Virus record (IMG/VR): IMGVR_UViG_3300027977_000006
Direction: 5' to 3' (one strand)
DNA: 64,000 nt
Origin: a virus
Taxonomy: Duplodnaviria > Heunggongvirae > Uroviricota > Caudoviricetes
Shown: positions 1-64,000 of the stretch, one piece after another
How the letters are laid out: every line of letters starts with the position of its first letter
Numbering within the stretch: position 1 is the stretch's first letter
Translations under genes and position numbers: made by a program
Notes under the pieces: generated by a model
Told to the model about the DNA's origin: nothing
What the model saw: only the letters and a program-made list of their open reading frames with translations
Databases searched by the model: none

Positions 1-7
1 ATATTGT

Positions 8-223
8 TTATCTAGGTTGTTCATTTTTGACATTTTTCAATTTATTATTTTCTTTTTGTTCGTATAATAATTTTAGTATTGGACTCAAAGCTTCTCCAAG
101 ACCGATGTGAATTTCTTTTATCTTAGCTGGTATATCGGGGTCAGACAACAAAGATTCTTTTGTTTCTTCATAATGTTTAAGATGAGCTTCACCTTCTTGT
201 ATTAGTTTATCTATGTTATCCAT
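8..223 (-). CDS. hypothetical protein (71 aa)
   Basis: Intact ORF in the leftward compact gene array; protein-like composition. Confidence 0.5.
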   Translation of the reverse strand: MDNIDKLIQEGEAHLKHYEETKESLLSDPDIPAKIKEIHIGLGEALSPILKLLYEQKENNKLKNVKNEQPR

Positions 224-225
224 TA

Positions 226-429
226 TTATTTCTTTGTGTTTGTATTAATCATATCAGGTAAATCTTTACCATTACCTAATGCTAATAATTTAAAATATTT
301 TTCATCGCCTACAATACCATCAACAGACCATTCGGTTTTAATACCATTTTCATAAATTGGAATTGAATAAGTTGGTGATATAGGTTTGATAAACTCTTCA
401 CCTTTTAAATCGTATTTTTTGTCAATCAT
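226..429 (-). CDS. hypothetical protein (67 aa)
   Basis: ORF tightly packed (2-nt gap) with its neighbours. Confidence 0.5.
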   Translation of the reverse strand: MIDKKYDLKGEEFIKPISPTYSIPIYENGIKTEWSVDGIVGDEKYFKLLALGNGKDLPDMINTNTKK

Positions 430-844
430 TTGTAATTATTTTTTCTAATGTAATCGGTTTTTCAGATACAATTATATTTTTTCTAATCCCATCAAATACT
501 GCAATATCATCATAAGGACTAATGATATAAACCATTTCCGTTTTATCATCATTTAATTCTACCGTTAAAGTCATCTCAGGATGATAACTATCGTAGTATA
601 TCTTTACATCATCAACTTCTCCTAGATACAGAATTCCTCGCCAACCGTTACGTTCATACATTTTATCGTAGTAATCATGTCCGTGTTGAAATAAATCTCT
701 ATCCTCATAACCTGAGTAGAAAGCATCTGCTATCTGTTCTTTCTCTTTTTCAAGGAATATTTTTTTAACTCCAATTGGTACAGTTATATCAATTGATTCT
801 AGATTATCAAATAATTCTTGCATTGCTGTTTTTCTATTTTCCAT
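422..844 (-). CDS. hypothetical protein (140 aa)
   Basis: ORF overlapping its neighbour by 8 nt, typical phage packing. Confidence 0.55.
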   Translation of the reverse strand: MENRKTAMQELFDNLESIDITVPIGVKKIFLEKEKEQIADAFYSGYEDRDLFQHGHDYYDKMYERNGWRGILYLGEVDDVKIYYDSYHPEMTLTVELNDDKTEMVYIISPYDDIAVFDGIRKNIIVSEKPITLEKIITND

Positions 845-1226
845 CTGTTCCTATTAATATTATTAATTCTCTTCTTATCTTTTCCCAATATTGTTTGGTA
901 AATTCTAACCCATACTCATTCATTATACTCATAGATAGTATTTCCTCAACTGCTATATAAGCACACTGCTTAGCATGAGCCAATGCTTGGTGAGGTACAT
1001 AATCCTCACCTTCTTTGTATCTTCTTGAGAAATACATTTTATCAACTAACTCTTGTGCTTTTGCTTTGAATGACAGTTTATTTGTAGTTCCTGTATTGAT
1101 TTTATCAGCATTTGGATTGCTGAAGTCTACTTGTTGTATGTGTATATTTTTCAGTGGATTATTTTCTGAAGGTCCAAATTTAGTTGCTTCATTATATCCA
1201 GCTTCGTTTACTTTATTGTGATTCAT
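834..1226 (-). CDS. hypothetical protein (130 aa); shares the motif VDFSNPNADKI-x-GTTNK with CDS 51947..52873
   Basis: ORF; a ~58-bp nucleotide segment (1078-1135) is ~85% identical to 52297-52355. Confidence 0.55.
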   Translation of the reverse strand: MNHNKVNEAGYNEATKFGPSENNPLKNIHIQQVDFSNPNADKINTGTTNKLSFKAKAQELVDKMYFSRRYKEGEDYVPHQALAHAKQCAYIAVEEILSMSIMNEYGLEFTKQYWEKIRRELIILIGTDGK

Positions 1227-1360
1227 TTATCAATCCTTTTAATCGTTTAATTTCTGTAATTACATCATCACCCAATTCAATCTTAGACATCATTGTTAAG
1301 TCCATGATTTGCTGTTCATACAGGTCAATTAGTTCCTGTTGTAGTTTTATTTTTGTTTCG

Positions 1361-1684
1361 TTATTCATAATTTTCTATTTTTGTATCTTTGTATGTTATT
1401 GTTATTAGTTTGGTTGGTGTTGGTGTATAATATTGGTTATCAAAGTTTGGAATATTGTTTGAGTGAAAGTATCTTTCCATACCTGTTTCATAATTATTAT
1501 TAAACCATAGATGGTACCTCTCTTCCAAACTCAATTCTCTTTCTTCAATCTTTAACCCCCACTTTTCAGAGAACTCTCGATTGGTTTTAATTTCATGAAT
1601 AAAAAGTTCTTTTATTGGAACATCTTCATATCCAATATACTTGTCGGTGTATTTTTTATAGACCTCATCAATAACGTTATTCAT
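1361..1684 (-). CDS. hypothetical protein (107 aa)
   Basis: ORF. Confidence 0.5.
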   Translation of the reverse strand: MNNVIDEVYKKYTDKYIGYEDVPIKELFIHEIKTNREFSEKWGLKIEERELSLEERYHLWFNNNYETGMERYFHSNNIPNFDNQYYTPTPTKLITITYKDTKIENYE

Positions 1685-1701
1685 ATTTAAAAATTAAGGT
1701 T

Positions 1702-2154
1702 TTACTTTAATTTTTGATAATCACTTATTTTAGTCTGTAATATACTAACTAAATCATCATTGACATTTCCAGAACTAATATAACTACTTAAAACATTTAT
1801 AATTGATTCCATCATTAACTTGGTTGTATCCTCAATACTTACTGTTTTTTCAGCTGTTTTTAATTCATCAACTTCTTTTATAATCATAGATAAAGCAGCG
1901 TCAGACAATTTATCAAGTTTTTCAAAAGCAGTGTATTTATTTTTTATATGGGTGCTAAAAGCAGTTCCATTACTGTCAGACGTTTCTAACCTCATATAAT
2001 CAGTCGCCTCAACATTTGGGTACTTATATTGCCCACCATTGTTAAAAACAACTGTTAAATCTTTAGTAGCAGTATCATAAACTGAACCACAAATGGTTGA
2101 TGATGAATACATTGCTTTAATTTTTCCGTTTTTTTCTTGTCTTTTAAGAATCAT
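1702..2154 (-). CDS. hypothetical protein (150 aa)
   Basis: ORF. Confidence 0.55.
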   Translation of the reverse strand: MILKRQEKNGKIKAMYSSSTICGSVYDTATKDLTVVFNNGGQYKYPNVEATDYMRLETSDSNGTAFSTHIKNKYTAFEKLDKLSDAALSMIIKEVDELKTAEKTVSIEDTTKLMMESIINVLSSYISSGNVNDDLVSILQTKISDYQKLK

Positions 2155-2177
2155 TTTGTTTTATTTTATTTTATTTG

Positions 2178-2402
2178 TTATTGTGCATGTGTTTTGTAAG
2201 CCTCAACATCTTTTAGTGGAAATATTTTACCAGTGCTAGTTAATGTTCCGTTTATTTCATCACGTTCATCTATTATTACGATAATGTAATCACCAGTAAT
2301 CATCAAACCACAATCATTAAATGTTAATTTTACATTTGACATGGAATTTTTTTGGTCAGACTTTATAAGGAGTTCGACCTTTCCAAATTTTGGAGCTGTC
2401 AT
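2178..2402 (-). CDS. hypothetical protein (74 aa)
   Basis: ORF. Confidence 0.45.
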   Translation of the reverse strand: MTAPKFGKVELLIKSDQKNSMSNVKLTFNDCGLMITGDYIIVIIDERDEINGTLTSTGKIFPLKDVEAYKTHAQ

Positions 2403-2498
2403 TGTTTACATTTTGAGCAAAAATACTAATATTTATTAATAGAGTCAAGTGTTGTAAAAATAAAAATAATTTAGTACCTTTGCTAAAAGCCTAAGAAG

Positions 2499-3293
2499 AT
2501 GAACAGAGAAGTATACCCAAAAGTTAAAATTATAATTAACGAGTCTATTAAAGAGGCGAAATCGTTTAATGATTCAAAAGTTAGGCCAGAGTATTTGGTT
2601 CTTTCTATCTTGATGGATAATGATAATGAATGTGTTAAGGTACTTAAAGCGTTAAAAGTCAATACTTCAGAACTATATGATAGATTGTCAGACCATCTCA
2701 AAAGAAGTGATATAACCCCAAGAGTTGTTGTTTACCATAAAAAAACTGTTCCGTTTTCAGATGAAACAAAAGCTTTAATAAAGTCTTTGGACGAAGAATG
2801 TGAAAAATTAAATGACAATATGATTGATACAATACACATCATGTTGGCCATTTTAGCTAAAAAGAACAATATAAGTGAAATGTTAAACGAATTTTATGAT
2901 GTTACATACGATAATTTTAAAAATGTTATAAAAAATATGAAAGATGAAACCAACAGTGTATACGAAAACGAAAATATTAATGATGAAAGTGAATCATTTA
3001 AAAAGAAATCAAAGCAAAGTGACAACAAAAGTAAAACACCAGTTTTAGATAACTTCTGTAGAGATGTATCTAAAGCTGTTGAAAAAGGCGAAATAGACCC
3101 AGTAACTGGCCGTTCTGTTCAAATTAAAAGAGTTTCACAAATATTATCCAGAAGGAAAAAAAACAACCCTGTTTTGATTGGTGAACCTGGAGTGGGTAAG
3201 TGTATTTGTTCTGATACTAATATAGTTATTAGAAACGATATAACTGGTGAAGTTATTAAAATTAGTTTAAATGAATTTTTAAATAACAAATAA
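2499..3293 (+). CDS. clpC: ClpC-like AAA+ chaperone, N-terminal part: Clp-N repeats, start of NBD1 through the Walker A motif GEPGVGK, fused to a 30-aa intein N-fragment ([30 protein letters not shown]), ending at a TAA stop
   Basis: Matches ClpC TPxLDxFxRDLT...DPVIGR...[20 protein letters not shown]. Immediately after GK comes Cys plus an intein block A (CxxxDTxI), not the expected Thr. Confidence 0.8.
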
Positions 3294-3715
3294 CAATAAT
3301 AACAATAATAACAATGGAAACATTAAAAAAATTTACAAAAACGTGGAATATTAATAATTTTAGTATTCTTACTGATACTGGTTTTAAAAAAATTGATAAA
3401 TTACATGAAACAATTCTTTATGAAGTATACCATTTAAAATTAGCTGATGGAAAAGAACTTAAATGTGCTGATAATCATATTGTATTTGTTACTGAATATG
3501 ATGAAACTACTTTTGAAGCAGTTGGTTTAACTGAAATATTTGTTAAAGACCTAAAAATAGGTTCGTTCGTTATGGTATCTGATAATAATGGCAATTTAGT
3601 AGAATCTGAGGTTTTAGAAGTAAACAATTTGGGTTATAAAGAAATTATGTATGATTTTCAATTAAATGAAAATTCCAACAGACGTTATTTCACAAATGGA
3701 ATTTTATCACACAAC
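3201..3715 (+). other. Intein inserted in the P-loop of clpC. It is divided by a stop codon (3291-3293) and a -1 frame change into IntN (3201..3290, 30 aa) and IntC (3314..3715, 134 aa). The 23-nt spacer is made of AACAATAAT repeats
   Basis: Begins with Cys1, has DT in block A, and ends with HN followed by a +1 Thr. The insertion sits exactly between GK and T of GEPGVGKT. Confidence 0.75.
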
Positions 3716-5518
3716 ACATCAATTGTTGAAGGTCTGGCCCAACTTATTAAAGATGGTGACGCACCTAGAACACTAATAAACAAAAGAATATTCACGTTAG
3801 ATTTAGCATCAATTGTTGCTGGTACAAAATATCGTGGCCAATTTGAGGAAAGAATGAAAGCTGTTTTGGAAGAGTGCAAAGCAAACCCAGACATAGTTCT
3901 TTTTATTGATGAACTACATACGATTGTTGGAGCTGGAAACGCTTCTGGCTCATTAGATGCTTCAAATATATTTAAACCAGCCTTGGCTCGTGGAGAAATA
4001 CAAATCATTGGTGCCACAACATTGGATGAATATCGTGAGAATATTGAAAAAGATGGAGCACTTACAAGACGTTTTCAACAAGTATTGGTAGAAGAGCCAA
4101 CATTAGAAGAAACCAAAACAATTCTAATGAATATCAAAGAAAAGTATGAAAAACACCATAAAGTAACTTATACTGAAGAAGCAATTGACGAATGTGTTAA
4201 ATTATCAGCTAGATATATCATGGATAGGTCGATGCCAGATAAAGCAATTGATGTTTTGGATGAAGCTGGTGCAACAACAAATGTTGTGTTGGAAAAACCA
4301 GAAAAAATTAAAGAATTAGAAATCAAGAAAAGCCAAATCTTAGAAAAGAAAAAAGAGGTGGTTTTAAAACAAAAGTACGAAGAAGCTGCCAAACTTAGAG
4401 ATGAAGAAAGAAAAATTCTAGAGCAACTTCAATCGGCTATGGATGATTGGAATGCAACTCTAGAGAAAAAAACAACTGTGGTTGGTGTAGAACTAATCTC
4501 TGAAGTGGTTTCAATGATGACTGGTATACCTTTGACAAAAATATCAACACAGGAAAGCAAAAGACTAATGAACTTGGATAAAGAACTTACTGGTAAAGTT
4601 ATAGGACAAGATGCTGCCGTTACTAAAGTCGTAAAAGCTATAAAGCGTAATCGTATCGGTATCAAAAATAAAAATAAACCAGTTGGTTCTTTCATGTTCC
4701 TTGGTTCAAGCGGGGTAGGTAAAACTTTATTAGCTAAATTATTGGCTGAACATGTTTATGGTGATGTTGATGCGCTTGTAAGAATGGATATGTCTGAATA
4801 TATGGAAAAACACTCAGTATCCAGAATGGTTGGTGCGCCTCCAGGTTACGTTGGCTACGAACAAGGTGGTCAACTAACTGAAAAAGTAAGAAGAAAACCA
4901 CACTGCGTAATCTTATTTGATGAAATAGAAAAAGCACATGAAGACGTTTTCAACCTGTTACTTCAATTATTAGATGAAGGTCAACTAACTGATGGTTTAG
5001 GTCGTAAAGTAAACTTTAAAAACGCTCTTATTATCATGACATCAAATATTGGTGTTAAAGAAGTTAATTCTTTTGGAAAGAGCTTAGGGTTTGAAACGGC
5101 TGCGACTATTGTTAATGAAGAAAACAAAGCACGTGAGATAATTGAAAAGGCTTTAAAAAAGAAGTTCAGACCAGAATTCTTAAATCGTATTGATGAGGCT
5201 ATAATATTCAGAGGACTAACAGAAGAAGATATACATAAAATCATATATCTTGAAGTTGAAAGCTTAGAAAAACGTTTGAATGAAATGAACTTCAAATTAA
5301 AAATAAGCAAAGAAGCGGTTGAATACTTGGCTAAACAAGGATATGATGAAGCTTATGGTGCTAGACCATTAGCCAGAGCCATTCAACATTATGTGGAAGA
5401 TGCTGTTGCTGATGAAATTTTAAATGGAAACATAAAAGAAGGTGAAACAATTAGTATAGATTTTATTAAAGAAAAAGAAGCCATAATAATAAAGGGTAGT
5501 AAATCTAAATCTAAATAA
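3314..5518 (+). CDS. clpC: ClpC-like AAA+ chaperone, C-terminal part: a 134-aa intein C-fragment ending NGILSHN, then the extein TSIVEGLAQLI..., the rest of NBD1, a short middle domain and NBD2 (second Walker A GSSGVGKT; sensor and arginine-finger regions)
   Basis: The intein TxxH-like block (KCADNHIV) and the terminal block NGILSHN|T are present. The downstream sequence aligns with ClpC NBD1 and NBD2 (VIGQDAAV...FLGSSGVGKT...GYVGYEQGGQLTE...DEIEKAH...GARPL). Confidence 0.8.
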   Translation: METLKKFTKTWNINNFSILTDTGFKKIDKLHETILYEVYHLKLADGKELKCADNHIVFVTEYDETTFEAVGLTEIFVKDLKIGSFVMVSDNNGNLVESEVLEVNNLGYKEIMYDFQLNENSNRRYFTNGILSHNTSIVEGLAQLIKDGDAPRTLINKRIFTLDLASIVAGTKYRGQFEERMKAVLEECKANPDIVLFIDELHTIVGAGNASGSLDASNIFKPALARGEIQIIGATTLDEYRENIEKDGALTRRFQQVLVEEPTLEETKTILMNIKEKYEKHHKVTYTEEAIDECVKLSARYIMDRSMPDKAIDVLDEAGATTNVVLEKPEKIKELEIKKSQILEKKKEVVLKQKYEEAAKLRDEERKILEQLQSAMDDWNATLEKKTTVVGVELISEVVSMMTGIPLTKISTQESKRLMNLDKELTGKVIGQDAAVTKVVKAIKRNRIGIKNKNKPVGSFMFLGSSGVGKTLLAKLLAEHVYGDVDALVRMDMSEYMEKHSVSRMVGAPPGYVGYEQGGQLTEKVRRKPHCVILFDEIEKAHEDVFNLLLQLLDEGQLTDGLGRKVNFKNALIIMTSNIGVKEVNSFGKSLGFETAATIVNEENKAREIIEKALKKKFRPEFLNRIDEAIIFRGLTEEDIHKIIYLEVESLEKRLNEMNFKLKISKEAVEYLAKQGYDEAYGARPLARAIQHYVEDAVADEILNGNIKEGETISIDFIKEKEAIIIKGSKSKSK

Positions 5519-5546
5519 ATAATAAAGGCCCCTTTTTGGGGCCTTT

Positions 5547-6293
5547 TTGATATTTATAATTATGATTGAAGATGAAATTAAAAAACTTTACAGTGATTAT
5601 CTAGACGGATTGGATATTTATGAAAATAGAACCAGTTTAAAAATTAGTAGAATAGTTTTAAAACCAGAAGCTAGACAAGGTGGTGTGGGTACTAAAATTA
5701 TGCAAGCAATAGTTAATTATGCTGACAGAAATAAACAAATAGTGACACTAACACCTTCTTCTGATTTTGGTGGAAATAAAAACAGACTTATTCAATTTTA
5801 TAAACGTTTCGGTTTTAAACATAATAAAGGCATATACAAAAACTTTGAATTCATGGATTCAATGATAAGATACCCTAAATTAAATGAAAACATGAAACCA
5901 ATTATAAAAAAACTTCTTAGAGAAGCTCTTATGACAAAAGAAGAGTCAGCTATTAGAATAGTAGCTGACTTTACAAACTTTGCTAATGAGTTTTTAGGGA
6001 TAAATGATGGTGTACAAGTTAAACTAGCTTTTGAGAGAACTCCAGATTTAAAAACAACTGCGTATTACAATTCAACTGGTTTTCTTGTAGTTTATGTCAA
6101 AGACAGAGCAATAATCGATGTGTGTCGTTCTATAGCACATGAATTGGTACATCATAAACAGAATTTAGATGGAAAACTTAAAGACGCTGTTATAGATGGT
6201 GAAGATGGGAGCCCAATTGAAAACGAAGCAAATGCTGTTGCTGGTATCATAATTAGAAAATATGGTAGACTACACCCAGAGATTTATGTATAG
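5547..6293 (+). CDS. Two-domain protein: an N-terminal GNAT-like acetyltransferase fold (RQGGVGTKIM) and a C-terminal HExxH (IAHELVHH) zinc-peptidase-like domain
   Basis: Motif-level recognition only. Confidence 0.45.
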   Translation: MIFIIMIEDEIKKLYSDYLDGLDIYENRTSLKISRIVLKPEARQGGVGTKIMQAIVNYADRNKQIVTLTPSSDFGGNKNRLIQFYKRFGFKHNKGIYKNFEFMDSMIRYPKLNENMKPIIKKLLREALMTKEESAIRIVADFTNFANEFLGINDGVQVKLAFERTPDLKTTAYYNSTGFLVVYVKDRAIIDVCRSIAHELVHHKQNLDGKLKDAVIDGEDGSPIENEANAVAGIIIRKYGRLHPEIYV

Positions 6294-7143
6294 TACAAAA
6301 CAAATTTTAAGAGAAGAATTATACTTACATAATAAAAAAAAATTATTGTCAGAACATTCTTTATTGCTTATAGAAGATGATTATTATGTTACTACTATTT
6401 TAGGTGTTGATAAATCTTTATTTGAAAATAATTTATTTTCTTATAAACAAACAGTTATCGAACAACAAATTATAGTTGAAAATATGATTGATTCTATCAA
6501 TAGTTATTTAGGTAGTGTTGTTCAAAAAGGTAAAGAAAAATCTTTACAACTTATTAAAACAATTAAAGACACAAAAGAATTGGCTATATTATTTAAAAAT
6601 ATTTTATTAGACCCAAAATTAATGGAAGAAGCTATTGAAAATGTTAAAAAAAATCTTAATGAAACAATAGTTGAGATTAAAAAATTAATTAATAATATTT
6701 TAACTAAATTAGGTTTTAAAATTAAAGGGTTTACTGACAAATTAACAATTTTTTTAGATAAAATATTAGAATATGGTAATAAATTTTTAAATTCAAAAGG
6801 TTGGGTTGGTTTTGTAACAATGCTTGGATTAACAGTAATGTTAATATGGTGTAAAAAAAATTGGTTGGATAAGTTATTAAATTTAGCAATAGAGCAATTA
6901 GAAAATCAAATTACAAACATTACTAGTATTGTTAATATTTTTAATAGTTTAAAAGAATTAATATCTGATGCGGCATCTAACTTAGGGGTTGATGAAATTT
7001 TAAACTGGTTTATTGGTTTTGGTAAAAAAGAACCATTAATAGGTATTGTTTTTAGTGCGATAGAAATAGTTAATATTATATCAGAAATTCTAATACCAAC
7101 TGTAAAAACAATAACAACCAGATTTAATTTAAGTAAATCATAA
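6286..7143 (+). CDS. hypothetical protein with a coiled coil and one transmembrane segment (alternative start at 6262)
   Basis: ORF overlapping the upstream stop by 8 nt; a hydrophobic segment GWVGFVTMLGLTVMLIW. Confidence 0.5.
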   Translation: MYSTKQILREELYLHNKKKLLSEHSLLLIEDDYYVTTILGVDKSLFENNLFSYKQTVIEQQIIVENMIDSINSYLGSVVQKGKEKSLQLIKTIKDTKELAILFKNILLDPKLMEEAIENVKKNLNETIVEIKKLINNILTKLGFKIKGFTDKLTIFLDKILEYGNKFLNSKGWVGFVTMLGLTVMLIWCKKNWLDKLLNLAIEQLENQITNITSIVNIFNSLKELISDAASNLGVDEILNWFIGFGKKEPLIGIVFSAIEIVNIISEILIPTVKTITTRFNLSKS

Positions 7144-7159
7144 TTAAAATTTTAATAAA

Positions 7160-8500
7160 ATGCCTTATAAAGTTAAAGGAAATTGCGTGTACAAAAAAGA
7201 TACTGGAGCCAAAGTTGGTTGTACCAAAGGTTCGGTAGATAAATATTTAGCTGCTCTTTACGCAAATGCTAATGAATCTGTGGAAAAAAATAATTCAATC
7301 AAAGGTGGTAAAGCTGATAAGTTGTCTATTAAAGACATAGCAAAAAAATTTAACGTATCAGTTGAAAAAATTGAATCTCAAATTAAAAAAGGTATTGAGA
7401 TTGAAAAAGAACATACCAATGACAAAGAGAAAGCGACTGAAATAGCAATGGACCACGTTACTGAATTTCCAGATTACTATGATAGAATAGAAAAAATGGA
7501 AAAAGAAGCTAAGAAAAAATGGGAGAATGGAAAAGAAAAAACTAATGAAAATATAAAAAAATCAATAGCTGCTGCTGCTTTAGGGTTAGGTTTAATGGGA
7601 AGTCCTAACGTAAGCAAGGGTATGAATTTAACACCAACAACACAAACACAAACACAAACCCAAAAAGTATTATCTAAAGTAAATTTTGAAGCTTCACAAC
7701 CAATATCAAATCCAGATTTAGATTTAGTTCATGGTGCTTTAGGTTCAAATAGATTACAAGATGATTTTGAAAAAAGAATAGAAGATGAATTAACCAATCA
7801 AATTCAAAACGGTAATACACCTGATGTCTCTAATATAGAAGTAAAAACATACATACAAGGTGATAAAATAATAACCAAAGCATCTTGTGATATTATACAA
7901 TCACAAGATGGAATTGCATATAATCATTTTACAACCAGAGGTTCAATAGGTTCAAGATATGCTGAAAGACACGATAACCAAATAACTGGTTTGATTGATA
8001 GATTAGAAAATTATTATGGTGGTGGTGCTAAACAAGTTGGTAAACCAATTGATATTTCGTTTAATTTAAATGGTAAAGTTATAACATATAGACAAAGCTT
8101 TTTTGTTGCTTCTGATAATAAAAACACGTCAAATATAACTAATCAAACAACACAAAAAATAAGTGGTACTGATATCAATGATTTAAGAAATAAATTAAAT
8201 TCAGAAACCAAAAATGTTTATATTGATATTAACTCTATTAATGTTGATATGAATAACTACAGAATATCGTATAAAACTGGTAATGTTAAAATATATAAAA
8301 TTTCTTTATTGTTTGACGATTCTGGTAATTTAGATAATAGGTTAAGCAATATAAAATCACAAAACCCAACATTTAAAGAAATTAAAAGAGGTAAAATAGG
8401 TAATTTAGATTGGGTTGTTAGTATCATACCTTATGAAGAAATTAATGAAACTAAAGTTCTCATTAAAAAATTGTTAAATGAAAAATTAAACAGTTTTTAA
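7160..8500 (+). CDS. hypothetical protein (446 aa) with a conserved phage N-terminal domain (…DIAKKFNVSVEKIESQIKKGIEIEKEHT…DHVTEFPDYY) and an Asn/Thr-rich C-terminal region
   Basis: ORF; the domain is recalled from other phage proteins (DUF5661-like), unverified. Confidence 0.5.
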   Translation: MPYKVKGNCVYKKDTGAKVGCTKGSVDKYLAALYANANESVEKNNSIKGGKADKLSIKDIAKKFNVSVEKIESQIKKGIEIEKEHTNDKEKATEIAMDHVTEFPDYYDRIEKMEKEAKKKWENGKEKTNENIKKSIAAAALGLGLMGSPNVSKGMNLTPTTQTQTQTQKVLSKVNFEASQPISNPDLDLVHGALGSNRLQDDFEKRIEDELTNQIQNGNTPDVSNIEVKTYIQGDKIITKASCDIIQSQDGIAYNHFTTRGSIGSRYAERHDNQITGLIDRLENYYGGGAKQVGKPIDISFNLNGKVITYRQSFFVASDNKNTSNITNQTTQKISGTDINDLRNKLNSETKNVYIDINSINVDMNNYRISYKTGNVKIYKISLLFDDSGNLDNRLSNIKSQNPTFKEIKRGKIGNLDWVVSIIPYEEINETKVLIKKLLNEKLNSF

Positions 8501-8594
8501 ACTTTAACCTCACCTATAAACTCAAAACTACCACATAAACGTTTATTATCGGCATAGTGATTAAATATGATGAAAACATTATTGAGCGTTTAAA

Positions 8595-9682
8595 TCATAT
8601 TCTCACATAACCAATATACTCGTGTGAAAAACATATTCTTTTATTATCCGTGTAGTGGTTTTTAAATATGTTTAAATGATTAATATCAGTGCGTAAAACT
8701 CGGTTCTTGCTGGTTGGTCTCCATAATTTAGACCTTGAACGGTATAACCCCATTCTTGGATGGGCAGTTCTAGAAAAATATCTATGGCCTTGGTCTACAT
8801 GTATCTGACCAATAGCGTCAGAAAATCTAACACCAATACCCATTCCTTGATAGTCAGGCAAGACAACTGTTCTGTGTCCTCGCCAACCATTTTTTATATT
8901 TCCATTAGGTAATGTAAGCGTAGCTCCAAAAGCAACCACTTGGTCTTCCCAAACACCAATATAGCATCTGGATGCTTTATTTATATTCCCATCTAAATAG
9001 TGATGGTCTTTAAACATTCGCCAAGTATCATAGTTTGTGCGATATATTTTGATAATGATTGGTTTTCGGACAAAAAAAAACCGTTAAGCAATTCACCAGT
9101 GTCTGTGTTAAGCACCCAATCTGGTTCTATCCAATTTAAAATATCGTAATGGCATGTTGATAAAACAACGTTCTCAATGTCATTCGTCTTTATATAACGA
9201 GATAATGCTACACTGGCCGCTTTAGCCACGTTTCTATCAACAACACTAGTATATTCATCAATAACAGCGTTTGATTTAATTTTACGAGCTAAATCAGCCC
9301 TGAATTTTTCACCGTTTGATAAAACAGAATATGGTTTATACCATGAAGGTATAGAATTAAAACCTACTGAACTAAGTCTGTTGATTCCATCATCTGGAGA
9401 ATCAAAATGTGATATAACAGCCTTATTTAAGCCCCAAATGGGTTTTTCTTCGATACCAAAATGTTTTAACATCGTAGTTTTACCACTACCACTACTACCA
9501 ACAATAACACCTATTTTAAACTTTTCGGGTATTTTAGTTGGAAATTTCCATGGATAAAATTTAGAAGTACCGTCAAATAAACAATCAAACGATTTTTCAC
9601 TTGCAGAAATAAATTCATCCTTCTCAACACTAGATGTCAAAGGAATCGATTCTCTTTCTAATTTTTCTATTAATTTTTCCAT
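8595..9682 (-). CDS. ABC-type ATPase (Walker A GSSGSGKTT, signature LSNGEKF, Walker B VIDEYTSVVD) fused to a C-terminal GNAT-like domain (LPDYQGMGIGVRF). It is split into two ORFs by a frameshift at a T9 homopolymer (9076-9084 on plus = A9)
   Basis: Adding one T to the T9 run joins frame 1 (…LLNGFF) to …PIIIKIYRTNYDTWRMFKDHHYLDG, which is the start of the second ORF. Confidence 0.55.
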
Positions 9683-9780
9683 ATGTCACAAAAATAGAAT
9701 AAATTTGCGACAAGTAAATACAAAAAAATAGCTAGACATTCTGAAAAGATGCCTAGCCATTAATATTTTTGGCAGTATAA

Positions 9781-9993
9781 TTACTTCTTTTTGCTTTCAG
9801 TTAAAGACTTAACAGCGGACTCTAACTTAGCGATTTTGCTTTCTAATACAGTCGTTTTATCTATCTGTTTTTTAGCTTGTTCGCTAATCCACTCTTGTTT
9901 TTTAACTGTAACGGCTTCATTAACGATATTGTCAATTAAATCAACTAATTCACTTTCTTTGATTCTTACTGTTTTTTTTGTTACTTTTGACAT
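9781..9993 (-). CDS. hypothetical coiled-coil protein (70 aa)
   Basis: ORF; the opposite-strand ORF 9791..10063 is hydrophobic junk. Confidence 0.45.
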   Translation of the reverse strand: MSKVTKKTVRIKESELVDLIDNIVNEAVTVKKQEWISEQAKKQIDKTTVLESKIAKLESAVKSLTESKKK

Positions 9994-10281
9994 TTGCTTA
10001 AGGTTTTATAAAATCTTATTCTTACTAATAAATATGTTAACTTTGGTAAAAAGATACCAATAACTTAAAAATCTTTTAAGCTTGGCTAACCTCTACTATA
10101 GTAAATATTTAAACCAATTGATTTAGACTAAGTTTTTTTACCTCGGTAAAATATTCTTGAGCTTCAATAAGTGAATTAGCCATTGTGTAAGATATTGTCT
10201 CACCAATACTATTTTTAAGAGCGTACCTGTTCATTTTTAAATTTTTTACAAACATACTACTTTTTTTTAATAAATTACAAG

Positions 10282-10791
10282 TTAACATTTATTGTCGGCT
10301 GCATTTGAAGCTGCATACGCATCTGGTTTAACTTTAAAGTTATAACCCATACCTAATATATAACCAACGGCTTGTTGTAAAGCTTTATTAGACTCATAAC
10401 TTGGGTTTGGATTTATATCAGCGTGAACCTCTAATGGAATTTCATATAAGTCCAATAAAGGAGCTATCGCATAAGCAACCTCAATTGATTTGCTAACTTC
10501 AAATACCATTCTTTCATTTACCAATTCTTTGTTCTTAGCTTTAAAATCATTGTAATAAGTTGAAGAAATCACCATACCACCACGACCAACAGTAACTCCA
10601 CCGCCTAAATCTTCAAACATTCTTATAAGTATAACTGTTGCAAACTTATAAGCTCCTTTGCTAGCCTTTTGAGAGTCAGTCCCAATCGATACTTTTAAAG
10701 TGTAACCTTTCTCAAGCTCTTTGTCAAAAAGCTCGCTTAAGTAATCCACAATAGGTATTTTTATTACCTCATCATTTCTTTTCCATTTCAT
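10282..10791 (-). CDS. RNase H-fold protein, YkuK/DUF458-like (motif VSIGTDSQ)
   Basis: Motif recall only. Confidence 0.4.
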   Translation of the reverse strand: MKWKRNDEVIKIPIVDYLSELFDKELEKGYTLKVSIGTDSQKASKGAYKFATVILIRMFEDLGGGVTVGRGGMVISSTYYNDFKAKNKELVNERMVFEVSKSIEVAYAIAPLLDLYEIPLEVHADINPNPSYESNKALQQAVGYILGMGYNFKVKPDAYAASNAADNKC

Positions 10792-10821
10792 TTTTTTTTG
10801 TTTTTAAAATTCGTTATTAAA

Positions 10822-10850
10822 TAAAAAACCCCAGAAATTTTCTGGGGCTT
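10822..10850 (-). terminator. Rho-independent terminator (CCCCAGAAAATTTTCTGGGG plus a T-run on the minus strand), downstream of 10854..12266
   Basis: Perfect 6-bp GC stem followed by T6 on the minus strand. Confidence 0.6.
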
Positions 10851-10853
10851 AAT

Positions 10854-12266
10854 TTAGTTTATTAAAGTTTGCGGTAACAAACTTTTTAATTTACTGTAAT
10901 TTTCAGCCCCTATGTCTTGCTCTCTTACGCCTAGTCTGTGTAACGAACCACCATTGCTTTTGTCTAAATAAGAAATTTCAGACGGTATTTCAGTAATTCG
11001 ATTTCCAGTCAGGTTTAAAAAAACAAGGTTTTTAAGTTTCCCAATCTCACTAGGTAATTTTTTTATCTTGTTATCCGTCAATACCAACATCTCAAGATTT
11101 GTTAAATCACCCACAGATGGATGCAAATCAACCAAGCCAGCGCCAGTTATAATAAGCTGGTCTAACGTTTTAAATTTGCTCATATCAGGTAGTTTTGGTA
11201 CTTCTCTTTTCATGATTTTTATTGTTGGTACGTTCTCGTCATACATTTCAAATAAACTTTCAGCAAACCCAAACTTTATTAGAAAATCTAAATATTTGTT
11301 TGTATCTAACCCTTTTTTGTATTCTTTTGCCATTCCCATTAATTCTTCGTAAAAGAAATTGCTCAAGCCTTCACTTTCCACTAAAACATTTTCATAAATT
11401 CCAACGTTCTGAGCGTTTCTTCTGTCCTTCAATTGACCCGTTTCAAAGTGTATTTGAAACAATTCATCCGATTCTTTTGAGAAGAATTTATTGTTTATTA
11501 TGATATAAATATCTGAGTTTTTGCCGTTAGGTTTTTTATAGTTTTGAGTGTAGTTTTTAAACATTCCATTACCTTCTTTTGCAGTACACCAGTTAGCAAA
11601 TTTATCAAATATAACATTTGCCGCAGTTGTCTTTGGAATAAACAATGTAAATTTCCTATCTTTTACTGGTATTTCAGCTTGGCCAGATTCAACAAATTTA
11701 TTTATTGTTCTTTCTACAGCACTAGGTTCCCTTTCAATAAATGGGTCTACAGCATCAAACAATTGAGCCAATGACTTATACTGATTGATATTAGTAGGGT
11801 CGTTTATGTGTTTAAGACTATAGCTAACAGAACACAACTCTTTAAACTTCTTTTTACGCTTGTTGTCTTCAAACATAACTAGATAAGTGTTAGCTTGAGG
11901 TAAATCTTCAGTAACAAATCTAGAAGCTTGTGCAATATCCTTCTCACTACCAGCCTTTATGTATCTGGCGAAAGTGTTTAACATCCACTGCAAATACATC
12001 TTGTTTTCTGTTGGGTCAGCCATAACCATATCCGCAAAAACATTTGAAATAACACTAATCTTTTTTAGCTTTCTACCCTTTTCATTAAATTTCGTAGAAT
12101 CAATAGCAATAAGTTCTCCAGTATTTGTTAAAATTGGAACCCCTTGAAACCCTAAATCTAAAAGATTTTTTAACATTAAATTAGTGGTTTCAGAACCAAT
12201 GTTTTCAAAAACATCAAACTGTTCAGCCAAAAAAGTTAACCTATCTGTTACTGTTGCTTCTTTCAT
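10854..12266 (-). CDS. Leucine-rich-repeat protein: a 350-aa N-terminal region of unknown function plus C-terminal LRRs (LTNLEMLVLTDNKIKKLPSEIGKLKNLVFLNLTGNRITEIPSEI)
   Basis: Canonical LxxLxLxxNxIxxLP repeats. Confidence 0.6.
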   Translation of the reverse strand: MKEATVTDRLTFLAEQFDVFENIGSETTNLMLKNLLDLGFQGVPILTNTGELIAIDSTKFNEKGRKLKKISVISNVFADMVMADPTENKMYLQWMLNTFARYIKAGSEKDIAQASRFVTEDLPQANTYLVMFEDNKRKKKFKELCSVSYSLKHINDPTNINQYKSLAQLFDAVDPFIEREPSAVERTINKFVESGQAEIPVKDRKFTLFIPKTTAANVIFDKFANWCTAKEGNGMFKNYTQNYKKPNGKNSDIYIIINNKFFSKESDELFQIHFETGQLKDRRNAQNVGIYENVLVESEGLSNFFYEELMGMAKEYKKGLDTNKYLDFLIKFGFAESLFEMYDENVPTIKIMKREVPKLPDMSKFKTLDQLIITGAGLVDLHPSVGDLTNLEMLVLTDNKIKKLPSEIGKLKNLVFLNLTGNRITEIPSEISYLDKSNGGSLHRLGVREQDIGAENYSKLKSLLPQTLIN

Positions 12267-12312
12267 AACATATTTTAAACAATGATACTAAAATAATTTA
12301 AACAAGACAAGA

Positions 12313-12654
12313 CTATGGAAGAAATCTTTTCATCAAATCTTCATCCAAATATTCCTCAATCCTACGCTTCAAAAACCAAGTCAAACTGTCAAAATTATCA
12401 GAATCTCTTTCTAAAACATCAAGAAAAACAACATTAGGATTCTCACCATCTGTTAATCTGTACTTTATCTCTTTTATGGTATCAGTTTGGTCATAATTCA
12501 TAAGCTGTTGAAATATAACACTATAAATTTCCCACCTAGCTTCCTCCTCGTCACTCAATGTTTTTATGATATTAACCACATGCTGTTGGTACGCTTTATC
12601 TAGTGTAGACTTTTTACCTTTTATGGGTGATAATAACAAATTAAAATCCCTCAT
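12313..12654 (-). CDS. hypothetical protein (113 aa)
   Basis: ORF. Confidence 0.5.
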   Translation of the reverse strand: MRDFNLLLSPIKGKKSTLDKAYQQHVVNIIKTLSDEEEARWEIYSVIFQQLMNYDQTDTIKEIKYRLTDGENPNVVFLDVLERDSDNFDSLTWFLKRRIEEYLDEDLMKRFLP

Positions 12655-12709
12655 AAGCGTATTTTAAAATAGAATTGTTATTTAACTATAAATATCTTCA
12701 AAGTCCCAA

Positions 12710-13735
12710 TTAACCAAACTTTTGAATAACATCTTCTATTTTTGTCTGAGTATCAACCGAATAATTTATGCTATCTAAATCACTAGCACAAAATCTGCTT
12801 ATATTTGTCTGAAATTCATGCCATTTAGGTGTAAAATCACTAATCATAACTACGTGTGTACCAACTGCCCATGCCAACCAACTTAACCCAGAACTAACCC
12901 CCAAATGTGCCTTTGCGTGATAAATGTCTAATACCCTATTTTCCAAAGGTACATCACCAGTCGCATCAATAACATTTTTTAAGTTTGTTGGTTCTTTTGA
13001 AATAACCAAAACTTTAATACCTGTAGAAGTTAAATAATCAACCACCTTTTGCCAACCATCTTCTGCTTTCCATTTTTTGATATCTGAACTACCATATTCA
13101 GATAAAGTAACATAATCCCCATCTATCTTTGGATGTAAATGTTTACATAATATACTCAAATCTGGTCTTATTTCATGCCTATCCAACCCCAATATATCAG
13201 TAGCGACTATTTGTAACGGAACTTTGCTAAATTTAACTGGAGAATAATATGGGTTATCATCATCGCTGGCACCAATGTAATACTGCACATAAACATTATC
13301 AATTTGTGTATTTGGTTTTGCAAATATTATTTCTGGATATGAATCAATAAACAAATTATTATAAAAAGTGGAACAAATAACAGTACATTCATGTTTTTTC
13401 CTAAATTCTTCAACATATGGCATCCAAGCAATATTATCACCTAAAGCATACGAATCCATTTTAATAAAAACCTTTTTACCTTTTGGATTAAAATACTCAT
13501 GAAATGCTGGAACACCATTCTCATCTTCGATTATGATTATCCACTCAGTAAACCATTGTTTTGTTTTTCCGATTATTGTTTGATTTGTTTCACAAAAACC
13601 AGAAGTTACCAACCCACGATTAAGTTCATAAAAACATACTTTGTATTTTTTAAGTTCATCCCCAAAAATAGTAACTCTAGGTGCGTTTCCTTCTTTTGGT
13701 AAAGTAGTAACATAACTAACCTTAAAATGATTCAC
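12710..13735 (-). CDS. Glycosyltransferase family 9-like (heptosyltransferase fold) protein
   Basis: The C-terminal segment HLGVSSGLSWLAWAVGTHVVMISD resembles the GT9 motif xDSGxxHLAAALGxPxVxLFG. Confidence 0.45.
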   Translation of the reverse strand: MNHFKVSYVTTLPKEGNAPRVTIFGDELKKYKVCFYELNRGLVTSGFCETNQTIIGKTKQWFTEWIIIIEDENGVPAFHEYFNPKGKKVFIKMDSYALGDNIAWMPYVEEFRKKHECTVICSTFYNNLFIDSYPEIIFAKPNTQIDNVYVQYYIGASDDDNPYYSPVKFSKVPLQIVATDILGLDRHEIRPDLSILCKHLHPKIDGDYVTLSEYGSSDIKKWKAEDGWQKVVDYLTSTGIKVLVISKEPTNLKNVIDATGDVPLENRVLDIYHAKAHLGVSSGLSWLAWAVGTHVVMISDFTPKWHEFQTNISRFCASDLDSINYSVDTQTKIEDVIQKFG

Positions 13736-13736
13736 T

Positions 13737-14057
13737 CTAAAAATTTTTTATCTTGTAATATAACCTTTCTAACTCTGGTGTAAATGTTTTCAAGTCTTCC
13801 ATGCTTTCAATAATTGAATCATTTGTACTATTTTCTTCAGTTAACTTGTATTGTATTTCTTTAACTTTTAACATATTCTTTATTGAATGTTTAAGCTCTA
13901 AAATAATTTGATTATATGTAGCCCAAACTTTTCTTTTTTTAATGGATTTGGTCATAAGGTTTTCAGTAAGTTTAATCTCGTATTCATGTTCTAAATCACT
14001 CTTAAACCCACCATATTGTTCATTAAGAACTTGCCTTATTTTAACTTTTAAATCCAT
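13737..14057 (-). CDS. hypothetical protein (106 aa)
   Basis: ORF. Confidence 0.5.
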   Translation of the reverse strand: MDLKVKIRQVLNEQYGGFKSDLEHEYEIKLTENLMTKSIKKRKVWATYNQIILELKHSIKNMLKVKEIQYKLTEENSTNDSIIESMEDLKTFTPELERLYYKIKNF

Positions 14058-14061
14058 AACT

Positions 14062-14400
14062 CTAATTCATAGTCACATTTTTTGTTAATTGATAACTATT
14101 TGTAATGTTCCCAAAAACCCAATCTTTAATAACTTGTTTTGTAAACTCTTCACCCATATTGTATTTATATTTCATATATTCATACAATGATTTGGGAGAA
14201 ATAACCTCACCATCAGCCTTAACCTCAATCATTGGTGTTTCGTAATACTCACCACCCTCACGAACAAATTTTTGAACCGCTTCATAATTCATGTCTAACT
14301 CTTCTTTCATCCTCTTAACCATGCTTGAATGGGCGCTTTCATTCAAATTTTGTTTTAAACGATTAAACTGTCCCTCTGTTATTATAATTTTCTTTTTCAT
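14062..14400 (-). CDS. hypothetical protein (112 aa)
   Basis: ORF. Confidence 0.5.
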   Translation of the reverse strand: MKKKIIITEGQFNRLKQNLNESAHSSMVKRMKEELDMNYEAVQKFVREGGEYYETPMIEVKADGEVISPKSLYEYMKYKYNMGEEFTKQVIKDWVFGNITNSYQLTKNVTMN

Positions 14401-14423
14401 AATAATAAATATCTATTCACAAT

Positions 14424-14446
14424 AAAAAAGGGCTCATATGAGCCCT
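14424..14446 (-). terminator. Rho-independent terminator (GGGCTCATATGAGCCC palindrome plus a T-run on the minus strand), after trxA
   Basis: Perfect 6-bp GC-rich stem with flanking A6 / T-run. Confidence 0.6.
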
Positions 14447-14449
14447 TGA

Positions 14450-14773
14450 TTATAATAAGATATTGTTTATCTTATCTTCAATCTCGTTCTTTGGTTTAAA
14501 ACCGCTAAACCTCTCAACAATTTCACCGTTTTTGATAAAGATTACCGTTGGAATACCCCTAATACCATATTTAACAGCGGCCTCAGAATTCTCATCAACA
14601 TTAACTTTAACAATGTTGATTTTTTCGTTGTCTTTGAATTTATTAGATATTTCATCAATTACTGGGCCTAACAACCTACATGGACCGCACCATGGTGCCC
14701 AAAAATCTAATACGGTTACTTCTTTTTCGTTTAAAACACTTTCTAATGTGTTGTCTGTTACTTCTAATGCCAT
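14450..14773 (-). CDS. trxA: Thioredoxin
   Basis: FWAPWCGPC active site; 107-aa thioredoxin fold ending …GIPTVIFIKNGE. Confidence 0.85.
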   Translation of the reverse strand: MALEVTDNTLESVLNEKEVTVLDFWAPWCGPCRLLGPVIDEISNKFKDNEKINIVKVNVDENSEAAVKYGIRGIPTVIFIKNGEIVERFSGFKPKNEIEDKINNILL

Positions 14774-14833
14774 TTACTTAATTTTTATTTTTTGTTATAG
14801 TTATAAATATACAAAACAATTTTGTAATAATCA

Positions 14834-15085
14834 ATGTCTGATTCAGAAATTATTTGGAAATATTTAGATAGTGAATACCCTAATGAACATTTGGTTATTT
14901 ATTTGTACGTTTGTGGCAACGTAAGAAGCAATAAAAGAGCCCTTACAACTGTCATAGACGCAATAAATATAATATTTTATCCAGCGATGAGTGATGCAAT
15001 AATAAAAGCAACTGTTGAAGGATTCTTGGAAAACAAAAGAAAAAGGTATCAAAAAGGTGAAATAAAGGTGAAATCAATCTATTAA
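14834..15085 (+). CDS. hypothetical protein (83 aa)
   Basis: ORF; competes with two poorer minus-strand ORFs. Confidence 0.35.
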   Translation: MSDSEIIWKYLDSEYPNEHLVIYLYVCGNVRSNKRALTTVIDAINIIFYPAMSDAIIKATVEGFLENKRKRYQKGEIKVKSIY

Positions 15086-15396
15086 ATAACCTCTCCACAG
15101 TTTGGAAAAAACTCTTGAACCAATCTGACAGGCTCTTCAAACTTCTCATATTTTTCTAGAAAAAAGTATGCTGAAATATATTCACCACATTCTTCGTCAC
15201 TAAAAGAAAAAACATTCCCTAAGACATCAGAAATAATAGAAATGTGTTTAATCTCTTTTTTGGATAATACACCGTCTTTTAAAGAAGCCGACATTAACCT
15301 ACAATAACTTGAATGCGACATGCAATTTGTTTCTTTGTAAAGCTTCAAAGTTACTTCACAAATTAACATATAAACATGATTGTCAAATTTTTTCAT
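15082..15396 (-). CDS. hypothetical protein (104 aa)
   Basis: ORF. Confidence 0.45.
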   Translation of the reverse strand: MKKFDNHVYMLICEVTLKLYKETNCMSHSSYCRLMSASLKDGVLSKKEIKHISIISDVLGNVFSFSDEECGEYISAYFFLEKYEKFEEPVRLVQEFFPNCGEVI

Positions 15397-15420
15397 GTAA
15401 TTAATCGAATATTTATGAAT

Positions 15421-15669
15421 ATGAGTACTAATATAGATAAAAAGCTAATTAAAAAATTTTTAGAATCAAATTATCCAGTGTCCAGAATAAAGCACAATAT
15501 GAGATTTAGACGTGCGATGATTTTAGACGATGGTAGTGTTTTCATACTTGGCGAAAATAATTCCCAATCACTAAAATATAAACTACTAGAATCACTAAAA
15601 ATTGTTTTTAACTACGAAGACACAGTACTTGTACCAATATTGGATGAATTCTTGCCGTTTAAACCCTAA
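15421..15669 (+). CDS. hypothetical protein (82 aa; internal start MSTNIDKK)
   Basis: ORF divergent from 15082..15396. Confidence 0.35.
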   Translation: MSTNIDKKLIKKFLESNYPVSRIKHNMRFRRAMILDDGSVFILGENNSQSLKYKLLESLKIVFNYEDTVLVPILDEFLPFKP

Positions 15670-16254
15670 TTACCACGACTCAATTTTCTTCAAAGTAAGT
15701 TGTGTCCAATAACGGCAATTATACCCATCAATACTACCCTCCACCTCCTGTATCTGAAGAGCAACCAAACTGTCTTCCTCACTTATTGTTTGACCACTAA
15801 AAGGTCTAGCAGAACCACCCATCAATGATTGACCATATACTGGGTCTTCAATTATAGTGTGATAAAAACCAACATGATAAACAGCATACTGCTTGGTTGA
15901 ATCTCCATTTAGAATAAAATCACCGTATCCTGGAAAATTTATTGGTTTGTAAAAAGAATATGTTGTGTAATTTTTTATGATGGTTTCAATGTCAAACATA
16001 GGACCACCCCACCTTAAACTTGATGAATCTTTCCCATTCACAAAATGCCTGTAAACCTTTCTTTCTCCAGTTTCTTTGTTGTCAACATACATAACACCAT
16101 CAACAACCAAAAATTTACCCCACATACTCAAACCAGTAATACTGTCAAATTGTGGTTCTTTAAATGGATATTCCTCACTAGGTAAAAGTTCTTTTTCACA
16201 AGAAACCAACCCTAACAGTAAAACTAAACTAATTAAACTGAAATATTTTTTCAT
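15670..16254 (-). CDS. Putative lipoprotein (signal peptide with lipobox LGLVSC)
   Basis: N-terminal MKKYFSLISLVLLLGLVSCEKE. Confidence 0.55.
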   Translation of the reverse strand: MKKYFSLISLVLLLGLVSCEKELLPSEEYPFKEPQFDSITGLSMWGKFLVVDGVMYVDNKETGERKVYRHFVNGKDSSSLRWGGPMFDIETIIKNYTTYSFYKPINFPGYGDFILNGDSTKQYAVYHVGFYHTIIEDPVYGQSLMGGSARPFSGQTISEEDSLVALQIQEVEGSIDGYNCRYWTQLTLKKIESW

Positions 16255-16309
16255 ACCTGTTTTTTTTGCAAAGGTATGAATTTTTTTTTAATTTATCAAA
16301 TTTTTTGGA

Positions 16310-16765
16310 TTATAAAGTGTGAACAATTACTGTAACTGTTTTAACGACCAAATTACCTTGATTATCATTGGCTAAATCGACTTCAACATCATTGTCAATT
16401 GAAATAATACCAGAACCACGTTCTGTTTCTAATTCAACGTTATCCCAATCTATCTTAAAAGTAATTGGTTGAATTTTTGTGTTGTTGTCATCTAGGTAAA
16501 ATTCAATTTCAGTCTCCAATTCCTCTGGACCTTCAATACTGTATAATGATATGTCTTTTATACCCCAACTTCTTGCTTCAATTTCTATGGTATAAAATAA
16601 ACGAGCTGTAATACGTGATATATCGTTGATTTCCATACCATTAAACTTTACACCACCGTATGCGTTAAATTTGATGGTTACATCTTTGTTGTATTTGTCT
16701 GATGAGCCCTCAGTTAATCTAGATTTAATCCTTTCTAGTTGACTTTCAGTAATTCTTATTCTCAT
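16310..16765 (-). CDS. hypothetical protein (151 aa)
   Basis: ORF. Confidence 0.5.
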   Translation of the reverse strand: MRIRITESQLERIKSRLTEGSSDKYNKDVTIKFNAYGGVKFNGMEINDISRITARLFYTIEIEARSWGIKDISLYSIEGPEELETEIEFYLDDNNTKIQPITFKIDWDNVELETERGSGIISIDNDVEVDLANDNQGNLVVKTVTVIVHTL

Positions 16766-16821
16766 ATCTTTTTAACTATAAATATCTTTATTTTTTAAAA
16801 AAAAACCAGTATATTTGTTTT

Positions 16822-17274
16822 ATGGCAAACTTTAATTTTAAAAAAGACTTACACCTATCTAAAACTGGTGAAATAGAAATCAAAACATTTCTGGAGAAAA
16901 AAGGTTTAACCTTTGTGTCGTCAAATGACGACAATAAGTATGATTTGATAATGCATAAAAATAATAAAGAAATTAGCTACGAAATAAAGACAGATTTTAA
17001 ATGTGCGCCATTATTTGATACTGGAAATATTTTTGTCGAATTTGAATGCAGAAACCACCCTTCTGGAATAAGTGTCACACAGTCAGATTGGTTTGTAACA
17101 TATTTTATCTACCTTAAAGAACTATGGTTCATTAAAAGTGAAAAACTAAAAACCCTTATCTCTCAAAATAACTTTCAAATATTTATAGATGCTGGTGATG
17201 TAAATAGCGAAACAAAAGGTTATTTAATTAACCGAAAAGATTTTAAACATTTTTTTAATGTCTACAAAGTATAG
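16822..17274 (+). CDS. hypothetical protein (150 aa), possibly a PD-(D/E)xK-like nuclease (YDLIM…EIKTD)
   Basis: Weak motif. Confidence 0.45.
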   Translation: MANFNFKKDLHLSKTGEIEIKTFLEKKGLTFVSSNDDNKYDLIMHKNNKEISYEIKTDFKCAPLFDTGNIFVEFECRNHPSGISVTQSDWFVTYFIYLKELWFIKSEKLKTLISQNNFQIFIDAGDVNSETKGYLINRKDFKHFFNVYKV

Positions 17275-17851
17275 TAAAAAACCAAAACTTTTAATAGAAC
17301 TAGTCCCAAAAACGTGCCATTATAGTAACGTTAGAACAACAGTAACAAAAAAAGATTGGGATAAAATCCGTTTTATATCATATGAACAAGCAAACAATAA
17401 ATGCGAAATTTGCGGTGATACTGGAAAAAAACAAGGATATAACCATAATGTAGAATGTCACGAAATATGGGAATACGATGACGAAAATAAAATACAAAAA
17501 CTGGTCGGCCTTATTTCACTATGCCCAACATGCCACCAAGTTAAACACATAGGTAGAGCAATAGCCATAGGCAAACATAAACAAGTCTACGCACAACTTA
17601 TGAAAGTCAATAAATGGACCCAACAACAAGTTGAACTTCATATTCTTGAATCATTTGAAATCCACAAAGAAAGGTCAAATCATCAATGGGGTCTAGACAT
17701 ATCAATACTAGCTGAAGAACCTTACAATATAAAGTTAAAAAATACAACAACTAGAATTTTTGAAGTCAAAAAATTCAAGAAAAAAAGAAAACGCTCAAAA
17801 CCAAAGGTTAAGAAAAAAATTAATAAAAGACCGCCAAAGAATAAACAGTAA
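17258..17851 (+). CDS. HNH endonuclease-like zinc-binding protein with a Lys-rich tail
   Basis: CEICGD…HNVECHEIW…CPTCHQVKH (CxxC…H-N…CxxCHxxxH). Confidence 0.5.
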   Translation: MSTKYSKKPKLLIELVPKTCHYSNVRTTVTKKDWDKIRFISYEQANNKCEICGDTGKKQGYNHNVECHEIWEYDDENKIQKLVGLISLCPTCHQVKHIGRAIAIGKHKQVYAQLMKVNKWTQQQVELHILESFEIHKERSNHQWGLDISILAEEPYNIKLKNTTTRIFEVKKFKKKRKRSKPKVKKKINKRPPKNKQ

Positions 17852-17853
17852 TC

Positions 17854-18192
17854 TTACTCTTTCTTGTACCAACTACCAACTGAAACGTTTATGATTCTAA
17901 ACATTTCTTCGTCAGTCAAATTTATCACCCCATCTTCGCTGTCTTTGTACTTTTCCTTGTAATCACCTTGTATTACAATCTGGTACTTTTGATTGGTGTC
18001 AACAGTAAAACTAATAACCAACGTAAATGGATTGAATAATTTAGCAGTAGGATTCGTCACCATTTTGGTCTTGTTTTTGGTAATAATATCTTCACCCTTA
18101 GTCAAAAAAGTTTTTCCAATGTTTGCCAGTGTTTTTCCAAACATAACCATGATGCTATTACCACCAACTCTAAGTGTTGAATTTTCTATCAT
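17854..18192 (-). CDS. hypothetical protein (112 aa)
   Basis: ORF. Confidence 0.5.
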   Translation of the reverse strand: MIENSTLRVGGNSIMVMFGKTLANIGKTFLTKGEDIITKNKTKMVTNPTAKLFNPFTLVISFTVDTNQKYQIVIQGDYKEKYKDSEDGVINLTDEEMFRIINVSVGSWYKKE

Positions 18193-18578
18193 ACTTTATT
18201 TCTTTGTTTTCGTTCATTAATCAAATCAACCAAAATCCTTTCAAATTTAATCTTGACATCAAAATCTATATCCTTAACCAATACATAACTCCTTATATCA
18301 TGCAAAGATATTAAAAATCTATCGTCACCCTTGTAACTAGACAAATCAACACCTCCTTTGTACCTGCTCTGCTCAACCTCCTTAACTGGTTCAGATTTTA
18401 CATCACCACCCTTTAATTGATTGAATAAATCCACTATACCAACCTCCAAACCACCAGTCTTCAATCCCTTTAACTTCATGAATATGGTCTGCCTTTCAGT
18501 TAATGTAATCTGAATCTCACGGTCATCAACCTTTACCGTGGTTTCCCTAGTTATGTCTTTGTCTAAAATAGTTGCCAT
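18189..18578 (-). CDS. hypothetical protein (129 aa)
   Basis: ORF overlapping its neighbour by 4 nt. Confidence 0.5.
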   Translation of the reverse strand: MATILDKDITRETTVKVDDREIQITLTERQTIFMKLKGLKTGGLEVGIVDLFNQLKGGDVKSEPVKEVEQSRYKGGVDLSSYKGDDRFLISLHDIRSYVLVKDIDFDVKIKFERILVDLINERKQRNKV

Positions 18579-18628
18579 TTATTTTTACTTTATGGCAAAG
18601 GTACAAAATAAAAATAACATCTCCAAAT

Positions 18629-19357
18629 TTAATGGTGATTAATTATAGACCATTCACCATTATACTTCTCAACCAAAGCTGTTTTTGATTCCACCCAATC
18701 GCCAGAATTCATGTAAGAAATACCATCAATAACACTAATTTCTGACTTGTGAATGTGACCACATATTACACCATCATATCCGTTTTGTTTTGCGTATGAA
18801 ACCATATGATTTTCAAAATCACCAACATATTTTGTCGCTTGTTTAACGCTGTCTTTTATTACTTTAGACAAAGAAAAATACTTCAAACCCCTTCGTTCAC
18901 GGTACTTGTTATACCATTTGTTTAACCATAAACATAAATCATACCCAATACTACCTAATTTAGCTAACCATTTCATATCGCTTATAAAAACGTCAAATAT
19001 ATCACCATGTATAACCAAATATCTTTTGCCATCAACACCAATATGTTCTAAGTCTTTTTTTATAAAAACATTGCCAATATTAAAAGGAATAATTTCATTT
19101 AAAAAATCATCATGATTACCCATCACCCAAACAACTTCTGTGTCTTGCGATATCTTTAATAACTTTCTAGCACATTTCATGTGTTGTTCATTCCATGATG
19201 AACCCATATTCAGAGCCCATCCATCAACTATATCACCATTCAAAATTAATTTTTCGCACTTATTATTTTTTAAAAAATCAACAACGTCATTTGCCCTAGA
19301 ATATTGAGAACCCAAATGTATGTCTGATATGATTATTGTTTTGTATTTCATGACCAA
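18629..19357 (-). CDS. LpxH-like calcineurin-type metallophosphoesterase (UDP-2,3-diacylglucosamine hydrolase family)
   Basis: Motifs IISDIHLG, NGDIVDGW, GNHD and GHIH in LpxH order and spacing; length 242 aa. Confidence 0.65.
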   Translation of the reverse strand: MVMKYKTIIISDIHLGSQYSRANDVVDFLKNNKCEKLILNGDIVDGWALNMGSSWNEQHMKCARKLLKISQDTEVVWVMGNHDDFLNEIIPFNIGNVFIKKDLEHIGVDGKRYLVIHGDIFDVFISDMKWLAKLGSIGYDLCLWLNKWYNKYRERRGLKYFSLSKVIKDSVKQATKYVGDFENHMVSYAKQNGYDGVICGHIHKSEISVIDGISYMNSGDWVESKTALVEKYNGEWSIINHH

Positions 19358-20040
19358 TAGCCAATGTCTTTTTTAAAGTATTCTTTATTATTTTTATTGA
19401 TTAAATTTTTTATGAAATAAAAGACAAAACTGTTGATTCCAACTTTTTTAAAACGTCTATCATCAAAATAAACCCTTCTTTTTAATAACTTAAATTTGCT
19501 AGGTTTTACATTTTTACTCAAAAAATAATCTTCACAGTGCATCAAATCTTCGTCAAAACCACCAATATTTTGAAAGGTATCTTTTCTAATCATCAAGAAT
19601 CCACCAACAACAAAAGGTTTGTCTAATTTAGATAACAAAACAATAATATTGGTCAGGTAATATAACAACTTTACTCTTAAATTACTATCACTATCCAATA
19701 AAACCCCAACTAAATCATTGCCAGAGTTAATTGATTTAACCGCTTCAAATATAATATTTTTGTCGTTAAAATAGCAATCAGAATCCAAAAAAAGAAAAAT
19801 ATCACCAGAGGCTTCCATGACACCATTGTTTCTCCCAATGCTTGGTAAACCTCCTTTGATAACTCTTATAGGTAAAAAGTTTTTATATTCCTCAACAACC
19901 ATCAAGGTTTTATCAGTAGAGTTTGCATCAGCAATAATTATTTCATATGAAATTGGTAATTCTTGGCGAAGTATAGAGGTTAATAAATTACCGATATATT
20001 TCTCTTCATTTTTACAAGGTATGATAATAGATAATTCCAT
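19348..20040 (-). CDS. Glycosyltransferase family 2
   Basis: IIIPCKNEE…ADANSTD, DSD (FLDSDCYF) and ED (HCEDYF) motifs. Confidence 0.65.
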   Translation of the reverse strand: MELSIIIPCKNEEKYIGNLLTSILRQELPISYEIIIADANSTDKTLMVVEEYKNFLPIRVIKGGLPSIGRNNGVMEASGDIFLFLDSDCYFNDKNIIFEAVKSINSGNDLVGVLLDSDSNLRVKLLYYLTNIIVLLSKLDKPFVVGGFLMIRKDTFQNIGGFDEDLMHCEDYFLSKNVKPSKFKLLKRRVYFDDRRFKKVGINSFVFYFIKNLINKNNKEYFKKDIGYWS

Positions 20041-20146
20041 GAATATAAATAGAAGCTCAACTAATCAATTGTGTTAAGAAATTAATATTTTTAAATATTG
20101 AACAATTTGCTTTTCAAAAATATTTATAGAGAAAACTTACACACAA

Positions 20147-21217
20147 ATGAAATTTTTTAGAGCAAATAAATCATTATTAGTTGAAAATCAACAAATTATC
20201 CACCCAATACAACAATTGGATGAGATAGATGCTTTGGCTTCAACCATAGATGATAACATCTCAAAAGAAATAAAAATACCAAAAGACGTTCTAAATAGCT
20301 TTAAAATTAAAGATTCTCTTAATAAAGATATTTGGCAAGATGATAAACTTAACCCAAAAGTTAGAACAAATCTAGTTGATATCGCCAAAAACTTTATGAG
20401 AGATATAGAACTTCCAAAAGGTATAAAAATCAAAGATATTATTTTTACTGGTAGCTTAGCAAACTATAATTGGTCAAAGTTCTCAGATATTGACCTTCAT
20501 ATAGTTCTAGATTTTAAACAATTTGATGCCGACCAAAAATTAGTATATGATTTTTTCTATGCACAGAAATCAATATGGAACCAAGAACACGATATAACAG
20601 TCTTTGATTACCCAGTTGAACTCTACGTTCAAGACGTAAATCATGAACTGCTTGCCAATGCCGTTTATTCAGTTCTACGTGATAAATGGGTTAAAAAACC
20701 AAAACGTGAAAAATTTGATGTGGATAAAAAAGCAATCAAAGACGGTGCCGAAAAATATATTCACTACCTTAAAGATATTCGTCAAGATTATCAAGATAAA
20801 AAATATCAAACCGTTGTTGATAAAGTTACAAAACTTAAAAACAAAATAAAAAATATGAGAAAAGCTGGCTTGGAAAGCGGTGGTGAATATAGTTACGAAA
20901 ACCTAGTGTTTAAAGTACTTAGAAGAACACCATTCATGGATATCTTAGATAGCTATAAAGCCAAATCATATGATAACCTTATGTCAGTAGTTGAAAATGT
21001 AAACGAAAATATATCTAGTAAAGAAGAACAAATAATAGCAAAATATAGAATAGGTAAAAACTCCAAAGTCCAATTTAAAAATGACCCTAAAACATATTAT
21101 GTGAAAAATATATCAGCCGATAGAAAGAATTTGTTCGTAACTCTTAATAACCTACAAACATATAGCAAAAGAATAAGCAACCTAATTAAAGTAGATGAAA
21201 AAGACGTAAAACTATGA
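20147..21217 (+). CDS. Pol-beta superfamily nucleotidyltransferase domain protein
   Basis: FTGSLANYNWSKFSDIDLHIVLDF matches G[SG]x9-13DhD. Confidence 0.5.
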   Translation: MKFFRANKSLLVENQQIIHPIQQLDEIDALASTIDDNISKEIKIPKDVLNSFKIKDSLNKDIWQDDKLNPKVRTNLVDIAKNFMRDIELPKGIKIKDIIFTGSLANYNWSKFSDIDLHIVLDFKQFDADQKLVYDFFYAQKSIWNQEHDITVFDYPVELYVQDVNHELLANAVYSVLRDKWVKKPKREKFDVDKKAIKDGAEKYIHYLKDIRQDYQDKKYQTVVDKVTKLKNKIKNMRKAGLESGGEYSYENLVFKVLRRTPFMDILDSYKAKSYDNLMSVVENVNENISSKEEQIIAKYRIGKNSKVQFKNDPKTYYVKNISADRKNLFVTLNNLQTYSKRISNLIKVDEKDVKL

Positions 21218-21981
21218 AAGACTTTATTAGAAAAAGGTTACACGAAGCTATAAAATATTTGCCATATAGCGACAAAGAAGAACTTAAAGCAGCTGGCGCA
21301 TACTCAAGTCTTAATAAACCATCCTATAAACTAGACATAAATAAAATTAGGTATAGAATGGCAAAAGCAGCTAGCGTAGCTACTGAATATAAACAAAACA
21401 CTGGTGATGATAAATACTTTATGCTGCCAGATGATGGAGAAGGTTTCTATCAAGTAGAATTTAGACACGATGGCCAAATAAAAACAAAACACATCAGAGC
21501 CAGCGCTGATATGCAACAACTAGACACTCCTTTTAGACCTAGCGATGTGGGTACATGTAATTCATTTCAAAATATAGCTAGATATTGCTTCGTAAAAGCT
21601 GGTAAAAGACTTCCAAATGATAAGTTTAGCGTTGGAGCAAGCCCAGCTGAAGATGCTGCCAATAAAGCACTAATAATCTTTAAATATGAAATCCTAGACT
21701 TTTATGGTGATGCTGGTTATGGTGATGAAAAGTCCGCCCAAATATCAAAAGAAAAAATGACCGACAAACAAGCGCAACATAAACTTAAAAAAGACCTAGA
21801 AACAAAATTAGGTAGAAGACTTAGAGATGATGAATGGTTCAAATACTTGGAAACTGGTGAAGAACCACAACAAAAACAAACACTCTCAATAGACCCAGAA
21901 AAAGCTGCCGAATTTGAAAAAAGACAACAAGCAGCAATGGATAGAAGAGCAGCTGCATTAGCAAGACAAAAAAAGGGGTGA
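21214..21981 (+). CDS. hypothetical protein (255 aa)
   Basis: ORF overlapping the upstream stop by 4 nt. Confidence 0.5.
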   Translation: MKDFIRKRLHEAIKYLPYSDKEELKAAGAYSSLNKPSYKLDINKIRYRMAKAASVATEYKQNTGDDKYFMLPDDGEGFYQVEFRHDGQIKTKHIRASADMQQLDTPFRPSDVGTCNSFQNIARYCFVKAGKRLPNDKFSVGASPAEDAANKALIIFKYEILDFYGDAGYGDEKSAQISKEKMTDKQAQHKLKKDLETKLGRRLRDDEWFKYLETGEEPQQKQTLSIDPEKAAEFEKRQQAAMDRRAAALARQKKG

Positions 21982-22000
21982 TTTACACCCCTTTTATTTT
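21969..22000. terminator. Bidirectional rho-independent terminator (AGGGGTG-ATTT-ACACCCCT flanked by A- and T-runs) between convergent genes
   Basis: Hairpin plus TTTTATTTT. Confidence 0.6.
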
Positions 22001-22007
22001 AAAACCC

Positions 22008-23390
22008 TCAAAATATATTGTCAAGCTCCTCAACCGCATTCACTTGAACAACGTTGTTATTATATTTAATCAAATAGAATTTATCACTCTCTTCAGCCAG
22101 TTCCATCTCTTTGCTAATCATAAAATCTATCAACATCTTATTTACCCTATCATTTAACTCTTTAGGTGCTTCAGCATTATATTTTCCCCTAAACTGAACA
22201 TTCTTTAATACCTTCTTCTCAACATTCCTATACGTTGGAATTCCACCCTCATAACTCTCCTTTACCTGAAAACTCTCAGTTACATGAGATAATTCCAATG
22301 TATAACCGTCAACATGATATATAGCACACTGCCCCTTCTCAACCTTGTTGATATACGTACCAACACAATGATTCTGAATCATACCTTCAGCCAACATATC
22401 TTTGTTGGTAGATAATAAGTTGAACCCAGAATACTCAGCAAAAGCCTTGTAAATAGGACGTATATTCAAATCATACTCCAACTCACATTCCAAGATAATC
22501 CTAGTAATCTCCTTGGCCCATGTATCATGCTCCTCCTTTAATCTCTTTAATCCCCATTTGCAATTAACCTTCCTTCCAAGAGTCCTAGCCATTTTACACG
22601 TATCATAAAAATAAGGTGAATTAATCATCTCATCAGTCAAAAGGTCCACCCCATCCAATGACTTCATAAGCTCCTTCCAATGCTTTACCCCTTTGCCAGA
22701 CTCAGATACCATTTGTTTAAATGTCTTGCTCTCAGCAATCATCATGCCCAACTTGTGATGAACCCCAAGCACTTGCCGTGTCATGTCCTTTAACTTGAAT
22801 AACTCATCCTCAACAACCTTGTTGAATGTTAAACTACGTGAAACCTTGCTCTCATGAACGGTCTTGAACCAATGAAAACGATTGTAAAAATAATCATAAA
22901 TCTTTGACTTTTTTATATTGCCATCATTTTCACCATAAACATAGATGTTCTCATGGTTATTGATGAAAATAGTTAGATTGCCAAATGTTAATGGCTGAAA
23001 ATTCTTGTTCTGGTTAACCCAAAATTTATTTTTCACATATATAATGCTGGCATCCTTCTTCTGAGAACTATATATTTTATTGGTCGTGCTAATCCCAAAA
23101 GAAGTAGTAAAACTACACACCTCAAAATCACCATTATCAAATTCAAATAATACAAGCCGCCTAAACGAAAAATAACCCCTGCCTTTGTTGAAAAACTTCA
23201 CCCTAGCCTTTAATCGGTTCTCCTTGTAAACCCTAAATAATTCATTTACCTCATTGTTGCTGGATTCATACAATACCTTATGACTTGTACAAACACTCTT
23301 CTCACCATCTGCCTTTTTCTTTACCCTCTTCTTGGGCTTGACTTCCTTGATTTCTTTGATAACCCTTGGTTCAGTTAATAACTTTGTCAT
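22008..23390 (-). CDS. hypothetical protein (460 aa), possibly PcfJ-like (EGxxxNHCVGTY…CAIYH)
   Basis: Motif recall only. Confidence 0.4.
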   Translation of the reverse strand: MTKLLTEPRVIKEIKEVKPKKRVKKKADGEKSVCTSHKVLYESSNNEVNELFRVYKENRLKARVKFFNKGRGYFSFRRLVLFEFDNGDFEVCSFTTSFGISTTNKIYSSQKKDASIIYVKNKFWVNQNKNFQPLTFGNLTIFINNHENIYVYGENDGNIKKSKIYDYFYNRFHWFKTVHESKVSRSLTFNKVVEDELFKLKDMTRQVLGVHHKLGMMIAESKTFKQMVSESGKGVKHWKELMKSLDGVDLLTDEMINSPYFYDTCKMARTLGRKVNCKWGLKRLKEEHDTWAKEITRIILECELEYDLNIRPIYKAFAEYSGFNLLSTNKDMLAEGMIQNHCVGTYINKVEKGQCAIYHVDGYTLELSHVTESFQVKESYEGGIPTYRNVEKKVLKNVQFRGKYNAEAPKELNDRVNKMLIDFMISKEMELAEESDKFYLIKYNNNVVQVNAVEELDNIF

Positions 23391-23453
23391 GCTATATGAT
23401 TTAATGTTTTACACAAAGGTATAAAAACTTTTCCAATTCTCCAAATATTTTTC

Positions 23454-23927
23454 CTATCTTTTTTTCTCAGAATAATACTTCATATACGCAAATAAACACT
23501 TGCTCCTTATATCATGCCACTTCTTTTCATTTATCCTTACCCCAAGTAAAATCCCCAATTTATACCCTTCATCCCACGCTTTGAACTCCTCCTCTAAGCT
23601 GGAAACAATATAATCAATCCTTCGCTTATACTTGGATACGTTCTTGTAAAAATGAACCTTTTCAGCATGAGCCAATATTGGCATCTCCCTCTCAAATATA
23701 TTCCAATCCTTCCTTAACTGATGGTGTCCCAGCTCATGCAATAATATGTAAACCTTTATCTCTGTAGTATATTTGGACTCAATCATAATCTCCTTCGGCC
23801 AATTTAATGTGCCATCCGCCCAATTTATATAAGATATACTATCATGGTCAAAATTTATGGAATAACCCTCCTTGTTAGCCCAATGTGTTAAATTCTCTAA
23901 ACTCTTAGTATAGTTATATCTTCCCAT
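23454..23927 (-). CDS. HExxH zinc-metallopeptidase-like protein (ILLHELGHHQL)
   Basis: HExxH motif in a 157-aa protein. Confidence 0.4.
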   Translation of the reverse strand: MGRYNYTKSLENLTHWANKEGYSINFDHDSISYINWADGTLNWPKEIMIESKYTTEIKVYILLHELGHHQLRKDWNIFEREMPILAHAEKVHFYKNVSKYKRRIDYIVSSLEEEFKAWDEGYKLGILLGVRINEKKWHDIRSKCLFAYMKYYSEKKR

Positions 23928-24033
23928 ACCAATAAATATACGAAAATTATATCGTAAAAAATTTTTTATTCTAGTTTTTTCTATACGCTATTTATAAAGA
24001 TATAAACTAAACACCTATTAATAACAATAAACA

Positions 24034-24066
24034 AAAAAACCTAGATAATACTAGGCTTTTTTTATT
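24034..24066 (-). terminator. Rho-independent terminator (CCTAG-ATAATA-CTAGG with A7 / T7 flanks) after 24062..24388
   Basis: Hairpin plus T-run on the minus strand. Confidence 0.5.
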
Positions 24067-24388
24067 TCTTTACATTCTTTATTATTAATTCACCCAATAC
24101 CTCAAGACGACCCATCTCCCTCTGAAACTCAATCTGACCCATATCCATATTAATCTTCTTATACGTCTCCATAAACTCCTTCTTCGCAGACCCCAAATCA
24201 AACTTGCCCTCACCAGCCTTCTTGTAATATGGTAACTTAACCTTGAAGTGATGCCATGTTAATAATGAATAACCACCCTTTTCCTTCGCAGTATCCGCAA
24301 TCTTGCTAGCACCCTTCTCTCTCGTCTTTGCAAACTCATCAAACTTGTCAATAGACTCCCTTAATAAACCTTTTATATATTCTTTCAT
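24062..24388 (-). CDS. hypothetical protein (108 aa)
   Basis: ORF. Confidence 0.5.
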   Translation of the reverse strand: MKEYIKGLLRESIDKFDEFAKTREKGASKIADTAKEKGGYSLLTWHHFKVKLPYYKKAGEGKFDLGSAKKEFMETYKKINMDMGQIEFQREMGRLEVLGELIIKNVKK

Positions 24389-24389
24389 A

Positions 24390-24914
24390 TTATTTATTTA
24401 ATCTCTCTATTTTATTTATAACCCCATTTCCCCATATACAACCACTCGCAACATCCCAACCATAATACCAGTCAATCTTCCTTCTAGCTTCATAAATATA
24501 TGGCACAATCTCAATCCCACCATAATCATTAGCAACTTTACCCCAATCTATATTTGTATATTTCTTATAACCAAAGTTAAAAGGTACACCATATTCCTTG
24601 TCAAATTCAACCAATTCATCATAACCCCTAATAATCTTAATACTAGATTCATTTATGCCAATCTTAAATACATTTTCCGATTCCCATGCTGGCATCTCAC
24701 TCCTAACCCAATCAATCCATGATGACCCTATACCATACCATAAACCCCTAGGCTTAAATCCAACCTCTTGATTACCTATTGGTGTAGACCTAAAGTCTAT
24801 TTTATTATCCTTAGACATTATTAACCTAGATTTGGAATACTCAGTCTTTATAAGCTCATATACATCTGAACCTACCTCCCTTAATACACTATCATATATC
24901 TTACCAATCTTCAT
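24390..24914 (-). CDS. hypothetical protein (174 aa)
   Basis: ORF. Confidence 0.5.
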   Translation of the reverse strand: MKIGKIYDSVLREVGSDVYELIKTEYSKSRLIMSKDNKIDFRSTPIGNQEVGFKPRGLWYGIGSSWIDWVRSEMPAWESENVFKIGINESSIKIIRGYDELVEFDKEYGVPFNFGYKKYTNIDWGKVANDYGGIEIVPYIYEARRKIDWYYGWDVASGCIWGNGVINKIERLNK

Positions 24915-24929
24915 GTTATATAAATATCC

Positions 24930-25090
24930 AAAAAAAATCTGGAAAAAAATTTTTTGAAAAATAGGGGGTTAAAAATTTAAACCGAAAAAATCTGGAAAAA
25001 AATTTTTTGAAAAATAGGGGTTAAAAATTTAAACCGAAAAAATCTGGAAAAAAATTTTTTGAAAAAAGGGGGTGGTTAAAAATCAATTTC
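24930..25090. repeat. Three tandem direct repeats of a ~60-bp unit (AAAAAATCTGGAAAAAAATTTTTTGAAAAATAGGGGGTTAAAAATTTAAACCG); the third copy is diverged or partial
   Basis: Directly visible head-to-tail repeats with no unique spacers between them. Confidence 0.8.
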
Positions 25091-25140
25091 AAAAATTTCC
25101 CAAAAATTTTATTTACAGCATCATGGCCCCTATATAGCAT

Positions 25141-25210
25141 GGCAACGGGGGGGTATATAAGGGGGGTAACGGGGTAGGGGTACGTAGGGGGGTCTGTACG
25201 GGGGGGGGGT
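25141..25210 (+). repeat. G-tract cluster with at least 6 runs of G4-G9 within 70 bp (possible G-quadruplex former), in an otherwise ~30% GC genome
   Basis: GGGGGGG, GGGGGG, GGGG, GGGG, GGGGGG, GGGGGGGGG. Confidence 0.7.
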
Positions 25211-25373
25211 TATATTATTATCATGGTGCAAAGATAGTAAAATTATTCATAAAAACAAACATTTTTTGAAAATATTTTTTATTTGTTAAATAGGCTATTT
25301 TAAGCCGTTTTAAGCTACTTTATTTTATTTTGGTATATTGATATAGGCAAAGGGTTAAACGTGGCTATAAAGC

Positions 25374-25405
25374 AAAAAAACCGCCTTTTTAGGGGCGGTT
25401 TCTTT
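25374..25405 (-). terminator. Rho-independent terminator (AACCGCC…GGCGGTT plus T7 on the minus strand) after 25423..26307
   Basis: Hairpin plus T-run. Confidence 0.55.
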
Positions 25406-25422
25406 TATCGGTTTGGTTTGCC

Positions 25423-26307
25423 TTAGTTTAGTTCGGCAAATACAAGTTCGTGGGCTTTCGTGTTAAGGTCGTTTGCCCTTGCATATAGTATGCTTTCGAT
25501 ATTGCCTTCTGCGAGGTTGTGGGTAGTGTAGCGTGTAACACCTTGCAACAAGCTAAAGAGGTTTGCACCTGTATTTTGCATTTCGATTGCAACGGCTTGG
25601 TTTATGCTGTCTAAAATGTTACGCTTACGAGTGTTAAGGTCGTTGTATTCCTTAACATCATAGCCTGTTAATTCAGTCATAAACTTGTCAATATCGGCTT
25701 GTCTGATTGACTTTAAAGCGGCATTATTAAGAAGTTGCACATGGCTTTCAGTCATAGCAGCAGCCTTAACGATTTCGTTTGTAAAGTAGGCTATTTTGCT
25801 AACATTGCCCTGTGTATTTTTCATAGCAAGGTCAACATCTTTGCGCCAATTTTTCGCACCATTGGCACACCATAGGCGCAAAGAGTAAAATCCTAAAGAC
25901 ATTTTAGTTTTACCATCAAAGCCTGTGCGGAACTCTAAAGAGGTTTCCAACGTATCGCCTACCATAGGGGTTTCGATTTCGTATTTTTTGTAAGGCAAAC
26001 GAAAGGCAATTTTTGAACCGCCATAGTATTCGTTATATGTTAGTTTGGTAAGGTCTAAGTCAATACCGCTATTCAATACGCTGTGTTCAATAGCATCTAA
26101 GAATAGCTGTAAGTTCATAGGCTCAAATTGGCTACCAACAACGCCCAAAGGTTTACCGCCTGTGTGCTTATATACACCAAAGGCTTCGGGGCTATCAAAG
26201 CCTTCAATACCGCTATGTAGCTGTATTTTTTTGGCTTGTAGCACTTGGCTTTTAAGGGTTTCAATGTGGTTTACTTGGGTTTCGATTGTTTCAAAAATGC
26301 TGTTCAT
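25423..26307 (-). CDS. DUF932 (phage/plasmid-like TIGR03299-type) protein
   Basis: GKPLGVVGSQFEPMNLQ and SLRLWCANGA resemble the DUF932 conserved blocks; local GC is clearly higher (~45%). Confidence 0.5.
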   Translation of the reverse strand: MNSIFETIETQVNHIETLKSQVLQAKKIQLHSGIEGFDSPEAFGVYKHTGGKPLGVVGSQFEPMNLQLFLDAIEHSVLNSGIDLDLTKLTYNEYYGGSKIAFRLPYKKYEIETPMVGDTLETSLEFRTGFDGKTKMSLGFYSLRLWCANGAKNWRKDVDLAMKNTQGNVSKIAYFTNEIVKAAAMTESHVQLLNNAALKSIRQADIDKFMTELTGYDVKEYNDLNTRKRNILDSINQAVAIEMQNTGANLFSLLQGVTRYTTHNLAEGNIESILYARANDLNTKAHELVFAELN

Positions 26308-26338
26308 AAGTTTGTTTGTTTTTTAATTGTTAACGATA

Positions 26339-26386
26339 GTGCAAATATCGAAATAACTTTTGAGATTTCCAAATTTTAAGTTACTT
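26339..26386 (-). promoter_or_regulatory. Variant sigma-A promoter cassette (GTGCAAATATCGAAATAAnTTTTGAGATTTCCAAATTTT) for 25423..26307
   Basis: The first of three near-identical ~45-bp copies (also at 26546 and 27197). Confidence 0.55.
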
Positions 26387-26469
26387 TATTTAAAAAAAGT
26401 TTTTGCACATAGTGTTGATAACTTTATTTTGTAGTTTCAATTTTTTTTATTATATTACGCACGTGTGTA

Positions 26470-26538
26470 TGTATAAAAAAAATAAAAACCAGGTTGGAGT
26501 ATACTTTCCGTTCCCTTTTGAAAAACGTAACGTCTTAT
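26470..26538 (-). ncRNA. Candidate small RNA A: a promoter-proximal, ORF-free transcript with the core GUAUACUCCAACCUGG followed by a U-rich tail
   Basis: The promoter copy at 26546-26584 has no ORF downstream; a 16-nt core is shared with the rightward locus at 49719-49734. Confidence 0.3.
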
Positions 26539-26545
26539 TGACAAG

Positions 26546-26584
26546 TGCAAATATCGAAATAATTTTTGAGATTTCCAAATTTTA
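26546..26584 (-). promoter_or_regulatory. Variant sigma-A promoter cassette (copy 2) driving candidate sRNA A
   Basis: Identical to the cassettes at 26339 and 27197. Confidence 0.5.
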
Positions 26585-26605
26585 AATGAATTATTTTAAA
26601 AAAGT

Positions 26606-26636
26606 TTATCCACACTCTTTTTTGAGAGTGTGGATA
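26606..26636. promoter_or_regulatory. Inverted pair of perfect DnaA boxes (TTATCCACA … TGTGGATAA) forming a 12-bp-arm palindrome, just upstream of the promoter cassette
   Basis: Exact DnaA-box consensus on both strands 13 bp apart; degenerate versions at 26414-26422 and 27259-27283. Confidence 0.5.
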
Positions 26637-26650
26637 ACTTTGTGTGTGGT

Positions 26651-27169
26651 TTATTCAGCAAACATTACTTTTGCACCGCAAGTGATTTCTTTTATACCTT
26701 CTAACTTTACAGTTCTAACTATTACATCATTTTCAACACCTTGATTAGTTGCCTTACTTGGTGCAGGTTTAAATTGCTTAATAGTGGTGATTTCTTGCTC
26801 GGTAGCTTCAATACCATTAACGAAGTATTTTAGCGTTTTGGCATTGTTACAAGCGAAAAACAAATATAAGGCAGTTGTATCTTTGCGATTGCAAACGATA
26901 CTACCATTAAAGCCATCGTTTACTTTCTCAAACCAATTTTCTTTTGCTTGAAAATCAGCTTCTTTGCCTTCTTTTTTTAGTCGGTTGTTTACCATGTTGG
27001 TATAGTTAGCATTAAGTAGCATATTATAGCTAACTAACTTTGTTACCTTTGCTTTGGCTAATGGGTTGTTTGTTTTAAGTTGTTTTTCTTCAACTATTGC
27101 AGTCATTTGAGCAAATGTAGCTGAACCGCCATCATTAATAAGAGTTTCGATAATTGTTTGTTTGTTCAT
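26651..27169 (-). CDS. hypothetical protein (172 aa)
   Basis: ORF; elevated GC. Confidence 0.5.
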   Translation of the reverse strand: MNKQTIIETLINDGGSATFAQMTAIVEEKQLKTNNPLAKAKVTKLVSYNMLLNANYTNMVNNRLKKEGKEADFQAKENWFEKVNDGFNGSIVCNRKDTTALYLFFACNNAKTLKYFVNGIEATEQEITTIKQFKPAPSKATNQGVENDVIVRTVKLEGIKEITCGAKVMFAE

Positions 27170-27196
27170 TTTAAAAAAGTTTAATTGTTAACGATA

Positions 27197-27234
27197 GTGC
27201 AAATATCGGAACAATTTTTGAGATTTCCAAATTT
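27197..27234 (-). promoter_or_regulatory. Variant sigma-A promoter cassette (copy 3) for 26651..27169
   Basis: Same ~45-bp sequence. Confidence 0.55.
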
Positions 27235-27465
27235 TAAATGAATTATTTTAAAAATAGTTTATCAACATTTTTTTGTTAATAACTTTGTTTGGTTGTGTGG
27301 GAATTTATTTGTATCTTTGCAATGCTAAAAGAAATAAGTTATGAAAGCAACATTAGTAAAACATTAAAGTAATTTCTTTGGATTTAGAAAAGACAAAATG
27401 TACCACAATGGTACATTAAAAACAACCCTATCATTTGCATTGGGTAAATTCAGATTGTTATTGTA

Positions 27466-27765
27466 TTAATAATACATAGTCAGGTGGCGGAATTGGGTCA
27501 AGCTATGGTAGTGTTGTTTCAGTTGCTCACCAATACGTTCCAATTTAGCTCTTTGCTTATCGGTGCAAGGCTTATCAAAGGACGTAATAGTATCATTTAC
27601 ACATACTCTGCCTAATAGTCCACCACCTAAGTAGTTTTGATAGGCTGCCATTTTTTCACCCTTAAACCCTAAAGTTGTAAGGTCAATTTCAATTCCACCA
27701 CCACGTGAAGATACTTGTAAACGTAGGGTAATTGTTTGAAAGTTAATTTGTTTTGCTTTTGCCAT
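27466..27765 (-). CDS. hypothetical protein (99 aa)
   Basis: ORF; promoter at 27784-27822. Confidence 0.5.
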   Translation of the reverse strand: MAKAKQINFQTITLRLQVSSRGGGIEIDLTTLGFKGEKMAAYQNYLGGGLLGRVCVNDTITSFDKPCTDKQRAKLERIGEQLKQHYHSLTQFRHLTMYY

Positions 27766-27783
27766 TGTTGTTTGTTTTTGTTA

Positions 27784-27822
27784 CTGCAAAGATAAGTAAA
27801 TTAATTTGAAAATTCAAAATTT
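27784..27822 (-). promoter_or_regulatory. Consensus early promoter (CTGCAAAGATA…CAAAATTT on plus)
   Basis: Reverse complement gives -33 TTTG and -7 TATCTTTG. Confidence 0.6.
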
Positions 27823-27977
27823 ACAGCATTTAAATTATCAATTAGCTGTATTACTTTTTTGTACCTCTCTTTTTCATCTTTTGAATCTGTAAGGTCTGAA
27901 AGGTTTTTTAAGTGTTTTTGGTACTGCAAACGGCTAAGATAATCAATAGACCTTAGTTGTGTTTCAATTTGACTCAT
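27801..27977 (-). CDS. hypothetical protein (58 aa; start MSQIETQ; the longer ORF-track version would overlap its own promoter)
   Basis: Promoter at 27997-28034 lies inside the N-terminal extension. Confidence 0.5.
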   Translation of the reverse strand: MSQIETQLRSIDYLSRLQYQKHLKNLSDLTDSKDEKERYKKVIQLIDNLNAVNFEFSN

Positions 27978-27996
27978 TGCTTCTTTGTTTTTGTTA

Positions 27997-28034
27997 CTGC
28001 AAAGATAATAAAGTTTTTGGTGTTTCCAAAATTT
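27997..28034 (-). promoter_or_regulatory. Consensus early promoter
   Basis: CTGCAAAGATAATAAAGTTTTTGGTGTTTCCAAAAT. Confidence 0.6.
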
Positions 28035-28317
28035 ATTTAACATTTAGTTTTTTTAACAAATAGTCTTTATTTGACTTACTTATAATAAAAACATATTGTT
28101 TACTGTTTTTATCCATTTCGGAAAAGTAATATAAAACCTCTTTATCACCATGAAACTGATTGGCAATAACCACATTAGTAGTAATGACTTCGATATAATC
28201 ACCACCATTTACCAATTTCAATTCTTCGTTTATTACTAATTCTGTTTTATTGTTATTTGCTTTGGTAACAATAAAAGTAGTTGCTAATACCAATAAAATT
28301 AAAATGATTTTTTTCAT
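28033..28317 (-). CDS. Secreted small protein (signal peptide MKKIILILLVLATTFIVTKA)
   Basis: N-terminal signal peptide. Confidence 0.55.
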   Translation of the reverse strand: MKKIILILLVLATTFIVTKANNNKTELVINEELKLVNGGDYIEVITTNVVIANQFHGDKEVLYYFSEMDKNSKQYVFIISKSNKDYLLKKLNVK

Positions 28318-28336
28318 AGTTGTTTGTTTTTTGTTA

Positions 28337-28372
28337 CTGCAAAGATAATAAAGTTTTCCTAATTTCCAAACC
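28337..28372 (-). promoter_or_regulatory. Consensus early promoter
   Basis: CTGCAAAGATAATAAAGTTTTCCTAATTTCCAAA. Confidence 0.6.
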
Positions 28373-28380
28373 CCAATTTG

Positions 28381-28827
28381 TTAAAAATTAGGGTTTAGTT
28401 TCCATTCTAATTTATATGTAGGGTTATATCTACCACCCGAACACTTACCACATGAAGCCGAATTTTTAGGTGCTTTATGCTTTTTGTGTGTTGTATTACA
28501 ACCAACACATAGTGCAATATACCTTGATTGTGGTGTGTTCACTTCTGCTGAACTATAACAGCGTTCACCATTGCACCCTATCTCTATTGCTTTTCTTTTC
28601 CATACCCAATCATGCCCATGCTTTGCACCAACCAAAGCGTGTGCTATTTCATGTAGAATTGTGTCCTTTACTTTTGCTTCATCGTTTAAGGCTACGAGGT
28701 GTTGCGATAACCCTATTCTTTTGGTTCTGAATCTGCATACGCCAAACCTGCGCCTTGCGTTGTCAAATTCAAATTGCCAGCCACTTTGAATAAGCCCATG
28801 CTCCAACATAAGATTAAAGGGTTCCAT
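28381..28827 (-). CDS. SprT-like zinc metallopeptidase (HEIAHAL, HGHDWVW, Cys-rich zinc ribbon)
   Basis: HExxH…H plus CxxC…CxxC; start moved to MEPFNL to clear the promoter at 28847. Confidence 0.55.
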   Translation of the reverse strand: MEPFNLMLEHGLIQSGWQFEFDNARRRFGVCRFRTKRIGLSQHLVALNDEAKVKDTILHEIAHALVGAKHGHDWVWKRKAIEIGCNGERCYSSAEVNTPQSRYIALCVGCNTTHKKHKAPKNSASCGKCSGGRYNPTYKLEWKLNPNF

Positions 28828-28901
28828 TGTTGTTTTGTTTGATAAGGCAAAGATAGTAAAAGTTTTCCGAATTTCCAAATTAATTTAAAAAAAAAATTTT
28901 T

Positions 28902-28935
28902 TTGGAAATGTTATTTTTTATTTCTACCTTTGCAG
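28902..28935 (+). promoter_or_regulatory. Rightward consensus promoter (TTTGG…TACCTTTGCAG) for 28950..29129
   Basis: -33 TTTG and -7 TACCTTTG on the plus strand, divergent from the 28847 leftward promoter. Confidence 0.55.
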
Positions 28936-28949
28936 TAAATAATTCAAAT

Positions 28950-29129
28950 ATGATAGACGCATTATTAAGTATGTTTAGTAAGAAACAACAAAGTAATTCA
29001 GATATTACCCCAAAACCTGTTACCAACGTTACTTATCCATTCGAGGGTTATAAAAATCTATCTTTGGGTGAACGCTACAAAGTAATAGAGCAAGGTATGT
29101 TGGAAAATAAAGTCTTTATGAGAAAATAA
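28950..29129 (+). CDS. hypothetical protein (59 aa)
   Basis: ORF downstream of the plus promoter. Confidence 0.4.
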   Translation: MIDALLSMFSKKQQSNSDITPKPVTNVTYPFEGYKNLSLGERYKVIEQGMLENKVFMRK

Positions 29130-29142
29130 AGTTGAAGATAAA

Positions 29143-29176
29143 TTTGGAAATTAAATAAATTTGTCTATCTTTGCAC
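29143..29176 (+). promoter_or_regulatory. Rightward consensus promoter (TTTGG…TATCTTTGCA) for 29199..29465
   Basis: Motif match. Confidence 0.55.
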
Positions 29177-29198
29177 TGTTAAACAAAACAAACGTTCT

Positions 29199-29465
29199 AT
29201 GACAAATTTTGAAAAAGCTGTCGCCCAAGCTAAAGAGGGTAAACTGCAAACACCAAGTGTTAGCTATGGTAGCAAACAAATTGATTACTTTGGCTATCAA
29301 CTGGCAACTCATCACTTCAACCTTAAACTCATGGCAAAAGGCATGGCATTTAAACGTGTAAGGTTAAAAGACCTGAAAGATTACTATGGTCTGAAAGGTA
29401 GAACAGCTGCTGATTGTTTGCCACAATTTGAAAAGATTATGGCAGACTACAAAGCAAGTCTGTAA
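29199..29465 (+). CDS. hypothetical protein (88 aa)
   Basis: ORF. Confidence 0.5.
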   Translation: MTNFEKAVAQAKEGKLQTPSVSYGSKQIDYFGYQLATHHFNLKLMAKGMAFKRVRLKDLKDYYGLKGRTAADCLPQFEKIMADYKASL

Positions 29466-29469
29466 AAAT

Positions 29470-29500
29470 GAAGGGGCTACCAATTAGGTAGCCCTTTTTC
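29470..29500. terminator. Bidirectional terminator (GGGCTACC-AATTA-GGTAGCCC plus T5) between convergent genes
   Basis: Perfect 8-bp stem. Confidence 0.6.
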
Positions 29501-29711
29501 ATTTCCTTTTACTATCAGCCACAGCCCAATTCCAACGCTCTCTTAATTCATTATCCATATCACCAGAGTATATTTTAATTATCTCTTCACTGGTGAACCT
29601 TTCTGGACATCTTTTAAGATACCAATGCGACTTCGCATTTGGTGTAAAGTCTGTTGGATAAAATGCAAAGTCCATAAGCACAATCCAATCTAAAAAGTCT
29701 GTTGTATTCAT
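29499..29711 (-). CDS. hypothetical protein (70 aa)
   Basis: ORF. Confidence 0.5.
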   Translation of the reverse strand: MNTTDFLDWIVLMDFAFYPTDFTPNAKSHWYLKRCPERFTSEEIIKIYSGDMDNELRERWNWAVADSKRK

Positions 29712-30061
29712 TATCGTTGTATTTTAGACATCATTACAATTTTTCCTTTGCAGTACTCTTTCATTTCTTTCTTGGTGTGAAAGCAGATAGGGTTCTCAAA
29801 CCAAGCCACCCATTTCAGTTGTTTCTTTCTCTTTGTCGCCATATGTACGCAATTGTGTATAGTTAGGTTAAGACTGCTCTATCTAAGAGTATTTGATAAG
29901 CTAATTTGAACTCGTGTGCTCTGTTAAGACGCAAATTAAATTCTATTGCTATCAGCCTTAATTGTTTGATGACTAATGATACTGGCATAGTTTTTTTGTT
30001 TTTGATTATGGAAACAAAGATAAGGAGAATCTTTCAATTCTCCAAATCTTTGATAAATTAT

Positions 30062-30442
30062 TTATGAGGTAAAATATGGATTAACTTTATCCACAGCTTC
30101 ACTTTCAAGTCTTGCTTTAACGTAAGATGTCGCAACAACATCATTAGGGTCATATACATACGCTCCATTGCTTGAAGCAACCCCAAATTGCCCATTAGAT
30201 AACCCCCAAAAGTAATACCTTACATTTTCATCAATGGTATCTAATTGGTTTAAAGCATTGGCACATACTTCGTTTAATTCGGAGAATAATCTAACATTAC
30301 CCGTAACGCTAGATAAGATAGCCAATTTCATATTGCCATTGGCAAATTCTTTTGCTTCAGTTGTTCGTCCTACTTTGTTTAAAGCTTCAACCAAATATGG
30401 TTTGTAGGCTCCCGCTTGTGGTCTTGAGAATGGATTGTTCAT
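30062..30442 (-). CDS. hypothetical protein (126 aa)
   Basis: ORF; variant promoter (CTGCAAATATAGATAA…TCAAATTT) at 30461-30500. Confidence 0.5.
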   Translation of the reverse strand: MNNPFSRPQAGAYKPYLVEALNKVGRTTEAKEFANGNMKLAILSSVTGNVRLFSELNEVCANALNQLDTIDENVRYYFWGLSNGQFGVASSNGAYVYDPNDVVATSYVKARLESEAVDKVNPYFTS

Positions 30443-30805
30443 ATTTTTAATTGTTTAGACTGCAAATATAGATAAACTATTTTAAATTATCAAATTTATT
30501 TTACAATTTTTATAAATTCACTAATTTTTCTCTTGTAATAAATTCATTATTTCTCTTGTTAGAGAGCCTGCCGTTCTGAAACCATCATTACTCCACAATA
30601 TAATTAGATATTCTATTTCTGAATATAATTTTTTTTCTTCTTCTGTTAATTTTTCAAATTCCATAATTTATTTTTTTATAAGGTAAAACAAAAAAAAAAT
30701 ACATACTTATAACAACAAATATAAGAAATAAATTTTGATTCACCTAATTTTTATATCTATTTGTTTACTGCAAAGATAATAATTAAATCTGAATTACCAA
30801 ATGTT

Positions 30806-31099
30806 TTACTTAATTCTTTCAATATATTTTCCATGCATAAAAATATCACCCAACCCAACTTCATCAGTAGGTAAAACAACCGCCAAACAATAATTAAGAA
30901 TTTCCTCTCTATGCTCTTTGGCAATATCATCTTGTTCACCCTTTAATCGGTAAACAAATTCTCTCGGCTCACCTTCTTCCACATCATTTTCAAATGCGTG
31001 TAGTAGTTTTGTGTTTAAATCATAAAACACATCAAATGTATTGTCATTGGTAGTATTGTCTGCCAACTCAACTTCTTCTAAAAATAAATCTAAACTCAT
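30806..31099 (-). CDS. hypothetical acidic protein (97 aa)
   Basis: ORF; promoter of the next gene at 30766-30805. Confidence 0.5.
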   Translation of the reverse strand: MSLDLFLEEVELADNTTNDNTFDVFYDLNTKLLHAFENDVEEGEPREFVYRLKGEQDDIAKEHREEILNYCLAVVLPTDEVGLGDIFMHGKYIERIK

Positions 31100-31124
31100 C
31101 TTAATTTATTTAAGTGTTATACAA

Positions 31125-31322
31125 TTATTTATTCTCAACTTCAATTATGTATATGCCTTGTTCATCCCATTCCTCTTTGGTAAAAGGTTCGTCAGAATGT
31201 TGGTTTAAAAACTCAACCGCTTGTTCATCCGTTTCAAAATAAATTACTTCATTATCCTCATTAAGGACATATTCGTAATCATTCAATGATATACCCTCTT
31301 GGTGTCTTGCTATTACTTTCAT
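31125..31322 (-). CDS. hypothetical acidic protein (65 aa)
   Basis: ORF. Confidence 0.45.
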   Translation of the reverse strand: MKVIARHQEGISLNDYEYVLNEDNEVIYFETDEQAVEFLNQHSDEPFTKEEWDEQGIYIIEVENK

Positions 31323-31328
31323 CTTAAT

Positions 31329-31655
31329 TTATTTAAGTGTTATACTATTTTTACTGCAAACATATTCAATCAAATGTTTCTTTACTTCTTCATCCACAAC
31401 AAAGTTATCAAACGCTTTTTGGCTGAAACGTGCCATATCTTTAAGGTGTTTCTTAATTCCACTAAAAGCAGTAAAACTCTCACTTACCATTCCACCCTCG
31501 TGTGTTGTTCTGTTCACTGGTGAAACACTTAAATAAATTCCTCTACTTTCGTTTGTACTTGTAAAGTAATTCATTCCACCCTTTGTGTAATATAATTCCA
31601 CTTTCAAGTGTGTTGCGTTACCCGAAGCAACCTCTATGTATTCTTTATTTCTCAT
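31329..31655 (-). CDS. hypothetical protein (108 aa; start MRNKEYIE)
   Basis: Promoter at 31670-31706. Confidence 0.5.
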   Translation of the reverse strand: MRNKEYIEVASGNATHLKVELYYTKGGMNYFTSTNESRGIYLSVSPVNRTTHEGGMVSESFTAFSGIKKHLKDMARFSQKAFDNFVVDEEVKKHLIEYVCSKNSITLK

Positions 31656-31669
31656 TGTTTGTTTGTTTA

Positions 31670-31706
31670 ATGCAAAGATAATAAACTTTTTGGTATTTCC
31701 AAATTT
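31670..31706 (-). promoter_or_regulatory. Consensus early promoter
   Basis: AATGCAAAGATAATAAACTTTTTGGTATTTCCAAATTT. Confidence 0.6.
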
Positions 31707-31890
31707 ATCCTTCAATTAGTTTTAAATCTGCACAGTAAACTTCAATGTATTCTATTGCATCTGATACACCTAATACTGAATAGCTAAAATCTTCGTTCTC
31801 GATAACTATTTTTTCAACAAAGACAATAAATTCACGTTCATTACCTTTGAATATAGTTTTTTCTTCTAAATTGTTATAGATTTCGTACAT
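31705..31890 (-). CDS. hypothetical protein (61 aa)
   Basis: Promoter at 31906-31945. Confidence 0.45.
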   Translation of the reverse strand: MYEIYNNLEEKTIFKGNEREFIVFVEKIVIENEDFSYSVLGVSDAIEYIEVYCADLKLIEG

Positions 31891-31925
31891 AATTTTGTTT
31901 TAATTGTTTCTGCAAAGATAATAAA

Positions 31926-32213
31926 TTAATTTGAATTTCCAAATACTCTTTCAACTTCTGTATCTTGAAAAATTAAACACACTCCTTCTCTCTTTGCAAC
32001 TAATTTTGGTAGGTTATGTGAATATCGGTCAGGTTGTGAAAATCTTTTGCGTAAGAACATAGCAATACTTTCCATTTCAGAACAATTTACTTGTCCTATT
32101 ATTAATTCTAACCACCCACCATACGCTTTGCCAGCGTCATAAGGTTTTGCTTTTATGTTGGTATCTTCACTAAACGCTTCGTGTAGTTTATTTAAAAGGT
32201 TTTCTCGTGTCAT
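31926..32213 (-). CDS. hypothetical protein (95 aa)
   Basis: Promoter at 32232-32268. Confidence 0.5.
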   Translation of the reverse strand: MTRENLLNKLHEAFSEDTNIKAKPYDAGKAYGGWLELIIGQVNCSEMESIAMFLRKRFSQPDRYSHNLPKLVAKREGVCLIFQDTEVERVFGNSN

Positions 32214-32231
32214 TGTTATACGTTTTTGTTA

Positions 32232-32268
32232 CTGCAAAGATAATAAACTTTTTGGTATTTCCAAATTT
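32232..32268 (-). promoter_or_regulatory. Consensus early promoter
   Basis: CTGCAAAGATAATAAACTTTTTGGTATTTCCAAATTT. Confidence 0.6.
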
Positions 32269-32393
32269 TTATTTAATTTAATTTTTACAAACTTTGACAT
32301 AACCAAAAGGTTTAGTATAAGTTATTGTATAAGCATACTTTGTCCAATGAGCTATCCAAAGCTGTAATATGTAAAGTTCTTCCGCCTTATTCA
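32259..32393 (-). CDS. small hypothetical protein (44 aa, MNKAEELYILQLW…), below the ORF-track cutoff
   Basis: ORF placed exactly between its own consensus promoter (32416-32452) and the next promoter. Confidence 0.3.
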
Positions 32394-32457
32394 TATAAAT
32401 TTGTTTTTGTTAGGTCAAAGATAATAAAACTTTTTGGCATTTCCAAATTTTTCTTCA

Positions 32458-32487
32458 AAAAAAAAAAGGTGCATTTCTGCACCCCTT
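32458..32487 (-). terminator. Rho-independent terminator (GGTGCA-GAAA-TGCACC plus T10 on the minus strand) after 32516..33190
   Basis: Hairpin immediately followed by a 10-nt T-run. Confidence 0.65.
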
Positions 32488-32515
32488 TCATCATCAAACA
32501 AACAAACAAATTTAT

Positions 32516-33190
32516 TTAACTTTCAGCAACAAGTAATGTTTTATATTCTTGCTCTGTTAAGTGTCTTGCTGACTTTAACTCTGTATATTTTCCTTTTGGT
32601 TTAATCAGTATGCAATCACCTTGTCGGATAATCTTTTCAATGTTTCCTTTTGGTACATTGGTTTGTATCGTCCAAGCAATACATTGTAAGGCATTAATTT
32701 TGCTAACTTCAAAGTTCCAACTATTTTCGTTATTGGTGTTATACACACTTCTTGGTTCAACCCAAATAAGGTATTCTCTATCTGTTGAGGTATCTTTGCA
32801 TTTCACATAGTATGAATTTTGCATTTTTTGCCAACTTTCCAACCCTTTATTAAACACTTCACCCGATACTTCGTAAAATTCGTATGTATCATTAAATTTG
32901 TGTTCAACAACTTCACCATTCTCTGTTACCCAAATAGTTGTTTTAGACAGCGTTTTTTTGCTAATTAGTTTAGGGTTTACTTCACTAACCAACCTTTCCA
33001 ACCCCAATATAATGATACCAACTCGCCTTTGTTCAAGGTTCGGCAAACTCGCAATATCTTTAAAAGATAAAGGTTTAATGTCTGCCCAAATGTCAGCAAG
33101 TTCTTCAAATGGGCAAGTTTCGTGTTTCAGTTTAAGTAAACCGCACCCTAAATCGTAAGGGAATTTTGTGTTGTTGATTACTATTTGCAT
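32516..33190 (-). CDS. hypothetical protein (224 aa)
   Basis: ORF; promoter at 33211-33248. Confidence 0.55.
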   Translation of the reverse strand: MQIVINNTKFPYDLGCGLLKLKHETCPFEELADIWADIKPLSFKDIASLPNLEQRRVGIIILGLERLVSEVNPKLISKKTLSKTTIWVTENGEVVEHKFNDTYEFYEVSGEVFNKGLESWQKMQNSYYVKCKDTSTDREYLIWVEPRSVYNTNNENSWNFEVSKINALQCIAWTIQTNVPKGNIEKIIRQGDCILIKPKGKYTELKSARHLTEQEYKTLLVAES

Positions 33191-33258
33191 ATTGTTTATT
33201 GTTTAGTGGAACAAAGATAAGAAAAAGGTTTGGTATTACCAAATTTATTATGGTTTTT

Positions 33259-33891
33259 TTATTCACTTTCTGTATAAACGTAATACTCTCTTGATACACT
33301 CAAAGTCAGTTCGTTACCTTCAAGTGTTAGTTCTTCATTATCTTCGTTTGTTGTATATGTTATCCAATCACTCGCTTCACCTTGTGCATTTTCGGGTTCA
33401 AAATCATAAGCTACTTTATTTATTTTTTCTTCCAATTCAGCAACCAATTTTTCTTGACTATCAGTTACAATAAAATCTTTTTTGTAGTTTATTGTAAAGC
33501 CATCACCACCACCATTGATATTATCCACAAATTCACTCACAAAGGCAGTTTCTTCATCAGTCAATGTAACAATGGCTTGTCCTGTAAAATGTTCACTCCA
33601 TTCGCTTTGTGCGTTCTTTGAGTAGTAAAAATCATCTTCATCTTCATTTAAAGTAATTTCAACAGTTCCACTTTCACCCATATAGTGTCCATCTGAATTT
33701 ACATAAAAATCAACTCGGTTATACACTACTCGGTCAAAATAATTAACCAATTCTTGATTTTCAACCAACTCACCCTCTTTGTCAAAAATCTCAATATCGG
33801 TTTCATTCATACTATCACCACCACAACTAAAATTAAAATTAACGTGGTCAATGTTTAACTCTTTCCAAAGGTTTACGATTTCTTTTTCCAT
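33259..33891 (-). CDS. hypothetical acidic protein (210 aa)
   Basis: ORF; promoter at 33916-33952. Confidence 0.55.
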   Translation of the reverse strand: MEKEIVNLWKELNIDHVNFNFSCGGDSMNETDIEIFDKEGELVENQELVNYFDRVVYNRVDFYVNSDGHYMGESGTVEITLNEDEDDFYYSKNAQSEWSEHFTGQAIVTLTDEETAFVSEFVDNINGGGDGFTINYKKDFIVTDSQEKLVAELEEKINKVAYDFEPENAQGEASDWITYTTNEDNEELTLEGNELTLSVSREYYVYTESE

Positions 33892-33915
33892 TTTTTTTTG
33901 TTTTTATTTGTTTAC

Positions 33916-33952
33916 TGCAAAGATAAGTATTATTTTTTAATCTACCAAATTT
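33916..33952 (-). promoter_or_regulatory. Consensus early promoter
   Basis: CTGCAAAGATAAGTATTATTTTTTAATCTACCAAATTT. Confidence 0.6.
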
Positions 33953-34346
33953 ATTGACGAATTTTCTCTAAAAATTCTTTTGCCGTTTGTTCAGCTTCGG
34001 GATTGTCAATATCTTTTACACCATTGTTAAACCAGGGCTGAACTTCAATGTGCTTCAAATAATCTTGTGGTGTTGGAACAAATTTCATTTTAAAATCTTC
34101 TGCAATATGTAGCATAGCAATATCAACAGTATCTACACTTTTGCCATCGGAATTTACAATGTTATAGCCAAATATCTTTGGAATAATCGTATAAGCAAAC
34201 CAAGTGTTATGTGTTAATACCCTTGCTGAATTATTGTTCATTGTAGCTTTTGGGCTATCAATTAATTCGTGAATTGGTAAATAATCTTCTACCTTGCCAC
34301 CCCAACGCTTAACTGAACTTTTTGAATGAATTAAAGGATTTGCCAT
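33951..34346 (-). CDS. hypothetical protein (131 aa)
   Basis: ORF; promoter at 34377-34412. Confidence 0.5.
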   Translation of the reverse strand: MANPLIHSKSSVKRWGGKVEDYLPIHELIDSPKATMNNNSARVLTHNTWFAYTIIPKIFGYNIVNSDGKSVDTVDIAMLHIAEDFKMKFVPTPQDYLKHIEVQPWFNNGVKDIDNPEAEQTAKEFLEKIRQ

Positions 34347-34416
34347 AACTGTTTGTTTTATTTGTTATTGATTATGGTGCAAAGATAAACAATTATTTTG
34401 AATTTCCAAATTTTAT

Positions 34417-34752
34417 TTAATGTTTTACAAATTTATTTTCATCAACATAAAACGAGAACATATTCATATACGTTGCTGATATTGAATTTTTAACATATAC
34501 TTGAATGTTAATTTTTCTCTGTGGCATAAATGTTTTTAATGTCCTTGCAAGTTGTTTTAAATTAAACTCCATATTGCTGGGTAACATTTCTATATCATAA
34601 GATAAACTAATTTGTTTTAACCCTTCATCATCAACTAAAACATTACCCTCACTATCTCTTACTTCGATTGATATTTTATATTTTTCAATCTTATTTTCCA
34701 TAGCTTTTACATAAGCATTTCTACCCTTTTGTGTTGATAAATCGTGTATCAT
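34417..34752 (-). CDS. hypothetical protein (111 aa)
   Basis: ORF; promoter at 34768-34805. Confidence 0.5.
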   Translation of the reverse strand: MIHDLSTQKGRNAYVKAMENKIEKYKISIEVRDSEGNVLVDDEGLKQISLSYDIEMLPSNMEFNLKQLARTLKTFMPQRKINIQVYVKNSISATYMNMFSFYVDENKFVKH

Positions 34753-34802
34753 ATTTTGTTTATTTACTGCAAAGATAATAAAAAAATTTGAACTACCAAA
34801 TT

Positions 34803-35045
34803 TTATTTAGAATTTTTCAATACCTCACCAATAGCTGTATGCAAATTTTTTAATTGCTCTCTTGTCATCAAAGGTATCATAATTCTATTAAAATTCAAAT
34901 CTCTTCGTTCTGAACGACTATCTTCATCAGGGTAAAAGTTATTATCTTCTATGCTAACATAACCAATATCACCCGTTAAACCAATAGACATGATATGTCC
35001 ATTTGCATAGGTTTGTCTTTGAGCAAGTTTTTGTGTTTTTGCCAT
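34803..35045 (-). CDS. hypothetical protein (80 aa)
   Basis: ORF. Confidence 0.5.
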   Translation of the reverse strand: MAKTQKLAQRQTYANGHIMSIGLTGDIGYVSIEDNNFYPDEDSRSERRDLNFNRIMIPLMTREQLKNLHTAIGEVLKNSK

Positions 35046-35072
35046 TTTAAATTACTTTATTTAAAGTTACAA

Positions 35073-35106
35073 GAAAATGGGTTGAGAATATCCCAACCCA
35101 TTTTTG
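35073..35106. terminator. Terminator hairpin (AATGGGTTG-AGAATATC-CAACCCATT plus TTTT)
   Basis: 9-bp stem; T-run on the plus side and TTTTCTTG on the minus side. Confidence 0.5.
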
Positions 35107-35114
35107 TTAATAAA

Positions 35115-35381
35115 TCAATCCCAAACCCTTGACACACTTTGAGAGAATGGATTGTACTCTACTTGCCTACCCATTACCCAATTACCTTGTTCAACTTGCA
35201 GTCCTTTGTGTTCGGCAAATTTGCCATTAGGTTCTTCGTGTTTTAACACGCTATCTGCTTTCACAGATATTTCTGCAAAATCTGTTAATGTTGCTTCTGT
35301 TGAGAAGTTACCATACAAGGTGTGTTGGTTTGCACCCTCACCTTTTAAGATTGTTTGTTTTGTTTTTCTACGTTTTGCCAT
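35115..35381 (-). CDS. hypothetical basic protein (89 aa; start MAKRRKTKQ)
   Basis: Promoter at 35402-35440. Confidence 0.5.
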   Translation of the reverse strand: MAKRRKTKQTILKGEGANQHTLYGNFSTEATLTDFAEISVKADSVLKHEEPNGKFAEHKGLQVEQGNWVMGRQVEYNPFSQSVSRVWD

Positions 35382-35478
35382 ATTGATTAGTTTTATTTGA
35401 TTGCAAAGATAGTAAATAAAATGATAAAAGCAAATAAAAACGGAAAAAAAATTTTTTTTTAAGAAAGTAAGATAAAAG

Positions 35479-35511
35479 TTTGGAAATTCAAAATAATTGT
35501 TTATCTTTGCA
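35479..35511 (+). promoter_or_regulatory. Rightward consensus promoter (TTTGG…TATCTTTGCA) for 35532..35789
   Basis: Motif match; divergent from the 35402 promoter. Confidence 0.55.
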
Positions 35512-35531
35512 CCAATCAAACAATCAAATAC

Positions 35532-35789
35532 ATGTCACAATCAACTCAACGTCCGCTATACGAAATAGCAAGAGAAATCAGGAAAGACTGGAAAGCAACA
35601 TCCAAAAACGGTATCTACTTTGGTGCTGCGCCCTACTTGGATGCAATGGAAAGCCTGACAGATAAAAACAGCAAGTACGGCTACGATTCAGCTAGTAGCA
35701 TTGTTAACTACTTCTTGGCGAATGCGTCAACCTACAGAGGTGACACAGCCAAACGTATCAAAGCTGAACTGAAGGCTATCATTAAATAA
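35532..35789 (+). CDS. hypothetical protein (85 aa)
   Basis: ORF. Confidence 0.5.
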   Translation: MSQSTQRPLYEIAREIRKDWKATSKNGIYFGAAPYLDAMESLTDKNSKYGYDSASSIVNYFLANASTYRGDTAKRIKAELKAIIK

Positions 35790-35803
35790 AGTAGGCTAAA
35801 TAA

Positions 35804-35835
35804 AGGCCCCAGAGAATCTCTGGGGTTTTTTTTTT
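35804..35835 (+). terminator. Rho-independent terminator (GGCCCCAGAGA-ATC-TCTGGGG plus T10)
   Basis: GC stem plus a 10-T run. Confidence 0.7.
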
Positions 35836-35895
35836 CAAAGCTTTTAGATGGTTTTGTTTACAGTAAGATATTTACAGTAAACAAAATTATTTAAA

Positions 35896-36207
35896 ATGAA
35901 AAACAACTACTTCTTCGGATGGGAAAACATCAAATGGTTTATCAGAGAAATTGGTAAAATCTATTCAGCTCAAGACTCATTCTTCTCTAAAAAAAGAATA
36001 GAATCTGGTGTAGCTTTCATCATTGCCCAATGGGGTATGATTTATTTCTTCCTTACACATCTTCCAACCCTAACAATGGGTGAATTCCTTTTATGGGCTG
36101 CTGCTGAATTCGCTGTTTCAGGTTATATCATAAACCAAATTCAAAAGGAAAAGATTACTTCAAAACCTGAAGAATCAGAACAAAATCCACAACAACTTAA
36201 CGATTAA
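35896..36207 (+). CDS. hypothetical membrane protein (103 aa; 2 transmembrane segments)
   Basis: ORF with hydrophobic segments. Confidence 0.5.
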   Translation: MKNNYFFGWENIKWFIREIGKIYSAQDSFFSKKRIESGVAFIIAQWGMIYFFLTHLPTLTMGEFLLWAAAEFAVSGYIINQIQKEKITSKPEESEQNPQQLND

Positions 36208-36209
36208 CT

Positions 36210-36660
36210 CAGCTCGGCTGTGGTCGTGTACACAAATGTGTTCACATTACAAAAGGCAAATGCCCAGACCGCAATATAGCAATCTGGGCACCGCTTTGTT
36301 TACATAATGAGTGTGAGCTCCGTTGATTACAAGGTTGCTCATTTCCTTGCAACCAACGGCACTCATTTTTGGCTCAATGGGATGCCTTCCCACCGACTTA
36401 CGCCTCTTGGCAGAGAACCGATTGGTTGAGATAGCGTGGAATCACTGCTACGGTACACAGAGGTTCTCGTCAGAGAGTTACGCATGGAAGTTGCCATCCC
36501 TAACCAAATGCACAAGTCAATGGCTAAAAACGGAACGGCATCGCTGGGGAACATAAGTTCCCCTACAAACAGAGGCTGTATCTTGAACGGAGATTAACAT
36601 GAGAGAGGTGTATTAAACCGACCTACTCAAACCAATATTTTAAAGAACTTCTATTAACTT
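36210..36660 (-). ncRNA. Candidate structured ncRNA 1 (~450 nt): GC-rich (~50%), ORF-free, promoter-driven
   Basis: Promoter at 36667-36703. Long hairpins that need G-U pairs only in the minus-strand transcript: CCGUUGGUUGCAAGG/CCUUGUAAUCAACGG (15 bp), GCCCAGAUUGC/GCGGUCUGGGC (11 bp), GGGGAAC-UUAU-GUUCCCC. Confidence 0.4.
36227..36246. repeat. Palindrome TGTACACAAATGTGTTCACA (copy with 1 mismatch)
   Basis: Shared with 50343-50360 and 50632-50651. Confidence 0.6.
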
Positions 36661-36666
36661 CGATAG

Positions 36667-36703
36667 TACAAAGGTACGAAAACTTTTTGAAACTACCAAA
36701 TCT
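36667..36703 (-). promoter_or_regulatory. Early-type promoter (TACAAAGGTACGAAAACTTTTTGAAACTACCAAAT)
   Basis: Motif match; no ORF downstream. Confidence 0.5.
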
Positions 36704-36719
36704 TTTTGAAACTTTTTTT

Positions 36720-36880
36720 TACCTCATAGAGAGTGGCTACTCCCTCGCATATCATTGGGCATTATTGCTATCGCCAGTGAATCTCTATAAAGTAATTAAA
36801 TCATACCGATAAAGTCTGCTCACGGAATATCGGCAAGTCGTGGCACTTTATGATTTAATGTTTCTCTCTCAATGAACGTA
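36720..36880 (-). ncRNA. Candidate structured ncRNA 2 (~160 nt), ORF-free and promoter-driven
   Basis: Promoter at 36880-36918; only short stop-interrupted frames. Confidence 0.3.
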
Positions 36881-36918
36881 CTGCAAAGGTAGTAAAACTT
36901 TTTGAAACCACCAAATAT
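36880..36918 (-). promoter_or_regulatory. Early-type promoter (CTGCAAAGGTAGTAAAACTTTTTGAAACCACCAAAT)
   Basis: Motif match. Confidence 0.5.
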
Positions 36919-36923
36919 ATTTC

Positions 36924-37199
36924 TTACAATTTGTAAGATTTTTTTATCTGACTTAATTCAAAATCATCAGAAGCATATAAACTAATTTGTTCTACTTTAT
37001 TTGTAACTGGATGAAATCTATGTCTGAATGAATGAATCACCTTATTACCTTGTTTAAAGCTTCCCATATACTGCCAAGCTTCACCTTCATATAAAGCAAC
37101 GTCTGGCTGTTCCAGACCTTCATTTAATGGATGACTGGCCAACCAGTTCCACATATAATCCCATTCAGGACTACCTATTTCTATAATAACAAATTCCAT
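36924..37199 (-). CDS. hypothetical protein (91 aa)
   Basis: ORF. Confidence 0.5.
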   Translation of the reverse strand: MEFVIIEIGSPEWDYMWNWLASHPLNEGLEQPDVALYEGEAWQYMGSFKQGNKVIHSFRHRFHPVTNKVEQISLYASDDFELSQIKKSYKL

Positions 37200-37236
37200 G
37201 CTACAAATGTAACATGGAATCTATCAAAAGTCAAGC

Positions 37237-37410
37237 TAAACTCAACCAAGATTATCAGGTTGACACTGCATTATCATTACGGAATAAACCTTACCGCTAT
37301 CTGTGGTTATCCACATACTACCGCAATTTTCTTCCGTAGATACTACCTCACCATCTACCTCACCCTTTACATAGGCTGCAATTTCTGCATTAATTGTTTC
37401 TTCTTTGCTC
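37237..37410 (-). CDS. small hypothetical protein (57 aa, MSKEETINAEIAAYVKGEVDG…)
   Basis: ORF below the track cutoff, filling the gap in an apparent three-gene operon. Confidence 0.3.
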
Positions 37411-37427
37411 ATTTTATATAAATTTAT

Positions 37428-37667
37428 TTAATCTTCTTCAATTACTTCCAACCCTTCGCTTTCCCCTGCAATATCAATTGCCAACCAAATTTGTTCCATT
37501 GTTGCATCATTTTCCAAAGCATCTTTTAAAATACTCTGCGCAGTTTCATCATCACATTTGAATTTGCCTTTTACATCGTCAACGTGCCATAAGTTATCCA
37601 CAAAGTAACCATTATCCCTTAGCAACTGCTTTGCTTTTTCGATTTCTTTTTGTTGTTCTATTGTCAT
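37428..37667 (-). CDS. hypothetical protein (79 aa; start MTIEQQKEIEK)
   Basis: Promoter at 37685-37720. Confidence 0.5.
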   Translation of the reverse strand: MTIEQQKEIEKAKQLLRDNGYFVDNLWHVDDVKGKFKCDDETAQSILKDALENDATMEQIWLAIDIAGESEGLEVIEED

Positions 37668-37700
37668 ATTATTTGATTTTGATACTGCAAAGATAAACAA

Positions 37701-37928
37701 TTATTTTGGAATATCCAAATATAAATGGTCAAAACCTTTAATTTTATTTGTTGGACTTCCGTTTCTACGCCACATACCTGATATATAACCCTCATTCAAA
37801 GTAAGCTTTCCCATATAAGGACACTTCACCAACCCAACAATAATGTTGTCCAAAGGCAACCAACGAAGGTCTTTTACTTCATGATTCCCAATAGTATGGG
37901 TTATAGTATTAAGATATTCTTGTTTCAT
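37701..37928 (-). CDS. hypothetical protein (75 aa; start MKQEYLN)
   Basis: Promoter at 37938-37975. Confidence 0.5.
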   Translation of the reverse strand: MKQEYLNTITHTIGNHEVKDLRWLPLDNIIVGLVKCPYMGKLTLNEGYISGMWRRNGSPTNKIKGFDHLYLDIPK

Positions 37929-38025
37929 ATTTAATTTTTGACAAAGATAACACAATTTTTTCGTTTTTCCAAAAACCAACGAAAGTTTTTTACTTTTTTA
38001 TACATATTTATAATAAACAAAAGAT

Positions 38026-38685
38026 ATGACTGAGGAACAAAAAGCAAAAAAGAAAATCACCGATAAAGCTTATCGAGATAGAAATAAAGCTAAAATTAAA
38101 GAACGTGATAAACTTTATTATGAAAATAATAAAGAAAAAATCAAATTAGCGAATAAAGAATACGCTGAAAAAAACAAAGAAACAAAAAAAGCATACAAAG
38201 AAAAATGGGTTAGTGAAAATAAAGACCGAATTAAGAAATACTATGAAGATAATAAAACTGAATTAAAAAGTAAACGTAAAACTTACATAGAAAGAAATAG
38301 AGATAAAATTCGTGAATATGATAGAAATTACCGTAAACGTAAAATGGTTGAAGACCCATTGTATAGGTTAAAAGCCCATCTGAGAATTTTAATAAATAAA
38401 TCATTAAGAGCCAAACAATACGTTAAAAACTCAAAAACTATTGAAATTTTAGGTTGTTCGTATGAAGAGTTTAAACAACACATTGAATCATTATGGCAAC
38501 CATGGATGAATTGGGGTAATAAAGGTTTATACAATGGCCAACCAAATTATGGTTGGGATATTGACCATATTACTCCATTATCAACTGGTATGACAAAAGA
38601 AGAATTAATAAAGTTAAATCATTATACTAACTTACAACCATTATGTAGTTATATTAATAGGGATGTAAAAAGAGATAATATTTGA
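38026..38685 (+). CDS. Free-standing HNH endonuclease, paralog 1 (basic N-terminal K/E/N-rich repeats plus a C-terminal ILGCSYEEFKQHIES…NYGWDIDHITP…LNHYTNLQPLCSYINR HNH core)
   Basis: The D-H…N…N-L-Q-P-L-C HNH motif; paralogous to 39842..40492 and 41499..42194; oriented against the surrounding genes. Confidence 0.6.
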   Translation: MTEEQKAKKKITDKAYRDRNKAKIKERDKLYYENNKEKIKLANKEYAEKNKETKKAYKEKWVSENKDRIKKYYEDNKTELKSKRKTYIERNRDKIREYDRNYRKRKMVEDPLYRLKAHLRILINKSLRAKQYVKNSKTIEILGCSYEEFKQHIESLWQPWMNWGNKGLYNGQPNYGWDIDHITPLSTGMTKEELIKLNHYTNLQPLCSYINRDVKRDNI

Positions 38686-38818
38686 TTCCTGTGGCTGTAT
38701 GTGTTATAGTATTAAGATATTCTTGTTTCATAATGCAAAGATAAAAAAACGGTTTGAGTAATTTGTTTTAATTCCATACTGCAAAGATAAGAAAGTTTTT
38801 ATATTTTCCAAATTTAAC

Positions 38819-39256
38819 TTAATTAATTATGCTTATTACATCAATATAACCATCTTCCATTTTAGTTGGGTCAACTATGTGGAAAGCAAAATAATCTCCT
38901 TCGTCAACCAATAATAGGTATTTTCCGTTATCTAAAGTAAGTTTTTCCCATTCCCAGCAATCAAAATACTTTGAGAACGCTTTGGGTGTATCATACATAA
39001 ACCAACCATCACAAAAATCATCATCGATGAAATCATGGTTACAAATGGCAATTTCAATATCCCCATTTTTCTCAATATCCCACTCCCAACCGTAATCGTC
39101 AAAAGCACATATTTCGGTGTCTTGGTTTTCTTTAAAAAACTTTTTAATGAAGTTGGTTAGTTTTTTATTTTTAGTGCAGGTTTTCAACAATGCTATTTCT
39201 ACTTGTTCATTTGTAGTATCAAGTGGCAAGTCGAGTAAATACAATTCTTTTTTCAT
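38819..39256 (-). CDS. hypothetical protein (145 aa)
   Basis: ORF. Confidence 0.5.
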   Translation of the reverse strand: MKKELYLLDLPLDTTNEQVEIALLKTCTKNKKLTNFIKKFFKENQDTEICAFDDYGWEWDIEKNGDIEIAICNHDFIDDDFCDGWFMYDTPKAFSKYFDCWEWEKLTLDNGKYLLLVDEGDYFAFHIVDPTKMEDGYIDVISIIN

Positions 39257-39294
39257 AATATTATTTTTTTAATGCAAAGGTTCTAAACATTTTT

Positions 39295-39567
39295 CTATTT
39301 TCCAACCCTAACGTAACTTATAAAACTATCAGTTAATGTATCTAATTCTTGGTTATTTACGCCATCCATAAAATCAGGTAATTCATAAATCATTATATCA
39401 CCTAAACTGCCATCTACTTCCTCTTTAGCCAAAAATTTACCTATTTCAGCTGTACCCTCAAACTTCATATTTTCAATAAGCTCACAAACTTTTCTTGAAT
39501 TATGGTAATCAACAGGCACTATAACAACAAATATTTTTTCCATGTTCTTTTGTTTTTGTTTATGCAA
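39295..39567 (-). CDS. hypothetical protein (90 aa)
   Basis: ORF. Confidence 0.5.
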   Translation of the reverse strand: MHKQKQKNMEKIFVVIVPVDYHNSRKVCELIENMKFEGTAEIGKFLAKEEVDGSLGDIMIYELPDFMDGVNNQELDTLTDSFISYVRVGK

Positions 39568-39613
39568 AGATAAGAAAAAGAAATGACACTACCAAATAGT
39601 AGCGTCACTTTTT

Positions 39614-39805
39614 TTATTCCGCAAAATTTGGTTTAATTTCTGTAAACCCTTGTGGTTTTTTGCTTTCAACACTTATTACATCTCTAGCCCAAGTACCAAC
39701 ATAATTGTTCGAACCCCTAAAGTCACCACCGCCCCTGCCGTTTAAAAAAATCGCCTCCACTTCGTTCTTTTTTACTTTTCTTAGATATTTATTATTATAA
39801 TGCAA
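39614..39805 (-). CDS. Truncated paralog (63 aa) of the C-terminal ~45 aa of 40507..41043 (NGRGGGDFRGSNNYVGTWARDVISVESKKPQGFTEIKPNF)
   Basis: Clear amino-acid similarity to …GNLRGGGDYTSKNGAEFVGTWARDLISVSSKKPNGYKEIKPNF; separated from the full-length copy by an HNH gene. Confidence 0.5.
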   Translation of the reverse strand: MHYNNKYLRKVKKNEVEAIFLNGRGGGDFRGSNNYVGTWARDVISVESKKPQGFTEIKPNFAE

Positions 39806-39841
39806 ATATAAGATTAAATTATGAACTAAACAAATTTATTT

Positions 39842-40492
39842 ATGAAAACCGATAGAAAAATTATTCAACAACGATATAGAGAAAAAAATCGTGAAATACT
39901 TAGAGAAAAAAATAGACTATATAAAGAAAAAAATGCTGAGTCAATTAAACTAAAAAATAAACTCTATAAAGAACAACATAGTGAAACAATATCTGAATAT
40001 AATCATAAAACAAAAGACCAAAAAAAACTAACAGATAAATTGTACCGTGAAAAAAATGCTGAATCAATTAAACAGAAAAAAAGAGAGTATTACGAAGCTA
40101 ATAAAACTAAAATTAGAGAATATAATCGAAACTATAAAATTAATCGTATGAAAGACGACCCTTTATTTTTTCTTAAACGAAAAATTCATAATATTATTTA
40201 TAAAGCTATAAAACATAATTATACCAAAAATAAATCAACATTACAAATACTCGGATGTTCTTATGAAGAATTTAAACAGCATCTCGAAAGTCAGTTTGAA
40301 TCGTGGATGAATTGGGAAAATTATGGCTTATATAAAAAAGGAGAATTAAATTATGGTTGGGATATTGACCATATAATCCCAACCAGTTCTGCTAAAACAG
40401 AAGATAAATTAATTCAATTAAACCATTATACTAATTTAAAACCACTTTGTTCTTATACTAATAGATATATAAAAAAGGATAACCTTATATAA
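39842..40492 (+). CDS. Free-standing HNH endonuclease, paralog 2
   Basis: Same architecture: …ILGCSYEEFKQHLESQFESWMNW…NYGWDIDHIIP…LNHYTNLKPLCSYTNR. Confidence 0.6.
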   Translation: MKTDRKIIQQRYREKNREILREKNRLYKEKNAESIKLKNKLYKEQHSETISEYNHKTKDQKKLTDKLYREKNAESIKQKKREYYEANKTKIREYNRNYKINRMKDDPLFFLKRKIHNIIYKAIKHNYTKNKSTLQILGCSYEEFKQHLESQFESWMNWENYGLYKKGELNYGWDIDHIIPTSSAKTEDKLIQLNHYTNLKPLCSYTNRYIKKDNLI

Positions 40493-40506
40493 GGTTATCC
40501 AATTTA

Positions 40507-41043
40507 TTAGTCTTCATTAAAATTAGGTTTTATTTCTTTGTAACCATTAGGTTTCTTTGAACTAACAGAAATTAAATCTCTTGCCCATGTACCGACAAAT
40601 TCAGCACCATTTTTAGAAGTATAATCTCCACCCCCCCTTAAATTTCCTTCGCAGGTAAGCAAAGGTAGAGGGTGTATCTTTGTTCCTTTCCAAGTCGCTA
40701 TTTCGGGTACGTTAAACTTATCAACAAATTCTTTTTTGCTGTGGTTTACAATATAACGTGTTTCAGTTACACTTACCCTTTCTGTTGGGTTGGCTTTTTC
40801 AGTATCCTTGCAACGCTTATACAAATTTGTTTTTCTGCCTTTGCACTCATCGGCATAATCACCAGCCCATACAACCCTTTGAGGGTTATTTTTAATAAGA
40901 CTTTCAAAAGAACTTACAAAATGATTTCCAATATAGGAATGTTCCATAAGTTTAAGCCCATTATCGTATTCGTGTGAATACATCCAAGACTTAACACTTT
41001 TTTTGTTTTCTGCAAGTAAAATTGGTTTAAAATACTGACCCAT
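40507..41043 (-). CDS. hypothetical protein (178 aa), the full-length relative of 39614..39805
   Basis: ORF. Confidence 0.5.
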   Translation of the reverse strand: MGQYFKPILLAENKKSVKSWMYSHEYDNGLKLMEHSYIGNHFVSSFESLIKNNPQRVVWAGDYADECKGRKTNLYKRCKDTEKANPTERVSVTETRYIVNHSKKEFVDKFNVPEIATWKGTKIHPLPLLTCEGNLRGGGDYTSKNGAEFVGTWARDLISVSSKKPNGYKEIKPNFNED

Positions 41044-41117
41044 AATGTTAATGTTTTTAGTTAATAAAATATTTACAATGCAAAGATAAACAATTATTTT
41101 GAATTTCCAAACTTTTT

Positions 41118-41411
41118 TTAAAAAATATTTTGCAGCTTTACTTTTGATTCAATCCACTTCAAAATGGTATCAGCATAATAAGAAGTAGTCAAATCAGTTA
41201 AAAAGAAATACATCTTACGATACGCTTCACTATCATCAGCAGTTATCGTACCCCTCGTAAATTCTTTTGCATTGCTTTGGTTACTCGATTTGCGATACCC
41301 TGTTGAAGTATCCCAATCTTTCCCAATGATAGCAATTACCTTTCCAGTAATTTCAACGGTGATTACACCGCCCCTACATTGTTCTCCAATTTTAAAAGTC
41401 TTTTTTGCCAT
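41118..41411 (-). CDS. hypothetical protein (97 aa)
   Basis: ORF; promoter at 41438-41475. Confidence 0.5.
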   Translation of the reverse strand: MAKKTFKIGEQCRGGVITVEITGKVIAIIGKDWDTSTGYRKSSNQSNAKEFTRGTITADDSEAYRKMYFFLTDLTTSYYADTILKWIESKVKLQNIF

Positions 41412-41498
41412 AATTTTATTTTTTATTGATTAATAATAATGCAAAGATAAGAATAATTTTCAACTTTCCAAAAATTTGTGATATTTATTTTAAAATAG

Positions 41499-42194
41499 GT
41501 GAGTATGCAAAAAAAATGTCAAAAATGTAGTGAATTAAAAGATATTAATTCATTTAGTAAACAATCAACAAATAAAGATGGTTATAAAAGCACATGCAAA
41601 ATTTGTGTTGCTGAATATGGTAAAAAATATAGATTAAATAATATTGAAAAAGAAAAAGATAGAAGTAATTCTTATTATAAAAACAATAAAGATAAACGCT
41701 CCGATTATTTTAATTCAAAAAAAGAAGAAAAAAAAGAATACGCAAAAAAATATCGTAAAGAGAATAAAGTAAAAATTAGCGAACAACGCAAAAAAAAATA
41801 TCTAGAAAATAAAGAAATTATTAGCAAAAAAAATTATGAATACCATAAACGAAAAATGGAAACCGACCCTTTATTTAAATTAAAAAAACAACTCAAAGGT
41901 TTAATCAGGGATAGTTTAAGAAATCAAAATTTAAAAAAATCAGATAAAACAATAGATATATTGGGCTGCACTATACAAGAATTTAAACAACATATTGAAT
42001 CACAATTTGAGTCATGGATGACTTGGGAAAATAAAGGGTTATATAATGGTGAATTAAACTATGGGTGGGATATCGACCATATCATTCCAACTTCTAGCGG
42101 TTCAACTTATGAAGAAATTATTAAACTTAACCATTACAGCAATTTACAACCTTTATGTGGTTATATTAATAGGCATGTAAAAAGAAATAATTAA
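41499..42194 (+). CDS. Free-standing HNH endonuclease, paralog 3, with an extra N-terminal zinc ribbon (CQKCSELK…CKICVAEY)
   Basis: CxxC…CxxC plus repeats plus the conserved HNH C-terminus. Confidence 0.6.
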   Translation: MSMQKKCQKCSELKDINSFSKQSTNKDGYKSTCKICVAEYGKKYRLNNIEKEKDRSNSYYKNNKDKRSDYFNSKKEEKKEYAKKYRKENKVKISEQRKKKYLENKEIISKKNYEYHKRKMETDPLFKLKKQLKGLIRDSLRNQNLKKSDKTIDILGCTIQEFKQHIESQFESWMTWENKGLYNGELNYGWDIDHIIPTSSGSTYEEIIKLNHYSNLQPLCGYINRHVKRNN

Positions 42195-42310
42195 CTTGAC
42201 AATACTCGCCAATTTTCCATGTTTTAGTTACTTTTGCCATTTGTTTAATTATTTTGTTACCGCAAATATAAAAAAAAGGTTTGGAATTACCAAACCTTTT
42301 CTGACTTTTT

Positions 42311-43126
42311 TTATTCAGCTATTTCTTTATTTTTCAATAACCTATCAATTTCAATAATCCTCTCATATTGCTCATCAGCCAATGCAAGTTCTTTTAATTT
42401 ATTTAAAACAACAACTGGATATTCAGCAACAAGGTATTGTTCCTCATGAGCAATTTCAACAAGACTTTCGGCAAATTCGCCTAATTCCTCATCTAATTCA
42501 TCGCATAAGTAATTCTCCAAATAATACTCTAGGTCACCATTTATATCCATTGCCATTCGCAGAGCCTCTTTGCTACCACCATTAGGTATATAAATATAAG
42601 TTATTACCCCATTTTCTATATGGTATTCACCAACATTATACCCAAAATCCTCATCAGCATATTGAATACAGAATTTAGCATTTGGGTATTTTATAGACAA
42701 CAACTGTATTGCCATTTGAGAGGTACTCCACGCTGTACAGAATACAATCTCATTGTCGCAAATACTTTGGTCATAAGCATTCCATTTAGTACCCCAATTT
42801 TGAATACTCCAGTCATACCAATTATCAGCACCAAACTTGTCTTGGTATTCAGCAGATATTTCTTTTGTTATTCCCCTGCTAACGCCAAAATTCTTTTCTA
42901 AGTCAGTCAATTCATTTTTGGCAATCCTTTCCTCTTGCTTATCATAATCCTCTTGGCTTATAATACTAGTAGGACTGGTAATTGACCTTAATTCATTTGG
43001 CATTGGTGCGAATGTATTAAAGTCAATAAATTGGTCATCTTGACTTCCTTTGATTTCCGATAATACTTTCGCTACTTCCGTTTCTTCACCAATAATGGTT
43101 AATCTGTTTGTTACGTGATTAGGCAT
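42311..43126 (-). CDS. hypothetical protein (271 aa), possibly DUF1281-like (N-terminal MPNHVTNRLTIIG)
   Basis: Weak N-terminal motif recall. Confidence 0.4.
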   Translation of the reverse strand: MPNHVTNRLTIIGEETEVAKVLSEIKGSQDDQFIDFNTFAPMPNELRSITSPTSIISQEDYDKQEERIAKNELTDLEKNFGVSRGITKEISAEYQDKFGADNWYDWSIQNWGTKWNAYDQSICDNEIVFCTAWSTSQMAIQLLSIKYPNAKFCIQYADEDFGYNVGEYHIENGVITYIYIPNGGSKEALRMAMDINGDLEYYLENYLCDELDEELGEFAESLVEIAHEEQYLVAEYPVVVLNKLKELALADEQYERIIEIDRLLKNKEIAE

Positions 43127-43180
43127 ATACTTTATCTTTTGTTTACTGCAAAGATAAAAAAAAGGTTTGGTAATTCCAAA

Positions 43181-43471
43181 TTATTCTTCAAAAAAATCTT
43201 CTATGGGCACTTTACATTCTTCAAAAGCCATATAACCCATTACACCTACAGCATTCCATAAGTTCTCATCAGAATCCAAATAAGAATAATAATCCTCTTC
43301 AATGAATTCAGTTTCCAACATACTATTAACAAATTCACCATTTATCATCCACCTATCTTTCATGAAGATTCGTATGTCTTCAATAGTACCTGTAAGTACT
43401 TTACTTCCATTGTCGTCCAAGTCTATCAACTGATAAACTGTAACTCCGTTTCGCATCTTTTCCATCTTCAT
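43181..43471 (-). CDS. hypothetical protein (96 aa)
   Basis: ORF. Confidence 0.5.
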   Translation of the reverse strand: MKMEKMRNGVTVYQLIDLDDNGSKVLTGTIEDIRIFMKDRWMINGEFVNSMLETEFIEEDYYSYLDSDENLWNAVGVMGYMAFEECKVPIEDFFEE

Positions 43472-43495
43472 TTTTATTTTAATTTATTTAAAACC

Positions 43496-43759
43496 CTACA
43501 TCCACCCCTCTTTAACTTTGACTGGTTTACCATTACTTAAACTCCAAACTTCGTAGTACTCACCCCATTCACCTCTACGGCTTCTTGATACATAAACCAT
43601 TTCATCATGACTTGCATTAAGCATAGCTTTCATTGCACTTATTAGTTTATCATAAGTAGGATATACATTGGTAATCTCCCTGCTTTTACGGAATCCATTA
43701 CGATAATCTCGTATGCTTTCGTCTGTGGCAAAACTTGCCTGTGGTTTAAATTTTGGCAT
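43496..43759 (-). CDS. hypothetical protein (87 aa)
   Basis: ORF; promoter at 43776-43800. Confidence 0.5.
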   Translation of the reverse strand: MPKFKPQASFATDESIRDYRNGFRKSREITNVYPTYDKLISAMKAMLNASHDEMVYVSRSRRGEWGEYYEVWSLSNGKPVKVKEGWM

Positions 43760-43792
43760 ATGTCTTTAATTTTATGTTGCAAAGATAGTAAA

Positions 43793-44350
43793 TTATTTCT
43801 TTTCTTGCAAAATTATTTTTTTCAAATGTTCAACATAATTTGGAGCTTCCGCATAACTCGCATGAAGGTATTGAAAATAATCAGCTTCCGTTTTTATGTC
43901 AGATAGATATTGCGCTTGATAAAAAGCATAATCAACAACACTCTCTTTCCAATTATCATAATAAGCGTGTCCATTCTCCTCACCCTTATTGGTAGTTGGT
44001 CGTCTTGTGGCAACCTTCATTCCAAATAAATTATGATTGGTTTTAAAGATTTCACTCTTAAAATTACCACTCTCCAACCTCGCTTGTGCATACACAATAT
44101 GTGGGAACTTTATGTTCAATTCCAATATATATGCTTTCAATTTTTGTGCGCTAAATTCATTGAGCTTATTGGATTCGCTTAAAATGATTGCTTTTGTTTC
44201 CTCACTTATGTACTTCACTTGATTTACCCTGTAAACAAGCAAACAAACAATAATTCCACTCGTAACAAACGCTAACCCAATTATCAATAGCATAGCTTTC
44301 TTTGTTACATTCTCGTAAACCAAATTTTCTTTGTTGTAAAAATAAATCAT
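43793..44350 (-). CDS. Membrane-anchored peptidoglycan hydrolase, glucosaminidase (GH73/FlgJ-like) domain
   Basis: N-terminal transmembrane helix (MLLIIGLAFVTSGIIVCLLVY) plus AQARLESGNFKSEIFKTNHNLFGMK; promoter at 44360-44400. Confidence 0.55.
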   Translation of the reverse strand: MIYFYNKENLVYENVTKKAMLLIIGLAFVTSGIIVCLLVYRVNQVKYISEETKAIILSESNKLNEFSAQKLKAYILELNIKFPHIVYAQARLESGNFKSEIFKTNHNLFGMKVATRRPTTNKGEENGHAYYDNWKESVVDYAFYQAQYLSDIKTEADYFQYLHASYAEAPNYVEHLKKIILQEKK

Positions 44351-44401
44351 ACTATTTTGTTTAGATTGCAAATATAAGAATAATTTTTCAACCAACCAAA
44401 T

Positions 44402-44608
44402 TTATTTCGAATTATTTTGCTTCCTCTTATGATAATCAGTCAGTATCCTTTTGTATTTGACTAAATAATCTTCGTATAGCCCAACGTTAACTTCTTTTAA
44501 TTTGTTTAAAGATTCTGGTGCTCTAGTATTACTAGGTTCCTTGATGCCCATACGTATGGCTCGAATTCCAGCTTCAATATTTTTTATGTACAATTCCTCC
44601 GCTGTCAT
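44402..44608 (-). CDS. hypothetical protein (68 aa)
   Basis: ORF. Confidence 0.45.
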   Translation of the reverse strand: MTAEELYIKNIEAGIRAIRMGIKEPSNTRAPESLNKLKEVNVGLYEDYLVKYKRILTDYHKRKQNNSK

Positions 44609-44611
44609 CCC

Positions 44612-44815
44612 TTACACCTCAATTAATTTACAATAATCCAAAAGGTCTTCAATTGCTATTCTGCCATGTCTTGCAGAACTATAATAGCCCTGCCTTTTAT
44701 AACCTTCTACCCATTGCGTAGCAGCGGCAATAGCTGCTTTTCTGCTTGTATACGTATTACTAAAGTGAATAGAAAATCCATCAGGTGACAATACATCGTA
44801 CTTTTTCTTAGCCAT
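44612..44815 (-). CDS. hypothetical protein (67 aa)
   Basis: ORF; promoter at 44838-44880. Confidence 0.45.
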   Translation of the reverse strand: MAKKKYDVLSPDGFSIHFSNTYTSRKAAIAAATQWVEGYKRQGYYSSARHGRIAIEDLLDYCKLIEV

Positions 44816-44875
44816 GTTATTTAAATTTAATTGATTAAAACTGCAAAGTTAGTAAATTATTTGATTCTACCAAAT

Positions 44876-45421
44876 TTATTCTTCATCTTCATTCCACTCA
44901 TCATCTTCATCTTTACCAATGTATTCAACATAGAACGCAACATACTCACCACTTTCATCCTTACAACCATATACATTATATGAACCATCTCCAAACCCTG
45001 AACTAGATACAGCACCACCACTCAATACACCCCAACTTTCTTTTGCTAATGTCAAATCACATACAGCACGATACCAACTATCACCCTCGTTTACATCGTA
45101 ATCATCACCAAAATCATGCTTTGGCAAATCCTTTGCAACTTCATCATTACGATAAAAATCCCTATCAAAGAACCCAAACTGCCCACTATCAACACCACCA
45201 TTAAAATTAAGTAGTTTAAAACCACCACTTAGTTTAGCGTTGACATGGTTTACCTTTAATACAGCAATACGTTCACCCCAACCACCCTCGTTACTTGTTT
45301 CAACTTCGGCTTCCCATTCGCCATTCTTTACGTTTTCAACAATCCCTTGACACCATGTAGGTATTTCATAACATGGGTCGGAACAAACCATAACTCCTGA
45401 AGTAATATTAAATTTTTTCAT
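44876..45421 (-). CDS. hypothetical acidic protein (181 aa)
   Basis: ORF. Confidence 0.5.
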   Translation of the reverse strand: MKKFNITSGVMVCSDPCYEIPTWCQGIVENVKNGEWEAEVETSNEGGWGERIAVLKVNHVNAKLSGGFKLLNFNGGVDSGQFGFFDRDFYRNDEVAKDLPKHDFGDDYDVNEGDSWYRAVCDLTLAKESWGVLSGGAVSSSGFGDGSYNVYGCKDESGEYVAFYVEYIGKDEDDEWNEDEE

Positions 45422-45473
45422 ATTTTAGTGTTTTTGTTTGTGTAAAATTAACTTAATTTTTTAAAAAAACAAA

Positions 45474-45659
45474 TTATTCATCATCTTTTTTTTCCAAAAT
45501 GTTGATTAGTGTGTCTTCATAGTAGCATAACGCTTCTTCTGCTTGAGGATGGTTTTTATCAATAGCATTCGCTAAGTCAACCATTTTATCACCCCAAATC
45601 TCTAAATGTAAAGCAAACAATGCTAATAGCTTAAATCTTTTTTCAACTGATGTATTCAT
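45474..45659 (-). CDS. hypothetical protein (61 aa)
   Basis: ORF. Confidence 0.45.
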   Translation of the reverse strand: MNTSVEKRFKLLALFALHLEIWGDKMVDLANAIDKNHPQAEEALCYYEDTLINILEKKDDE

Positions 45660-45686
45660 TTTTTTTTAATTACTTGGTTAATGATA

Positions 45687-45724
45687 CTGCAAAGATAGTA
45701 AATTATTTCTAACCACCAAATATT
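45687..45724 (-). promoter_or_regulatory. Consensus early promoter (GATACTGCAAAGATAGTAAATTATTTCTAACCACCAAAT)
   Basis: Motif match. Confidence 0.6.
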
Positions 45725-46044
45725 TCAGCAAGTTTTTTTTGCCTTTCCAAATCTTCCTTTATTTGTTTGGCTGTCAATAAATGAGCATAACCAAATTCCC
45801 ACGCATCCCACAAAGGTATATGAATCAACTCAACTGGTTTCAAACTCGCAACCATGTATTCAGCATAGCCGTCAGCAACAGGGAATCTCAATATCTCACC
45901 AACATATTTACCATTATTCCTCCGTTTTACTAACTCCCTTAATTCATTGATGTAGTTTTCACAATCTTTTTGATACTTGCCAACTTCCTTAAAATTCAAT
46001 TCAGGAAGCGCAATACTTTTTGGTGGAGAATAAATTGTAGCCAT
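45709..46044 (-). CDS. hypothetical protein (111 aa)
   Basis: ORF. Confidence 0.5.
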   Translation of the reverse strand: MATIYSPPKSIALPELNFKEVGKYQKDCENYINELRELVKRRNNGKYVGEILRFPVADGYAEYMVASLKPVELIHIPLWDAWEFGYAHLLTAKQIKEDLERQKKLAEIFGG

Positions 46045-46072
46045 TTTTTTTTTATTTACTTGGTTAATGATA

Positions 46073-46109
46073 CTGCAAAGATAAACAAATTTTTGATACT
46101 ACCAAATTT
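46073..46109 (-). promoter_or_regulatory. Consensus early promoter, the hyper-conserved 40-bp version (CTGCAAAGATAAACAAATTTTTGATACTACCAAATTT)
   Basis: Near-identical copies at 46621, 47190, 47948 and 48580. Confidence 0.65.
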
Positions 46110-46592
46110 TTAAGCCTTTTCTTTTTCAACAACTTCTGTTAAAAAATCTTCTGCTTTACCCTCAAACAATATGCGTTTTTTATTAACGTAAATGTCCTCA
46201 CCTTTTTTATTTTTAGCCATGTAGCCAATCTCGATACAACGAAATATTACTTGGTTGTTATCGTTAACCTCAATTTCGTATTCATAATCTTGTCCGCAAT
46301 CTTTCGCTTTTGGATTATATAAATAAAACCCACCAGCACCCTCTTTAAAATGCCCAACCAATTGCGCTGCCAAACAACCTGCACCATTGAACACCCTTTT
46401 AGAGTTTAGGTCGTCCATACCTAGTCCATTGACTACTTTGCTACCACTCAAAAACTCAACCAAATCAGCACCCATTCCACTTGGATAGCCATCATATTGG
46501 CGATACATACAAATTATTTTCTCTTTTTTTACCTTGTTGGTTTTTTCATCTTTCCAACTTTCGATTACTTTTGTTAAAGACCTAGTTCCCAT
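46110..46592 (-). CDS. hypothetical protein (160 aa)
   Basis: ORF. Confidence 0.5.
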   Translation of the reverse strand: MGTRSLTKVIESWKDEKTNKVKKEKIICMYRQYDGYPSGMGADLVEFLSGSKVVNGLGMDDLNSKRVFNGAGCLAAQLVGHFKEGAGGFYLYNPKAKDCGQDYEYEIEVNDNNQVIFRCIEIGYMAKNKKGEDIYVNKKRILFEGKAEDFLTEVVEKEKA

Positions 46593-46620
46593 TTTTTTGT
46601 TATTTAATTGATTAATGATA

Positions 46621-46657
46621 CTGCAAAGATAAACAAATTTTTGATACTACCAAATTT
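46621..46657 (-). promoter_or_regulatory. Consensus early promoter (hyper-conserved copy)
   Basis: CTGCAAAGATAAACAAATTTTTGATACTACCAAATTT. Confidence 0.65.
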
Positions 46658-46661
46658 ATTT

Positions 46662-47165
46662 TCAAAATAATTCTTGTGGTAGGTTTTTATTCAATACCTC
46701 TTTTCCATCTCGTCTTAATTCATTTAACTTAACCCTAATGCTTAGCACCCATTGTGGGTGTTGAAGTAGGCTCTTAATGGTATGTCCTTTCCATTGAATA
46801 AGTGAATACCCATTATCAGTTTTATAACAAATACCTTTAAGACAATCCTTTTCCAACTTCTTGTCTAATCTCTTTTGGTCTTTTGCCTTTAACCAATCTT
46901 CCAACAACAAATCAATCTTAAACTCCAAATTCATTGGCAATTCCATAGAATACGCTTTAATCGGTGGCAATGCCAAACAAAATTGTTCAGCTTGTTCAAC
47001 CAACTCACGCATTCCCTCGTAAGCATGATAAAAGGTACAACCACCATGCCCATCGTTTTTTGCATAGGCAACCTTTTGTTCGTTTACATATACATCAGCA
47101 ACAAACGCATTGGTTTCTTCCGATAGTGCTTCACTAAACTTAATGTTTTTTAATTCTATTTTCAT
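46662..47165 (-). CDS. hypothetical protein (167 aa)
   Basis: ORF. Confidence 0.5.
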   Translation of the reverse strand: MKIELKNIKFSEALSEETNAFVADVYVNEQKVAYAKNDGHGGCTFYHAYEGMRELVEQAEQFCLALPPIKAYSMELPMNLEFKIDLLLEDWLKAKDQKRLDKKLEKDCLKGICYKTDNGYSLIQWKGHTIKSLLQHPQWVLSIRVKLNELRRDGKEVLNKNLPQELF

Positions 47166-47189
47166 TGTTTTTTATTTAGTTGATTAATA

Positions 47190-47226
47190 CTGCAAAGATA
47201 AACAAATTTTTGATACTACCAAATTT
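47190..47226 (-). promoter_or_regulatory. Consensus early promoter (hyper-conserved copy)
   Basis: Identical 37-mer. Confidence 0.65.
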
Positions 47227-47280
47227 ATTTTGAAAAAAAAAATTCCTCCAAATAAATGAAGAGATTTTATCCTACTTTAT

Positions 47281-47925
47281 TTAACTTACCAAATTAACAA
47301 ACATTTTTTGCACCTCTTTATCGGTTTGAATTAATTCATCCAAAGTGCTTGTATTAATAGTTTTTTCTCTGTGTAGGTAACTAAAGGTTCTTCTGTATTC
47401 CAACCCCACAACCTTATAGACAATAACTTCTTTACCACTTTCAAGCTTATGTGCCACTCGTTCACGTTTGAAGTCAACATAAAGTTGTAAGTAATTCTTA
47501 CCATTACAATAGTCATATCTACTATCACTACCCAAATACTGCTTTGTTTTGCTTACAATGAATAATTCCATTTCGTAAATCTCATTATTGGCTAATGGCT
47601 TTTCCTTTGTCATTTCACTTAATATATCTAAAGTAGCGTATGGTTTACCATAACTATCACGACCTATTTGTGTTGTCAAAACTTTCCCAAATTCGTTCTT
47701 AAACTCTTTCAGTTCATCGTTAAACTGATTAACAAATACCTTAATCATGGTAAGGTTATGCTTGGTAATGGTGTCTTTAAACCTTTGTTCCTCACGATTA
47801 CAATCGTTAATTGTTTCTAAAGTAAATCGTTTAGAACCCTCTGCTTTTGGTTTAGGGTTGATACGATTAAATTCTTTGATAAGGTCAGTAACCAATCCTT
47901 GTTGTAGTGGTGTTAAATTTTCCAT
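47281..47925 (-). CDS. hypothetical protein (214 aa)
   Basis: ORF. Confidence 0.5.
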   Translation of the reverse strand: MENLTPLQQGLVTDLIKEFNRINPKPKAEGSKRFTLETINDCNREEQRFKDTITKHNLTMIKVFVNQFNDELKEFKNEFGKVLTTQIGRDSYGKPYATLDILSEMTKEKPLANNEIYEMELFIVSKTKQYLGSDSRYDYCNGKNYLQLYVDFKRERVAHKLESGKEVIVYKVVGLEYRRTFSYLHREKTINTSTLDELIQTDKEVQKMFVNLVS

Positions 47926-47947
47926 TTTTTTGATTATTTGATTATGA

Positions 47948-47984
47948 GTGCAAAGATAAACAAATTTTTGATATTACCAAATTT
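47948..47984 (-). promoter_or_regulatory. Consensus early promoter (hyper-conserved copy)
   Basis: GTGCAAAGATAAACAAATTTTTGATATTACCAAATTT. Confidence 0.65.
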
Positions 47985-47993
47985 ATTTAAAGA

Positions 47994-48335
47994 TTAAAAA
48001 ATTGCTCTTAAATTTCCATAAGCCAAAGGTATTCCACAATTACCCCATTGAACATTCTCATCCAAATACTCTTGCTTCATATCAGTTGTAATCGTATCAA
48101 CAAGGTATTCATACGCAATCTTAACCATTTCAGGTCTATTGGTAGTAGGTGGATAAAACCCTAATTTGTTATCCTTCACCCCAACAAACAATATAAACAA
48201 TCTACGTTTACCATTGCCGTATTGGTGAATGTCAACAAGCTTTTTGAACTTGGCAAAGCTTATAGGTTCGCCACTCTCTGTAATCAAACCCAACTCTTTG
48301 AGTTTGTGTGTTAGTATTGCTATCGGTAATCTCAT
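47994..48335 (-). CDS. hypothetical protein (113 aa; start MRLPIAIL)
   Basis: Promoter at 48340-48380 overlaps the longer ORF-track version. Confidence 0.5.
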   Translation of the reverse strand: MRLPIAILTHKLKELGLITESGEPISFAKFKKLVDIHQYGNGKRRLFILFVGVKDNKLGFYPPTTNRPEMVKIAYEYLVDTITTDMKQEYLDENVQWGNCGIPLAYGNLRAIF

Positions 48336-48363
48336 ACTGTAAAGATAATACTTTTTTTTTAAT

Positions 48364-48561
48364 TTACCAAAATAAAGACAAATAATTATTGTACACCTCT
48401 TTGTTCTTCTCCACCTCCATAAAACTCTTCTCACTCGGCTTTAATCTGCCATACTTCTCATTGGCCAGCTTTATAGCCTCTTCCCTGCTAACAGCAAATA
48501 CAGTATTCCAACCACCACCCTCAAAGGTGAACATCCATTCTACTTTGTTTTGATTTTCCAT
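48364..48561 (-). CDS. hypothetical protein (65 aa)
   Basis: ORF. Confidence 0.45.
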   Translation of the reverse strand: MENQNKVEWMFTFEGGGWNTVFAVSREEAIKLANEKYGRLKPSEKSFMEVEKNKEVYNNYLSLFW

Positions 48562-48579
48562 TGTTGTTTGTTTTTGTTA

Positions 48580-48616
48580 CTGCAAAGATAAACAAATTTT
48601 TGATACCACCAAATTT
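48580..48616 (-). promoter_or_regulatory. Consensus early promoter (hyper-conserved copy)
   Basis: CTGCAAAGATAAACAAATTTTTGATACCACCAAATTT. Confidence 0.65.
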
Positions 48617-48731
48617 ATTTTAAACTTTTTTTTAAATAAATTAGTTTAACCTAGCCAACATAAAAGCAACCAATTCATCCAATACCACATACACTGGCAC
48701 ACCTCTCTTCTTGGCAATCATCTCCAATTCC

Positions 48732-49502
48732 TTAATTGTTATGTTTAACATCATTTACCCCCTTTTCTGTTTTAATTACAAACCCACTCTCAAAAGCTGC
48801 CTTGTTCTTTTCAGCACCACCTTTGCCTGTCATTTTCTTATACTTCAACCCACATATAACTCCCTTCTTATCCAAAAACCTCAAATCATCCAAATCAGCA
48901 TTTATAACTTCAAACCCTTCAAAGGTTTCGGGTAATTTGTCAAATACCATTGCTACATTTATACCTTGCTTTAGCAACTCAATTGCTTTATCATGATTGG
49001 TTTCACTTCTGCTAAAAGTTAAATGATAATTCTTTGGCAATTCCTTTTCAAACCGCTTATGATTTTTGGTATAGTCATAAAATTGTATATTAGGAAACAA
49101 CTCAAATATATTCTTACCACCCTCAAATACCTTAAACTTTTCCCATACCACATCACTAGTGCCATTAAACCTAAATGTTACAATAGCTTTACCCTCATTC
49201 TTTTTAATAGCCTTTTCAACCTCTTCTCTCAATTGTTTCAAAAAACCCTCTCTATCACTCAAAAAATACTCTGTCTTGTTAACCCTACCTTGCATTACGC
49301 TAGTGTACATTCCACCAAAACCACTACCCACCAAACAACTTTCAGCACAACCCTTACTAGCATGTGGGCACAAATTAATTCCTTTAGAATTTGCCTTGAA
49401 TGGCGACATGTACAATATGTAAGTCATGTAACCTAGCTTTTCTCCTTTGATAGTCTTTGCATTGTTAGTAGTTAACAACGGCTTTCTTTTAATTGCTTGC
49501 AT
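48732..49502 (-). CDS. GP88-family-like phage protein (256 aa)
   Basis: GINLCPHASKGCAESCLVGSGFGGMYTSVMQGRVNKTEYF resembles the Cys-rich N-terminal block of Pfam GP88; promoter at 49526-49562. Confidence 0.4.
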   Translation of the reverse strand: MQAIKRKPLLTTNNAKTIKGEKLGYMTYILYMSPFKANSKGINLCPHASKGCAESCLVGSGFGGMYTSVMQGRVNKTEYFLSDREGFLKQLREEVEKAIKKNEGKAIVTFRFNGTSDVVWEKFKVFEGGKNIFELFPNIQFYDYTKNHKRFEKELPKNYHLTFSRSETNHDKAIELLKQGINVAMVFDKLPETFEGFEVINADLDDLRFLDKKGVICGLKYKKMTGKGGAEKNKAAFESGFVIKTEKGVNDVKHNN

Positions 49503-49635
49503 ATAAATGTTTATTTGATTAATGACTGCAAAGATAGATATTATTTTGAAACTACCAAATTTTATCTCACCTTTTTTAAATTATTTTTTTTAACCCCCTT
49601 TTTATATAATAAGGTATAAAACTTTTTCTGAAATA

Positions 49636-49670
49636 AATTTGGTAATGTCATTTTCTTTTCCTATCTTTGC
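49636..49670 (+). promoter_or_regulatory. Rightward consensus promoter P1 (AAATTTGGTAATGTCA…TATCTTTGC), no ORF downstream
   Basis: Motif match on the plus strand. Confidence 0.55.
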
Positions 49671-49676
49671 TGTGTC

Positions 49677-49750
49677 AAAATTAAATAAGACGGGTTCGAT
49701 ATGAGAATATCGCAGAGGGTATACTCCAACCTGGGCATTATTTTAAAATG
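49677..49750 (+). ncRNA. Candidate small RNA B, a homolog of candidate sRNA A at 26470-26538 (shared AAUAAGACG…GUAUACUCCAACCUGG plus a U-rich tail)
   Basis: Immediately downstream of P1; contains a CGAUAU-GAGAA-UAUCG hairpin; no ORF. Confidence 0.35.
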
Positions 49751-49765
49751 TTAACGAATGTTAAA

Positions 49766-49799
49766 AATTTGGTAATGTCAAAAATCTTTCATACCTTTG
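49766..49799 (+). promoter_or_regulatory. Rightward consensus promoter P2 (AAATTTGGTAATGTCAAAAATCTTTCATACCTTTG)
   Basis: Motif match. Confidence 0.55.
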
Positions 49800-49834
49800 T
49801 GGTTTAACTTAAATTTTATCTATATGATTAGGTA

Positions 49835-49859
49835 TGTTGATAACTTTGTTGATAACTTT
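49835..49859. repeat. Tandem direct repeat GTTGATAACTTT x2 (DnaA-box-like TTGATAAC cores)
   Basis: Seen directly; related TGTTGATAACTTT / TGTGGATAACTTT / TGTTAATAACTTT at 26412, 26626 and 27275. Confidence 0.5.
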
Positions 49860-49867
49860 ACCAAAAT

Positions 49868-49904
49868 AAATTTGGTAATGTCAAAAATCTTTTATACCTT
49901 TGCA
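49868..49904 (+). promoter_or_regulatory. Rightward consensus promoter P3 (AAATTTGGTAATGTCAAAAATCTTTTATACCTTTGCA)
   Basis: Motif match; followed by ~800 bp with no convincing ORF. Confidence 0.55.
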
Positions 49905-50342
49905 TTCACTAACTTAACCCATATTATGCCCTTATGAAAAATTAAAATTACATATCGCAAAAAAATTTAACACACCTTAAATAAAGGTCGTGTTGCACCC
50001 ACTCCGTAAGGATGATGGGTTATTCGTGTTTCTCTACGTGTACTTTAAAAATGTTCTACGTGGAACGCTACACCTATACCCAAAAATTTCAGCCGAAAAA
50101 TCATCGAGAATTTGTGAAAGGTATAATACTTTTAGCAGTTTTTTCATTACTTTTTCATTACTTTTTAGATTATGTTAAATGATACTTTTATGGTGTTTAT
50201 AACCCTCTGGTAATCAATCTCCTATTTTTCAGGTGAAATCTCACCACAATTTCCCACAATTTACCACTTTTTACCAAAAAAACACAAAAAGCCTTAAAAA
50301 AAAGCAAACGTGCGAATGTGGGTACAGTTTTGTGGGGTTTGT

Positions 50343-50360
50343 GTACACAAATGTGTACAT
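50343..50360. repeat. Perfect 18-bp palindrome TGTACACA-AA-TGTGTACA
   Basis: Seen directly. Confidence 0.7.
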
Positions 50361-50400
50361 ATTTAGGGTATATATGAACCTATATATAATATGATATATG

Positions 50401-50577
50401 GGTATTATTTAGGTTATTCATTATTCTTATTTTTGCTTTTAGGCTTATCTTCTGGTGTAGGGATTATTTTGTCCAATTTAGGTATTAGGTATTTCTTTTT
50501 CCATTGTTCGAAGGTTAGGTTTAGGCTGGGGTTTTTTTTAAGAAAGGTTTCATACTGGGTTTTTAGGGTAGACATAA
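50401..50577 (-). CDS. small hypothetical protein (58 aa, MSTLKTQYETFLKKNPSLNLTFEQWKKKYLIPKLDK…), flanked by the two palindromes
   Basis: Hydrophilic protein-like ORF just below the track cutoff; no recognisable promoter. Confidence 0.3.
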
Positions 50578-50631
50578 TATGTATAATATGATAATGTAAT
50601 AGGTGTAGTATGTGTATAGATTTTATAAGTT

Positions 50632-50651
50632 ATGTACACAAATGTGTACAT
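50632..50651. repeat. Perfect 20-bp palindrome ATGTACACA-AA-TGTGTACAT
   Basis: Seen directly. Confidence 0.7.
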
Positions 50652-50707
50652 AGGTTTTAGGTGGATAAGGTAATATTGGATATTTTACTTTAGATTGTTG
50701 TAGCATT

Positions 50708-51160
50708 TTATTCTGATATAAGAATTAATTCTTGATTTGTCAATGCAAAATATATATTCTGTAATTGATGAACATATATTATATCTACCATTGAAAATGC
50801 CCTTAAATCATCAAATGTATTATCTAAAATTGTGTAATTTGCGTTATTTCTTCTAACATCAATTTGTAAATAATAATCATGATTTGGGTCAGTATATGTA
50901 ATATAATCATTATCACCTTTATCTATATTTTGGAATCCAAACTTATATAACCAATCTTCTGTTAATAAAATACCTTCTATGTTCTCAATAAGTCCAAAAT
51001 CTCCACATCTAAATCCAACTTCTTCTTTACAAATTGAAGCGACCAAAGCTATCTCTTGATGGTCATCTCCATTCCAGTTCACCCAATTCCCAATTTTTAA
51101 TTCATTTGCTGTCATCTTATTTCTTTTTAAATTGTTCAAACCATTGTTCAAAAGTATCAT
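50708..51160 (-). CDS. hypothetical protein (150 aa)
   Basis: ORF. Confidence 0.5.
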   Translation of the reverse strand: MILLNNGLNNLKRNKMTANELKIGNWVNWNGDDHQEIALVASICKEEVGFRCGDFGLIENIEGILLTEDWLYKFGFQNIDKGDNDYITYTDPNHDYYLQIDVRRNNANYTILDNTFDDLRAFSMVDIIYVHQLQNIYFALTNQELILISE

Positions 51161-51401
51161 ATTTCATCGAAATACCCATATCAGACCAAGATGTCACCCA
51201 ACTACCATCTTTAAACGCTTTTCTCATATCTTCCTCACTATACATTTTTTCTTGTTGCAATTTAGCAAATTCAATTAAATCTTTTGGTTGTACATCTTCA
51301 AAGAAATCACCAACACCATTACATTCTGGGTCATTACAACACATTCTCTGGCAACCTTGTCTAATTAAAAATTCTTCTGCTATTTCTTCAAGTGTTTTCA
51401 T
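51117..51401 (-). CDS. hypothetical Cys-rich protein (94 aa)
   Basis: ORF. Confidence 0.45.
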   Translation of the reverse strand: MKTLEEIAEEFLIRQGCQRMCCNDPECNGVGDFFEDVQPKDLIEFAKLQQEKMYSEEDMRKAFKDGSWVTSWSDMGISMKYDTFEQWFEQFKKK

Positions 51402-51402
51402 T

Positions 51403-51957
51403 TTATTTTTTAGTATTTAATTGTTCAATAAATTCAATTACAACTTCACACATTTTAGATGATGAATAGGGTCTACGTTCAATTATTTCTGAGTAAAGAA
51501 ATTGTAGTATTTGTTCTTGTTGCCATTTAGCACCCTCAATAAAACCTTTTTTCTTATCTGAGTTAATCCCATAATTATAAGGTTCTGGTAATTCATTAGC
51601 ATATTTTTCAGCGGCTTCTTCTAATGTTTCTTGTTTAGGTTCAATCCTATCTAACATTTGAGCATCTAAAGAAGTTTTATATCCTAATACTACATCTTTA
51701 GCATCACTTCCCTCACTTCCATAAGTTTCGTTGTAGTATTGTTTGCAATTATATAAATCTCCATTTCCTCCTCCAATAACATAACCTTCTGTATGAGCAT
51801 CAATTATCTGTTCCTTCTCAACTGATAATTTACCTAAACATCTTAATCTAATAGTTTCAAGAGTCATTCTTGAATCATCACTCAAATCATCATCGTATGT
51901 AAGATGTTCAACTATTTCATTAATTAGTTGTTGCATTGCTGTTTGTTTAGTTTCCAT
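51403..51957 (-). CDS. hypothetical protein (184 aa; start METKQTAM)
   Basis: ORF; overlaps the upstream stop by 11 nt. Confidence 0.5.
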   Translation of the reverse strand: METKQTAMQQLINEIVEHLTYDDDLSDDSRMTLETIRLRCLGKLSVEKEQIIDAHTEGYVIGGGNGDLYNCKQYYNETYGSEGSDAKDVVLGYKTSLDAQMLDRIEPKQETLEEAAEKYANELPEPYNYGINSDKKKGFIEGAKWQQEQILQFLYSEIIERRPYSSSKMCEVVIEFIEQLNTKK

Positions 51958-52873
51958 ATTTTTTAAATTTTTCGTTATAAATTTCATTGCTTTTTTCTTG
52001 CAGGTAATCTTTTGTGAAGTCATCATCTGCAAATTTTGTTTTGGCAAGTTTCTCATAATAATCTTCAGCACTTTTTAAAGCATATTCAAATCCTTCAAAA
52101 AAACCATTTTCAAAAACTAAAGGTCTTGTTTGTTCTCTATTTTTAATAAATGTTTCTGTCATTTTATCAAATTGACTTTGCTCCATTTCTTTGGCTTGTT
52201 TTTTATACTCATCAATATGTTTTTGTTGCAACGATATTGAAGGTGTTAATTTTTCAATTAACCAATCTACTGCTGTTTGTTTATTTCCCAAAGGTTTATT
52301 TGTAGTTCCTGAAGTTATTTTATCAGCATTAGGATTGCTGAAATCTACATAATGAGAGTCTAACGCACCTTTTAAACTCATATAGTTTGCAGCTCTTTGT
52401 TTAGCTTCTTCTGAAATTGTAGGTTCTTCTGTTGGAATGATTATTTTGTAAGTAGCTTTATTTTGTAAAAATCCATATTTATCCTTATGTGAAAATTCAA
52501 CCTCAACACTCTCACAACTTGGATTCTCAACAAACCAGTTAAGAAACTCATCATCAATAGCTTGTACACCATCAGCAATAAGTTCTTGGTCTGTTGTTAG
52601 GATGATTTTTTTACAATTGTAAAAATGATGCCATTGTTCTTCATTGCTTTTATCAACTTTAATAATTTTACTTTTGAAAGAATTAGTTAAAGCATAACAA
52701 TCTTTAACTTCTTCATCATCAGATGTGATGTACAAATATTGATTTCCAGCATTTACTGTTCTAACAGGAAACTCTTCAAAGTATAACTTATCATTTACTT
52801 TGTAAAGTTTACTTGGCTTATCCGTTGGTAATACGTGTAAATTTTTCATATTATTTGTTTTTAACAATTTCAA
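51947..52873 (-). CDS. hypothetical protein (308 aa) carrying the VDFSNPNADKITSGTTNK motif shared with 834..1226
   Basis: ORF; nucleotide repeat 52297-52355 versus 1078-1135. Confidence 0.55.
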   Translation of the reverse strand: MKLLKTNNMKNLHVLPTDKPSKLYKVNDKLYFEEFPVRTVNAGNQYLYITSDDEEVKDCYALTNSFKSKIIKVDKSNEEQWHHFYNCKKIILTTDQELIADGVQAIDDEFLNWFVENPSCESVEVEFSHKDKYGFLQNKATYKIIIPTEEPTISEEAKQRAANYMSLKGALDSHYVDFSNPNADKITSGTTNKPLGNKQTAVDWLIEKLTPSISLQQKHIDEYKKQAKEMEQSQFDKMTETFIKNREQTRPLVFENGFFEGFEYALKSAEDYYEKLAKTKFADDDFTKDYLQEKSNEIYNEKFKKYGN

Positions 52874-53219
52874 TTAATTTAATTAAACAAGCAAGTTCTG
52901 CTTCTTCGTATGTTTTTGTTAATTTATCATATTTTTTTATCATTTTTAACTCATCATTTGATATGTCATAAATGAAATACGTATGGATATTTACTTGACC
53001 AAATAGATTATAATTCTCTCTAAACCAACGGAATGATTGAGAATAAGTTGGTGCTAATATTCCATCATTCTGTTCAGCCATCCAAGCATCTTCTTGTTTA
53101 GCAACATACATAACATCATACTTACTACCTCTTCCTATCCAAATTCCAAAACAAGGTTCATCAAACCCTAATTCTTTTAAAGCTAATGCTTGTTCGTAAG
53201 GTATAAATTCTTTGTTCAT
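52851..53219 (-). CDS. Paralog family member 1 (122 aa; EFIPYEQALALKELGFDEPC…EEAELACLIKLIEIVKNK)
   Basis: Tandem paralogs. Confidence 0.55.
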   Translation of the reverse strand: MNKEFIPYEQALALKELGFDEPCFGIWIGRGSKYDVMYVAKQEDAWMAEQNDGILAPTYSQSFRWFRENYNLFGQVNIHTYFIYDISNDELKMIKKYDKLTKTYEEAELACLIKLIEIVKNK

Positions 53220-53220
53220 A

Positions 53221-53619
53221 TTATTTTGATTTAACTATTTCAATTAATTTTTTTAAACAAGCAAGTTCTGTTTCTTCGTAGGATTCATAAGAATTATTTG
53301 CTTTAACAATTCTTCCACCTTGTAATATGGTGTAGAAGAAATTAATCATATCACTATTGTATATCCAACTTGATAGGTTATGCTTCTCTCTAAAAAATCT
53401 GAATGCTTGTGAGAATGTTGGCAATCCAATGTTCTCAACTGGTTTGTTATCAATTTTGGCATTCCATTCTTCTTGAATGTTTGTAATTGGACTTCTACCT
53501 TCAGAATAACAATATCTGACATCTTCATCAGATATATTATACCAAGCCCAGCAAGGTTCATCAAATCCAAGTTCTTTTAGCTCTAAAGCTGGTTTGTAAG
53601 GTAAAAATTCTTGTTCCAT
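53221..53619 (-). CDS. Paralog family member 2 (132 aa)
   Basis: EFLPYKPALELKELGFDEPC…ETELACLKKLIEIVKSK. Confidence 0.55.
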   Translation of the reverse strand: MEQEFLPYKPALELKELGFDEPCWAWYNISDEDVRYCYSEGRSPITNIQEEWNAKIDNKPVENIGLPTFSQAFRFFREKHNLSSWIYNSDMINFFYTILQGGRIVKANNSYESYEETELACLKKLIEIVKSK

Positions 53620-53620
53620 A

Positions 53621-54004
53621 TTATTTCTGTTTTACTAATTCAATTAATTTTTTAAGACAAGCAAGTTCTGCTTCTTCGTGTTTCTTCCATTGTTCATTTA
53701 GATTTTCATCATTCCAATCAATTTCTGAGTATATTACATAATCATACCAAGCAGTTTTAGTGGTTTTCCCACCCTTGAATTTCACTTCACCAATTATGTG
53801 ATACTTCTCTCTAAACCATCTAAATGCTTGTTGATATAGTGGTGCTGAACATATTTGTCCATGAAATTGCTCATGTGATTTACACTGAGTAGGATAGAAT
53901 GTTTTATCATTATGATATAAACCAAAACAAGGTTCATCAAATCCTAATTCTTTAAGTTCTAATACTTGTTCGTAAGGTATAAATTCTTTTTCTAATTTAC
54001 TCAT
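53621..54004 (-). CDS. Paralog family member 3 (127 aa)
   Basis: EFIPYEQVLELKELGFDEPC…EEAELACLKKLIELVKQK. Confidence 0.55.
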   Translation of the reverse strand: MSKLEKEFIPYEQVLELKELGFDEPCFGLYHNDKTFYPTQCKSHEQFHGQICSAPLYQQAFRWFREKYHIIGEVKFKGGKTTKTAWYDYVIYSEIDWNDENLNEQWKKHEEAELACLKKLIELVKQK

Positions 54005-54236
54005 ATCTAATAATTTGTTGTGTTTTAATATTAATTACTTTTATTACTGTAAATTTATTATCAAAATAAGCTAATATACTTTCTTGATTAATATTAAAAT
54101 ATAAACCAAAATAAACCATAAAATCATCTAAAGATTTAACTAAAGGTTCTTTACAATTTAATTTATAATAATCATAAAATAATTGAAAATTAAAAGCATT
54201 ATTATTTCTTTGTTTTATATATTCTTCTCTATTCAT
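53997..54236 (-). CDS. hypothetical protein (79 aa)
   Basis: ORF. Confidence 0.45.
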   Translation of the reverse strand: MNREEYIKQRNNNAFNFQLFYDYYKLNCKEPLVKSLDDFMVYFGLYFNINQESILAYFDNKFTVIKVINIKTQQIIRYE

Positions 54237-54255
54237 AACTTTTATTTTTGTTTAG

Positions 54256-54327
54256 TAGTCAGGACAAGATTCGAACTTGTATTCTATTACTTCCGTAATC
54301 GCCATTACCATTATCGACCACCTGACT
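54256..54327 (-). tRNA. tRNA-like element (72 nt): 7-bp acceptor stem AGTCAGG/CCTGACT, discriminator A, T-arm ACAAG-TTCGAAT-CTTGT. The anticodon and D region is non-canonical (GTAAT-GGCG-ATTAC-GGAA-GTAAT alternative hairpins)
   Basis: Hand folding; driven by the promoter-like element at 54454-54490. The overlapping plus ORF 54183..54452 is implausible. Confidence 0.4.
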
Positions 54328-54453
54328 ATGTTTTAGGAAAGAGGAAGATGGGCGTGTGGACATCCTCTTTTACGATTGGCGTTACTAGCACGCACCTCCG
54401 ATACCAAACCAAATTGTGTGGCATCATTCCCCAATCAACCTATTTATTTTAGT

Positions 54454-54490
54454 AATGCAAAGGTAGATAAAATTTTTTAAATTTGCAAGT
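54454..54490 (-). promoter_or_regulatory. Early-type promoter variant (AATGCAAAGGTAGATAAAATTTTTTAAATTTGCAAG)
   Basis: -7 TACCTTTG; weaker -33. Confidence 0.4.
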
Positions 54491-54611
54491 TTAGAGCAAT
54501 TTTTTTTTAAATCTGTAGCCAACCCACCATAAATCAACTCTAAAAAACCAGTCTCCAATATGTTTCCCAAAACCTATTCTAAGCATTCTATTATTAGAAT
54601 CCAAAAGTATT

Positions 54612-54794
54612 TTATTTATTTGTATCATTTGGTTTACAGCTTTCGCAATATTGTGGTTTTAGGTGTTTTTCTCCTTTACATGCTTTATGTTCATCTTCAG
54701 TGAATTCATAACCAACTTTAATTATCTTGCTACAAGCAGAGCATAATAAAGCTAGGTTACCAGAATTAAATTTGAATATAGCTTTTCCCTTCAT
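54612..54794 (-). CDS. Small zinc-ribbon protein (60 aa; CSAC…CESC)
   Basis: CxxC…CxxC. Confidence 0.45.
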   Translation of the reverse strand: MKGKAIFKFNSGNLALLCSACSKIIKVGYEFTEDEHKACKGEKHLKPQYCESCKPNDTNK

Positions 54795-54837
54795 TTTGGT
54801 GTATTATTAAAAATATTTGAAACTTCCAAATTTAATC

Positions 54838-54960
54838 ATAAAAATCATCAAATGAATCCATGATACTATCTATAATATCAACACCCATTTTTTTGAGGAT
54901 GAGGTAAGCTACTATGAGAATAACCCCAAATGATAATAAAAATATTAACCAGTTCATATT
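54838..54960 (-). CDS. small membrane peptide (~40 aa, MNWLIFLLSFGVILIVAYLILKKMG…)
   Basis: Below the ORF-track cutoff; a single transmembrane helix. Confidence 0.25.
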
Positions 54961-54973
54961 ATTTAAAATTATA

Positions 54974-55017
54974 AAACCCCTTGCCTTTTTTTTTGACAAG
55001 GGGTTTATTTTTATTTA
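54974..55017 (-). terminator. Terminator hairpin (CCCCTTG…CAAGGGG) with flanking T-runs, after 55021..55833
   Basis: 7-bp GC stem. Confidence 0.45.
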
Positions 55018-55020
55018 TTA

Positions 55021-55833
55021 TTACTTGTGAACAAGGTTATAAAATGTTTTGGAGTTGTCGCCAACAACTTGTGGTGTAGGACATCCAGCTTTAACCCAAC
55101 CTTCGATTGCCATTTTTTGTAGGATTTCATCAGTCAAACCTTTTGACAAGATAATGTTTTCTTGTGCTTTAAGTTCTGCGAGTTCATTCTTTTTCCGTTG
55201 TTCTTGAATTTGTTGGTCAAGCACTGACAAGTTTGTATTAACTTCGTTACGATTATCAATCTTTTCTTTTACCTTTGCACTAAAGTCAAGGTTGCAGCTG
55301 AATGATATGAGTTTCAAACCTTTTTCTTCGAATGATTTTAACACTAGTACTTGTACTCTTTCTTCAAATTTAAGTGAACCACCATTAGCCATTAGAGAGT
55401 CTGTAACATATTTACGGCTTTCTTCTTTGATAATATCATAGATGTGTGGTTCAAGTACGTTATCTTCAAGGGCTGACATGAATTCATTTCCGCTTCCTAG
55501 TCGAGCATTTTGAAAAACAACATCAACAGCACGGTCTTCAATAACCCTATAAGAATAAAGTGGTTTTGATGTAAATTCTGTATTGTCAGCTGCTTTTAGG
55601 TGTAACGTAGCACCTCCAAAGTTTGCACGTTGTTCAAATAGGGGGACTTGATAAAGAGAGGTACCAGGAGCGATTACGGATACACGGCCTTTTACATTTT
55701 GGAAATCTGATTTTCCATTTTTACCAAAGTTTGTCATAAGTACACCTTGATAGTTTGGTTGTACTGATTCGCATGATTGCATTAAGATTGCTAATACGAA
55801 GATTGCTAGAATTGATTTGAAACTTTTTTTCAT
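55021..55833 (-). CDS. SPFH/band-7 domain lipoprotein (signal peptide with lipobox ILMQSC)
   Basis: MKKSFKSILAIFVLAILMQSC plus an SPFH-like core NFGKNGKSDFQNVKGRVSVIAPGTSLYQVPLFEQ. Confidence 0.5.
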   Translation of the reverse strand: MKKSFKSILAIFVLAILMQSCESVQPNYQGVLMTNFGKNGKSDFQNVKGRVSVIAPGTSLYQVPLFEQRANFGGATLHLKAADNTEFTSKPLYSYRVIEDRAVDVVFQNARLGSGNEFMSALEDNVLEPHIYDIIKEESRKYVTDSLMANGGSLKFEERVQVLVLKSFEEKGLKLISFSCNLDFSAKVKEKIDNRNEVNTNLSVLDQQIQEQRKKNELAELKAQENIILSKGLTDEILQKMAIEGWVKAGCPTPQVVGDNSKTFYNLVHK

Positions 55834-55859
55834 TTTTTTTTTGTTTTTAATTAATTTTT

Positions 55860-56036
55860 TAGTCTTTTTTGTTAATATAATTTTTGATGTCATTTTCAAG
55901 GTAGACACCTGCACCTATTAGGGCTCCGAGAATTACTGCTATACCACCCCAAGCAGTTAGGAAATTAAATACGTACCATCCTACGTAAAGGACCAGCAAG
56001 AATACTAGAATTTTTAAACTTGTTCTTAAAATCATA
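55860..56036 (-). CDS. small membrane protein (59 aa, 2 transmembrane segments; MILRTSLKILVFLLVLYVGWYVFNFLTAWGGIAVILGALIGAGVYLEN…)
   Basis: Just below the ORF-track cutoff; promoter at 56053-56095. Confidence 0.35.
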
Positions 56037-56089
56037 TTTTTTTTATTTTAGTAATGCAAAGGTATGGAAAATATTTGAACTTTACAACT

Positions 56090-56488
56090 TTAATTAAAAA
56101 TTTGTTTTAAAGTTTTATAAACCTTTAGCATATGTGATTTATTTTCATATATTGACATAAATGAACCGACAGGTTCTTTCACCGTAAATAATATTTTTGT
56201 AAAGAAATTGTTATTAAAAAATCTTGACTGACATGGTTCCAATATTTCGGCACAATCAGCTTCTGATGTCAACATACCACAGACCCAGTGCTCTTTATGC
56301 TTTTCCAATAAAATATAAGGGTGTACAAATATGGGGTGCATAAAGACATCACCAACTTTAAATTCATTTGGGGTTACCTTAGATGAAGTATTGGGCAAAG
56401 CATTTGCCCAACCTAGAATTTTATCTCTATCAGGTTGTGGCAAATGTGACATAAGCTTGACCTTTTCTATTAATTGCGATTTATCCAT
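56090..56488 (-). CDS. hypothetical protein (132 aa)
   Basis: ORF; promoter at 56489-56530. Confidence 0.5.
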   Translation of the reverse strand: MDKSQLIEKVKLMSHLPQPDRDKILGWANALPNTSSKVTPNEFKVGDVFMHPIFVHPYILLEKHKEHWVCGMLTSEADCAEILEPCQSRFFNNNFFTKILFTVKEPVGSFMSIYENKSHMLKVYKTLKQIFN

Positions 56489-56515
56489 GATGCAAAGGTA
56501 ATAAAAGGAAATGAA

Positions 56516-56854
56516 TTATGCAAATGTTTTTCTAAGATTTTGTAATTCTTCTTTAACTATTTTGTTAATGGCAAGTTGTTCAGCAATGTTTCTTTCTATT
56601 GTAGTGGCTAATTTATTAAGTCTACGTTTTAATAGCGTTTCTTCGCTATTTCCTTGACCTTTAAGACAGATAAAGCAGTCCCAAGGTATGTTCTTCTTTT
56701 CACCGTTTTTAACGACAACAAAGTACTCTAATTTTATTTCATGGACTTTGAAGCACCCAGTGAATGACTTGATGTGAACAAAGTCACCATCAAAACATGG
56801 CTTAGGTTTTTTATAGAGTTCACCATTTATTTTATAGTACCACGGATTGTTCAT
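56516..56854 (-). CDS. hypothetical protein (112 aa; start MNNPWYYK)
   Basis: Internal start avoids a 90-nt overlap. Confidence 0.45.
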   Translation of the reverse strand: MNNPWYYKINGELYKKPKPCFDGDFVHIKSFTGCFKVHEIKLEYFVVVKNGEKKNIPWDCFICLKGQGNSEETLLKRRLNKLATTIERNIAEQLAINKIVKEELQNLRKTFA

Positions 56855-56864
56855 ATGACAAAAT

Positions 56865-57335
56865 TTATTTAAACCAAAATGGGATTTCTCTTTCTTTCCA
56901 GTTAGCGAAACTACGTTTTTCAGCGATATAGTATTGTCTGTATGAATCAACAGCATTACCTATTTTACATTCATCTGGCATTGCTAAAGCAAATGTAGTG
57001 ATATTACCATTTACACGTAAATTAGGTTTATGAACCATAGCCCATTCAATTATGTCTTGTGACTTATGACGTTTACCATAACGATAGGTATATTCCTCAC
57101 ACAGTTCAATACCCAACTCACAAAGCCAATTGTAGTTTTCAATACATTCTCTGGCCCAAATGCAACAAGGATGATTCTTATGTGACAACCCATATGGTAT
57201 GTCAAACAAGCTATTTGTCATATGATGAACCCCACATAAAATTTGGCTTGTTTCCAGCACCATTTTGACCACGTGTTTGTCAACGTGATATTCAGCACAT
57301 TTCTTGGTATCGGTATCTAGGACAAATATATTCAT
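56865..57335 (-). CDS. hypothetical Cys/His-rich protein (156 aa)
   Basis: ORF. Confidence 0.5.
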   Translation of the reverse strand: MNIFVLDTDTKKCAEYHVDKHVVKMVLETSQILCGVHHMTNSLFDIPYGLSHKNHPCCIWARECIENYNWLCELGIELCEEYTYRYGKRHKSQDIIEWAMVHKPNLRVNGNITTFALAMPDECKIGNAVDSYRQYYIAEKRSFANWKEREIPFWFK

Positions 57336-57658
57336 TATAGTTCAATTAGCGTTTTATTTTCGATTATACGATACTTTTCTCTATTAATAGCGTTTGCATC
57401 TGTTTGATGTTCAAAGTTGATTAAAAGCCTTAAAACTACCAAAAATTCATAATCTAGTTCCTTAATCTTTTTATCAAACTTTATACCATTACCATCATTG
57501 GTTATTGACATAATCTTTTCACCTCTAACATGTGAATACCAGATTTTGCTATTTGACCGATAAGCGGTAATTTTTTCACCTTCATCAGTAAGTTCTTTCA
57601 CGATGTCGTATTCGTGCTCACCTTCATGGTTCAATACCATGTATGTTTGTTTATCCAT
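57335..57658 (-). CDS. hypothetical protein (107 aa)
   Basis: ORF. Confidence 0.5.
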   Translation of the reverse strand: MDKQTYMVLNHEGEHEYDIVKELTDEGEKITAYRSNSKIWYSHVRGEKIMSITNDGNGIKFDKKIKELDYEFLVVLRLLINFEHQTDANAINREKYRIIENKTLIEL

Positions 57659-57673
57659 AATATAGTTTTTTTA

Positions 57674-58063
57674 TTAAATAAAAGGTAAATATCTGCTTGG
57701 TTTGGCTCCTTCACCAGACACATATTCTTCTGCACGTTGTTCAGACACGCCTTGTTCAAGGTATTCTTGTTTCTTTACCATTTGGAAGCCTTTAATCAAT
57801 GTCTGAGCCATTTTCTTGCTATCTTCATTACGACCATCTGTATGATAGTTTTCAGAAGCCATATCTTCAATTAGTTCTAGGAACATGCGGAACATGGATT
57901 GTTGTAGGGTTCTATGTTCACGTTTGAATGCTTCTGCAAACGCTTTGTTTGATTTGCGATAGTTTACATAATCCGATAGGGTATCGGTTATTTTTTTGGC
58001 ATCATAGAGTTCTTGTTCTTTTTTAAGAAGCTCCATTTCTTGTTGTTCAAAGTCTTGTATCAT
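57674..58063 (-). CDS. hypothetical protein (129 aa)
   Basis: ORF; promoter at 58079-58117. Confidence 0.5.
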   Translation of the reverse strand: MIQDFEQQEMELLKKEQELYDAKKITDTLSDYVNYRKSNKAFAEAFKREHRTLQQSMFRMFLELIEDMASENYHTDGRNEDSKKMAQTLIKGFQMVKKQEYLEQGVSEQRAEEYVSGEGAKPSRYLPFI

Positions 58064-58078
58064 ATTTATTAGTTTAGT

Positions 58079-58117
58079 AGTGCAAAGGTAAGTAAAGTTT
58101 TTGACACTACCAAATTT
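58079..58117 (-). promoter_or_regulatory. Consensus early promoter (GTGCAAAGGTAAGTAAAGTTTTTGACACTACCAAATTT)
   Basis: Motif match. Confidence 0.6.
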
Positions 58118-58974
58118 TATATGGGTAAATTTACTTTTGACAATATTTGATTTGAAACATGAGTATAAATTTCAGTAGTTTTAACACTAGAATGCCCTAG
58201 AATTTTCTGTATTAATTTTAAATCCGTTCCATTTTCTAGAAGATTTGTGGCACAACTATGTCTTAGAGTATGTATATGTCCAGACAATTCAATGTATTTT
58301 TTATACATTTCTTGACAACTTCTTACAGAATATTGATTTGTCATTTGGCCATTAAATAGATATTCAGTTGGTCTATATTCTTTAAAATATTCTCTCAGTA
58401 GATTGAGGACATTTTGTGATAATGGGACCACTCTATCTTTCCTACCTTTAGCATTTTTTATATGAACCAGCATCCTTTTTGAATCAATATCTTCAATTTT
58501 TATATTGACAATTTCAGAAACTCTTAAACCAACTGAATATGTTAGTGTGAGAATTGCTTTGTGTTTAAGATTTTCAATTTTAGATAATCTTTCTTTGATA
58601 AATTCTCCATCAATAACTCTTGGAAGTTTCTTCTCTGATTTTGGTCTGTTAAAATTGACTTTATCATATTTTTTATCAAGCCCGTATTTGTATAAAAAAC
58701 GGATTGCATTTATCACTTGATTCTGTTGAGAAACAGAGGAAAATTGATACTTGTCCAAGTAGGACTGAAAATTTTTGGAATTACAATGAATAATTTGCTT
58801 TTCACCTAAAGATTTAAGAAAGTCTTTGATGTGACTTATGTAATTATCTTTTGTTCTTGGAGAATAGTTTAAGTATATAAACTTTTGCTCACAAATCTTT
58901 ATAATTTTTTGATTCAAAGTATTGATTTTAAAGGGTTTAGGGTATACTTGTTTATATATGATAGTTAGCACCAA
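58117..58974 (-). CDS. int: Tyrosine recombinase / phage integrase family protein
   Basis: GLRVSE, box II HTLRHSCATNLLENGTDLKLIQKILGHSSVKTTEIYTHV (R…H-x-x-R…Y). Confidence 0.8.
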   Translation of the reverse strand: MVLTIIYKQVYPKPFKINTLNQKIIKICEQKFIYLNYSPRTKDNYISHIKDFLKSLGEKQIIHCNSKNFQSYLDKYQFSSVSQQNQVINAIRFLYKYGLDKKYDKVNFNRPKSEKKLPRVIDGEFIKERLSKIENLKHKAILTLTYSVGLRVSEIVNIKIEDIDSKRMLVHIKNAKGRKDRVVPLSQNVLNLLREYFKEYRPTEYLFNGQMTNQYSVRSCQEMYKKYIELSGHIHTLRHSCATNLLENGTDLKLIQKILGHSSVKTTEIYTHVSNQILSKVNLPI

Positions 58975-58981
58975 TACTACA

Positions 58982-59317
58982 TCAGTGCTTCGATTTATAA
59001 TATTCTATAAACCCTTTAAATATATCATAATCATTTTCTAACTTAGAAATAACACACCATTCTGAATACATTTCAAATATTTTAATAAAATCAGTTTCCT
59101 TAAATTCTACGTACAATTTTCTAGTTATAGGTATAAATAATGTTTGGAAATTTTCTTCGCAATTATCAACGTTTATTAAAAATTTAGTAAAATCTTCATA
59201 TAAGTGAGATAATTCTAATTTATTTTCTTCTGGTATTCCATCAAGGAAATAAAGTTTTTCGTATTTTTTAACTAATTCTTTCATATTTTTAAATTTAATT
59301 TTATTATTATAAGTCAT
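58982..59317 (-). CDS. hypothetical protein (111 aa)
   Basis: ORF. Confidence 0.5.
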   Translation of the reverse strand: MTYNNKIKFKNMKELVKKYEKLYFLDGIPEENKLELSHLYEDFTKFLINVDNCEENFQTLFIPITRKLYVEFKETDFIKIFEMYSEWCVISKLENDYDIFKGFIEYYKSKH

Positions 59318-59654
59318 TTTTTCTAATCTCCCACATTAAGGATTCATAGTGTTTTCGTCTTTTAGCGTAATCACTAGATAAAAATGTCTTACCATCTATC
59401 TTACCACTTAATTTTTTCCATCTTCGGTATATTAAATATAGTAATATTTTATCTAATATTTTAAACCCTTTATATTTATTCTCCATATGATAATAATTTT
59501 CTAAGGTTTCTACCAAAATCATTATCATAATTCTAAATTTATCCCTTAATGATATATATAATTCTTCATAACTAACGGATTGAACTGATTTTGTTTCAGT
59601 TATTTTAATATCAATATCTTTTTCCATAATTCTTTTTTTTTTACAAATATACAA
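59307..59654 (-). CDS. hypothetical protein (115 aa)
   Basis: ORF. Confidence 0.5.
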   Translation of the reverse strand: MYICKKKRIMEKDIDIKITETKSVQSVSYEELYISLRDKFRIMIMILVETLENYYHMENKYKGFKILDKILLYLIYRRWKKLSGKIDGKTFLSSDYAKRRKHYESLMWEIRKNDL

Positions 59655-59714
59655 CTAATTATTCAATTAATCAAGTTTACCTTAAATTCACCGTACTGGT
59701 GCTAACAAGGTGTA

Positions 59715-59790
59715 TAAGAAAGTTTGCTATCAGCAGTTGTGGTAATTATGAGAGTTTATCAAAGCAAACCTTCTCATACACCCAACCGTT
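59715..59790. repeat. Nested inverted repeat: outer GGTGTATAAGAA / TTCTCATACACC (11 of 12 bp), inner GTTTGCT / AGCAAAC, ~45-bp loop
   Basis: Seen directly; ~750 bp from the integrase gene. Confidence 0.5.
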
Positions 59791-59801
59791 ATACAACATA
59801 A

Positions 59802-60140
59802 TTAAATCCACTCTTCTATAAATTGTTGTAATGTTTGTCCTTTCTTACTATATTCCTTATCAAAATCTTCGTAATAATTACCATCACCATCATCATACCA
59901 TTCATAAAATTCTAATTTATATGTACCATCTTTTTGTGGTACAATTACCTTAGTTTTATTATCATCTTCATAATAATAAAGACCAGAATTTTTTGAATTA
60001 TCTTGTGTAAATCCGACACTTCGTAAGTATTCAATATCAGATTTTGATAATAACAAATTACGTTGTATAACACCAGATATATTCAAGTTTTTATCTGTGT
60101 TCTGTTCAAATGTTTTCAAATGTTTAAGTTCCTTTTTCAT
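59802..60140 (-). CDS. hypothetical protein (112 aa)
   Basis: ORF. Confidence 0.5.
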   Translation of the reverse strand: MKKELKHLKTFEQNTDKNLNISGVIQRNLLLSKSDIEYLRSVGFTQDNSKNSGLYYYEDDNKTKVIVPQKDGTYKLEFYEWYDDGDGNYYEDFDKEYSKKGQTLQQFIEEWI

Positions 60141-60202
60141 ATTAAAGTTTATTTGTATATATATATATATTAAAATAAAAACCTGAAATATATCTGTGTC
60201 CG

Positions 60203-60550
60203 TTATGTGTTATTTTTGGAACGTCTTTCCATAAATTCACGATATTTACCACCATACATACCAGCACCAATATCAATACATTCTTCTTCAAATATTGTTA
60301 ATGCTAAATTTTTATCTGTGGTATAGATATAAATCCATTCTAACGGGGAATCACCCATTGATAACCCATAATCAATGAAAATATTATCTTTACCTAATTT
60401 AATTTTATTCAGATAACCATGTTCGTGTTTTTCAAACGAATATTCATTACCATTTTTTTTAAAATCGTTAATTTCTATTAAAACGGGGGTTTCTATTTTT
60501 TTTGTGTTATAAACACAATACAATATTTCATTCATAATAAAACAACACAT
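60203..60550 (-). CDS. hypothetical protein (115 aa)
   Basis: ORF. Confidence 0.5.
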   Translation of the reverse strand: MCCFIMNEILYCVYNTKKIETPVLIEINDFKKNGNEYSFEKHEHGYLNKIKLGKDNIFIDYGLSMGDSPLEWIYIYTTDKNLALTIFEEECIDIGAGMYGGKYREFMERRSKNNT

Positions 60551-60671
60551 AACAAAGAATATAAGTAATAACCGAGTTATGTGGTTTATTTAAGTTATTA
60601 CTTTTTACAATCATTTATACGTAATTCAAAGTATTTTGTTTCAAATCGGTTACTACTTATATTCTCAACCG

Positions 60672-61409
60672 TTATCGGCAAGCGTAAGATGACCACTGCA
60701 CAGCCATAGCATTTGCAATTCCATCAAATGTTTTAGAACGATGTTTTTTAAATTCTGCTGTATCATAGCCATATTTTTTACCATCAATTTCAAGTTGCCT
60801 AACATTCCATTCACTTTGCTTTATCCCTCGACTATCTACATAATACTTCACTTCGTCAGCTACATTGTTTGTAGGTTCTAATTTTGGCAATCCTTTCAAC
60901 CATAAGCAAGTTGATTTTTTAACAGGGTCGCCAAATTCAAACGGCTGAATAATTTGTTGATGTTTTATTGGTAATCCATATTTTTCAGCCAAATCGGGAA
61001 AGTGTTCTTTAATATAATTTCCACTAATAATCCCTATTGGATTTTCAACTGCTACGAATTTGCAATCAACATCAAGGAATTTCATAAAAAAATCTATTGC
61101 TTCACGTTGTCTGCCATCTTCTCGTTTTTTAATAAAGTGCCTTGAACCACTTACTGCTAAATGTGTACAAGGTGGGTGTGCTATTATTATATCCCATTTT
61201 AGTTTTAGCAAGTCGGTTACATCGTGTTGAATATGCCATTCGGGATGTCCACCACTACAAGGGATAATATCACACGAAAATGCTTCGTGTCCTAATTTTC
61301 TAAATTCTTTTGTTACTGTTTGACTTTCTTCACAGGCAATCAAAACTCGTAAAACGCCAGCCGATAACACGGGTTTGGCAAAATGGCTGTTTAGTTCTTC
61401 TATCAACAT
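60672..61409 (-). CDS. Cytosine-C5 methyltransferase-like protein (motif IV AHPPCTHLAVSG with a catalytic Cys; motif VI VAVENPIG); motif I is degenerate (ACEESQ instead of F/AGxGG); only 245 aa
   Basis: PC and ENV motifs in the right order and spacing; no GxG SAM loop; no obvious target-recognition domain. Confidence 0.45.
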   Translation of the reverse strand: MLIEELNSHFAKPVLSAGVLRVLIACEESQTVTKEFRKLGHEAFSCDIIPCSGGHPEWHIQHDVTDLLKLKWDIIIAHPPCTHLAVSGSRHFIKKREDGRQREAIDFFMKFLDVDCKFVAVENPIGIISGNYIKEHFPDLAEKYGLPIKHQQIIQPFEFGDPVKKSTCLWLKGLPKLEPTNNVADEVKYYVDSRGIKQSEWNVRQLEIDGKKYGYDTAEFKKHRSKTFDGIANAMAVQWSSYACR

Positions 61410-61650
61410 TCGTTTTTAATTTTTAAGTTTAGTAATTCTATTTAGCTTCGGGTTCAACCACTTCGCCAAGCCCTAATCCGTTATACACAATTGCTTTTTT
61501 AAGTTATACGTAAATAATTAATTTTTGTTACAAGCAACTGTGTATAACAGCAAATATAACCAATGCTCTCAGTACTTCGTAGTAAAGTTTGTATGTTAAT
61601 TACCATAATTTTTATTTTTTTGCCCACGCACTTCAGTTTTTTCAAAACTG

Positions 61651-62196
61651 TTAGAGTTTTTTAATTTCATAACCAATTGGATTGATACCATCTTTTATTG
61701 TAACTTCTTCTTCGTGGTCAACAGAAACATTGTTATACACTGTATGATATATGTCAATATCATCCTTTTTAAATTTTGCGATGATAATATATGCAAACTC
61801 TTCGTCAGTCATATTAAATTGCGACATTATTGAACTAATATGGTCTTTAATCAATTTTTCATTTCTAACCCAATGTTTGCCTAAAAATTTAGTATTTAAT
61901 TTGTTTTCATCATCAAGAAAAACTACACGATATAATATAAATGTATTTGGAATATTTTTTAGTCCACCATTGTTGAAGTCGGTGTTAAAAATATTTTTAA
62001 TAAATTTTTTAGCTAATTGAATTGATTTACTTTTTGGTTCATCATAATCTATCCACGCACCTTGTTCTAAAGCATCGGTATTATTTACAATATCATTAGA
62101 TAAGTCATTAATAAATTGTTTTGAAAAATCTTCATTTAAATTATTTAATTCTTCTCTAATCAATTTGCGTATAAAATCTTCTTGTTTCGTAATCAT
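61651..62196 (-). CDS. hypothetical protein (181 aa)
   Basis: ORF. Confidence 0.5.
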   Translation of the reverse strand: MITKQEDFIRKLIREELNNLNEDFSKQFINDLSNDIVNNTDALEQGAWIDYDEPKSKSIQLAKKFIKNIFNTDFNNGGLKNIPNTFILYRVVFLDDENKLNTKFLGKHWVRNEKLIKDHISSIMSQFNMTDEEFAYIIIAKFKKDDIDIYHTVYNNVSVDHEEEVTIKDGINPIGYEIKKL

Positions 62197-62400
62197 AATA
62201 TTTAGTTTTTACTTTATATATAAATATTAAAGAATTAATTTCCCACCCTAAAAAATAAAAATTATTACATTTGTGTTTCAATCAAACTTTTGTGGTAGCA
62301 CTGGTTATATTTGCAACCGTTATATGCAATGCTACGTTTCTGCTTCGTATTAAGTTTCGTGGTTATAATCTTTTTATTTTATTTTTTCCCACCCATAAAT

Positions 62401-62925
62401 TTAAGAAAAAATATTATCATCTCCAATATCCCAAGTTCCATCATTTTCAACGGATTTTATTTGATTTGGTTTAAATGTAACATAAACAGTATCGGAATCT
62501 TGATAATCCTCATCGTCAAACCAAGCATCTTTTATATTTATAAAGATAATACCATCATATTTACTTCTATCAACATTTGCCACCACTTCTCTCGTTGATG
62601 TTCCATATTCTGTTTCAATATCATCCCATTTTTTATCTTTACCATCTACAATTAATGGTCTTTTAATACTCAAATAAACCTCATATACAGTTCCATCACC
62701 AGCATAGCCATCAGCATTAAAATAATCTGGTGTGAAATATGTATCACCCATAAAACTATCAAACTCTTCTGGTGAACCGTGATAAACTGGTAATGGTTTT
62801 CCATTATAAACAACTTTACTACCACTAAACCATTTTCTAAAATTATTATTTATATTGGTTTCAGTTTCTTGTTGTTCATTCAAATATTCACGTATAGTAG
62901 TTGCTATAAATTTTCTTAATTCCAT
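62401..62925 (-). CDS. hypothetical acidic protein (174 aa)
   Basis: ORF. Confidence 0.5.
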   Translation of the reverse strand: MELRKFIATTIREYLNEQQETETNINNNFRKWFSGSKVVYNGKPLPVYHGSPEEFDSFMGDTYFTPDYFNADGYAGDGTVYEVYLSIKRPLIVDGKDKKWDDIETEYGTSTREVVANVDRSKYDGIIFINIKDAWFDDEDYQDSDTVYVTFKPNQIKSVENDGTWDIGDDNIFS

Positions 62926-63159
62926 ATTATTAAATAGTTTACTTTATATATAAATATTCAAATTTTAAATTTCCACCCACAAAAATAAAACAAAAAGGTT
63001 CTGTGCTTTGTATCAACATTTCTACAATATATCCGCACTGCATATAACACGCTGTATAGTTAATAAGCCGTGATAGTTTTGTGCTTTGATTCGGGGCTGT
63101 GTGGTCGGCTTACATAACCATACAGCCATCCGTTAGCAGTAATAGTTTGCCAACGCACA

Positions 63160-63468
63160 TTAGCACATATTCTCAATTTCGTCTTGGAATAAGAAAATTC
63201 GTTCCTGATACCACAAAACATTTTCATAGTTCTGTTTTTCGTTTTCAGTAAAGTTTTTTACAAGTAGTTCAACTCGTTTCTTTTGTCCCCCATCTCGTTT
63301 ACCAAAAACGTCCTTATGCCAAAAATTCATATAGCAAAAAGCATATCCTATTTCAGCCAGCATTTTTTGCCTCAAGTCTTTGGTGTTTTGTGGTAAATGT
63401 TCATAGGTTTTCGGGTCATCTAAATCAACCTCAAAATCCCCAAATGGTCTGCATACAAATTTTCTCAT
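63160..63468 (-). CDS. hypothetical protein (102 aa)
   Basis: ORF. Confidence 0.5.
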   Translation of the reverse strand: MRKFVCRPFGDFEVDLDDPKTYEHLPQNTKDLRQKMLAEIGYAFCYMNFWHKDVFGKRDGGQKKRVELLVKNFTENEKQNYENVLWYQERIFLFQDEIENMC

Positions 63469-63586
63469 TTTATTATATTTTAATTTTGTTAATCCACGCT
63501 AAACTACTACTGCTAACACCACCTATACGCAAGTTTTGTGAAAAACAAAACCTGACGTATAGCTGTAACCGTTAGGTTCAATTAAA

Positions 63587-63868
63587 TTATTGTTTTGGTT
63601 TATCAGGTAAAAAATATTCACCATCAAAATCAACTGGTTCTTTAAATTTACTCATTAAATCCTTTACCGCTTGTTTTGTTTCATCCTTTTTCCAAAATTC
63701 CCACCATTTTTTACGTGGTTTAACTGGTATCGTAAATTTCATACGGACTTTATTATCACCAATAATATTCCAATTTATATCTTCCATATTTTTTATTTTT
63801 AATTTGTAAAACAATAATTTAACAAAACCTAACAAATGATAAACAACATTAAAACGATTGTTTATCAT
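63587..63868 (-). CDS. hypothetical protein (93 aa)
   Basis: ORF. Confidence 0.5.
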   Translation of the reverse strand: MINNRFNVVYHLLGFVKLLFYKLKIKNMEDINWNIIGDNKVRMKFTIPVKPRKKWWEFWKKDETKQAVKDLMSKFKEPVDFDGEYFLPDKPKQ

Positions 63869-64000
63869 TAGACGTTATGCTCCATGCCTTAGTTCAGTTC
63901 TTCGATTTGAGTTTTGTGATGAAAAACAAAAAGAATTTTACCAACACACTAAAAAATTAACCATAAAAATTAGCTATACTTTTAAAACTAACTTGTTTAT

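Follow-up and report, generated by a model that had tools for sequence, protein, structure and literature searches.

The window (the whole stretch of phage DNA that was analysed, 64,000 nucleotides) has a mean GC content of 0.308 (sd 0.052, 200-nt windows). Its GC maximum lies at 36200-36650, where 200-nt windows starting at 36201-36451 reach 0.44-0.51, in agreement with the GC-rich island described in a sequence-only reading of the same DNA. A 103-aa gene converges on this island from the plus strand. On the minus strand the island is entered by two leftward promoters, which had been placed at 36667-36703 and 36880-36918 and were recovered as consensus matches at 36669-36700 and 36884-36915. 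The motif involved, TTTG-N17-21-TAnnTTTG, is the Bacteroidota housekeeping promoter; the window contains 59 copies of it where 6.3 would be expected, and these mostly precede small minus-strand genes. Promoter P1 is kept in all homologues of the locus, as is promoter P2 together with its leader. An HNH/endonuclease VII-like gene lies 1.1 kb from the island; the match is weak, and in other lineages the gene and the RNA do not go together. The features of the locus are collected in Table 1.

Table 1. Features of the island and its surroundings, in order of position in the window.
Feature	Position	Strand	Remarks
Convergent 103-aa gene	35896-36207	+	
Palindrome GTACACAAATGTGT	36226-36245		Between terminator and convergent 103-aa gene; kept in all homologues
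Large structured ncRNA	36250-36662	-	~410 nt; z = -5.17; ~15 distinct homologues; no conserved ORF; no Rfam match
Intrinsic terminator hairpin	36256-36294	-	From terminator scan; followed by UGCCUUUUGU (U-rich tail) to ~36250
Arm Pc	36308-36365	-	Outer stem plus 15-bp inner stem (36320-36359)
Pc 3' bulge GCUCA	36314-36318	-	
Pc apical loop UGAGC	36337-36341	-	
Core, three-way junction	36371-36420	-	50 nt, nearly invariant; P0, Pa, linker and Pb
P0 (GGU/GCC)		-	In core
Pb (UCGGUGGGA-AGGCA-UCCCAUUGA)	36374-36396	-	In core; 9 bp, invariant loop AGGCA
Core linker CGUAAG	Between Pa and Pb	-	
Pa (UCUCU-GCCA-AGAGG)	36403-36416	-	In core; 5 bp, variable tetraloop
Long-range helix P1, 3' strand (AACCAAU)	36421-36427	-	Partner of 36630-36636
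Variable multi-hairpin central domain	36428-36629	-	~200 nt, enclosed by helix P1; structure partly resolved
Hairpin GCCGUUCC...GGGAUGGC	36493-36539	-	In central domain
Hairpin GGGGAAC-UUAU-GUUCCCC	36546-36563	-	In central domain
Long-range helix P1, 5' strand (AUUGGUU)	36630-36636	-	Pairs with 36421-36427; recovered by RNAalifold
Promoter P1 (TTTGGTAGTTTCAAAAAGTTTTCGTACCTTTG)	36669-36700	-	Bacteroidota consensus match; predicted start near 36662
Upstream cassette (the ~160-nt RNA proposed earlier)	36712-36879	-	Leader, 63-nt module and second hairpin, with an A-run at the end
Second long hairpin of upstream cassette	36722-36792	-	
63-nt Y-shaped module	36796-36858	-	Conserved; hairpin loop GUGAGC, with UGAGC at 36818-36822
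Leader ACGUUCAUUGA	36869-36879	-	Common to all upstream cassettes
Promoter P2 (TTTGGTGGTTTCAAAAAGTTTTACTACCTTTG)	36884-36915	-	Bacteroidota sigma-A type; predicted start near 36877

From the start expected for promoter P1 (~36662) and the U-tailed hairpin at 36294-36250, a large transcript running from ~36662 to ~36250 is predicted. These ends, derived from the two signals, shorten the ~450 nt that had been proposed for the large RNA to ~410 nt. The three hairpins listed in the earlier reading were all located on the minus strand: the 15-bp hairpin is the inner stem of arm Pc (36320-36359), the 11-bp hairpin GCCCAGAUUGC/GCGGUCUGGGC sits within the terminator (36256-36294), and GGGGAAC-UUAU-GUUCCCC falls at 36546-36563. 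Homologues of types B, C and D carry equivalent terminator hairpins of other sequence.

The island had been described as having no credible ORF, and this description held. Its ORFs are short (36-77 aa), overlap one another, lie on both strands, and gave no match in a Pfam search. Across the homologues no ORF is conserved: each frame contains 3-15 stops, none is open in all homologues, and none was opened by any of the single stop-codon reassignments, all of which were tried on the homologues. Close relatives differ by insertions or deletions of 1, 2 and 4 nt, which are not multiples of three. By comparison with shuffled sequences, the minus-strand RNA of 36205-36670 is strongly folded (MFE -160.6 kcal/mol, z = -5.17; 0 of 100 shuffles equally stable), and the plus-strand fold of the same interval has z = -3.43. 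It had also been argued that the hairpins need G-U pairs and that the RNA must come from the minus strand. In the modelled helices G-U accounts for ~16% of paired cells (our tally from the covariation alignment); because each such pair is an A-C mismatch on the opposite strand or in DNA, the minus strand is the RNA strand, and the orientation of the promoter and terminator agrees with this.

It is extremely improbable that the region is a DNA-level element (an origin of replication, or a site of packaging or recombination) or a protein gene that is very small or decayed. The many inverted repeats and the conserved palindrome nearby would suit such an element, but the dependence of the helices on G-U speaks against it, as do the promoters and terminator that bracket the region. 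A short frame does run through the core, with two substitutions that are synonymous; it has no start codon in homologue L236, however, its upstream (N-terminal) part is unrelated or frameshifted among homologues, and neither codon reassignment nor Pfam rescues it. The stretch ~36250-36662 (minus strand) is the gene for a structured RNA that works as RNA, and is neither an mRNA nor a DNA-level element.

The large RNA is built, in order, of a conserved leader, helix P1, the core, arm Pc, an A-rich linker and the terminator, with two extra hairpins in type B. Stems of the central domain persist between lineages through compensatory changes and indels; thus GGGGAAC/GUUCCCC is exchanged for GGGAAAC/GUUUCCC, and GCCGUUCC/GGGAUGGC for CCCUCCC/GGGAGGG. 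In the compact homologue L236 the whole ~200-nt central domain is swapped, exactly at helix P1, for a single 30-nt hairpin, and the extension of that helix is changed from GAG/CUC to GAUAA/UUAUC. The domain inside the long-range helix is fast-evolving and dispensable. The core keeps 94-100% identity in every lineage, beside flanks that are unalignable. Its only variable paired positions, in Pa, are filled by U-A, U-G or C-G, and most variants, folded independently, are also predicted to form the three-way junction. A pseudoknot between the GGCA of the Pb loop and a downstream UGCC was considered and rejected, the downstream element being lost in type B (UGAC).

Homologous large RNAs were found in related uncultured phages as ~15 distinct sequences of ~360-510 nt, L236 being ~360 nt. 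Two IMG/VR contigs with the element came from a 15-mer scan together with a search by the neighbouring 85-aa protein, and two more carriers came from scanning metagenomes for the core. The convergent 103-aa gene has many close protein relatives, whose contigs supplied ~20 further loci. Among the 85 matches of the IMG/VR 15-mer scan, all were due to chance except one true relative, and a metagenome match to the core in L238 was likewise attributed to chance. When 185,579 species-representative genomes of bacteria and archaea were scanned for the core, only two chance matches in unrelated sequence were returned. The 15 kb surrounding the island had no near match in INPHARED, where a 54-nt match proved to be promoter sequence. 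Neither a covariance model of core and Pc (R1) run on 1.08 Mb of related phage loci nor a search by way of the other flanking gene (91 aa) added members to the large-RNA set. Where the 103-aa protein is at most ~73-80% identical, its gene runs directly into another gene and the RNA is missing. The 103-aa gene is widespread without the RNA. The gene upstream of the RNA varies among lineages, and only the 103-aa gene is conserved across them. The large RNA is clade-specific.

For model R1 we combined four type A sequences with a structure of our own drawing; every one of the 20 loci carrying the RNA aligns to it, with scores of 76-140 bits. Covariation was tallied over 12 distinct rows and 38 modelled pairs, with 500 column shuffles. 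In the alignment used (A5), which was fitted to the model, so that pairing counts are inflated, and which samples a narrow clade with four or five module types, standard pairs fill 96.7% of the cells, against 83.6% in column shuffles, none of the 500 matching the observed figure, and no more than 52% when partners are slid; both sides have changed in 18 of the 38 pairs. All 15 pairs of the Pc inner stem covary, because four unrelated stem sequences, each complementary within itself, fill this position. When single sequences of the four Pc types are folded independently, they return this same architecture and place UGAGC in the loop and GCUC in the bulge. As judged from these sequences, the homologues point to selection at the RNA level.

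The comparison with Rfam that the sequence-only reading had proposed was made with cmscan and the 4227 families of Rfam 15, using the gathering score for the whole window and E <= 10 for narrower inputs. No family reached the gathering score in the window, and at E <= 10 nothing relevant was found in the island, in L087, in compact L236 or in the core alone; neither a housekeeping RNA nor any other family was recovered. The covariance models of GOLLD and ROOL gave no match in the window, the island, L087, L236 or the core. In the island ARAGORN predicted neither a tRNA nor a tmRNA, and it found no tmRNA anywhere in the window or in L086/L087; a tmRNA was rejected on this result and on the Rfam search. 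A full-text literature search for the core sequence found nothing. A hammerhead was dismissed because the CUGACGAG stretch is not conserved, reading CUGACCAG in L239. For HEARO/omega RNA, retron msr-msd and other protein-guided RNAs there was no Rfam match, and the adjacent ORFs are without IscB/TnpB or reverse transcriptase domains. Membership of the phi29 pRNA family was set aside on the lack of an Rfam match, on the genes of the window (ClpB-like, integrase and others) and on the Bacteroidota-type promoters.

That the RNA is a highly divergent member of a known family missed by the models (GOLLD, ROOL, RNase P RNA, tmRNA, group I intron, 6S or HEARO/omega) is very unlikely. Its size, phage origin and tRNA-island context would suit GOLLD or ROOL, and one weak group I intron match was obtained (11.2 bits, E = 9.7). 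This match, at 36551-36803, however, runs across promoter P1 and leaves out the conserved core. The RNA possesses a promoter and a terminator of its own and lacks flanking exons or tRNA halves; nothing else emerged from cmscan of the window, L236 and the core, nor any tmRNA from ARAGORN. Since the homologues covary and no Rfam family matches, the earlier suggestion of a novel structured RNA, as opposed to a decayed gene, was upheld, and we regard it as very probable that the island encodes a genuine, selected, structured ncRNA of a class not described before.

Besides the large RNA, which stood, the sequence-only reading had proposed a second RNA of ~160 nt upstream of it. As an independent, well-folded molecule this second RNA was not borne out: the interval is a mosaic cassette whose fold is weakly better than shuffles (z = -1.9 for the unit alone). 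It lacks a terminator of its own in the window, so transcripts from promoter P2 probably read into the large RNA. The second hairpin of the cassette is missing in L236, L239 and L242, and neither ARAGORN nor the Rfam tRNA model found a tRNA at 36712-36879. In relatives the same promoter and leader drive a canonical tRNA-Met (CAT) in L259, L261 and L253, with scores of 66-75 bits, and tRNA-like genes of 82-109 nt in L250, L253 and L263. In L087 a tRNA-like unit with a canonical T-arm occupies the cassette slot, and a tRNA-Met lies ~190 nt upstream. The tRNA-like gene of the window at 54255-54327, which had been noted as an element 18 kb away, belongs to the same family as the tRNA-like cassettes of these relatives. 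The tie to tRNAs is far closer than the sequence-only reading could show. The locus is an array of promoter-leader cassettes that recombine and whose cargo is tRNAs, tRNA-like RNAs or other folded RNAs; the large RNA is its terminal cassette, the array being closed by the intrinsic terminator. A phage tRNA island can thus be built of repeated promoter-leader cassettes whose cargo is swapped by recombination, which bears on why phages carry tRNAs and on the role of ROOL/GOLLD-type RNAs beside them.

The leader shared by all upstream cassettes would give a substrate to a ribozyme or RNA-processing cofactor of the array, for example one that trims this leader off the cassette RNAs. The core segment GACGUAAGUCGGUGG bears a loose likeness to GAGGAAAGUCCGGGC, the CR-I of RNase P. 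However, no RNase P or other ribozyme family matched at E <= 10. The core has no downstream complement to AAGUCGGUGG, so a CR-I/CR-V P4 cannot be drawn; no downstream segment forms a P4-like helix with the core, and the sole similar segment, AAGCGGUG, has the same sense. RNase P RNA was rejected on these grounds, and host RNase P should in any case be enough for tRNA processing. A catalytic or processing role of this kind is highly improbable.

The nearest RNAs in kind are ROOL (~580 nt) and GOLLD (~800 nt); the island RNA is shorter than either (~360-510 nt), has no detectable homology to them, is built on a distinct three-way junction, and comes from phages that are of Bacteroidota type as judged by their promoters. 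It is likewise large, multi-hairpin and phage-encoded, it lies in or next to tRNA islands, and it joins a conserved region to a variable, partly dispensable one. In L253, L259, L261, L250, L263 and L087 it is phage-encoded and stands beside tRNA or tRNA-like genes, as is expected of GOLLD and ROOL. Both of these are large phage RNAs found near tRNA islands, and both form RNA-only cages (PMC12286853). The tRNA-Met that forms the preceding cassette in L259 and L253 parallels GOLLD env-38, which lies downstream of a Met-tRNA (PMC12286853). ROOL (J6/8-L8) and GOLLD (L20-J13/15) each have a hairpin loop that pairs with a junction; these pairings, first seen by covariation, are intermolecular bridges (PMC12286853). 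The island RNA also has a conserved complementary hairpin loop and internal loop or junction, and it may oligomerise through them. The island RNA is not a member of the ROOL or GOLLD families. It represents a new class of large phage-encoded structured RNA, nearest in kind to these two and confined to a narrow phage clade.

Two further phage RNAs offer partial parallels. The rnaC and rnaD of T4 (stable RNA species 1 and 2) are non-tRNA species of ~120-140 nt that lie in the T4 tRNA cluster, are co-transcribed with it and are processed like tRNAs. Compared by description only, they resemble the island RNA as non-tRNA RNAs in a phage tRNA cluster and differ from it in that the latter is ~410 nt with its own promoter and terminator. 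The pRNA of phi29 carries a complementary hairpin loop and bulge loop held apart by a helix, through which molecules join hand in hand into an intermolecular ring; its stem sequences drift and its structure is kept. It is 120-174 nt long and is known only from phi29-like podoviruses of Bacillus, where it docks on the portal. The likeness to the island RNA is limited to loop-bulge complementarity, an analogy of mechanism, and nothing ties the island RNA to packaging.

This complementarity resides in arm Pc. The core and Pc together measure 110-114 nt in all types in spite of the stem replacement. The apical loop contains UGAGC in every type and the 3' internal loop contains GCUC in every type (AGCUCA; GGCUCU in type B). 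The UGAGC loop and GCUCA bulge are complementary at a constant spacing of 21-24 nt. The probability of being unpaired is 0.93-0.99 for the loop and 0.57-0.90 for the bulge, and the predicted loop-bulge duplexes have energies of -7.5 to -9.9 kcal/mol. Loop and bulge are conserved and do not covary, save for one register shift, from UGAGC/GCUCA to GAGCC/GGCUC, by which type B retains 5 bp. The rigid helix of ~15 bp between them makes pairing inside one hairpin sterically implausible, and since the complementary motifs stand at its opposite ends we infer that they would pair between molecules. On the minus strand of 36150-36960 UGAGC occurs just three times. One copy is the Pc loop, one lies in the core and is mostly paired there, and the third is in a hairpin loop of the upstream 63-nt module; 6 bp could form between this module and the Pc bulge (-11.1 kcal/mol).

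On this basis the Pc loop of one copy may kiss the bulge of another, and dimers, rings or cages of the RNA would be built up by such contacts; the partner of the bulge may instead be the upstream module, whose hairpin loop displays GUGAGC. The invariant junction would then be a functional surface for a partner or cargo, plausibly related to the co-transcribed tRNAs. That the RNA works by self-association or RNA-RNA docking through this loop and bulge is a tentative proposal, possible though not probable, drawn from the predicted folds. Other uses of the same motifs are conceivable: the UGAGC of the core (36372-36376) could be the partner of the bulge in a strained pseudoknot, and UGAGC and GCUCA could be protein-binding sites. 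Antisense targets within the window did not exceed chance.

A role in binding protein is the basis of a different account, in which the RNA is a monomeric decoy or sponge: soon after infection the junction and the repeated UGAGC loops would bind and sequester a protein of the host or the phage, with the hairpins as scaffold. Such a protein could be, for instance, a nuclease directed at tRNA, a modification enzyme or an RNA chaperone. The strong host-type promoters fit this account, as does the surrounding region of small genes each with its own promoter. The core is kept in sequence and not by covariation, and as many as three loops display UGAGC (those of Pc, the small module and the type B terminator). 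Co-transcription with tRNA and odd tRNA-like genes agrees with such a function, as phages may use these genes against tRNA-targeting defences. A decoy would nevertheless leave the fixed-distance conservation of a loop-complementary bulge unexplained, and no partner protein stands beside the RNA in all lineages, given that the upstream neighbour varies and the 103-aa gene occurs without the RNA. We consider the decoy rather doubtful.

The best explanation of the whole, in our view about evenly balanced between right and wrong, is a terminal RNA of the array that pairs between molecules through the Pc loop and bulge and offers its junction as a surface. In its boldest form, which we think unlikely, the RNA would be a third independent class of self-assembling RNA-only phage particle and the first from Bacteroidota-type phages, a ring or cage joined by loop and bulge, with the junction as its working surface, that acts on or carries the co-transcribed tRNAs and tRNA-like RNAs. 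RNA quaternary assemblies would, if this were true, be a recurrent accessory of phage tRNA islands and not a curiosity of two families. Large structured RNAs without an assigned function are rare, and the few that are known each gave new biology or a new RNA architecture. The present RNA has two assets for such work, the compact ~360-nt version in L236 and the sharply defined invariant junction, and the five-base loop motif with its complementary bulge makes self-association experimentally tractable.

Two minor observations concern the wider surroundings of the array. The search with the 91-aa flanking gene turned up another tRNA-like array, in L276. The palindrome beyond the terminator has perfect copies at 50343-50358 and 50634-50649 in the window, and it also closes the cassette array in L276.

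The 103-aa gene, which is convergent with the large structured RNA, encodes a membrane-like product. In three more distant large phages (L201, L218 and L220), 9-19 tRNA genes are arrayed directly upstream of its homologue, and the gene is therefore repeatedly tied to regions of tRNA genes, including in loci that lack the large RNA.

In the tRNA-like gene of the window, identified with ARAGORN, the acceptor stem (GUCAGG.../...CCUGAC) and the T-arm are normal, but the anticodon loop is abnormal. The gene shares its family with the tRNA-like cassettes adjoining the large RNA in the related phage loci L250, L253 and L263, where the matches to the tRNA model (82-109 nt) contain long insertions separating the D-arm from the T-arm. 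These genes of the relatives could represent tRNAs with introns, class II-like tRNAs or decoys. The L253 locus also has a hairpin of approximately 130 nt joined upstream of a tRNA-Met. A different tRNA-like array was found on a 233-kb phage contig (L276:3280-4100), in which a homologue of the 91-aa gene, the other neighbour of the large RNA, is followed by a promoter and then by a GC-rich region of approximately 800 nt (GC fraction 0.41-0.48) that contains tRNA-like genes and additional folded sequence. This folded sequence gave no match to model R1, the covariance model of the core and arm Pc of the large RNA, and the region may hold another unclassified RNA.

The L276 array ends (at approximately 3920-3935) with the palindrome GTACACAAATGTGTAC, a 16-bp sequence of which two perfect copies are present in the window (50343-50358 and 50634-50649), both within the gene-poor region at 49.5-50.7 kb. 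A third copy, with one mismatch, is located at 36228-36242, just past the terminator of the large RNA, where the palindrome is conserved in all homologues. It looks like either a bidirectional stop signal or a site to which a DNA-binding protein attaches as a dimer.

On the minus strand of the window, the region from approximately 27000 to 49000 carries dozens of small genes, each with its own near-consensus Bacteroidota promoter (TTTGG...TATCTTTG), and several of these promoters are almost identical repeats (e.g., those at 46076, 46624, 47193, 47951 and 48583). Taken together, these sequence features suggest a cassette-like early region that arose through duplication.

Coordinates of tRNA-like genes in the window and in related loci, and of other genes in the window
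Feature	Location	Strand	Remarks
tRNA-like gene	window, 54255-54327	-	ARAGORN call "tRNA-???", anticodon "ga"
tRNA-model match	L250:3597-3705
tRNA-model match	L263:2551-2658
tRNA-model match	L253:3331-3413
ClpB-like double AAA+ protein	window, 3314-5518	+	sub-threshold Hint match close to N-terminus
Leucine-rich-repeat protein	window, 10854-12266	-
HNH/endonuclease VII-like protein	window, 38026-38685	+	1.1 kb from large RNA
Tyrosine integrase	window, 58117-58974	-

Automatic annotation can mask the large RNA as a hypothetical protein, since on the contig shared by L270 and L236 a 73-aa gene (L270:2896-3117) was called within the RNA by the JGI gene caller.

Follow-up and report, generated by a model that had tools for sequence, protein, structure and literature searches.

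Three free-standing, predicted HNH-type endonuclease genes of a tailed phage lie in cassettes that appear to replace an end of the gene they interrupt

Three genes predicted to encode HNH-type nucleases (HNH1, HNH2 and HNH3) interrupt three small genes in the stretch of phage DNA analyzed here (64,000 nucleotides, hereafter the window). As judged from alignments with related contigs, each sits in a cassette of ~830-900 bp that also supplies the interrupted host gene with a replacement end, and the resident end thereby displaced is left behind as an orphan (Table 1). We consider it probable (about 80%) that HNH1-3 represent three separate members of a single free-standing HNH homing endonuclease family, each traveling in its own self-contained cassette. 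Their insertion into this phage is recent.

Table 1 Features of the three HNH loci in the window (^, junction or insertion point).
Feature	Position	Strand	Description
75-aa host gene, hybrid	37701..37928	-	promoter and codons 1-17 from cassette 1; from codon 18 on resident, 96.7% identical to L010
Cassette 1	37878..38747	-	junctions ...ACTCAAACCGT^TTTTTTATC at 38749/38748 and ...AATCATGAA^GTAAAAGACC at 37878/37877
Relic AAGTAAAAAACTTTCGTTGGTT of 75-aa-gene sequence	37974..37995	-	from just downstream of the insertion point; beside the HNH1 5' flank
HNH1	38026..38685	+	219 aa; predicted free-standing HNH-type endonuclease gene without zinc ribbon, antisense to neighbors
Second orphan	38688..38744	-	promoter and 14 codons (MKQEYLNTITHTATG) from another allele of the 75-aa gene; ends 2 nt from the HNH1 stop codon
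Orphaned resident 5' end, 75-aa gene	38748..38790	-	promoter TTATCTTTGCAGT and first ~10 codons (MELKQITQTV...); near-identical to L010 2191-2233
Remnant of resident 178-aa gene 3' end	39614..39743	-	42 codons and stop; C-terminal two-thirds of the 63-aa ORF
HNH2 5' flank	39744..39841	-	cassette-borne; codes for residues 1-21 of the 63-aa ORF
Cassette 2	39744..40642	-	899 bp; inserted at ...TGCGAAGGAAA^CGGCAGGGGCGGTGGTGAC of the resident 178-aa gene
HNH2	39842..40492	+	216 aa; predicted free-standing HNH-type endonuclease gene without zinc ribbon, convergent with the 178-aa gene
Perfect hairpin GGATAACCTTAT/ATAAGGTTATCC	40477..40500		between the convergent 178-aa gene and HNH2; overlaps the last HNH2 codons
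178-aa host gene, hybrid (phrog_3156)	40507..41043	-	codons 1-133 resident; last ~45 codons (40507-40642) from cassette 2
97-aa host gene, hybrid	41118..41411	-	codons 1-13 from cassette 3; remainder resident, 94.7% identical to L012
Cassette 3	41373..42202	-	830 bp; junctions GGCGAGTA^TTGTCAAG at 42203/42202 and TGTAGG^GGCGGTGTAATC at 41373/41372; absent from L012
HNH3	41505..42194	+	predicted free-standing HNH-type endonuclease gene; 229 aa from ATG 41505, 231 aa from GTG 41499
Orphaned resident 5' end, 97-aa gene	42203..42271	-	promoter TTATATTTGCGG and first 12 codons MAKVTKTWKIGEY, from allele comparison

The first-pass annotation had described three rightward, paralogous ORFs inside a leftward gene array, with a common K/E/N-rich repeat region and an HNH-like C-terminus, and this description was borne out. 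The surrounding array occupies the minus strand and the three ORFs the plus strand; their products are 44-52% identical pairwise over the full length, and tblastn within the window linked the three (E = 5e-47 to 2e-63) and found no fourth copy there. An N-terminal region rich in K, E and N with ~15-aa repeats is common to all three proteins, as is the C-terminal motif NYGWDIDHI...LNHYTNLQPLC...N. All three had also been called Zn-ribbon/HNH proteins, but the N-terminal CxxC...CxxC ribbon (residues 7-37) occurs only in HNH3. For the latter, ATG 41505 is likely the true start rather than GTG 41499, and is the start chosen by gene callers on other contigs.

Pfam HNH scores are sub-threshold in all three proteins (14.3-15.8 bits, cutoff 21.4), and the HNH assignment is instead based on fold and family. 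The D-x-D-H, N and N columns do not vary across 60/60 homologues, the predicted beta-beta-alpha unit has a mean pLDDT of 87, and Pfam HNH is the sole recurring family among family members (matched by 10 of 60). PHROG 1035 covers the family, with phrog_1035 matching HNH1 (E = 6.6e-5) and HNH3 (E = 1.8e-18), and the profile search also returned a weak Stc1-like match for HNH3. Viral proteins annotated as HNHc or HNH are among the BFVD matches. The best structural matches to the HNH2 model (E = 1e-10 to 1e-4, 25-42% identity) come from giant viruses (Mimivirus L246, an "intron encoded endonuclease" of Bodo saltans virus, and an "HNH endonuclease" each in Hyperionvirus and Marseillevirus) as well as from uncultured tailed phages (an "HNHc domain containing protein" and a "Stc1 domain" protein), the names being automatic annotations, so the family spans phages and giant viruses. 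To our knowledge, none of these matched proteins has a characterized target or a described mode of mobility. Taken together, sequence and model suggest that HNH1-3 are HNH-type nucleases with putative nuclease activity.

Comparison with metagenomic contigs revealed presence/absence polymorphism of the HNH genes, one of the outcomes proposed as a test of mobility. Six closely related contigs (L010-L015), collinear with the window (blastn segments 73% to 98% identical; L012 flanks 94.7-98.1%), lack the genes at one or more sites: HNH1 and HNH2 are missing from L010, HNH2 from L011-L015, and HNH3 from L012 and its relatives. These empty sites are clean; they support mobility of the genes, and they resolve the cassette junctions to the nucleotide. 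The empty sites of HNH2 and HNH3 have A^CGsCArrGGCGGTG in common, with zero offset relative to the junction (composition-weighted p ~2e-4), although this likeness was spotted after the fact and falls short of significance when matches are simply counted (p = 0.13); no similarity of this type was found at the HNH1 site.

Cassette 2 comprises a foreign 3' end for the 178-aa gene, the hairpin, HNH2 and the flank 5' of HNH2, which bears a relic and an outward promoter. Against L010/L011/L012, the 178-aa gene shows 0 mismatches over 40789-40670, 3-4 in 40669-40640, and 10-16 per 30 nt (33-53%) from 40639 on, placing the switch at 40643/40642, and the remnant is again collinear with L010 from 39743. 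AAA on both sides of the cassette leaves the junction ambiguous by 3 nt. The cassette-derived end reads N-L-R-G-G-G-D in place of N-G-R-G-G-G-D. The same hairpin is found after the 178-aa-gene homologue of L022, beside an HNH relic; it is probably a two-way terminator belonging to the cassette. The HNH2 5' flank, conserved beside the HNH gene in L016 and L017, carries an outward-facing Bacteroidota-type -7 box (TATATTTG, 39803-39810, motif scan) and, at 39744-39763, what remains of an older target half-site (GAAGTGGAGGCGATTTTTTT), a relic whose homologue in L180 is AAAGGTGGTGGCGATTTTTTTT.

HNH2 had been placed between the 178-aa gene and a 63-aa ORF (39614-39805, minus strand) duplicating its C-terminus, which we confirm: HNH2 sits exactly between the two, and ORF residues 22-63 match residues 134-177 of the 178-aa protein (66% identity, E = 4e-18). 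The remnant encoding them is identical in 42/42 residues to the HNH-less allele of L010 (P0013), with 6 synonymous and 0 non-synonymous differences and no stop or frameshift relative to that functional allele, and the segment from the remnant onward (39743-38748) is 93.1% identical to L010 and collinear into the downstream genes. The ORF is absent from HNH-less genomes and mostly deleted in L016, in keeping with the further expectation that it is no independent conserved gene. By these comparisons, the remnant is the displaced resident end of the 178-aa gene rather than a separate gene.

The duplication footprint had been reported for the middle copy; it is present there but not unique, as all three copies have one. 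Cassette 1, missing from L010 (~13 nt there vs ~870 nt in the window), holds, in the direction of the host gene, an orphan promoter with 14 foreign codons of a 75-aa-gene allele, HNH1, a relic, and a new promoter with 17 replacement codons. In L194 and L020, the 75-aa-gene homologues have an N-terminus and upstream region that match the foreign orphan, which also recurs at 37894-37929 as a 36-nt direct repeat (97%, repeat family D12) and is, on this sequence evidence, a fossil of an earlier host; the relic is a 91% repeat of 37858-37879 (repeat family D18). Besides 8 nt and HNH3, cassette 3 supplies the 97-aa gene with a new promoter (TTATCTTTGCA, ~41440-41450) and 13 replacement codons (MAKKTFKIGEQCR), and the orphaned end beyond it is identical to L012 over ~98 nt up to the junction.

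Related HNH genes occupy one nucleotide position of 178-aa-gene homologues in three lineages, before AAC GGN ARR GG and each with its own remnant: besides HNH2, diverged homologues of the 178-aa gene carry at this position an HNH gene 81% (L017/L018) or 62.5% (L180) identical to it. As HNH-less relatives of L017 or L180 were not found, the independence of those two insertions rests on divergence arguments. Among the loci examined, the NLRGGG-type C-terminus is always linked to an HNH gene or HNH relic, and no NG-type 178-aa allele in the 80-locus IMG/VR sample has an adjacent HNH gene. Decay is visible as well, with the remnant largely deleted in L016 and HNH relics of 18-25 codons left in L022 and L019. 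The cassette architecture recurs in other host genes (L161, L192, L162, L177, L143). The first-pass annotation had proposed spread within this gene cluster, but copy-to-copy spread is unsupported: HNH2 is more similar to over 30 database proteins (53-83% identity) than to HNH1 or HNH3 (~50%), which argues for three separate invasions, each copy apparently having arrived independently. For HNH1 and HNH3, no close relative (>57% identity) turned up at the corresponding site of another phage.

The earlier proposal of mobile, intron-less homing endonuclease genes is supported. Sequence comparison directly shows the cassette limits, the empty sites, the hybrid genes, the recurrent insertion position and the stages of decay; cleavage, where it falls, the resistance of the replacement alleles and the route of repair are inferred as follows. 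The nuclease would cut a conserved coding sequence of a co-infecting, cassette-less phage, and the break would be repaired with the cassette-bearing genome as template. The copied segment would comprise the antisense nuclease gene and a replacement end, namely 45 C-terminal codons and the hairpin for the 178-aa gene in the case of HNH2, and, in the case of HNH1 and HNH3, a promoter with 13-17 N-terminal codons that serve the 75-aa and 97-aa genes. Because the cassette brings this end, the host gene would stay intact, and because the target would be altered at the junction codons (e.g., N-G-R to N-L-R), the replacement allele should resist re-cutting. Beyond the cassette, the displaced resident end would persist as a dead fragment. 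Rounds in successive hosts would pile up such fragments, and fragments and nuclease genes would later erode.

It is also conceivable, though unlikely, that the cassettes are passive cargo moved by general or illegitimate phage recombination, the HNH proteins having no part in their own transfer and serving instead in excluding competing phages, countering host defenses or processing DNA. The motif scan recognized no Bacteroidota-type promoter upstream of HNH1, HNH2 or HNH3, conserved promoter repeats that might be recombination substrates flank almost every small gene here, and the L180 cassette additionally holds a 118-aa cargo ORF, all of which would suit such a reading. The junctions, however, fall within coding sequence rather than in the promoter repeats, a single nucleotide position of the 178-aa gene is taken by three diverged HNH genes in three diverged lineages, and replacement and empty alleles differ exactly at the junction codons. 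Moreover, strong flank duplication (tblastx E < 1e-6) is enriched beside family members, at 10/77 non-redundant metagenomic members vs 1/61 displaced control intervals.

More improbable still is that the cassettes are ancestral and that the HNH-less relatives lost them precisely, the duplicated gene ends having recombined with each other. The cassettes are flanked by direct repeats capable of supporting deletion, and partial deletions are seen in L016 and L022; yet the intact coding sequence of the remnant is unexpected for an old pseudogene, deletion between copies with 66% amino-acid identity would yield a chimeric C-terminus where L010 is of pure NG type, and no HNH gene was found adjacent to NG-type 178-aa homologues in the IMG/VR sample. 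The least credible alternative takes the 63-aa ORF as the leftover of a second 178-aa gene copy, with HNH2 having landed between tandem paralogues. The first 21 residues of the ORF are weakly similar to residues ~100-133 of the 178-aa protein, but those codons are part of the cassette and accompany the HNH gene in L016 and L017, and HNH-less relatives have a single copy whose 3' end is the counterpart of the remnant, collinear with the downstream genes; both contradict a decayed paralogue.

For homing by gene-end replacement, we found descriptions from fungal mitochondria and none from phages. By analogy, the closest precedent is the mobile endonuclease ORFs (mORFs) with a foreign gene C-terminus in Glomus atp6, atp9, cox2 and nad3 (PMC3630166), first reported, as cited there, for Allomyces macrogynus atp6. 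Like cassette 2, fungal mORFs place an endonuclease ORF in the 3' part of a conserved gene with a foreign in-frame replacement C-terminus, and leave the native C-terminus downstream as an unused duplicate nearly identical to the close relative's gene (91% nucleotide and 100% amino-acid identity for Glomus atp6; PMC3630166). The two copies within one genome are far more diverged in both systems (63.5% nucleotide identity in Glomus atp6, PMC3630166; 66% amino-acid identity here). In contrast, fungal mORFs are organellar, encode LAGLIDADG or GIY-YIG enzymes and are co-oriented with or fused in frame to the host gene, whereas here an HNH-type nuclease gene of a phage lies antisense to it, two of the three cassettes replace the promoter and 5' end rather than the 3' end, and fossils of earlier hosts are nested inside cassettes.

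The genes had also been likened to the T4 seg/mob type, which holds for lifestyle (free-standing, intron-less) but not for family. T4 mobA-E are free-standing HNH homing endonuclease genes (MobE, PMC2790892; review, PMC2988022) which, like HNH1-3, are intron-less, lie between or at the ends of phage genes, vary in presence among relatives and are considered to spread through double-strand-break repair that co-converts flanking markers; target sequence differences protect the gene-bearing genome, as they may here. Mob proteins, however, have the HNH domain N-terminal and the DNA-binding part C-terminal (PMC10448857), whereas the nuclease of HNH1-3 is C-terminal and preceded by helical repeats and, in HNH3, a zinc ribbon. 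Pfam searches gave no HNH_3 match, and no GIY-YIG (Seg) match was found in HNH1-3. We rejected membership in the Seg or Mob families. A text search of the T4 review (PMC2988022; "duplicat", "remnant", "pseudogene") found no mention of a duplicated gene-end footprint. As summarized in that review, T4 td intron homing can proceed by one-sided, illegitimate double-strand-break repair (Parker, Belisle and Belfort 1999), an experimental precedent with homology on one side of the break and microhomology joining on the other, comparable to the AAA at the HNH2 junctions. By analogy with that summary, such repair may be the simplest origin of the first duplication at each site, although the td case is a laboratory construct with an intron-encoded GIY-YIG enzyme and the products here are natural. 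Once formed, cassette products appear to spread with the remnant as homology arm.

Vibrio phage ICP1 and other phages carry homing-endonuclease islands at recombination boundaries (PMC10448857), and searching the text of that paper ("remnant", "duplication" and related words) turned up no replacement of gene ends that left an orphaned remnant. The repetitive arrays described there are zinc-finger (CapR-like) domains in T5orf172 nucleases, and ICP1 also encodes HNH-family genes (PMC10448857). As at this locus, these islands cluster several homing endonuclease genes with repetitive DNA-binding regions and mark the boundaries of exchanged segments.

Homing is the best-supported reading of three cassettes in this phage, each an inserted unit around one of three HNH-type genes (HNH1, HNH2 and HNH3) that occur as stand-alone ORFs on the opposite strand to their neighbours, within a minus-strand array of small genes. 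Since no close cultured phage is available (blastn of 36500-44400 against 50,697 phage records returned three short, weak matches only), synteny was taken from metagenomic contigs. The window's phage, with all three HNH genes in place, recurs in many metagenome assemblies (L001-L009, L135-L142), and samples containing it include SRR8441445, SRR8441488, ERZ27250415 and JGI 3300028114. Among 4,949 homologues of the 178-aa protein encoded at the HNH2 site, which are typically 172-190 aa long, those of contigs L010-L015 are 87-89% identical to it. These contigs are collinear with the window (blastn segments 73-98%; the flanks in L012 94.7-98.1% identical), and the corresponding places are without an HNH gene, with nucleotide-exact junctions. 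Presence/absence polymorphism among close, collinear relatives, as the first-pass annotation had expected of mobile genes, is thus seen.

At the HNH2 site, approximately 150 nt of the 178-aa gene are identical to L010, L011 and L012, ending ...TGCGAAGGAAA (40643), past which there is an abrupt switch to 33-53% mismatches per 30 nt against the same contigs. Resident sequence restarts at 39743, (AAA)CGGCAGGGGCGGTGGTGAC, and the segment 39743-38748 is 93.1% identical to L010 and collinear onward into the downstream genes. The abrupt switch and the resumed collinearity indicate that the resident gene received an insertion of 899 bp (39744-40642) at a single position, without loss of resident sequence and with an AAA microhomology at the junctions. 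The inserted unit contains 45 foreign C-terminal codons, by which the 178-aa gene stays open as a hybrid allele, a perfect hairpin (40477-40500), HNH2 in antisense and 98 nt of the HNH2 5' flank.

HNH2 is situated between the 178-aa gene and a 63-aa ORF that matches the last 44 residues of the 178-aa protein at 66% identity (E = 4e-18), bearing out the C-terminal duplication noticed earlier. Over its last 42 residues, this ORF has the same sequence as the L010 allele (P0013) at its C-terminus, and all six nucleotide differences are synonymous. This remnant is thus the phage's own former gene end, too recent for decay. Its first 21 codons are cassette sequence, conserved beside the HNH gene in L016 and L017, and hold a Bacteroidota-type -7 box (TATATTTG) facing the downstream host genes. 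Reading the ORF as the leftover of a tandem paralogue was rejected, as HNH-less relatives are single-copy and the first 21 codons travel with the cassette. At the far end of the HNH2 cassette, the short relic GAAGTGGAGGCGATTTTTTT (39744-39763) is homologous to AAAGGTGGTGGCGATTTTTTTT in contig L180 and hence an eroded version of the G-G-G-D-F codons left by a previous insertion.

The HNH1 and HNH3 sites are the mirror image of the HNH2 site. At the HNH3 site, in a 97-aa host gene, L012 shows full identity with the window as far as GGCGAGTA (42203), i.e., through the promoter and first 12 codons of the L012 99-aa gene, and the match restarts at GGCGGTGTAATC (41372). The 830 bp between comprise HNH3, a new promoter (TTATCTTTGCA) and 13 replacement codons, MAKKTFKIGEQCR instead of MAKVTKTWKIGEYAK. 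At the HNH1 site, in a 75-aa host gene, L010 matches up to ACTCAAACCGT (38749), covering the promoter and ~10 codons of the L010 72-aa gene, and the match restarts at GTAAAAGACC (37877), the insert consisting of HNH1, a new promoter and 17 replacement codons. A second orphan promoter with 14 codons (MKQEYLNTITHTATG, 38688-38744) matches the L194/L020-type allele and, paired with the start of the live gene, makes up a direct repeat of 36 nt at 97% (family D12); at 37974-37995 there is a 22-nt relic of what immediately follows the insertion point (family D18). Both are older fossils inside the HNH1 cassette, where the two HNH1-side junctions differ in age and are separated by 6 nt.

Positions of the HNH genes, associated features and empty-site junctions (^, junction)
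Feature	Position	Strand	Description
HNH1	38026-38685	+	219 aa
HNH2	39842-40492	+	216 aa
HNH3	41499-42194	+	231 aa from GTG; 229 aa from ATG 41505 (start called on other contigs)
178-aa gene	40507-41043	-	homologous to 63-aa ORF
63-aa ORF	39614-39805	-	holds remnant of 178-aa gene
Promoter repeats	42256-42271, 41431-41450, ~41081-41088, ~39565-39572, 38772-38790, 37933-37950	-	motif
HNH relics	L022 6563-6616, 7083-7136; L019 4978-5052		18-25 codons of 3' ends, HNH2-like and HNH1-like
Empty site, 178-aa gene	L010		TGCGAAGGAAA^CGGCAGGGGCGGTGGTGAC
Empty site, 97-aa gene	L012		GGCGAGTA^CGCCAAAGGCGGTG
Empty site, 75-aa gene	L010		ACTCAAACCGT^TGAGGGTTATCC

We show that insertion into the 178-aa gene is recurrent. 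In L017/L018, the 178-aa homologue is only 63% identical, and an HNH gene 81% identical to HNH2 occupies the same codon position, with a remnant of its own (NGKGGGDY...). In L180, the HNH gene is 62.5% identical to HNH2 and the remnant begins AAC GGC AGA GGT GGT GGC GAT; a 118-aa ORF between the two (L180 1280-1636) is apparently cargo inside the cassette. The junction falls before AAC GGN ARR GG (the N-G-R-G-G-G-D codons) in the window, L017/L018 and L180 alike, so that insertion at one conserved target recurs for HNH2, and HNH3 is a single instance. In a search for closely related HNH1 or HNH3 genes at these positions in further phages, relatives from IMG/VR scans were ≤57% identical, as were the matches listed from a single metagenome scan; looking up the exact HNH3 protein found nothing beyond the same phage in the same context.

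A decay series is also visible at this site. In L016, the cassette is present and the remnant largely deleted. On L022, the 178-aa homologue still has the cassette-type C-terminus (NLRGGGS...) and the same hairpin, and the HNH gene adjoining them is down to its last 18 codons; a second relic on that contig is of an HNH1-like gene. The relics of L022 and L019 exemplify the phase of the homing-endonuclease life cycle in which the gene is lost. Among 178-aa homologues sampled at 80 IMG/VR loci, none of the alleles with the usual N-G-x-G-G-G-D motif had an adjacent HNH gene, and all N-L-R-G-G-G alleles had a linked HNH gene or relic. The replacement 178-aa end resembles a self-protecting allele, an inference drawn from the fact that it differs from empty alleles exactly at the junction codons. 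Junction-codon differences between empty and replacement alleles are NG -> NL and EYAK -> EQCR.

The first-pass annotation had read the duplication as the footprint of homing-endonuclease insertion or target-site conversion; this is essentially right and extends to all three genes. Sequence comparison shows the boundaries, the hybrid genes, the recurrence and the decay series, and cleavage, immunity and the repair route are inferred. In a co-infecting genome that lacks the cassette, the nuclease would break a conserved coding site, and the donor's cassette would be copied in as the break is repaired. The first duplication would arise most simply from one-sided homology repair combined with an illegitimate join on the other side. 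According to the summary in PMC2988022, T4 shows one-sided illegitimate repair experimentally (Parker et al. 1999). Once formed, the remnant could serve as a second homology arm, allowing the whole unit to home precisely.

Other sources of the junctions and other roles for the HNH genes were considered. The promoter repeats of this region yield many short blastn matches between intergenic regions, and shuffling mediated by them was rejected because all junctions lie within coding sequence, either 10-17 codons from a start or 45 codons from a stop. An explanation by an intron or other RNA was rejected, the window having no Rfam family match (no intron, no other RNA). A packaging-associated HNH protein, partner of a terminase, was rejected on the grounds that the genes are absent from close relatives; no terminase or portal match occurred among the neighbouring genes scanned. 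A^CGsCArrGGCGGTG is common to the HNH2 and HNH3 empty sites, with no offset relative to the junction, and the HNH1 site resembles neither. This likeness was not significant by plain match count (13/20, p = 0.13) and scored p ~2e-4 when weighted for the AT-rich composition, a comparison noticed post hoc, so the putative shared motif is a lead only. In the window, the derived motif occurs only at the remnant itself.

HNH1-3 had been described as three paralogous Zn-ribbon/HNH genes; the paralogy and the layout hold, and of the three only HNH3 has a CxxC...CxxC zinc ribbon. Full-length identity among them is 44-52% (in-window tblastn E = 5e-47 to 2e-63), and the same search found no fourth copy in the 64 kb. 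They have in common a K/E/N-rich N-terminal region of ~15-residue repeats and a C-terminal block, NYGWDIDHI...LNHYTNLQPLC...N. Assignment of these proteins by sequence is weak. Pfam HNH (PF01844) matches are sub-threshold (14.3-15.8 bits vs the 21.4 gathering cutoff), NCBIfam and a profile search of PDB sequences gave no match, and PHROG 1035 ('endonuclease VII') matches HNH3 (E = 1.8e-18) and HNH1 (E = 6.6e-5). The family comprises 3,854 homologues at E <= 1e-3, and in 10 of 60 members Pfam HNH was matched at E <= 0.01 (best E = 0.002), being the only recurring family. Columns D174, D176, H177, H195, N198, N207, R208 and K211 are invariant in the 60-sequence alignment. The AlphaFold2 model of HNH2 (mean pLDDT 87) has seven helices over residues 5-125 and a strand-strand-helix unit at 173-177, 199-203 and 204-211. 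The HNH/His-Me finger hallmarks, a beta-beta-alpha metal-finger fold with a catalytic His (H177 in HNH2 numbering) and conserved Asn residues, are present. Foldseek found nothing significant for this model in the PDB (I-HmuI top-ranked, E = 1.5), and viral predicted structures resembled it at E = 1e-10 to 1e-4, including 'HNHc domain containing protein' entries of uncultured phages, Mimivirus L246 and HNH endonucleases of Hyperionvirus and Marseillevirus.

As stand-alone ORFs, the three genes fit the class of free-standing homing endonucleases. The proposed T4 seg/mob type stands as regards lifestyle, which is similar to that of the free-standing HNH homing genes MobA-E, but not as regards membership. 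T4 Mob proteins have an N-terminal I-HmuI-like HNH_3 domain and a C-terminal DNA-binding region, whereas in HNH1-3 the repeats are N-terminal and the nuclease motif C-terminal (residues ~165-215). This reversed order, and the lack of any HNH_3 match in HNH1-3 at E <= 0.1, argue against Mob, and the lack of a GIY-YIG family among the Pfam or PHROG matches against Seg. The suggestion that the genes are spreading within this cluster was not borne out, since over 30 proteins in the database resemble HNH2 more closely than do HNH1 or HNH3. HNH1-3, not being each other's nearest relatives, are more probably three separate arrivals than one element multiplying in place.

The closest likeness is to mobile endonuclease ORFs (mORFs) of fungal mitochondria (Allomyces atp6; Glomus atp6, atp9, cox2 and nad3), which bring in a foreign C-terminus for the gene, the native one remaining downstream (PMC3630166). 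As in these, the 178-aa gene has an in-frame foreign end, with its native end on the far side of the endonuclease ORF; the mirror-image version is seen in the 97-aa and 75-aa genes. In both systems, the native copy is near-identical to that of a close relative, while the copies in the same genome are far more diverged. However, mORFs encode LAGLIDADG or GIY-YIG endonucleases, co-oriented or fused, in an organelle, and the window cassettes also differ in having a promoter-plus-5'-end version and nested fossils. We therefore regard the cassettes as an analogue of the mORF elements and not a member, because the nuclease is HNH-type, antisense and in a phage. Text searches of open-access papers, a partial sample of the literature, gave no phage description of the gene-end cassette design.

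HNH-seeded IMG/VR and JGI samples yielded 77 non-redundant family members, 10 of them with strong direct duplication between the flanks (tblastx E < 1e-6), vs 1 of 61 displaced control intervals at the same loci. On inspection, L161, L192, L162, L177 and L143 show the same layout in unrelated host genes, with the HNH gene antisense, a complete gene abutting its 3' end and, beyond its 5' end, a short ORF repeating the C-terminus of the abutting gene. The duplicated-end design extends to HNH1-3 and the family at large, whose footprints (empty site, putative immune allele and remnant) are nucleotide-exact. The N-terminal array contains 5-8 units of a consensus that is roughly Y-x-E-x-N-K-E-x-I-K-x-x-x-K-x. 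That these ~15-residue helices form a modular DNA-reading domain, with variable positions setting target specificity, seems to us improbable; that gene-end cassettes are a general, overlooked route by which phage gene ends are swapped between lineages is the likelier proposal. If the former were true, a recognition code and a new programmable nuclease scaffold could emerge from matching natural repeat arrays, in their hundreds, to the targets inferred for them.

Target sites of free-standing phage homing endonucleases usually require experiment, and here three probable sites are located to a few nucleotides, together with the alleles expected to resist cutting and a history of earlier hosts. 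An uncharacterised nuclease family, whose members number in the thousands across phages and giant viruses, thereby gains testable targets and candidate resistant alleles. By bringing a spare gene end, or a promoter and start, a selfish nuclease could enter conserved coding sequence and keep the host gene without an intron or intein; the same solution in fungal mitochondria would represent convergence. Cassettes also create hybrid genes, orphan promoters and spurious small ORFs such as the 63-aa ORF, and may account for some mosaic boundaries inside phage genes.

Nearly every small leftward gene in 37600-42300 is preceded by TTTGG...N(about 19)...TTATCTTTGCA on the minus strand, which we take to fit the Bacteroidota consensus (-33 TTTG, -7 TAnnTTTG), suggesting a Bacteroidota host for the phage, probably a freshwater one. 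No TAnnTTTG box was found upstream of the HNH genes on the plus strand.

The 178-aa family corresponds to phrog_3156; its ~4,900 homologues lie on phage-like contigs as long as 360 kb and have strongly conserved motifs (WxGDYAD, HPLPLLTCEGNGRGGGD, GTWARD). No Pfam or NCBIfam model matched it. A 249-aa gene with only a weak ParB-like nuclease match (E = 0.025), placed in relatives between the 99-aa gene and the 178-aa homologue (L010 27-776, L012 8215-8964, L016 1735-2484), is missing from the window at 41044-41117. Logan contigs of the window's phage stop exactly in this gap, suggesting that variants with and without the gene co-exist in those samples. L012 and L014 have the 145-aa and 82/90-aa genes, which lie downstream of the 178-aa gene, in the opposite order to the window and L010 (L012 9643-10406 vs window 38780-39578), a local rearrangement among close relatives. 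Elsewhere, ~710 nt at 36210-36920 (minus strand) have no sizeable coding-strand ORF, a GC content of 0.39 vs ~0.30 nearby, a predicted RNA fold with z = -4.66 vs shuffles and no Rfam match. Two near-identical promoter-like repeats there (TTTGGTnGTTTCAAAAAGTTTTnnTACCTTTG) suggest two non-coding RNAs, and the region is conserved in the HNH-less relative L011. Finally, ARAGORN reports a tRNA-like gene at 54255-54327 on the minus strand ('tRNA-???') with an odd two-base anticodon (ga).

Follow-up and report, generated by a model that had tools for sequence, protein, structure and literature searches.

The primary origin of phage T7 consists of the tandem promoters 1.1A and 1.1B and an AT-rich stretch, oriF and oriG of T4 and RNA II of ColE1 represent transcription-activated or RNA-primed origins, and the lambda origin is built from four iterons, an AT-rich region and a palindrome, with transcription from pR stimulated by DnaA. 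Promoter-proximal RNAs with two hairpins are known from HK022 as the put-type RNAs. In prophages of non-RepA mycobacteriophages, replication requires a region near parABS from which a non-coding RNA is expressed (PMC7157519). These cluster A phages (RedRock, Alma and others) are small and temperate; they have ParA and ParB genes of their own and a parS made of 8-bp direct repeats (PMC7157519). The centromere consensus of chromosomal parS, the site of ParB (Spo0J), is TGTTNCACGTGAAACA, and in Myxococcus the parS consensus is TGTTCCACGTGGAACG (PMC7022226).

Here, a 64,000-nucleotide stretch of phage DNA (the window, to which all positions refer) was analysed. The phage is a jumbo phage of the Flavobacteria type with a genome of at least 300 kb, and it is not represented among 50,697 phage records, in which its DNA gave a single 60-bp match at chance level. 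Three perfect Bacteroidetes-type promoters on the plus strand point into a gap of 1.2 kb without a credible ORF. We propose, with a probability of about one half, that this hub is a transcription-coupled, centromere- or origin-like cis site combined with a small RNA (sRNA) gene, a function that is read from its anatomy. In common with the T7, T4, ColE1 and lambda origins, the hub has strong tandem promoters that point into DNA without genes, phased boxes of iteron-like type with an A/T tract and a palindrome behind them, and DnaA-box-like sites at a promoter; it differs from them in having no homology, a Bacteroidetes-type host polymerase and no adjacent initiator gene. The likeness to the cluster A mycobacteriophages (PMC7157519) lies in a predicted non-coding transcript beside putative partition sites and no recognisable initiator gene, whereas the jumbo size of this phage, its predicted parS of host type and the putative nature of its replication role set it apart.

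A promoter-rich gap and its gene content

Genes next to the hub encode a GP88-like protein and a member of PHROG 10066. The promoters and ORFs of the region are as follows:

48732-49502, minus strand: GP88-like gene (Pfam PF17338, E=1.1e-44)
49529-49563, minus strand: divergent promoter of the GP88-like gene, motif match with 2 mismatches
49635-49669, plus strand: promoter P1, 0 mismatches, -33 TTTG and -7 TAnnTTTG, heading the sRNA
49765-49799, plus strand: promoter P2, 0 mismatches
49834-49857: direct repeat GTTGATAACTTT, two copies
49835-49855, plus strand: DnaA-box-like direct 9-mers TGTTGATAA, two copies, just upstream of P3
49868-49902, plus strand: promoter P3, 0 mismatches, 97% identity to P2
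49990-50178, plus strand: ORF of 62 aa, no Pfam match, not conserved
50012-50182, plus strand: ORF of 56 aa overlapping the 62-aa ORF, no Pfam match, not conserved
50414-50575, minus strand: leftward ORF of 53 aa inside the TAGG array, no Pfam match

No gene was called in the gap on any of three independent metagenome contigs with an identical hub, and no hub ORF was conserved in related loci, which upholds the original prediction that this DNA has no plausible protein-coding gene. The 62-aa, 56-aa and 53-aa ORFs were rejected as genes for lack of Pfam matches and conserved homologs. The leftward ORF, earlier given as 58 aa, is 53 aa long; it had no homolog by tblastn in 2.5 Mb of related loci, and the strand composition at its position is opposite to that of the leftward genes. 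It is probably spurious, and the proposed antisense regulation of this ORF is thereby moot. ARAGORN found no tRNA or tmRNA in the hub and made one odd call only, at 54255-54327, and with the covariance models of the Rfam 15 families no match at gathering score was obtained in the window, the hub included.

The promoter motif, AAATTTGG-N19-TANNTTTG scanned at up to 2 mismatches, occurred at 43 sites in the window against 5.85 expected, nearly all of them 5' of ORFs. The three tandem rightward copies of the original prediction were confirmed at 49635, 49765 and 49868 without a mismatch, and P1 to P3 have the marks of Bacteroidetes primary-sigma promoters, with both elements at consensus, a spacer of approximately 19-21 nt and recurrence before genes. 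Their spacing (130 and 103 bp) is conserved in the related locus L001 (129 and 99 bp). The approximately 70-nt transcript from P2 up to P3 displayed no structure (fold z = -0.06), and P2 is therefore probably a second start of the P3 unit. P2 and P3 are laid out as tandem starts of one rightward unit, which we infer to be transcribed. As in RNA-primed or transcription-activated origins, these promoters face a non-coding region: from P2/P3 it is 150 nt to the parS-like site and 340 nt to the CCAC boxes described below, with no ORF between. At the place equivalent to the DnaA-box-like pair, L001 has TGTTGATAA and a perfect TGTGGATAA. DnaA boxes as hub-specific origin marks were rejected, since the motif is enriched over the whole window (16 versus 2.9 expected), several promoters having copies upstream.

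The small RNA behind P1 and the leader behind P3

Two copies of the sRNA and a leader with a conserved hairpin were located:

49670-49744, plus strand: sRNA copy 1, matched by covariance model R2 at 49670-49736
26487-26546, minus strand: sRNA copy 2, R1 29.7 bits, R2 58 bits, own promoter at 26548-26582
49906-50050, plus strand: P3 leader RNA, fold z = -3.78, none of 200 shuffles equally stable
49986-50030, plus strand: leader hairpin GGTCGT..CCCACTCC..GGA..TGGGTTATTCGTGT, conserved

Copy 1 consists of stem-loop 1, a CGGG linker, stem-loop 2 with a GAGA tetraloop, the 3' motif GGUAUACUCCAACCU and a U-run, in this order. The R2 model, although built without copy 1, matched it at 33.8 bits (E=4.4e-7), and the R2 matches in the window had E-values of 4.4e-7 and 1.6e-13. 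The family comprises 34 members in related phage contigs, every one with a consensus-type promoter; GNRA-type loops recur on stem-loop 2, and many copies end in a U-run, as stand-alone sRNA genes do. Over the 34 sequences, 89.4% of the cells were paired, where shuffles gave 64.9% and slid controls 32-49%, and 105 cells versus 32 were altered on both sides. Compensatory change was seen in 10 of the 12 pairs, in an alignment that was fitted to the model and hence leans towards structure. MAFFT with RNAalifold, where the alignment is not structure-aware, gave no structure; this was obtained after a covariance model was seeded and the sequences were re-aligned. The single-sequence folds are unexceptional (z = -1.1 and +0.2), and it is thus the covariation, not the folding energy, that supports the structure. 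The original prediction of a non-coding RNA was thus borne out for P1. On this comparative evidence, P1 was shown to be the promoter of a stand-alone structured sRNA of approximately 70 nt, of which the phage has at least two copies.

The sRNA family is new and absent from Rfam, in which no family matched 49670-49744 at E up to 10, and no prior description of the motif was found in the literature searched. With phage sRNAs and the HK022 put-type RNAs it shares a length of about 70 nt, two stem-loops right behind a strong promoter, multiple copies and a phage-borne location; it has no sequence or Rfam relation to them, and the U-run at the end of many copies and the conserved single-stranded 3' motif set it apart. 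The conserved 3' motif, GUAUACUCCAACCU, had no antisense match within the window in a complementarity search for a target. A CRISPR-repeat mimic (RNA anti-CRISPR) was rejected by a test that covered the 3' motif: among 185,579 species genomes, the 19-nt motif occurred as single copies in 16 stretches, one of the 16 a family member, and no arrays were found.

The leader of L001 is visibly homologous to that of the window, and a homologous leader hairpin was found in L001, L008 and L002, where the stem sequence differs and the shape is kept. In five relatives (L001, L004, L006, L013 and L015) a plus-strand gene of 139 aa sits between P3 and the repeats, and its 5'UTR occupies the position of the P3 leader. 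The encoded proteins are 54-70% identical among the relatives and 63-70% identical to that of L001 (MAFFT alignment); they had no Pfam or PDB match, profile search included, and a weak match to PHROG 'endonuclease VII'. An HNH-like motif was read by eye in this protein. The gene is absent from the window hub and from L008, and L161, L192 and L182 had no match to the protein. A conserved plus-strand gene in related phages had been named as what would refute the original prediction; such a gene does exist in the five relatives, and is missing here and from gene-less hubs such as L008. As a consequence, a P2/P3 transcript of this phage would lead directly to the DNA elements.

The parS-like site and the downstream DNA module

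The elements following the P3 leader hairpin are listed below, unstranded unless a strand is given:

50052-50067: parS-like palindrome TGTTCTACGTGGAACG, 15/16 to the Myxococcus consensus
50080-50129: conserved block of approximately 50 bp, AAAAATTTCAGCCGAAAAAT...GAGA...GGTATAATAC, with columns invariant in 8 hubs
50140-50161: tandem 11-bp repeats TTTTTCATTAC, two copies
50218-50276: block TCTCCTATTTTTCAGGT and then four CCAC boxes, conserved in 8 hubs
50233-50246: hairpin GGTGAAATCTCACC
50277-50325: A-tract and then an AAACGTG...GGGTAC block; in hub alignment A7, the CGTG and, within GGGTAC, the T/C columns do not vary
50342-50359: PAL1, TGTACACA-AA-TGTGTACA, operator-like inverted repeat, aligned in A7
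50360-50632, plus strand: G-rich TAGG array of ten oriented motifs, consensus approximately TTTAGGNTTAT, bracketed by PAL1 and PAL2
50633-50650: PAL2, the same 18-bp inverted repeat again in direct orientation, 291 bp away from PAL1

The 16-bp palindromes TGTTNCACGTGAAACA and TGTTCCACGTGGAACA served as parS test sequences. The window site deviates from the Myxococcus consensus by C6 to T, a mismatch that falls within the CACGTG core, and a decayed parS half-copy lies beside it (50030-50043). It scores 14/16 to the Pseudomonas consensus, and taken alone it is not significant (p ~0.11 by chance). Perfect 16/16 sites were present in duplicate at the homologous hub place in L008, L161 and L192, and upstream of the GP88 gene in L038, L040, L045, L048, L061, L062 and L066, against approximately 0.001 expected by chance in those loci; they read TGTTCCACGTGGAACA or TGTTTCACGTGAAACA. 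In IMG/VR, parS was found in at least 120 stretches, among which only the multi-site clusters are clearly non-random. No gene for ParB, ParA or a replication initiator was found in the 64-kb window and 20 kb beyond its ends (approximately 84 kb), by searches with a regex and with tblastn from a Spo0J query, which divergent ParB-like proteins could escape. The site resembles chromosomal parS in being a 16-bp palindrome, perfect in related phage hubs and 15/16 of the Myxococcus variant here, and in often occurring as two nearby copies in the relatives, as around bacterial origins. It differs in being a predicted site in a non-coding hub of a phage genome, and the search of the ~84 kb found no parAB operon. 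No phage-borne parS of host type had been described before in the literature searched.

The imperfect site and the adjoining half-copy, together with the 139-aa gene that five relatives have and this phage lacks, could also mean that the gene was deleted in this lineage and that its orphan promoters and flanks are functionless debris. We regard this as very unlikely, because the gene-less hubs (L008, L161, L192 and L182) retain every element, some with a perfect doubled parS, and because the promoters of the window are still at full consensus.

From parS to PAL, the module aligns in 8 phage hubs; its approximately 40 invariant columns form short blocks, and the spacers between these vary, a pattern that fits protein-binding DNA. 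The direct repeats (the GTTGATAACTTT and TTTTTCATTAC pairs) and the small hairpin (GGTGAAATCTCACC) of the original prediction were all located; at the position of the TTTTTCATTAC pair, relatives have tandem repeats of other sequence and number. The CCAC boxes (ACCAC, CCCAC, ACCAC and ACCA) start at 50243, 50253, 50263 and 50273, a period of exactly 10 bp, and all boxes therefore lie on one helix face. With the A-tract next to them they form helically phased direct repeats beside an A/T-rich stretch, as in iteron origins. The adjacent or overlapping initiator gene of such origins was not found, the neighbours being the GP88-like and PHROG 10066 proteins, and in relatives the neighbour of the iteron-like boxes is the 139-aa protein without a family assignment. 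The GC skew is -0.64 over the boxes, where a plus-strand transcript would be C-rich. Such a C-rich transcript over the CCAC boxes is not favourable to R-loops. At PAL1 the skew flips sharply, to between +0.3 and +0.7 over the TAGG array, and the plus strand is G-rich over 50300-50750 (skew up to +0.7); at the 2-kb scale, the cumulative GC skew had no turning point at the hub. TAGG occurred 10 times against 0.6 expected and once on the other strand, a 16-fold enrichment on one strand. Several TAGG motifs were seen by eye, uncounted, at the same place in L004.

The PAL sequence, TGTACACAAATGTGTACA, is present at both 50342-50359 and 50633-50650. The two copies do bracket the leftward ORF as predicted, but they are not perfect palindromes, having 8-nt arms around an asymmetric AA. 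Including looser copies, 4 sites of the window gave 8 strand-matches to the motif, where 0.14 would be expected, and the motif was found in 32 viral stretches, many of the contigs also having a GP88-like gene. As PAL-like copies lie beside plus-strand cassettes elsewhere in the window (36227 and 29844), DnaA-box-like motifs lie upstream of several promoters, and four promoters are packed within 400 bp, the palindromes, the parS-like site and the phased boxes might solely be operators that time the early promoters (for a KorB/ParB-like or HTH repressor, for example), with no role in replication or segregation. This purely transcriptional role appears unlikely: parS, boxes and PAL are situated 150-750 bp downstream of the promoters without overlap, and an array of tandem repeats, phased boxes, A-tract and one-strand TAGG between palindromes exceeds what operators need.

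Repeat arrays with palindromes also recall pac or cosB regions, and several related hubs are at contig starts (L161). A packaging start (pac/cos) or genome terminus with terminase sites is nevertheless highly improbable, given that there are no terminase or structural genes nearby, that the ends of contigs at repeats arise as artefacts of assembly and that terminases are not known to use parS.

The original prediction saw the stretch as a hub of non-coding RNAs. This was right as far as P1 is a structured sRNA gene and the P3 leader is structured, and it missed that the most informative features are DNA sites (parS, the phased CCAC boxes and the operator-like palindrome), whose sequence is conserved in the 8 hubs. 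That everything past P3 acts as RNA (sRNAs, a primer or an antisense regulator) would agree with the covariance evidence for the P1 sRNA and with a leader hairpin that keeps its shape with altered sequence in relatives. It seems quite unlikely when what is conserved downstream is palindromic sequence and short boxes in phase rather than covarying helices, when parS is known as a DNA site, the P2 transcript is unstructured and the supposed antisense target, the 53-aa ORF, is unconserved. The broader claim of a regulatory or replication hub fits the anatomy of promoters directed into repeats and palindromes.

A candidate genome-maintenance site

The function of the proposed centromere- or origin-like site may be depicted as follows: The hub would be the cis-acting genome-maintenance site of the phage. 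Host ParB, or an unseen ParB-like protein of the phage, would load at parS, and a conserved phage protein would bind the phased boxes and palindromes. The rightward promoters would fire strongly and early, perhaps under the influence of the DnaA-box-like pair at P3; this transcription would open or prime the adjacent A/T-rich, G-skewed DNA, and the outcome would be a transcription-activated origin and/or a centromere. A bolder version, which we put forward tentatively and consider rather unlikely, is that a phage family with a host-type parS in a transcribed hub and without its own ParB captures the ParB-CTP clamp of the host, and through it ParA or SMC, so that the phage genome is positioned, condensed or begins to replicate, with the multi-copy sRNA belonging to this take-over programme.

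Outside a few model phages, the replication start and DNA organisation of jumbo phages are poorly known. If true, the proposal would provide a concrete, conserved candidate origin or centromere for jumbo phages, and a phage that uses the centromere sequence of the host chromosome itself. It adds a covariation-supported family of phage sRNAs with consensus promoters, which is directly testable. More generally, promoters that seem to fire into nothing may flag DNA sites that act in cis, and such a site can be kept even where a gene that relatives have at the spot has gone missing.

Hub layout and phage identity

The promoter motif of the window is of the Bacteroidetes type (-33 TTTG, -7 TAnnTTTG) and occurs at 43 sites against 5.85 expected, nearly all of them preceding an ORF. 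No close DNA relative was found among 50,697 phage records. Many metagenome contigs hold the window sequence at approximately 100% identity, the longest being 300,480 bp, and encode a sigma-70-like factor, SmpB, a ClpB-like ATPase and thymidylate synthase. Together these findings indicate that the window is part of a jumbo phage with a Flavobacteria-type host. The jumbo-phage genes of the window and of contigs L374 and L375 also include an ART-PolyVal domain protein, and the ClpB-like ATPase is paired with a Clp_N partner. A tyrosine recombinase/integrase lies at 58117-58974 (-) (PHROG 1, E=6e-46), and ARAGORN made a tRNA-like call with an aberrant 2-nt 'anticodon' at 54255-54327 (-).

The three tandem rightward consensus promoters predicted in the hub, the gene-free stretch at about 49560-50700, were borne out with 0 mismatches at 49635, 49765 and 49868 (+) (P1, P2 and P3), and every repeat and the hairpin listed for it are present. 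The prediction that the hub holds no protein-coding gene also stood, as three independent gene calls on the identical hub left 1.2 kb empty. The leftward ORF is 53 aa long, not 58 as claimed. Both of the supposed perfect palindromes exist as inverted repeats, but are built of 8-nt arms around a central AA. The features referred to below are:

49529-49563, - strand, divergent promoter of the GP88-like gene (48732-49502, -), by motif match
49670-49736, + strand, sRNA copy 1 (covariance model, 33.8 bits, E=4.4e-7; copy outside the seed)
26487-26546, - strand, sRNA copy 2 (covariance model)
50052-50067, parS-like site TGTTCTACGTGGAACG, one core mismatch relative to the Myxococcus form
50243, 50253, 50263 and 50273 (starts), CCAC boxes at exact 10-bp spacing

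A small RNA family downstream of P1

The family was first traced through a conserved 15-mer downstream of P1, sought in viral contigs. In many phages a consensus promoter is likewise followed, after about 20 nt, by CGGG and then by a variable hairpin and GGTATACTCCAACCT. A covariance model with a seed of 3 sequences, rebuilt on 20, detected exactly 2 full copies in the window and 34 in related loci, where usually one directly adjoins the GP88-like gene and others lie elsewhere. Paired cells make up 89.4% of this last alignment, compared with 64.9% after shuffling and 32-49% with slid partners; fitting to the model biases these values towards structure, but the slid control is nonetheless clear. 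Cells changed on both sides numbered 105 versus 32, with compensatory change in 10 of 12 pairs. Stem-loop 2 commonly carries a GNRA tetraloop at its tip (GAGA in the window copy), the 3' 14-25 nt are conserved in sequence, and a U-run terminates many copies.

The P1 RNA matched no Rfam family and no tRNA, no antisense target was found in the window, and one-per-species genomes yielded a single family member, on a 4-kb MAG contig. We conclude from these comparisons that the P1 RNA represents a phage-borne, apparently undescribed sRNA family. The closest relative, L001, carries a diverged member (56 bits) at 6803-6871 (+), just 3' of its GP88-like gene and in the opposite orientation; the window has no equivalent of it.

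Three near-identical promoters occur at 26342-26376, 26548-26582 and 27200-27234 within 26300-27300 (-), the middle one being the promoter of sRNA copy 2, and a DnaA-box-like GTTATCMAC element lies ahead of each. At 26606-26637 a perfect inverted repeat contains two consensus DnaA boxes and is also a terminator-like hairpin. Window-wide, the DnaA-box-like 9-mer TGTKGATAA has 16 occurrences where 2.9 are expected, and several of them precede promoters by a few tens of bp; the motif may serve to control transcription as a site for host DnaA or for a phage regulator.

Another ORF-free, relatively GC-rich stretch of about 450 nt, 36210-36665 (-), lies downstream of a consensus promoter (36669-36703, -). 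Its first 150 nt, the part tested, gave a fold z of -6.58, no Rfam match was obtained at E up to 1, and it is a candidate for a large structured RNA. A hub palindrome copy with 1 mismatch is located at its far end (36227-36244).

The P2/P3 unit and the conserved DNA

P2 and P3 are 97% identical, and the P1-P2-P3 spacing is seen again in L001. In fold tests the predicted P2 transcript was unstructured as far as P3, and the predicted P3 transcript (49906-50075) was significantly structured (z = -3.78); its hairpin recurs in L001, L008 and L002 with other stem sequences. The equivalent leader in L001, L004, L006, L013 and L015 precedes a conserved + strand gene of 139 aa, with 54-70% identity (63-70% to L001 in an alignment of the proteins). 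The original prediction was to fall if related phages had a conserved + strand gene here; they do, but this phage lacks it, so the objection holds for the relatives and not for this genome. It is also absent from L008, whose hub lacks such an ORF, and L002, L161, L192 and L182 gave no match to the protein and likewise keep the conserved elements of the hub.

For the 139-aa protein, Pfam and PDB yielded no relative and PHROG no more than a weak 'endonuclease VII' match; the protein is weakly similar to the products of 39842-40492 and 41499-42194. These two and 38026-38685 are + strand genes amid a sea of - strand genes; 38026-38685 and 41499-42194 match PHROG 1035 'endonuclease VII', and all three look like free-standing homing-type nuclease genes.

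A literature search with the palindrome GTTCCACGTGGAAC gave only chromosome-partition papers. It is the core of canonical parS, of general form TGTTNCACGTGAAACA, with TGTTCCACGTGGAACG in Myxococcus and TGTTCCACGTGGAACA in Pseudomonas (PMC7022226). The window site alone is not significant. At the homologous position, L008, L161 and L192 have two perfect 16-mer parS each, and seven more distant GP88-linked loci have perfect parS 0.5-3.7 kb upstream of the GP88-like gene; the chance expectation for the perfect sites is about 0.001. The phage L045, which has a higher GC content and a GP88-like gene, carries a perfect parS within the final codons of a 145-aa ORF (5242-5679, -) divergent from that gene, and in L038, L040, L061, L062 and L066 a perfect parS is likewise found upstream of the respective GP88-like gene. 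These six loci indicate that the GP88-parS linkage reaches beyond the Flavobacteria-type family. Six other IMG/VR contigs (L258, L267, L286, L287, L288 and L292) each contain 3-5 perfect canonical parS within a few kb, and host-type parS may be common on mobile or viral DNA.

When the parS-to-palindrome segments of 8 hubs were aligned, about 40 columns were invariant, in short blocks: parS, AAAATTT..GCCGAAAAAT, a TATAAAG-like box and tandem repeats of varying sequence, followed by TTCCCATTTTTCGGGTAT, the phased CCAC boxes, an A-tract, AAACGTG..GGGTAC and TGTACACAAATGTGTACA. The interval bounded by the two copies of the palindrome (50342-50359 and 50633-50650) has 10 TAGG on the + strand against 0.6 expected, and 1 on the other strand. 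GC skew is -0.64 over the CCAC boxes and jumps to +0.3 to +0.7 between the palindromes. No homolog of the 53-aa ORF inside the TAGG array turned up in 2.5 Mb of related loci. In L004, reading by eye revealed several TAGG motifs at the corresponding position, without an ORF homologous to the 53-aa one. The conservation pattern fits protein-binding DNA, and a parS by definition serves as the site where ParB loads.

A centromere/origin-like reading of the hub

Iteron-type and transcription-activated origins, such as those of lambda, T7, T4 and ColE1, classically combine direct repeats in helical phase with an A/T tract and a palindrome downstream of strong promoters, and the hub resembles them in this anatomy. 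A direct precedent for a partition site with a non-coding transcript is given by non-RepA mycobacteriophage prophages, in which partition sites are coupled with a required non-coding transcript (PMC7157519). Given the protein-binding type of conservation, the parS sites, the origin-like anatomy and this precedent, our preferred reading of the hub is a transcription-coupled centromere/origin-like site accompanied by an sRNA gene.

Several observations weigh on the other side. The window parS is imperfect, the DnaA-box-like motifs are spread over the window and not confined to the hub, and there is no large-scale GC skew signal. Searches of about 84 kb found no gene for ParB, ParA or an initiator. 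The main rival is that the palindromes have a purely regulatory role; the centromere/origin-like site is preferred.

Our literature searches found no prior description of a host-type parS conserved in a transcribed non-coding jumbo-phage hub beside a multi-copy sRNA. Each component of the hub is of a known kind, and the novelty lies in the combination of a conserved parS hub with a new multi-copy sRNA family.
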